From NCBI GenBank assembly GCA_041639695.1, contig JBEQBQ010000021.1, positions 1-16,448 on the forward strand: a DNA stretch of 16,448 nt, written 5' to 3'. The DNA comes from Candidatus Nanohaloarchaea archaeon (lineage in GTDB: Archaea; Nanohalarchaeota; Nanosalinia; Nanosalinales; Nanosalinaceae). Positions 1 to 16,448 of the stretch are shown here, one piece after another. Numbering within the stretch: position 1 is the first letter of the stretch; every line of letters starts with the position of its first letter. The notes under the pieces were generated by a model. The model saw only the letters and a list, made by a program, of their open reading frames with translations. It did not search any database and was not told where the DNA came from. Position numbers and translations under genes: made by a program.

Positions 1-333
1 ACAACTAAACACGAAGAAACACATATAGCCACAGGCAATCCTGCCGACACATACAATATTGAAGGAGTGGCGTATGCTAGAGAAAACTTCTTCAGGAAAA
101 AGAATGGTATGACGCAAGCAGAATTAGAAGGTCATCCAATCCTTACTATGGTTATCAACCAGTGGACTCCAAGCTATGTTGAAGCTGCAGAGGAACTGGG
201 GGATACGGAAGCACTTGAGACAGCAGCCAACACCCTCAAACAGTGCAAGCCTTCGAAATTTGAACTACTGAAGACTCCTTTGAAGAATCCCTACGTTGAA
301 GAGTTCGAAGAGAGAGTAAGTGAATTAGTCTAG
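1..333 (+). CDS. C-terminal part of a hypothetical protein with an HExxH motif (possible zinc metallopeptidase-like); 5' end lies outside the window
   Basis: Frame of ORF 67..333 is open back to base 1 and reads TTKHEETHIATGNPADTYNIEGVAY...; HEETH at nt 10-24 with a downstream Glu (nt 61-63); stop TAG followed by a T-run (ccttttt). Confidence 0.6.
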   Translation, partial: TTKHEETHIATGNPADTYNIEGVAYARENFFRKKNGMTQAELEGHPILTMVINQWTPSYVEAAEELGDTEALETAANTLKQCKPSKFELLKTPLKNPYVEEFEERVSELV

Positions 334-439
334 CCTTTTTACAATCGAGAACCTCCACAAAAACGCCACTATCCGGTGTAAAGTTTTCTTTAAACGCTTA
401 AACTTTTCTTTAACCTGGATAAACCAATTGGCCCAGAAC

Positions 440-964
440 CTATATGTCGTCCATCAGGTCCTGTTTCTTCTGCTTAAACTCTTCCTCGGTAATTACTCCC
501 TCATCTTTCAGATCTTTCAACTTCTCAAGCTTGTCGAACTCGTCTTCACTTTCTTCCTTGCTGCTTGATTCGCTCTGGGTCTCCATGTCGCTGGAGACCT
601 GTTGTTTCATCTTGTTTTCAACGTCCACGGATACGTCTGTGACGGCGTCCCTTGGACCGGTGGAGCCGGCAAGTGTCATCACCTTCCATGTCTTGGTCAT
701 CGCCCATGCTCCTACAGGTAGGAAGAGTATTGTCAGCATTAAGGCAAGGCTTAGTCCGAACCATAGGAGTCCGAGCCACCACCCGATGAATATGAACCAG
801 ATGAAACGGACTATAGGATGTGTACGGGATTTGCCTGATCCGCTGGATAAAAGCATTATCAGGCCGAAGAAACCTGCGATAAGAGCTAAAGGCACAATTA
901 TATTTAGTAATCCTGTACCGGTCTGCATACCTCTTCCACCTGCGCCTACGAAAGTTGCCAGCAT
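440..964 (-). CDS. Membrane protein with YccF-like inner-membrane domain and C-terminal SHOCT domain
   Basis: Hydrophobic segments including RFIWFIFIGWWLGLLW...LTILFLPVG (YccF-like); C-terminal DKLEKLKDLKDEGVITEEEFKQKKQDL is a typical SHOCT motif; TTTTAAA box at 991-997 about 30 nt upstream. Confidence 0.8.
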   Translation of the reverse strand: MLATFVGAGGRGMQTGTGLLNIIVPLALIAGFFGLIMLLSSGSGKSRTHPIVRFIWFIFIGWWLGLLWFGLSLALMLTILFLPVGAWAMTKTWKVMTLAGSTGPRDAVTDVSVDVENKMKQQVSSDMETQSESSSKEESEDEFDKLEKLKDLKDEGVITEEEFKQKKQDLMDDI

Positions 965-1050
965 TACAAAACCAGTTTATTCATGTATTGTTTAAAACAT
1001 GTTCCAAACTTCCGGTGAAAAATTCTACATAGAAAAAGAAATAGGAAATG

Positions 1051-2649
1051 TTAGAAGAGTTCGAGAACTTTCTCAATCAGTCCCGGGCTCTTGTAGAACT
1101 GTGCTGTAGGGCCTTGAGGTTTCTCACCCGACTCAGCGAACTCTCTTGCATCACTGTAAAGCTTCGATGCTTCCTCAGGACTAAATTCTTGGTTGTACTC
1201 TTCAAGTCTTGTGAGGTACTCCTTGAAACGCTCAGACTCCTTTTCACCTAGGCTGTCGGGAACCACGTTAGAGGCAACCTGTCTCGGTTCCTCCCACTCC
1301 GAGGCCTTTTCGACAAGTGTTCTTGCTTGATCGAGTTCTAGGGTTTTCTTGACATCTGCCTCCAAGTCGTTCCACTTGACTTCCTCGATCTTCGACTCGT
1401 AAAAGCTCTCTACGTCCTGAAGTGATTCTTTGTTCTTTGCTGCTTCCACAACTTTGTTGATGAAGTCAGCTCTCTGTACATCCGGAAGATCTTCCTGAAT
1501 ACTTCCTTCCTGGTTTACAACCTGTTTCATGAATTCCTGTGCTCTCCGGGCCTCTTGCTGGTTAAGCGCTCCATCGAGGTACTGTTTCTCGAGGTAGTCG
1601 ACACCGCCTCTGAAGAAGTTGACGTCTTCCTCGTCCTCGATCTCGTCAACCATGTTATCTCCAAATACCTTGCCTAGTTCTGCTGCGAACTCTGCCTCCT
1701 TCATGATACGAGAATACATTTCCTTAGCTTCTTCGTCAGTCATTTCTTCACCGTACTCGGCTGAAATCTTCTTGGCTCTCTGGTAAAGCCTTTTCGCTCT
1801 CTCCTCATCGATATATTCCGTATTAACTAGTTGTTTGAAACTGGTTTGACTTTCGATCTGTTCGACTAGTTTATCGGCTCTTGAAGCTGTCATCTCTCCA
1901 AAGTCCTGTGTCAGCGTCCGGACGTCCCTTGCTACTTCACGTGCTTCCTCGCTCTCCGCAAACCTTTTAACCGCGTCACCTGCATCCTGTACTGATTCGA
2001 ACGCGGAACTGTAGATTTGCCTCATCTCTTCGCTGTTCAACTGTTCCCAGCTCTCAACACCTAGTTCTTCCGCTCTCTGTACCGCATTCCTGTAAAACCT
2101 TTGGGCTTCCTCGTCAGATAACTCCGAGTAAGCCTCTTTTGTAGCGTATTCTGTTCCTTCTACAACGCCCTGGTAAAACTCCTGGGCTTCTTCGCTAGTA
2201 ACCTGTTCGTATCCTTCTTCGCCTACGTTCTGGGCGTCCTCCACAACATTTGAGTAAAAGTCCTGTGCCTGTTCATCGGTTGCTTCGCTTACTACCTCTG
2301 ATCCGAAATCGTTGGCTCTTTCAACACTGTTTTCGTAGAATTCTTGGGCCTGTTGGTCTGTCGCTTCCTGATAAGCCTCCTGTCCGGCATCTCCAACTGC
2401 TTCAGCTCCGTCCTCTATTGCTTTGCCTGTTATCCGTCCTGCGGATTCGGCGGCGTCTCTGAACTCATCCCTGTTCTGTTCGATGGTTTCTCCGGCACTT
2501 TCTACAGCGTCTCCTACACTACCGGCTGCATCATTTATTGCACCGCCTATACTTCCTCCGCCACCACCCCAGCTAAGTGCAGCGGAACCTGTTATTGAAA
2601 GGGTTATCGCCGTCAAAACAACCAAGACCTTAGTTGTGGACTTCATCAT
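1051..2649 (-). CDS. Secreted acidic alpha-helical repeat protein (apolipoprotein/LEA-like composition)
   Basis: Start moved from the TTG at 2742 to MMKSTTKVLVVLTAITLSITGSAA (ATG 2649 or 2646), which reads as a signal peptide; poly-Gly linker, then 27-aa repeats. Confidence 0.75.
   Translation of the reverse strand: MMKSTTKVLVVLTAITLSITGSAALSWGGGGGSIGGAINDAAGSVGDAVESAGETIEQNRDEFRDAAESAGRITGKAIEDGAEAVGDAGQEAYQEATDQQAQEFYENSVERANDFGSEVVSEATDEQAQDFYSNVVEDAQNVGEEGYEQVTSEEAQEFYQGVVEGTEYATKEAYSELSDEEAQRFYRNAVQRAEELGVESWEQLNSEEMRQIYSSAFESVQDAGDAVKRFAESEEAREVARDVRTLTQDFGEMTASRADKLVEQIESQTSFKQLVNTEYIDEERAKRLYQRAKKISAEYGEEMTDEEAKEMYSRIMKEAEFAAELGKVFGDNMVDEIEDEEDVNFFRGGVDYLEKQYLDGALNQQEARRAQEFMKQVVNQEGSIQEDLPDVQRADFINKVVEAAKNKESLQDVESFYESKIEEVKWNDLEADVKKTLELDQARTLVEKASEWEEPRQVASNVVPDSLGEKESERFKEYLTRLEEYNQEFSPEEASKLYSDAREFAESGEKPQGPTAQFYKSPGLIEKVLELF
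1879..2364 (-). repeat. About six degenerate 27-aa (81-bp) protein repeats
   Basis: ATDQQAQEFYENSVERANDFGSEVVSE / ATDEQAQDFYSNVVEDAQNVGEEGYEQ / VTSEEAQEFYQGVVEGTEYATKEAYSE / LSDEEAQRFYRNAVQRAEELGVESWEQ / LNSEEMRQIYSSAFESVQDAGDAVKRF / AESEEAREVARDVRTLTQDFGEMTASR. Confidence 0.85.
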
Positions 2650-2804
2650 AATTATAGCAGTCTTTCTCAAGTTTGAAAAACGTTTATCCAACCCAACAGG
2701 TTTTTTTCGGTTCGGAAAACCAGGATTACCGGAGTTATTCAAGCCCTTGAAACACGGATTTAAACGTTAGAGTTCCGCAGGGTTATTATCGAGGCAAGGT
2801 ATTC

Positions 2805-3161
2805 TTGGAGCAGAAGACAGTTAGAAACGAAGTAGTAAGGGCGAAGGACACACATTCGAGAAGCTTCAATCATTTAACCGAGAACTTCCACGTCGTGATG
2901 TCCGCATTAAGATATTACAGCGTGAAGAAGGGTAAGACCTTTACCTCAACAGAGATGGCCGAGGACTTTCCTTTATCTATACCTGTGGCCGGTTCATGTC
3001 TAAGTCTTCTGGAAGAGTTGGAGGTTGTGGAGCCGAGAACCCGTTCAAGCAGCCCCGACCGTTACATGCCACGGGACACCGACCTGAAGAAGATGGTGCA
3101 GATTAGGAAGGTTTTAGAGGAGAACTACGAGATAGACAGCTTCATGCCCGAAGACAACTGA
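2805..3161 (+). CDS. Putative winged helix-turn-helix DNA-binding protein
   Basis: FTSTEMAEDFPLSIPVAGSCLSLLEELEVVE...RY has the helix-turn-helix-wing pattern; TTG start, TTTAAA at 2759-2764; divergent from the repeat-protein gene. Confidence 0.6.
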   Translation: MEQKTVRNEVVRAKDTHSRSFNHLTENFHVVMSALRYYSVKKGKTFTSTEMAEDFPLSIPVAGSCLSLLEELEVVEPRTRSSSPDRYMPRDTDLKKMVQIRKVLEENYEIDSFMPEDN

Positions 3162-3192
3162 TTCAAAAACACCGTTGCACCAAACTATATGT

Positions 3193-3423
3193 ATGGATCG
3201 TCAACACGTCGAAAGATTTCTCGAATTCCTTGTCATAGGTGTTCTGTTCGGTACAGCAGAGGACCTTCTTGCCGTAACACTGGCGAGTGATGCGACAATC
3301 AACCTACAGGTGATCGGAATTGTTTTAGCGGTTTCAATACCTTTCGCAGCGTTTTCAGAGCTCTGGGTTGACAGGGAAGAGTTCGCTTTCTACGTCTGGC
3401 TCAGGGAGAAAAGCATTCTCTAA
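3193..3423 (+). CDS. Small two-helix membrane protein, hypothetical
   Basis: ATG at 3193 (MDRQH...) preferred over TTG 3175; two hydrophobic stretches FLEFLVIGVLFG and VIGIVLAVSIPFAAF. Confidence 0.7.
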   Translation: MDRQHVERFLEFLVIGVLFGTAEDLLAVTLASDATINLQVIGIVLAVSIPFAAFSELWVDREEFAFYVWLREKSIL

Positions 3424-4445
3424 CTTGGGCCGGATGGACGGTCAGGACGTTCTGGCCTCTCAATCCCTTCATCTCCCTCCCCACTGCTATCTTCGCTCTC
3501 CTGTGTTTCACGTTGCTCATTCTCTGTTTCCTCTTCGGATACATCGGCGTCCTCCGAATTAGAGTCTTCAGTTTCCTGATCTTCCGGGCTTTCATTCTCT
3601 TCTACAGCGGTTCCATAAGGTGCACCGGAATCAGAGTTGTTTGAGGAACTGTTTCCGGTTGCTTCCGGCGGATTTCCATCTGACTGGTTTGTTGTACTGT
3701 TTTGAGGCGAGTTTTCAGAAGTATTTGTCGAGTTTTCAGTCCTGTTCCGGATTTCAGGCTCTTGTCTTGTTTCTGAGCTGTTAGTTTGATTGTTAGTTGA
3801 GTTAGTCGAGCCCTCTCTTGAAGTGTTTCGGTCGTCTTCTTGATCAGACGTGCTTTCTGGTTCCGTGTTATTTCTCTCTTCTGTTTGTGTTTCTGTGTCT
3901 TGTTCTGTGTCTTGTTCTGTGTCTTGTTCTGTGTCTTGTTCTGTGTCTTGTTCTGTGTCTTGTTCTGTGTCTTGTTCTGTGTCTTGTTCTGTGTCTTGTT
4001 CTGTGTCTTCTCGGTTTTCAGTCTCCGCTGTTTCATTTGTCTCATCTGAACTGTTCGAGGTCTGGTAGTTTCCGCGAGGCGGCGCAGGACTGTAGAAACC
4101 AGGATAGGTCGGTTCTGTTGCTCTGTCTTCAGGAACCGGCTCAGTGTACTCCTGCGTGTCTTCCGACATGTTAGGGCTGTAAACATCAGGCGAACTTTCC
4201 GAACTTGTCTCTTGTGGATACCCTGGTTCAGTTGTGAAGTTCTGAGGCCGGTAAGCTTCAGACCCTATATCTGTTGAAAGTTCAGGTTCCGGCTCTTGTT
4301 CCGTCTCTGTCGAGACCTCTTCCTCTATGAAAGGGTTTGAGTTGGCTGCCAACGTGTTAGCCATTATGCCGATCAGAAATATTATGCCGAGTCCGAGCTG
4401 GATTAACTCTTTTGACTCCGGAATATCTGTGTTTTGAGCTTCCAT
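3420..4445 (-). CDS. Membrane-anchored/secreted low-complexity acidic S/T/N-rich surface protein with DTEQ repeats
   Basis: Single N-terminal hydrophobic helix (LIQLGLGIIFLIGIMA), remainder polar and probably disordered, many N-x-S/T sequons. Confidence 0.8.
   Translation of the reverse strand: MEAQNTDIPESKELIQLGLGIIFLIGIMANTLAANSNPFIEEEVSTETEQEPEPELSTDIGSEAYRPQNFTTEPGYPQETSSESSPDVYSPNMSEDTQEYTEPVPEDRATEPTYPGFYSPAPPRGNYQTSNSSDETNETAETENREDTEQDTEQDTEQDTEQDTEQDTEQDTEQDTEQDTEQDTETQTEERNNTEPESTSDQEDDRNTSREGSTNSTNNQTNSSETRQEPEIRNRTENSTNTSENSPQNSTTNQSDGNPPEATGNSSSNNSDSGAPYGTAVEENESPEDQETEDSNSEDADVSEEETENEQRETQESEDSSGEGDEGIERPERPDRPSGPS
3891..4009. repeat. Perfect 12-bp tandem repeat (TTCTGTGTCTTG), nine full copies plus 11/12 of a tenth
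   Basis: Read directly from the sequence; encodes (DTEQ)n on the minus strand in frame. Confidence 0.97.
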
Positions 4446-4534
4446 GTCCGGAGGTTTCTGCTTCAGGCAACTTCAACATTATTTCAATCTATAACCACGG
4501 TTAATCTAGAAAATAAAGGTAAATGATTGCGGTG

Positions 4535-4669
4535 CTAGGCTGATACCGATGTCTCGGATATACAGCTGTGGTGGCAGTATCCATCGGATGACTCGATAAA
4601 GGTCTCGTCAGAAAATACTCTATCACCGCAGATCACGCAGAAACCCAGTTTTTTGCGTAGTTGTTCCAT
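4535..4669 (-). CDS. 44-aa zinc-finger microprotein (CxxC-x18-HxxC), absent from the supplied ORF track
   Basis: Manual translation MEQLRKKLGFCVICGDRVFSDETFIESSDGYCHHSCISETSVSA*; purine-rich GGGGGGAG before ATG, upstream CGAAAG-A-TTTTTAAG BRE/TATA-like element (TATA 4714-4721), T-rich tract after the stop. Confidence 0.7.
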   Translation of the reverse strand: MEQLRKKLGFCVICGDRVFSDETFIESSDGYCHHSCISETSVSA

Positions 4670-4841
4670 GTTTTTCTCCCCCCTTGTCTGGAGTTTACAC
4701 TTGAATATCAAGCCTTAAAAATCTTTCGAGGTAATTTAACGCAATCTCCTACTTCCTCAACTCGACTTGAGCCAAGAAAAACCTTGAAAGTGTCTAGAAG
4801 ATTCCAGTAAGCCTTTTATCGTGAGGTAGCAACGTTGTGCT

Positions 4842-5249
4842 TTAGAACTTTCTTACCTGGTAGAGCTCCAGAAAACCGTCCCCCGAAACATTAAAATCAT
4901 CGCTATAACGGAAGTACAGCATGTAGCCATCAGACTCTATCCCAAGAAGCTCAACCTTCGTATGCTCCTCGCCGTCCCTGGTTAAACCTTCCAGCTCGGT
5001 ATCGAAAGAACCATCCTGATCAACATCGATGTACATGCCTGCCTTGGCAGAGCTCTCGTACAGCAGATCGATGGAGCGGTTGTCAAAATTGGCGGTAGCG
5101 ATCTGGTTAGAGGAGTTGACCCTGACATCCAAAAGCTTCGAGTAACGCTGTTCGACAGGTTCAGACTGGAAAGACTGACCAAATAAAGCTCCTGCGCCTG
5201 TCGCTAAAACAAAAATGCTGGCTGCCAGAACCAGATCACGTGACTCCAT
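4842..5249 (-). CDS. Secreted or membrane-anchored hypothetical protein with a DxDxDG loop
   Basis: N-terminal hydrophobic helix LVLAASIFVLATGAGALFG; DVDQDGSFD resembles a calcium-binding DxDxDG loop. Confidence 0.7.
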   Translation of the reverse strand: MESRDLVLAASIFVLATGAGALFGQSFQSEPVEQRYSKLLDVRVNSSNQIATANFDNRSIDLLYESSAKAGMYIDVDQDGSFDTELEGLTRDGEEHTKVELLGIESDGYMLYFRYSDDFNVSGDGFLELYQVRKF

Positions 5250-5330
5250 GGTTAATCATTCTTTCTATAAGGCTTTAATTTGTACCCGGTTTTCTACAAA
5301 CTATTAAGATTTGAACCAAAGGAGTGGTTT

Positions 5331-6002
5331 ATGACTACCGGCGAAACCATACCACTGGAAGACTGCTCTAACACAGTCAAAGAGTTTGTAGACAGATATA
5401 TGGTCGAGGGTCTGGAACCTGTTCCTAGAGATGACTTGAATGAAGGAGATCTGATAGTCCTTCACCCCCCATATCATGATGAACCAGGATGTGACAACTC
5501 AGCCTTCGAATTCGGTTTCTACAACCCCCACCATCCTGATGAAGAAGCAGATAATGCTGATATCGGCCTTGAAGGATCTTTCTATACCTTAGGACGATTT
5601 AACCTCTGGGATATTGAATCCCACGACCCTGAACTAGATATCATCGGTTACTCTGGCGAAATAAACATGAACCAAAGTGCTGACGATGAGCTAGCGGATT
5701 TACCAAAAACACCTGAATCAACCGAAGCTCCTTTCCCCAACAAACAGGAACTGAAAGATAAAGCGATTTCAGAAAACACAACACAAAGCATCACAGAATC
5801 CTTAGACATTCAAACAAATCATAAGTGGCGAACTGAGCTATACACAAGCAAATCTCTTGACCACAGGTTGGAACTAGTTGATCGCGGCTGGGAATCAGAC
5901 TACTTAACCCGACTTGAGGGCGAGGACAGAGACCGCTTCAGAACAGCTTTAGAATCTTTAATGGACAGAACAGAAGTGCCAATCTACGTTGAGCACGTAT
6001 AG
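5331..6002 (+). CDS. Acidic hypothetical protein
   Basis: Long acidic ORF; ATG at 5331 preceded by GGAGTGG and a TATTAA box at about 5302-5307; no recognisable family. Confidence 0.7.
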   Translation: MTTGETIPLEDCSNTVKEFVDRYMVEGLEPVPRDDLNEGDLIVLHPPYHDEPGCDNSAFEFGFYNPHHPDEEADNADIGLEGSFYTLGRFNLWDIESHDPELDIIGYSGEINMNQSADDELADLPKTPESTEAPFPNKQELKDKAISENTTQSITESLDIQTNHKWRTELYTSKSLDHRLELVDRGWESDYLTRLEGEDRDRFRTALESLMDRTEVPIYVEHV

Positions 6003-6061
6003 AGAAGTATTGGTGTAAGGAATTCTCCAATAGCGTAATTCTATGAGAGAAATAAGTTCTT

Positions 6062-6170
6062 TGCGGCGTCGGGGATTTGAACCCCGGTTACGACCACTCT
6101 GCCCTTCAGAGAGTGTCTAGCTCTCGTTCTGGATGGCAAGGTCGTGTCTTAGCCACTGGACCAACGCCGC
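6062..6170 (-). tRNA. tRNA-Gly(GCC) with a 37-nt intron at position 37/38
   Basis: Acceptor GCGGCGT/ACGCCGC, anticodon stem CGACC/GGTCG, loop TT-GCC-A|intron|T (anticodon 6137-6135), T arm CGGGG-TTCAAAT-CCCCG; 72 nt after splicing; CCA not encoded. Confidence 0.95.
6097..6133 (-). other. Archaeal tRNA intron forming a bulge-helix-bulge splice motif
   Basis: TTGC (32-35) pairs with intron GCAG, flanked by 3-nt bulges CA|T and AG|T; outer CC/GG pairs and inner GAGAG/CTCTC hairpin. Confidence 0.92.
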
Positions 6171-6214
6171 CTTTCAGTTAGACTGGAGGGGTTTACAGTT
6201 AAAAACCATCCGGT

Positions 6215-6790
6215 TTATTCACTGAACTGACCTAGGAACTGAAGTAATGCGCCTACTGTGCGGTCTTCCTGAACCTCCCCATCAAGGCACATTTCCTTTA
6301 CTTCATCAAAGCTATACCAGTCGGCTTCTATACTTTCCCCTAGTTCAGTATCTTGTTCAACTTTTTCGAAGTCCTCAACTATGAAGTAGTACAGATCCCA
6401 TTCAACTGTGGCTCCGGAATGGTTTTTCTTGAACAGTTTAACCTCACTAGGTTTTATGCCTGCTTCTTCGACAGCTTCGGTCCTCGCTGCCTCTCGAGCT
6501 TTAGGAACAATTTGCTTCCCTCTTTCGAGGAAACTATTGTAGTTTTCTAGCGAATCAAACACTTTGCCGCCCGGCAACCTTATATCCCGATCTCCTATTT
6601 CATGTCGGTATTCATCAGTCAAAAGCATTCTTTCATTTTCAACTATGATCAGCCTGGTGCCTGGCGCTCTCCTCGCTATTTCAAACGTAGTTCTATTTTC
6701 TCCTATCTTCATCGGCTGTCTGATGATTTCAACTATATCTCCTTGAGCAAAGATTTCCTCATCGCCATCAGACTGCGGTATTTTGGACAT
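6215..6790 (-). CDS. Nudix hydrolase, ADP-ribose pyrophosphatase-like
   Basis: LLTDEYRHEIG..IRLPGGKV...AARTEAVEEAGI (Nudix box with an insertion), and ELGESIEADWYSFDEV..M..DGEVQED C-terminus typical of NudF-like enzymes. Confidence 0.8.
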   Translation of the reverse strand: MSKIPQSDGDEEIFAQGDIVEIIRQPMKIGENRTTFEIARRAPGTRLIIVENERMLLTDEYRHEIGDRDIRLPGGKVFDSLENYNSFLERGKQIVPKAREAARTEAVEEAGIKPSEVKLFKKNHSGATVEWDLYYFIVEDFEKVEQDTELGESIEADWYSFDEVKEMCLDGEVQEDRTVGALLQFLGQFSE

Positions 6791-6888
6791 ACTAACCGCT
6801 TATTAACAGCAGATTAATATTATTTGAACCTGGAAACCCTCGGGTAAGCCGCAAAGTTAAGAGTATTCCCCGATTGAACTACAACTAT

Positions 6889-7812
6889 ATGACTGAAGAC
6901 GTGAGGGACTTGATTATCGTGGGAGGGGCTGTCGCAGCCCAGACATCTGCAATCTACGCTGCTAGAAGCGGGATGGACGTTCTTGTTATCGCGGACGAGT
7001 ACGGAGGACAGATAAACAATACTGATGTTGTAGAAAACTACACCGGTTTCAAACATATTTCAGGACCTGAACTAGCGGAAAACTACCTAGAACACATGAG
7101 GGACTACGATGTTGAGGAAGAAAAAGGCGAGAAAATCGTCGACATAAGGAAAGAAGACGGTATTTTTGAACTTGAGAACGAGTCAGGTGAAGTTTTCAAG
7201 TCTTACTCAGTTATTATTGCGACCGGAGGACATAGGAGAAAGCTTAACGTTCCCGGAGAAGAAGAGTTTGAGAACAAAGGGGTAGGTTACTGCGCTGTCT
7301 GTGACGGCCCTCTTTACCAAGACGAGACTGTTGCTGTTATAGGAGGCGGGTATGCCGGTACGGAAGCTGCTGTCTATCTTTCAGATATTGCGGAAAAAGT
7401 ATACGTTCTTTCACGTTCAGGGGTACTGAAAGGAGAAGAAATTACTATAGAAAAGGTCAAGGAAGCCGAGAATGTTGAAGTACTTGAGCAAGCTCTTACT
7501 CAGGAATTTTATGGCGATAACCTTCTTGAAGGCTTGAAGTACGAGGATGAGAACGGAGAGGTTCAGGAACTTGAGGTTACCGGTGCTTTTGTCGAGATAG
7601 GTACTGTTCCTAACTCAGATATAACAGATCTGGTTGAAACGAATGAAGGAGGTTACATCAAAGTCGATAGGGAGATGCAGACCGGTACTGAAGGCTTGTT
7701 TGCTGCTGGAGATGTAGCGGACTGGGGCGCACAACAATTGATTGTCTCGGGAGGTATGGCGTGTCAGGCTGCTTTGAACGCTTCCGACTACGTCAAGGAG
7801 AAGAAGTCCTAA
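6889..7812 (+). CDS. trxB: Thioredoxin-disulfide reductase (FAD-dependent)
   Basis: DLIIVGG FAD fold, GGQ...VENYTGF, IIATG, GVGYCAVCDG redox CxxC, VIGGG, GLFAAGDV; ATG 6889 chosen as start. Confidence 0.93.
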   Translation: MTEDVRDLIIVGGAVAAQTSAIYAARSGMDVLVIADEYGGQINNTDVVENYTGFKHISGPELAENYLEHMRDYDVEEEKGEKIVDIRKEDGIFELENESGEVFKSYSVIIATGGHRRKLNVPGEEEFENKGVGYCAVCDGPLYQDETVAVIGGGYAGTEAAVYLSDIAEKVYVLSRSGVLKGEEITIEKVKEAENVEVLEQALTQEFYGDNLLEGLKYEDENGEVQELEVTGAFVEIGTVPNSDITDLVETNEGGYIKVDREMQTGTEGLFAAGDVADWGAQQLIVSGGMACQAALNASDYVKEKKS

Positions 7813-8438
7813 ACCATTTCATCCAGGTCATAAGACGATTTTCTATCCGCAACGATACATGAATCCTGAACGAGTGCAGCACCTTCGAACCCTAGGTGCT
7901 GGTGCCCAAGCCTGGTTACGATTTCGTACGCTTCATCCTGGAGATGCACAGACCCGGTGTAGAAGTCGCCGTCCTCGTACATGATTGAGATTTTCGAGCC
8001 GTCACCGAGAAAGAAGCTGTATCCGAACACCATTCGTTCGTAGGCTTCCACAGGGTCATCTGCACTGCCTTTGAGAACAGGTTTTTGGGTTTCTACACCT
8101 ACACTTGAGTCCAGAGCTGCTTCAATAGTTTTCAAACGTTCATCCGGCACCTCAATAAATACTTCGACTTCGCTACTAACGGTACGCGTTTCTAACGGGT
8201 CCTTTGCCTCAACTGAGATAGATATGTTGGTGTGCCCATCAAGCCTCTCCATCTGTTTATCGAAACTCATGCCCCCATACCAGTTCAAATCATTCTTCGT
8301 AAAACCTACGTCTACATGCGGACTGCTATCTTCTAGTTCAAGCCCTTCATTATCCAAATATTCAGTTAATTCTGTATATCTCTGTTCTAGAAGTTCTTCA
8401 GGATCCTCGGCTTCAAGCGAAATTATATCCGGAGCCAT
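7809..8438 (-). CDS. Hypothetical protein, paralogue of 8936..9553
   Basis: Acidic 209-aa ORF, collinear similarity to the 205-aa ORF (EVEVFIEVPDERL..LDSSVGV; DGDFYT). Confidence 0.75.
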   Translation of the reverse strand: MAPDIISLEAEDPEELLEQRYTELTEYLDNEGLELEDSSPHVDVGFTKNDLNWYGGMSFDKQMERLDGHTNISISVEAKDPLETRTVSSEVEVFIEVPDERLKTIEAALDSSVGVETQKPVLKGSADDPVEAYERMVFGYSFFLGDGSKISIMYEDGDFYTGSVHLQDEAYEIVTRLGHQHLGFEGAALVQDSCIVADRKSSYDLDEMV

Positions 8439-8483
8439 CTAACAATTAGTATCGTTTAAAGCTTATTAGCTTAGGATCAAGGT

Positions 8484-8912
8484 TTAAGAGAGCAGAGTGT
8501 TTACCGTCTTGATATCATCTACCTCGGCCTTCGCTATCAGTCTGCAGCTGCTTGAACCTGAGTCATTCAACGGATAGGAATCATCTTCCAGCCTTGAAAT
8601 CCCGATATCAAGCGGTGAAGGATCAACAACCTCCTCGTAAAACGCCTTGATCAATACCTGTTCTTGTCCATTCCTTTCGAATACTGATACCTTGTGTTCT
8701 TGATTATAGTAGGTTCTTCTTGAATCAGCTAGTGCAAAGAGGATATCTTCCATGAACTCTTCCGGTTCGAACTCTTTCCCGAAGGCCGGTCTGTCATAGT
8801 CTTCAGGGCCCACCTTCCAGTTAACCGGGTTCATATATTCTTGTAGATCGAAAAGTTGTAGAACTCCTTTTTCCGTATAATGTGATGTAGGGGTGTAATC
8901 TCCTGTCGACAT
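8484..8912 (-). CDS. Hypothetical protein
   Basis: Acidic 142-aa ORF filling the space between two paralogues, 23 nt downstream of the 205-aa gene. Confidence 0.7.
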   Translation of the reverse strand: MSTGDYTPTSHYTEKGVLQLFDLQEYMNPVNWKVGPEDYDRPAFGKEFEPEEFMEDILFALADSRRTYYNQEHKVSVFERNGQEQVLIKAFYEEVVDPSPLDIGISRLEDDSYPLNDSGSSSCRLIAKAEVDDIKTVNTLLS

Positions 8913-8935
8913 CTCTCAAAAACACACTCTTAACT

Positions 8936-9553
8936 CTACACTCTCTTGTTCAAGTTTTCTAAGGAGTCAGGCGCAGCAACCATCCAAGAATCATCATCTC
9001 TCATTACTGCCCCGTATTCAGCGCCGTGATCTGCCAGTATCTTACCCATCTTACCATATTTTTCGCCCTCTCCCTCTAATCTTTCAGTATAAAAACTTCC
9101 ATCGTATTCGACGGTTCCCCAAGGGCAGGGATCTCCTATCTGGAAATGATAGCTGACTGCAAGGTCTTCTGCAGCTTGCTGCGAAAAATTACCTGAACCG
9201 AAGACCGAACCACCTGCATAGACCACCCCTAAACTTTCATCCAGGTCGTCATAAATCTCAGTAAACCGTTCTACCGGAACGTCTATCGAAACTTCTATTT
9301 CGGTGTCGAAAACTTCGGTGTTTCCGTTTCCTTTAGCGTGCAGCCTAAATTGAAGAGTTTCAAGATTTTGTAACATTTCCAGCTGCTCAGGGAAAGAATT
9401 TTCGCCTATCTTAGACATTCTTGCTTCAGGCACACGAATATTTATACAGTCTATCGCTTTTCTCGGCTTCATGCCTTCTTCCTGCATATGAGCATTCAGT
9501 TCTTCATACGCAGAGCTCAACGCATCCTCTTCCCGGAATTCGACGAATGTCAT
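8936..9553 (-). CDS. Hypothetical protein, paralogue of 7809..8438
   Basis: Acidic 205-aa ORF (EIEVSIDVPVERF..LDESLGV; DGSFYT); TTTAAA box at 9580-9585. Confidence 0.75.
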   Translation of the reverse strand: MTFVEFREEDALSSAYEELNAHMQEEGMKPRKAIDCINIRVPEARMSKIGENSFPEQLEMLQNLETLQFRLHAKGNGNTEVFDTEIEVSIDVPVERFTEIYDDLDESLGVVYAGGSVFGSGNFSQQAAEDLAVSYHFQIGDPCPWGTVEYDGSFYTERLEGEGEKYGKMGKILADHGAEYGAVMRDDDSWMVAAPDSLENLNKRV

Positions 9554-9591
9554 TTCCTTCAGAGTTTTAGCGCTTAAACTTTAAACCTGTT

Positions 9592-10221
9592 TCAGATAAG
9601 TCCCTGAGTTTGAATCTTTTGTCTAACTTCTTCAAATATAATTTCATGGCCTTCATCCTCGGGATGAATTCCGTCCTCAACTTTTTCCAGCCATTCTTCT
9701 CGGTCGAAACTTCTCAAGTCAATACGTGGAACGTTTTCTTCTTCGCAGACTCGTTTTTGGATTTCCATGTATTCTTGTAGAAGTTCTTCGCTTGAATCGA
9801 CTCCTTCGACCCAAGGAATACTTCCCTCTATCGAGGTATACGGCTCTCCAACTATGACAATTTTTCCGTAATCTCGTGCTTTCTCAATTAGTTTTCGTAG
9901 ATTCTCTCTATAATTTTCTTCTGGAACTCTGATTCCCTGTCGTTCCTCCAGATAATTGCTTTCTTCGTGGATTAACTGAATGTCGTTAGTCCCTACCTGT
10001 ATTAAGATAGTCGCATCCTCTTCAGGCCAGTAACGTCTCTCAAGCTCTTCTTCAAATCTTCTAACAAGCTGCTCCGAGTCTTCACCTGAGATCCCAAGAT
10101 TGTAGAGGCTGTGATCATCGTGGTTCTTCAAAAGATGTCTTCTGAGTCTTTCGGTCCAGCCGCCTTCGTTATCTTTACTTCCGTGAGTGATTGAATGGCC
10201 GAAGCAGAACAACTGTGTCAT
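9592..10221 (-). CDS. SGNH/GDSL hydrolase
   Basis: Block I FGHSITHG, block II NLGISG, block III GTND, block V DGIHP. Confidence 0.92.
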   Translation of the reverse strand: MTQLFCFGHSITHGSKDNEGGWTERLRRHLLKNHDDHSLYNLGISGEDSEQLVRRFEEELERRYWPEEDATILIQVGTNDIQLIHEESNYLEERQGIRVPEENYRENLRKLIEKARDYGKIVIVGEPYTSIEGSIPWVEGVDSSEELLQEYMEIQKRVCEEENVPRIDLRSFDREEWLEKVEDGIHPEDEGHEIIFEEVRQKIQTQGLI

Positions 10222-10841
10222 AAAAACTGTTCTATTTCCGGTTCTAGCTTATTGTAGATTTTTCTATGCCCTTCAGTGTCGGGGTGTAGATCGTCTACTA
10301 AGTGTTCTCCAAAATCTTCTTCCAGCATTTCAGGAAGCATAAAAGTAGGAACGTTTTCCGACTTGCAGACTTCTTTTGCTACGCTGAGATATTCCTGTCT
10401 ATCCTGTTTGAGAATTGATTCGTTTTCCGACCATGGAAGCGGATCCAGTTTTTCATAGTTCGGAGGGACTCCCCCTACGTAGACAACGTTTTCAGCATAA
10501 ACCTTTGATATTTCTATTATCCTTTCCAGGTTCTCCCTGAACTCGTTTAGAGGTACTTTGTTCCTGTCCTCTTCGTTGAAGTAAAGTGCGTCGTTTCCGC
10601 CTATACTGATTATAATTAAATATTCTTTTTCTGGTTTGTACCGTGCTTCGATCTCGTTTCCTATCCGTTTTACTAAGTCTCTGCTGGTGTCTCCTGAGTG
10701 AGAAAGGTTGTATAGCTGGTGGTTCTCGTTGTTTTTGAGTGATCTGCTGTGTAGGTCTTTTGCGAGGTAATGTGCCCAGCCGCCTTCCGGATCCCAGAAA
10801 CCTGCGGTAATGCTGGCACCGAAGACAAGAACTCTTGTCAT
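10218..10841 (-). CDS. SGNH/GDSL hydrolase
   Basis: Block I FGASITAG, block II NLSHSG, block III GGND, block V DDLHP; ATGA overlap with the next SGNH gene. Confidence 0.92.
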   Translation of the reverse strand: MTRVLVFGASITAGFWDPEGGWAHYLAKDLHSRSLKNNENHQLYNLSHSGDTSRDLVKRIGNEIEARYKPEKEYLIIISIGGNDALYFNEEDRNKVPLNEFRENLERIIEISKVYAENVVYVGGVPPNYEKLDPLPWSENESILKQDRQEYLSVAKEVCKSENVPTFMLPEMLEEDFGEHLVDDLHPDTEGHRKIYNKLEPEIEQFL

Positions 10842-10896
10842 AAGGAATGATTATTTGGCCAATCAAATAAGTATTTTGAAAGGTATAGGTAAGATA

Positions 10897-11364
10897 TTAG
10901 TTAACTACTTCATAGTCAAGAATTTGGGTCAGTCGGCCGTAGGCTCTGCTTTCGTCGGCCTCTTGAATAAGCTTAACTTCTTTATCGAGCTCAGGGAGTT
11001 CTACGAGTTCTATTTGCTTCTCGGAAGGTTCTACTTCTTCAAAATTTTCTTTGAGGAAGTTTTCGGCAAAATCCTTTGGGCCTTCAACGTCATTTTCGAG
11101 ATATTGAAGGGTCTGCCACATCACATTAACGTCTTGCCACTGTTGCTGTTCTATTTTAGAGCCGTTCTGATAACTGGGTAGTTCTTCAACGATCTCCGCT
11201 TCGTTTGAATCCCAGTCTCTTACACTATTCTCAATATTTTCGGGATAGAACTCGATATGCTTTCTTAAGGCTCTACAAGTCTCTGAATGTACTTCAGTCC
11301 AATCTTCTTTAGCCGTAGACTGGTAGAACTCTATAATATTATCTTTTCCAGAAACCCCCGACAT
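10897..11364 (-). CDS. Acidic hypothetical protein
   Basis: 155-aa acidic ORF with TTTAAA at 11388-11393 about 25-30 nt upstream. Confidence 0.7.
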   Translation of the reverse strand: MSGVSGKDNIIEFYQSTAKEDWTEVHSETCRALRKHIEFYPENIENSVRDWDSNEAEIVEELPSYQNGSKIEQQQWQDVNVMWQTLQYLENDVEGPKDFAENFLKENFEEVEPSEKQIELVELPELDKEVKLIQEADESRAYGRLTQILDYEVVN

Positions 11365-11387
11365 AGTTGTTACTAACTAGTCAAATA

Positions 11388-11412
11388 TTTAAATATCTAT
11401 CGTAGGTTTAAA
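11388..11412. promoter_or_regulatory. Back-to-back TATA boxes of a divergent promoter
   Basis: TTTAAA at 11388-11393 and 11407-11412, each 24-29 nt before the ATGs at 11364 (-) and 11436 (+), consistent with leaderless transcripts. Confidence 0.65.
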
Positions 11413-11435
11413 TCCTTTCTACCTATTTAATTCGT

Positions 11436-11672
11436 ATGCCCGAAACAAAAATGGCGAAATGCGTTTTCTGCGGAGAGAACGCCACGAAAAAGAACAAGGC
11501 CGGCCAACCGGTTTGTAAGGAACATAGGAAGAAAGATCCTAAGGACGTTGCATGCCCTGAATGCGGAATGCCTATGAAGATTAAAGAGGGGCGTTACGGC
11601 TTCTTCTGGGGATGTGAAGGCTATCCGCAGTGTGAAAAGACTTACCAGATCGAAGACGTAATAGAAGATTAA
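11436..11672 (+). CDS. Small double zinc-finger protein with a topoisomerase-type C4 zinc ribbon
   Basis: CVFC...CKEH followed by CPECGMPMKIKEGRYGFFWGCEGYPQC, matching the type IA topoisomerase C-terminal zinc-ribbon pattern. Confidence 0.85.
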   Translation: MPETKMAKCVFCGENATKKNKAGQPVCKEHRKKDPKDVACPECGMPMKIKEGRYGFFWGCEGYPQCEKTYQIEDVIED

Positions 11673-12133
11673 CGTTTTTCTCCTAGATCAACCGGATCTT
11701 CAGTATCAATCCATGCTTCAGGATTTTCATCGTCGTATATGACGAACTTATTTCCTTCAAAACTTATTTCACGAATTCTTACGTTGCTATCTGGACCCCC
11801 CTTGAACTCAGGATCTTCAATGGGCTCAATATCTTGTTCAGCCATATCTTCGTATAGACTGCTGTCGTTTGAGGCAAGTTTGTGTGCGGCTTCTTCAAGT
11901 CCCGACTTGGTTCCAACGAAATTGTATCCCTCTCTCCTGATTTCATTCACTAGGTAAGGTCCTTCGCCCGTCATGTAGACCCGTAGATTTCCATCATCTA
12001 TTGACGCAAGAAAAGTTCTTTCGTAGTCTATATCGTTTTCCTTGGCGTACTGCTCTGGTGTTGCTGGATTGTTTTGATGCATGCGGTCTAGGCTGAATCT
12101 TTGAGTCGTATTTTGGTCGAAACTTTCCGCCAT
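11669..12133 (-). CDS. Hypothetical protein with a C-terminal haloarchaeal-type YD-x-ENP-x-AWI motif
   Basis: ATG at 12133 after GAGGT; C-terminus FVIYDDENPEAWIDTEDPVDL. Confidence 0.7.
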   Translation of the reverse strand: MAESFDQNTTQRFSLDRMHQNNPATPEQYAKENDIDYERTFLASIDDGNLRVYMTGEGPYLVNEIRREGYNFVGTKSGLEEAAHKLASNDSSLYEDMAEQDIEPIEDPEFKGGPDSNVRIREISFEGNKFVIYDDENPEAWIDTEDPVDLGEKR

Positions 12134-12239
12134 AACCTCTATGTACGTATTTAGCACTTAAAAGTGTATCGTCGTTTAGCAGTGACAACATTTCTCTAGG
12201 GCCGTATATTTCTAATTTACTTTCAATTCTAGAAATATT

Positions 12240-12312
12240 GGGCCTGTAGCTCAGCGGACAGAGCACTCGGTTCCTAACCGAGCGGTCGAGGGTTCAAATC
12301 CCTCCAGGTCCG
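12240..12312 (+). tRNA. tRNA-Arg(CCT)
   Basis: Acceptor GGGCCTG/CAGGTCC, D arm GCTC/GAGC, anticodon arm CTCGG-TTCCTAA-CCGAG (CCT 12273-12275), T arm GAGGG-TTCAAAT-CCCTC, discriminator G; no intron, CCA not encoded. Confidence 0.97.
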
Positions 12313-12319
12313 AAACACA

Positions 12320-13105
12320 CTAACCTTCCAAAATAGATCTCTCAAGATAAGATTCCAGAAACTTTTCCGGTCTATAAGCCTCCCATTCAGCGCCCATAGT
12401 TCTAGAAACAGAGCTTCTCGAATTATCATAACTAACCTCAACACCGGAAAGATCAGATATCCTTTCGGCCATACTGCCTATAGAGTGATGTTCCTCGTAA
12501 GCCTCAAGCCGGGACTCTTTACCAACTTCTGTTATAGCGGTTATAGCATCGTTAATATGGGTGAAAGGCCTCAGCTGAGTTCCATCGCCGTAGACCTCTA
12601 GAGTCTCTCCACGTATAGATCTCTCGAGAAAGCTATCGATAACCCCACTTCCTGACCCGTAGACGTTTCCAAGTCGGACAATCGAGTGATTCTCGTATTC
12701 CTGTATAATTGATTCTCCTACGGCGTTAGCTTCCGGATAACTTAACCAATCTTTATCTTGATCGGGATTAACTTGGGCGGCAGAACCAGATGAAACATAG
12801 ACTATTTTAAGCGAACTATCAGTTTTTCTGGCTTCTTCCAGCAAGTTTTCAGTGCCTTCGACCTCCGGCCACTCCTCCCTCGGAGCTTCACCGTTATTCA
12901 GAGTTGCTAAATGATAAACTGTATCGAACTCTTCAAGCCGGACAGGCAGATCCGAAGAGGTCATATCGCAGTGTAGAAGCTGTCCTTCAAAGGGTTCAGA
13001 GCCACCTAATCTGGAAATACCTAAAGAATTGTCTTCTAAACGAACAGAAAGTTCGGGCCCAAGATTACCGGTAGCGCCTAAAATTAGATTGGAAAACTCG
13101 CCCAT
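12320..13105 (-). CDS. NAD-dependent epimerase/dehydratase family (extended SDR), atypical active site
   Basis: ILGATGNLG Rossmann motif, VYHLA, YVSS, RLGNVYG, VYGDGTQLRPFTHIND; YPEAN where YxxxK is expected; ATG 13105 preferred over TTG 13126. Confidence 0.85.
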   Translation of the reverse strand: MGEFSNLILGATGNLGPELSVRLEDNSLGISRLGGSEPFEGQLLHCDMTSSDLPVRLEEFDTVYHLATLNNGEAPREEWPEVEGTENLLEEARKTDSSLKIVYVSSGSAAQVNPDQDKDWLSYPEANAVGESIIQEYENHSIVRLGNVYGSGSGVIDSFLERSIRGETLEVYGDGTQLRPFTHINDAITAITEVGKESRLEAYEEHHSIGSMAERISDLSGVEVSYDNSRSSVSRTMGAEWEAYRPEKFLESYLERSILEG

Positions 13106-13164
13106 CAAATCCTTGGTTCTATCCAAACAATAAATACCTCAAACCAGCGTACTAAATATTACTT

Positions 13165-13746
13165 ATGAGGCTTGAAGTCCCGTTGCAGACACAGGAGTCC
13201 GACCATGATTGCGGCCCGGCAGCACTGAAAATGGCCTTAGACTTCTTTGGAGACCGTAAATCGATGTCGGAAATAAAAGATCTGCTGGACTATTCAGAGG
13301 GAGATGCAGTATTTACAGTTCAACTCGCCACAGCTGCAGAAGAAATCGGACACGAAGCAGAGTTCTATACGGCCGAACCTGACAACGAACACGACGACAA
13401 AGAGTTCCACAGAAAACATGCTGTAGACAAGGAGAACGAGGAACTTTACAGGGAAGCTGAAGAGGCTGGGGTCGAACTAAACTTCGAATCCCTATCGCTC
13501 GAGGAGATTAAAAAGAGACTTAGAAAGGGCGAGCTTCCAATCGTGCTGATTGACTGGAATATTCTGAAAGACAGGGAAGGATACCAAGGCCATTTCATGC
13601 CGTTCGTAGGTTTCGAAAGTGGGAAGGTTCTTTTACACAACCCTGATGCCGAGGACGGGTCTTACATGGAGATAGACGAGGAGATGTTCGAAGAAGCCAG
13701 GAAAGCTGATGGAACAGATCAGGACATAGCTTTAATCAAGAAATAA
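13165..13746 (+). CDS. Peptidase C39-like cysteine protein of the GUCD1-like family
   Basis: VP...Q....DCG (oxyanion Gln, catalytic Cys), YQGHF (His), HNP, and C-terminal FEEARKADGTDQDI. Confidence 0.85.
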   Translation: MRLEVPLQTQESDHDCGPAALKMALDFFGDRKSMSEIKDLLDYSEGDAVFTVQLATAAEEIGHEAEFYTAEPDNEHDDKEFHRKHAVDKENEELYREAEEAGVELNFESLSLEEIKKRLRKGELPIVLIDWNILKDREGYQGHFMPFVGFESGKVLLHNPDAEDGSYMEIDEEMFEEARKADGTDQDIALIKK

Positions 13747-13747
13747 G

Positions 13748-14449
13748 TTAAAGTATCTCGACAATCTCGCCCAGTTCTCTTCCTTTACAGTAAAGCTTCG
13801 CCGGTCTATGAGAAACACCTTCAGTCTTCTCGCCGGTATCTTCGACAATATCTTTCTTCTTTAGTTTCCGCCTGAAGTTCCTGCGATCAAACTCTTTATC
13901 GAACACGGTTTCGTAAACTTCTTGGAAATCGGATAAAGTGAATTTTTCGGGTAGGAAAGAGTAAGCAGCTGTAGAGTACTCCATTTTAGCCCTCAAACGT
14001 TCAATTGAGTAGTCTGCGATCTCGCTGTGATCGAAAGCTAGCTCAGGCAATTCGTAGGCAGAATACCATTCAACGTTTTCCAGTTCGTCTACATCTCGAA
14101 CTTCTTCGTAGTTGACAAGTGCGTAGTATCCGACTGTTATGACCCTGGTTCTAGGATCTCTTTCAGGTTGTCCGAAGGTGTATAATTGTTCGAGGTAGAC
14201 GTCGTCCAAACCGGTTTTCTCGTGTAAGGTTCTTTTCGCCGCTTCTTCCAGCGACTCATCCATCTCAATAAAGCTGCCGGGTAGCGCCCATTTTCCTTCG
14301 TCCGGCCATGAATCTCTCTTCTTCAATAAAAGCTTGAGGTCGTTGTCCTTGACCGTGAAGATTATGAGATCTACCGTCACTGAAGGTCTGTCGAAAGCTT
14401 CCTCATCGTACTCTTTGAGGCTGTCGAACTCGGGTTTTTCCTGCGTCAC
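13748..14449 (-). CDS. nrtR: NrtR-family Nudix-related transcriptional regulator
   Basis: SVTVDLIIF, WALPG, degenerate Nudix box (KRTLHEKTGL), YLEQLYTFG.PERDPR.RVI, LAFDH, and wHTH FTLSDFQEVYE...DRRNFRRKL...HRPAKLY; GTG start. Confidence 0.93.
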   Translation of the reverse strand: MTQEKPEFDSLKEYDEEAFDRPSVTVDLIIFTVKDNDLKLLLKKRDSWPDEGKWALPGSFIEMDESLEEAAKRTLHEKTGLDDVYLEQLYTFGQPERDPRTRVITVGYYALVNYEEVRDVDELENVEWYSAYELPELAFDHSEIADYSIERLRAKMEYSTAAYSFLPEKFTLSDFQEVYETVFDKEFDRRNFRRKLKKKDIVEDTGEKTEGVSHRPAKLYCKGRELGEIVEIL

Positions 14450-14453
14450 AGTC

Positions 14454-14474
14454 TTTGTGTAAGAAGTACAAGAA
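14454..14474. promoter_or_regulatory. Putative NrtR operator upstream of nrtR
   Basis: tttgtGTaagaagtACaagaa: GT-N7-AC core lying between TTTAAA (14475-14480) and the start codon at 14449. Confidence 0.75.
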
Positions 14475-14475
14475 T

Positions 14476-15165
14476 TTAAAGAGCACGGGCATGGTAGCCC
14501 CTGCCCTCCAGGGAGTCTTCTACATCGTAGGTGTCGACAAGTTCGACTCCATCATCCTGCCATTTCTGCTTGGTTTTTTCTGCGGCTTCCGGATCGATAC
14601 CTCTCATCGCGTCTTCGACCGCGTAAACCTTCACATCTCTTTCCAGCAAGCCCTGGGCCGCCTGGTCGTTACAGACCTCGGTCGCCACACCGTAGACAAA
14701 GGCAATATCCGGATCAACCTCCTCAACCACAGGATCTGCGTGTGGAGTACCTTCAAACACGTTAAATTTATCCTTGTAGAGCACAATCTCTCTGGGATCG
14801 TCCTCAAGTCTTTCCTCCACATCGTAATCTACGTTCCATTCGAACTTCAGCGGATTAGCGGGCTCGGTTGCACTGATGAATTCGGCGCCTCTCGTGTTCT
14901 GCATGCAGTGAGGCGGGAACGTCTGTTCAAAGTCCGGTTCTTCATCGTAGACGATCTCTTCAGATTCCTGGTTGTGCCAGTCAGCGGTATTGATGGTTGT
15001 GATGCCGTATTCTTCAGCTAGATCGGTTAGTTTTCCAAGGTTGGTGTGGATTCCTGTCGCTCCGTTTCCTTCGTTGACCGGAAGCTTTCCCGCAGGATCT
15101 ATGAAGTCGTACTGGGTGTCGACGTTCCAGAAAACGACGTTGTAGGGTTCAAACCAGTTACCCAT
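14476..15165 (-). CDS. pncA: Nicotinamidase (isochorismatase/cysteine hydrolase family)
   Basis: VDTQYDF (Asp), TADWH and FPPHC (metal ligands), KDKFNVF (Lys), GVATEVC (Cys); adjacent to pncB and nrtR. Confidence 0.9.
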   Translation of the reverse strand: MGNWFEPYNVVFWNVDTQYDFIDPAGKLPVNEGNGATGIHTNLGKLTDLAEEYGITTINTADWHNQESEEIVYDEEPDFEQTFPPHCMQNTRGAEFISATEPANPLKFEWNVDYDVEERLEDDPREIVLYKDKFNVFEGTPHADPVVEEVDPDIAFVYGVATEVCNDQAAQGLLERDVKVYAVEDAMRGIDPEAAEKTKQKWQDDGVELVDTYDVEDSLEGRGYHARAL

Positions 15166-15167
15166 TT

Positions 15168-16340
15168 CTAGACCACCTGCACCATGTTCTCCTGCCTGTA
15201 ATCATCGATTTCGGCGGGGTCTTGCTCTCTCCCTACTTTTGCAACAGGCTCTCCTTCTATCATGTAGATGTCTGAGGTCGCGTGCATGTTCTCTGAGTTG
15301 TTGAAGCTTCCTGCACCAACCATGTCGAACATGGTGTAGCCTTCTTCTTCCTCGAATCTTTTCTGGGCTCCTGCAAACTGTCTTGCTTTAGCCACGTCGC
15401 CCATGCCGCTTGAAATAGCTAGGTCAACGTTTTCCCGGTAACCAGCATCTATGAGTTCTCTTGCCAGTCCTTCGACTGCATCGATACTCATTCCTTTACC
15501 GGTCTGGTGGCCATCGTATCTTCTAACCTCTTCAGCTGTTTCTGCGTAGTTCTCTCCGCACGTATCCATTCTAGCCACTAGCTCGAAGTCCTCGCCGTGC
15601 TCAGCTTCCATATACTCACAGACTTCAAGCAAGTCAGTTGCTTCTCTGTTCGCTGTGTCGATCAGTACCGGCGTCGTTCCTTCGGTGTATTCGTCCATGG
15701 CCTTTGCGGCTTCGAGGGTTGCGTTCTCCATTCCGTGTTTCCAGGCGAATGGAAGTACGAATGCGTGGGGCATAGTTCCCGCTGGCTCTTTTCCATGTGT
15801 TTCTGCTCCGGCCCTTGTTGAGTAGTTGACTGCTCCGTTTTCTATGGCTGCTTCTGCGAGCTCTTCCTGTTGAGCAGGATGGTAGTGTCTTGCTCCGAAA
15901 TCAGCAAGAGGAACACCTACTTCTCCAAATATGTCAGCTATCTCTCCTACTGCTTCGCCGTATTTCTGTGGATCAGGATGTTCGAGACCGTTTGCTTCAG
16001 TTAAGTGGTGTGAGACGATCCCTAAGTTTAGGGTTTCGGGCTCCAGCAGTTGTTGTGCCGGACCTTCAAGAACCATCAACGGTTCCTTTGCTTCGAACGT
16101 TTCGTTCGTATTGATGTAAATATCAATATCTTCTGTCATTTCGTCAACGATATCTGCGGCTTCTTCGAGTCCTGCTGTCTCGGCCTCTCCTTCGGGTCTT
16201 GCGAACACTTTCTTCGCTACTCTCGGGTTGAACGATCTGTGTTCTAGGGCCTTGGTTGTGTCTGTGAAGTAGATGTCTGTTCGGTCTGTCAGGTTTTCTG
16301 GCGGGTTGTTCTCGAATTCGTGTGTTTTCGTGGTTTGCAA
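15168..16340 (-). CDS. pncB: Nicotinate phosphoribosyltransferase (archaeal/Thermoplasma-like type)
   Basis: TDIYF, DFGARHYHP, GTMPH, LIDT, RMDT, ISSG, DIYMIEGEPVAKVGR; start reassigned to TTG at 16340, 5 nt after an AGGTGA Shine-Dalgarno. Confidence 0.87.
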   Translation of the reverse strand: MQTTKTHEFENNPPENLTDRTDIYFTDTTKALEHRSFNPRVAKKVFARPEGEAETAGLEEAADIVDEMTEDIDIYINTNETFEAKEPLMVLEGPAQQLLEPETLNLGIVSHHLTEANGLEHPDPQKYGEAVGEIADIFGEVGVPLADFGARHYHPAQQEELAEAAIENGAVNYSTRAGAETHGKEPAGTMPHAFVLPFAWKHGMENATLEAAKAMDEYTEGTTPVLIDTANREATDLLEVCEYMEAEHGEDFELVARMDTCGENYAETAEEVRRYDGHQTGKGMSIDAVEGLARELIDAGYRENVDLAISSGMGDVAKARQFAGAQKRFEEEEGYTMFDMVGAGSFNNSENMHATSDIYMIEGEPVAKVGREQDPAEIDDYRQENMVQVV

Positions 16341-16350
16341 CTTGATCACC

Positions 16351-16371
16351 TTTTTGTAAAGATTACAATAA
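16351..16371. promoter_or_regulatory. Putative NrtR operator 1 of pncB
   Basis: tttttGTaaagattACaataa: palindromic GT-N7-AC core abutting the Shine-Dalgarno. Confidence 0.75.
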
Positions 16372-16374
16372 GTC

Positions 16375-16395
16375 TTTGTGTAGAAAACACACATA
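16375..16395. promoter_or_regulatory. Putative NrtR operator 2 of pncB
   Basis: tttgtGTagaaaacACacata: GT-N7-AC core just downstream (minus sense) of the TATA box. Confidence 0.75.
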
Positions 16396-16398
16396 GAA

Positions 16399-16405
16399 TT
16401 TTAAA
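16399..16405 (-). promoter_or_regulatory. TATA box of the pncB-pncA operon
   Basis: Minus strand AAAAAGGTA-TTTAAAA, a purine-rich BRE-like tract followed by a TATA box. Confidence 0.65.
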
Positions 16406-16409
16406 TACC

Positions 16410-16430
16410 TTTTTGTTTTTTCTACAAGAA
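16410..16430. promoter_or_regulatory. Putative NrtR operator 3 of pncB
   Basis: tttttGTtttttctACaagaa: GT-N7-AC core overlapping the BRE-like tract upstream of the TATA box. Confidence 0.65.
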
Positions 16431-16448
16431 GGAGCTATCCACTTCCCC

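Follow-up and report, generated by a model that had tools for sequence, protein, structure and literature searches.

We describe a nanohaloarchaeal locus which, as read from its sequence and that of its relatives, very likely encodes an autoregulated NrtR repressor covering the region from BRE/TATA to the start in archaeal promoters. The window (the whole stretch of DNA analysed, 16,448 nucleotides of contig JBEQBQ010000021.1) comes from a genome of 971 kb that is 89% complete (G000). The sequence-only reading had proposed a DPANN archaeon with a reduced genome, and the source is indeed a nanohaloarchaeon of about 1 Mb; close homologues of its NrtR carry DPANN labels in public records. The module would correspond to the bacterial 'salvage I' kind of NrtR regulon, with autoregulation, set on archaeal promoters: an NrtR dimer, with a Nudix-like sensor and a winged helix, would bind four 21-bp palindromes and keep TFB and RNA polymerase off the pncB-pncA and nrtR promoters, until an ADP-ribose-type ligand, signalling that NAD is being broken down, frees the DNA of NrtR and so switches on nicotinamidase and phosphoribosyltransferase. 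We infer binding, repression, the effector, transcription start sites and flux onward to NAD. The features of the locus are as follows.

13748..14449, minus strand: nrtR, 233 aa, starting at GTG; Nudix-like effector domain followed by the NrtR winged helix
14454..14474, no strand: putative operator O1, TTTGTGTAAGAAGTACAAGAA, centre 14464, GT-N7-AC; 22.4 bits
14475..14480, minus strand: putative nrtR TATA hexamer TTTAAA, 31 nt upstream of the GTG
14476..15165, minus strand: pncA, predicted nicotinamidase, 229 aa, isochorismatase fold
15168..16340, minus strand: pncB-like type II phosphoribosyltransferase, 390 aa, TTG start at 16340, first gene of the operon
16344..16350, minus strand: Shine-Dalgarno GGTGATC of pncB, by sequence reading
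16351..16371, no strand: putative operator O2, TTTTTGTAAAGATTACAATAA, centre 16361, GT-N7-AC; 19.7 bits
16375..16395, no strand: putative operator O3, TTTGTGTAGAAAACACACATA, centre 16385, GT-N7-AC; 16.6 bits
16399..16407, minus strand: putative pncB-pncA TATA box, TATTTAAAA (minus strand), by sequence reading
16410..16430, no strand: putative operator O4, TTTTTGTTTTTTCTACAAGAA, centre 16420, GT-N7-AC; 20.8 bits

The pncB-like gene, pncA and nrtR had been described as co-oriented; all three lie on the minus strand of the window (13748–16340), and each has family matches. The gap between the pncB stop codon and the pncA start is 2 nt. Gene calls were made with a crude ORF scorer, and both kinds of start, of translation and of transcription, are predicted. 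The longest ORF would begin pncB at ATG 16394 and take in two operator sites; we prefer the TTG at 16340, which is the likely start, behind the Shine-Dalgarno GGTGATC. SD-like words in this genome have their maximum at –14 to –11 from start codons, and alignments of pncB orthologues begin at residues 1–8. With the start at TTG 16340, and not with the longest ORF, all four sites are non-coding, as the earlier reading had it.

The coordinates of the four 21-bp sites proved exact, and the sites share the palindrome form TTnkTGT-N7-ACAmnAA. Their GT-N7-AC core had been recognised as that of NrtR operators, and it matches the definition of Rodionov 2008, which describes a 21-bp palindrome with this core (PMC2330246). 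The four sites are far beyond chance. With an independent matrix made of 16 sites from the relatives G018, G019, G030, G031 and G035, window sites left out, O1–O4 have the bit scores listed above and take ranks 1–4 among the 970,600 positions of this genome, and the next-best match (15.0 bits) lies within a coding region; the leave-one-out genome-wide ranks of the four sites are 4, 5, 10 and 4. The pattern TTNNTGTN7ACANNAA, with at most one mismatch, occurs 6 times in the window against 0.71 expected, a number reached in none of 200 shuffles, and its only matches without mismatch in the 971-kb genome (three) all fall within this locus. The single-mismatch matches at 9418 and 11431 of the window were rejected, being without the core or inside a coding region. 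No other regulon members were found in this genome, where the best remaining matrix matches fall in coding regions; one site in a tRNA/agmatinase-like gene interval (C27:4668, 11.4–15.9 bits) is without TATA geometry and was treated as a chance match.

In an archaeal promoter the TATA-like box lies some 30 nt upstream of the transcription start; in a leaderless gene the latter coincides with the start codon. Across 882 genes of this genome, TATA-like hexamers peak at –30/–29 from start codons (142 in the 2-nt bin versus about 5–24 off-peak), and the nrtR box at –31, which overlaps the pncA stop codon (14476–14478), agrees with this leaderless-type spacing. O1 occupies the 25-nt interval from that box to the leaderless GTG. 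At the pncB-pncA promoter, O4 ends 2 nt upstream of the TATA box and covers the expected BRE position, O3 fills the interval between the box and the predicted transcription start, and O2 lies in the putative 5′ leader immediately upstream of the Shine-Dalgarno; the transcription start is placed near 16374–16375 because of the genome-wide TATA spacing. The promoters had been called archaeal, and the sites do abut TATA boxes at the leaderless spacing typical of the genome. Operators between TATA box and transcription start imply a block of RNA polymerase or of TFB recruitment. MDR1, LrpA, Phr and TrmB are archaeal repressors that act over or just downstream of BRE/TATA, and they share with the present operators the position from TATA box to transcription start; to our knowledge, their protein families are unrelated to NrtR and none of them senses NAD turnover.

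The arrangement recurs in all seven relatives looked at closely, with sites kept upstream of orthologues in all others examined, as the sequence-only reading would have it. At nrtR promoters the order is TATA box, site, leaderless start, with the same geometry in 7/7 genomes; at pncB promoters it is site, TATA box, site, site, Shine-Dalgarno, start, with G019 and G041 as exceptions. All orthologous pncB promoters examined keep the O2-position site and a TATA-like box at the equivalent place, five of the six others have the O3-position site (degenerate in G019), and the pncB promoter of G041 has two sites, not three. O1 differs between G000 and its relative G002 only at two central spacer positions. 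In six related loci (5–14 kb), no matrix match above 9 bits falls anywhere but upstream of pncB or nrtR. Of 41 relatives, 7 have a full-length NrtR, and these are also the ones with the pncB-like gene. In ten genomes with NrtR the strict motif occurs 28 times, 23 times at module promoters; in five near-complete genomes without NrtR it is rare, with 2 matches.

Extra ORFs without a family match are present in the operons of G018 (203 aa) and G019 (153 aa); they are 36% identical mutually and absent from G000. Several further 'ORFs' in related operons resemble antisense artefacts.

The enzymes under this putative control are PncA and the pncB-like protein. PncA matches Pfam isochorismatase (4.2e-15), and its closest solved structure is the Pyrococcus horikoshii pyrazinamidase/nicotinamidase 1ilw (6e-14). 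Nicotinamidases have catalytic Asp/Lys/Cys and metal-binding Asp/His/His. The motifs VDxQxDF, DWH, PxHC and GVATExC align between PncA and 1ilw, and Asp10, Asp52, His54, His71 and the GVATExC cysteine of 1ilw are identical in PncA, with Lys94 not cleanly aligned (insertion); against NCBIfam NF008623 PncA scores 34 bits (cut-off 174). The pncB-like protein matches Pfam QRPTase_N (8.6e-09), has no Pfam NAPRTase match and fails to reach the cut-off of any NAPRTase model, the best being NF006415 (3.9e-33, 114.7 bits, cut-off 243); its closest solved structures are 2i14 (6.6e-10) and 1ytd (4e-4). The route onward to NAD, for which the earlier reading had looked to nadM and nadE, held up in one part: a NadM-like gene is present, and NadE was not found, by profile and tblastn, in G000 (89% complete), G002 (99%) or the single-contig G018 and G019. 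Salvage to NAD therefore cannot be closed with recognised enzymes. Matches to PF02540 were rejected as NadE, being only PP-loop N-terminal matches with a CysD/PAPS-reductase-like protein as the best, and tblastn with two NadE proteins gave no match.

There is thus an appreciable, if minor, chance that no nicotinamide-to-NAD salvage takes place here, and that the pncB-like enzyme has another substrate (nicotinamide to NMN), that nicotinate/NaMN has another fate, or that the module is decaying after NadE loss. The NadM-like protein could take NMN directly, and the pncB frame of G018 has an in-frame TAA, which together with the NadE result and the low NAPRTase scores would suit such a reading; against it stand the identity of PncB (92–93%) and PncA (84%) between G000 and G002, both with intact frames, and the nicotinamidase motifs kept in PncA. 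NadE is moreover present in G030, G031 and G035, with one G031 copy inside the module, and pncA coupled to pncB makes up the classic Preiss-Handler pair (Table 1 of PMC2330246).

[quoted passage not shown] The NCBIfam NrtR equivalog NF050029, a model narrow in scope, gives 182.9 bits, below its cut-off of 400. A 94% identical NrtR is encoded in another Candidatus Nanohaloarchaea archaeon genome (L055). Among solved structures the closest is Bacteroides thetaiotaomicron AraR (5bs6, 8e-47, residues 25–220), compared with 3.4e-40 for Shewanella oneidensis NrtR (3gz5) and 1.9e-18 over residues 138–220 for NadQ (7q91). The recognition helix reads DRRNFRRK in the window NrtR and DKRNFRKR in AraR. 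Among the AraR residues that read GTGT (PMC4666351), Arg180, Asn181 and Arg205 are identical here, and Lys179 and Lys184 are replaced by Arg.

ADP-ribose is reported to suppress NrtR binding in vitro (PMC2330246), and six residues contact it in Shewanella NrtR (3gz5/3gz8): Tyr10, Phe15, Arg41, Asn43, Lys76 and Arg98 (PMC4666351). The aligned residues of the window NrtR are Tyr14, Phe19, Arg45, Ser47, Lys78 and Arg100, so that five of six are kept and Asn43 has become Ser47. We consider it unlikely that regulator and operators are as described and the effector is not ADP-ribose, being instead a different nucleotide related to NAD, or a sugar, as for members of the AraR type. The closer match to AraR than to Shewanella NrtR and the change at the phosphate-contact residue Asn43 would point that way, as would the recruitment of the NrtR family to other pathways described by the 2008 study (PMC2330246); the cleft of AraR, however, is filled by Asn8, Phe36, Leu67 and Gly89, in whose place the window NrtR has Phe19, Ser47, Lys78 and Arg100 (PMC4666351); at three of the four, Asn8, Leu67 and Gly89, its residues (Phe, Lys and Arg) are those of NrtR. 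Unlike AraR, which targets arabinose genes, the window NrtR has its sites at NAD genes, and the locus contains no genes for sugar utilisation. Neither the SIR2 family, which would be a maker of ADP-ribose, nor NAD_kinase_C was found in five genomes; with SIR2 not found, it is not evident from where within the cell ADP-ribose and nicotinamide would come, which also bears on the effector.

NrtR would act as a repressor in the reading that we favour. A partly activating NrtR, with the site on the BRE/TATA side recruiting basal factors and only the downstream sites repressing, is improbable. Some archaeal factors do activate from an upstream position adjacent to BRE/TATA. Of the seven other pncB promoters inspected, six have the upstream (O4-position) site directly next to the TATA box (G002, G018, G019, G030, G031 and G035), and in G031 a single site at the O4-type position precedes a Nudix hydrolase gene; yet G041 has no upstream site, the nrtR promoter has the downstream site only, and characterised NrtRs are described as repressors (PMC2330246, PMC6800001). 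Finally, that the palindromes serve another factor or a structural role and the Nudix-wHTH protein is merely an enzyme, as the label of NUDIX hydrolase given to it in public records would suggest, or that the contig is bacterial contamination, is highly improbable: the motif tracks NrtR across genomes and across domains, the Nudix signature is degenerate (RTLHEK versus the published REUXEE, PMC2330246), two other members of the family, with single-contig genomes of ~1 Mb, have the same module, and its promoters obey this genome's own TATA spacing.

An autoregulated NrtR repressor on archaeal promoters can be compared with several known systems. Operons of pncA, pncB and nrtR are common among the NrtR regulons of Table 1 in PMC2330246, and the 'salvage I' regulons given there include those of Blastopirellula (pncB-nrtR-pncA), Roseiflexus (nrtR-pncA; pncB) and Clostridium thermocellum (nrtR; pncA-pncB). 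The window module resembles them in its Nudix-like and wHTH domains, degenerate Nudix signature, 21-bp GT-N7-AC palindrome, pncA and pncB as targets and a site upstream of its own regulator gene. Unlike them, it belongs to an archaeon, its operators are set by TATA box, BRE position and leaderless start instead of a sigma-70 promoter, three of them bracket one TATA box, and NadE was not found in the lineage. MsNrtR of Mycobacterium smegmatis, an auto-repressor of NAD synthesis, likewise places autoregulation and NAD supply under one Nudix-related factor, whereas it controls the de novo pathway and is reported to be under acetylation control (eLife 2019, PMC6800001). NadQ, NiaR and NadR also control NAD genes, and NadQ shares the C-terminal winged-helix domain, but they have other sensor domains and operators; the NadR operator is given as TGTTTA-N6-TAAACA.

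Although the NrtR circuit is well known in bacteria, we found no description of it in archaea, and no published account of NrtR in DPANN, in the main texts of the freely accessible papers searched. All 62 of the 62 proteins in the 2008 NrtR tree are bacterial (PMC2330246); papers on NrtR and archaea, among the matches listed, treat bacteria or note Sulfolobus as being without such a protein. PncAB has been noted for a cultivated nanohaloarchaeon in one paper, which does not mention Nudix. Transcription control in DPANN is almost unexplored, and the locus offers, from comparative evidence, a regulator together with its operator and target genes and a probable ligand; it is a test case for the working of a bacterial-type sensor-repressor at the TBP/TFB promoters of a symbiont with a reduced genome. 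That NadE was not found points to an uncharacterised step in the NAD supply of some nanohaloarchaea, which bears on uptake from hosts.

NrtR homologues form a clade that extends across DPANN, and the window NrtR is one of its members. Retrieval of related loci gave bacterial loci in 78 of 80 cases, and the DPANN loci were reached via a separate genome search; NrtR_WHD is present in 10/70 genomes of this phylum and in 44/301 of a second DPANN phylum. In the latter, GT-N7-AC stands 14–22 nt before the predicted nrtR start at 18 of 31 loci, mostly right after a TATA-like box, and recognisable NAD genes adjoin nrtR in 5/31 (flanks of ±1.5 kb for 30 loci and 4 kb for L056, with the cluster nadE ... 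nadM-nrtR). Many 'NUDIX hydrolase' entries in DPANN genomes are probably regulators. More speculatively, and with lower confidence, NrtR may be no stray bacterial gene in this archaeon, and the clade may be old and span several DPANN lineages with the operator wedged between TATA box and leaderless start; in nanohaloarchaea lacking NadE, a PncA/PncB-like pair without a recognised route to NAD might then reflect an undescribed amidation, a changed phosphoribosyltransferase specificity, or exchange of pyridine intermediates with the haloarchaeal host, gated by NrtR on NAD breakdown. In bacteria, too, the archaeal matrix picks up sites: 27 of 76 loci have a match exceeding 12 bits in roughly the 200 nt that precede nrtR.

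The genome G000 comprises 971 kb in 38 contigs and is 89% complete; the window is its entire contig C21 (16,448 bp). The co-oriented pncB, pncA and nrtR genes recognised in the sequence-only reading were borne out as a head-to-tail trio at the right end of the window, and direct reading placed the four palindromes described with them at exactly the positions claimed. These and other features of the window are as follows.

Features of the window
likely start TTG 16340, preceded by GGTGATC (longest open reading frame from ATG 16394), minus strand: pncB-like type II phosphoribosyltransferase gene
15165-14476, minus strand: pncA, starting 2 nt past the pncB stop; isochorismatase fold (Pfam)
14449-13748, minus strand: nrtR; NUDIX and NrtR_WHD (Pfam)
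14454-14474, 16351-16371, 16375-16395 and 16410-16430: predicted NrtR operators O1, O2, O3 and O4
16407-16399, minus strand: pncB TATA box TATTTAAAA
14480-14475, minus strand: nrtR TATA hexamer, first base at -31 from the start, overlapping the pncA stop codon
13165-13746, plus strand: peptidase C39-like/Guanylate_cyc_2 protein gene, convergent with nrtR
9592-10841, minus strand: two tandem GDSL lipase-like genes
6215-6790, minus strand: second Nudix protein gene, weakly NudE/NudK-like

The pncB-like product has a QRPTase_N match in Pfam. NCBIfam agrees on all three identities, each with a score below the curated cut-off (NrtR, 183 versus 400; nicotinamidase, 34 versus 174; NAPRTase, 115 versus 243). 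The best solved relatives of NrtR are Bacteroides thetaiotaomicron AraR (8e-47) and Shewanella NrtR (3.4e-40), and that of PncA is the Pyrococcus horikoshii nicotinamidase (6e-14), with which the aspartate, metal-ligand and cysteine motifs align. The best solved relatives of the pncB-like product are the NAPRTase-like enzymes of P. furiosus and T. acidophilum, both weak matches.

The consensus of the four sites is TTnkTGT-N7-ACAmnAA. Allowing at most one mismatch, the window contains six matches against 0.71 expected, a number reached in none of 200 shuffles; without mismatch there are three in the whole genome, all inside the module formed by the three genes and their operator-bearing promoters. 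A leave-one-out weight matrix ranked the four sites 4, 5, 10 and 4 genome-wide. In the strongest chance test, an independent matrix, for which five other genomes supplied 16 sites (G000 and its congener G002 excluded), placed them at ranks 1-4 among 970,600 positions, the next-best match (15.0 bits) being within a coding region. The four sites thus lie beyond chance, and no similar motif density was seen in unrelated intergenic regions, the outcome that would have spoken against the sequence-only reading. The best intergenic match outside the module (C27:4668-4688, or 769-789 of extracted locus L053; 11.4-15.9 bits) has a tRNA on one side and an agmatinase-like gene on the other; without the TATA geometry, it is probably a chance match.

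Upstream of the 882 predicted genes of G000, the first base of TATA-like hexamers shows a sharp maximum at 30-29 nt from the start codon (142 hexamers in the 2-nt peak bin versus roughly 5-24 per off-peak bin). Many genes are therefore leaderless; a second class shows a peak of Shine-Dalgarno-like words at -14 to -11. O1 occupies the whole space between the nrtR TATA hexamer and the start codon. Because of the overlap of this hexamer with the end of pncA, two routes to nrtR transcription are open: its own promoter and read-through from pncB. Applied to TATTTAAAA, the genome-wide TATA spacing would put the pncB transcription start near 16374-16375, with O3 at about -21 to -1 and O2 at about +4 to +24. 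O4 lies upstream of the TATA box at a distance of 2 nt, in the position expected of a BRE. In G002 (locus L021, 8497-8576), a divergent tRNA-Arg(TCG) gene lies ~90 nt past the outermost operator. Given this neighbour, and with the G000 contig ending just short of it, O4 serves no divergent protein gene.

Of 41 related genomes, seven yielded a full-length NrtR (G000, G002, G018, G019, G030, G031 and G035), and exactly these seven encode the pncB-like protein. Matrix matches above 9 bits in six related loci (5-14 kb) all lie directly upstream of nrtR or pncB, so the motif is kept at the promoters of orthologues, the conservation on which the original proposal depended. All seven nrtR promoters share one layout: TATA box, 0-2 nt gap, one site, 2-4 nt gap, start codon. 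At pncB the order is site, TATA box, site, site, Shine-Dalgarno, start in G000, G002, G018, G030, G031 and G035; the middle site is degenerate in G019 and the upstream site is missing in G041. O1 and its G002 counterpart differ solely at two central-spacer positions. The strict pattern has 28 matches in ten NrtR-positive genomes, 23 of them at module promoters, against two in five near-complete NrtR-negative genomes, none at module promoters. The reversed control pattern gave five matches in the positive set and seven in the negative; one NrtR-positive genome (G061, 75% complete) has no strict match.

Several relatives carry additions. In G031 (contig C2; L054 2242-2262), a 23.5-bit operator, marking a fifth type of target, stands directly 5′ of a TATA box that serves a leaderless Nudix hydrolase gene, with ~25 nt to its ATG; the REAxEE box is intact, and the product may be an NrtR-controlled ADP-ribose pyrophosphatase. 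G030 has a weak NAD-kinase-like gene directly upstream of nrtR (L024 3684-4676), its pncB being on a separate contig with its own three-site promoter. The operons of G019 (L022 5772-6233, 153 aa) and G018 (L023 7677-8288, 203 aa) encode extra acidic proteins, 36% identical to each other, which gave no family match and no homologue in G000.

The Nudix signature, published as GX5EX7REUXEEXGU in PMC2330246, is degenerate in the window NrtR, with RTLHEK in place of REUXEE. It is likewise degenerate in Shewanella NrtR and AraR, and this fits a non-catalytic sensor. PMC4666351 names the residues that contact ADP-ribose in Shewanella NrtR and what stands in their place in AraR, an arabinose sensor; the window residues were read from two alignments, with Shewanella NrtR and with BtAraR.

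ADP-ribose contact residues (Shewanella NrtR; window NrtR; BtAraR)
Contact 1: Tyr10; Tyr14; Tyr5
Contact 2: Phe15; Phe19; Asn8
Contact 3: Arg41; Arg45; Arg34
Contact 4: Asn43; Ser47; Phe36
Contact 5: Lys76; Lys78; Leu67
Contact 6: Arg98; Arg100; Gly89

Five of the six contacts are kept in the alignment, and the window NrtR is thus predicted to retain a nucleotide-sugar pocket. Among the AraR residues named in PMC4666351 as contacting GTGT in DNA, Arg180, Asn181 and Arg205 are identical in the window NrtR, Lys179 and Lys184 are replaced by Arg, and Lys204 by His; this set agrees with the kTGT half-site.

In the nearest bacterial relatives, 27 of 76 loci have a match to the archaeal matrix above 12 bits in the ~200 nt that precede nrtR, mostly as TTAGTGT-N7-ACACTAA. 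Judged by these matches, the motif goes with NrtR in Archaea and Bacteria alike. Within this phylum, NrtR_WHD was detected in 10 of 70 genomes; none of four archaeal control genomes has it, and it is present in 44 of 301 sampled genomes of a second DPANN phylum. From the latter we inspected 31 loci (the 30 best-scoring and L056), with start codons picked independently of the motif. In 18 of them the predicted nrtR start is preceded by GT-N7-AC at a distance of 14-22 nt, in most cases directly after a TATA-like box; the motif is further upstream in four and absent from nine. A recognisable NAD gene adjoins nrtR in five of the 31 (flanks of ±1.5 kb for 30 loci and 4 kb for L056). The gene row of L056 reads nadE, nucleoside hydrolase, Nudix gene, unknown gene, nadM, nrtR.

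Close NrtR homologues are labelled Nanohaloarchaea, Aenigmatarchaeota, Woesearchaeota and Nanoarchaeota, followed by bacterial proteins at 46-59% identity; an NrtR from a Candidatus Nanohaloarchaea archaeon (L055) is 94% identical. A midpoint-rooted FastTree of 152 rows included the window protein, proteins of six relatives, 79 related loci, 11 labelled homologues and 48 unlabelled ones among P0002-P0060, those among P0061-P0120 being left out. All nanohaloarchaeal rows form one 46-row clade (support 97) whose sister is an Aenigmatarchaeota-labelled row; both fall inside a 68-row clade (support 99) that contains further rows with DPANN labels and none labelled as a bacterium. Three longer proteins with DPANN labels were placed outside it. 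This topology, from a quick tree unrooted but for the midpoint, favours an old acquisition of NrtR, which would then have been inherited and in part lost among DPANN. Ten homologues (P0028, P0041, P0062, P0070, P0077, P0090, P0092, P0099, P0103 and P0108), some DPANN-labelled and some unlabelled, are 380-408 aa long, and an extra NUDIX_4 match in several indicates that fused forms exist.

Operons of pncA, pncB and nrtR with sites before pncB and nrtR are described for many bacteria in Rodionov 2008 (PMC2330246), where all 62 proteins are bacterial. The window locus resembles those regulons in factor, operator type, targets and apparent autoregulation, and this comparison of sequences supports well its assignment as an NrtR regulon of known type. 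It differs in its archaeal host and in predicted operators set on TATA/BRE/leaderless promoters. Searches that did not extend to supplements or subscription journals found no literature joining NrtR with DPANN and, among the listed papers on NrtR and archaea, no description of an archaeal NrtR; PncAB was reported in a cultivated nanohaloarchaeon with no regulator mentioned (PMC10266531). What is new here is the host domain, the operator placement on such promoters, and the spread across DPANN.

The search for nadM and nadE, also suggested by the sequence-only reading, succeeded for the former only. A NadM-like adenylyltransferase is encoded on contig C17 of G000 (NF002243, 1.2e-26). NadE was not found with PF02540 at 1e-10 in G000, G002 (99% complete), single-contig G018 or G019, nor by tblastn of G000 with two NadE proteins. 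PF02540 matches at 0.01 cover the PP-loop N-terminal part only, the best being CysD/PAPS-reductase-like, and were rejected. The route nicotinamide-nicotinate-NaMN-NaAD is thus left without a recognised last step in this lineage. G030, G031 and G035 do have NadE, one G031 copy being inside the module. No SIR2 gene was found in five genomes searched; that nicotinamide and ADP-ribose come from the host is a guess. The four genomes G000, G002, G018 and G019 have pncA, the pncB-like gene and the NadM-like gene though NadE was not found. G018 pncB (L023 ~9380-9640) contains an in-frame TAA at codon 41 from a Shine-Dalgarno-preceded ATG, at a conserved position that is Tyr in G000, and may be a pseudogene or reflect a sequencing error.
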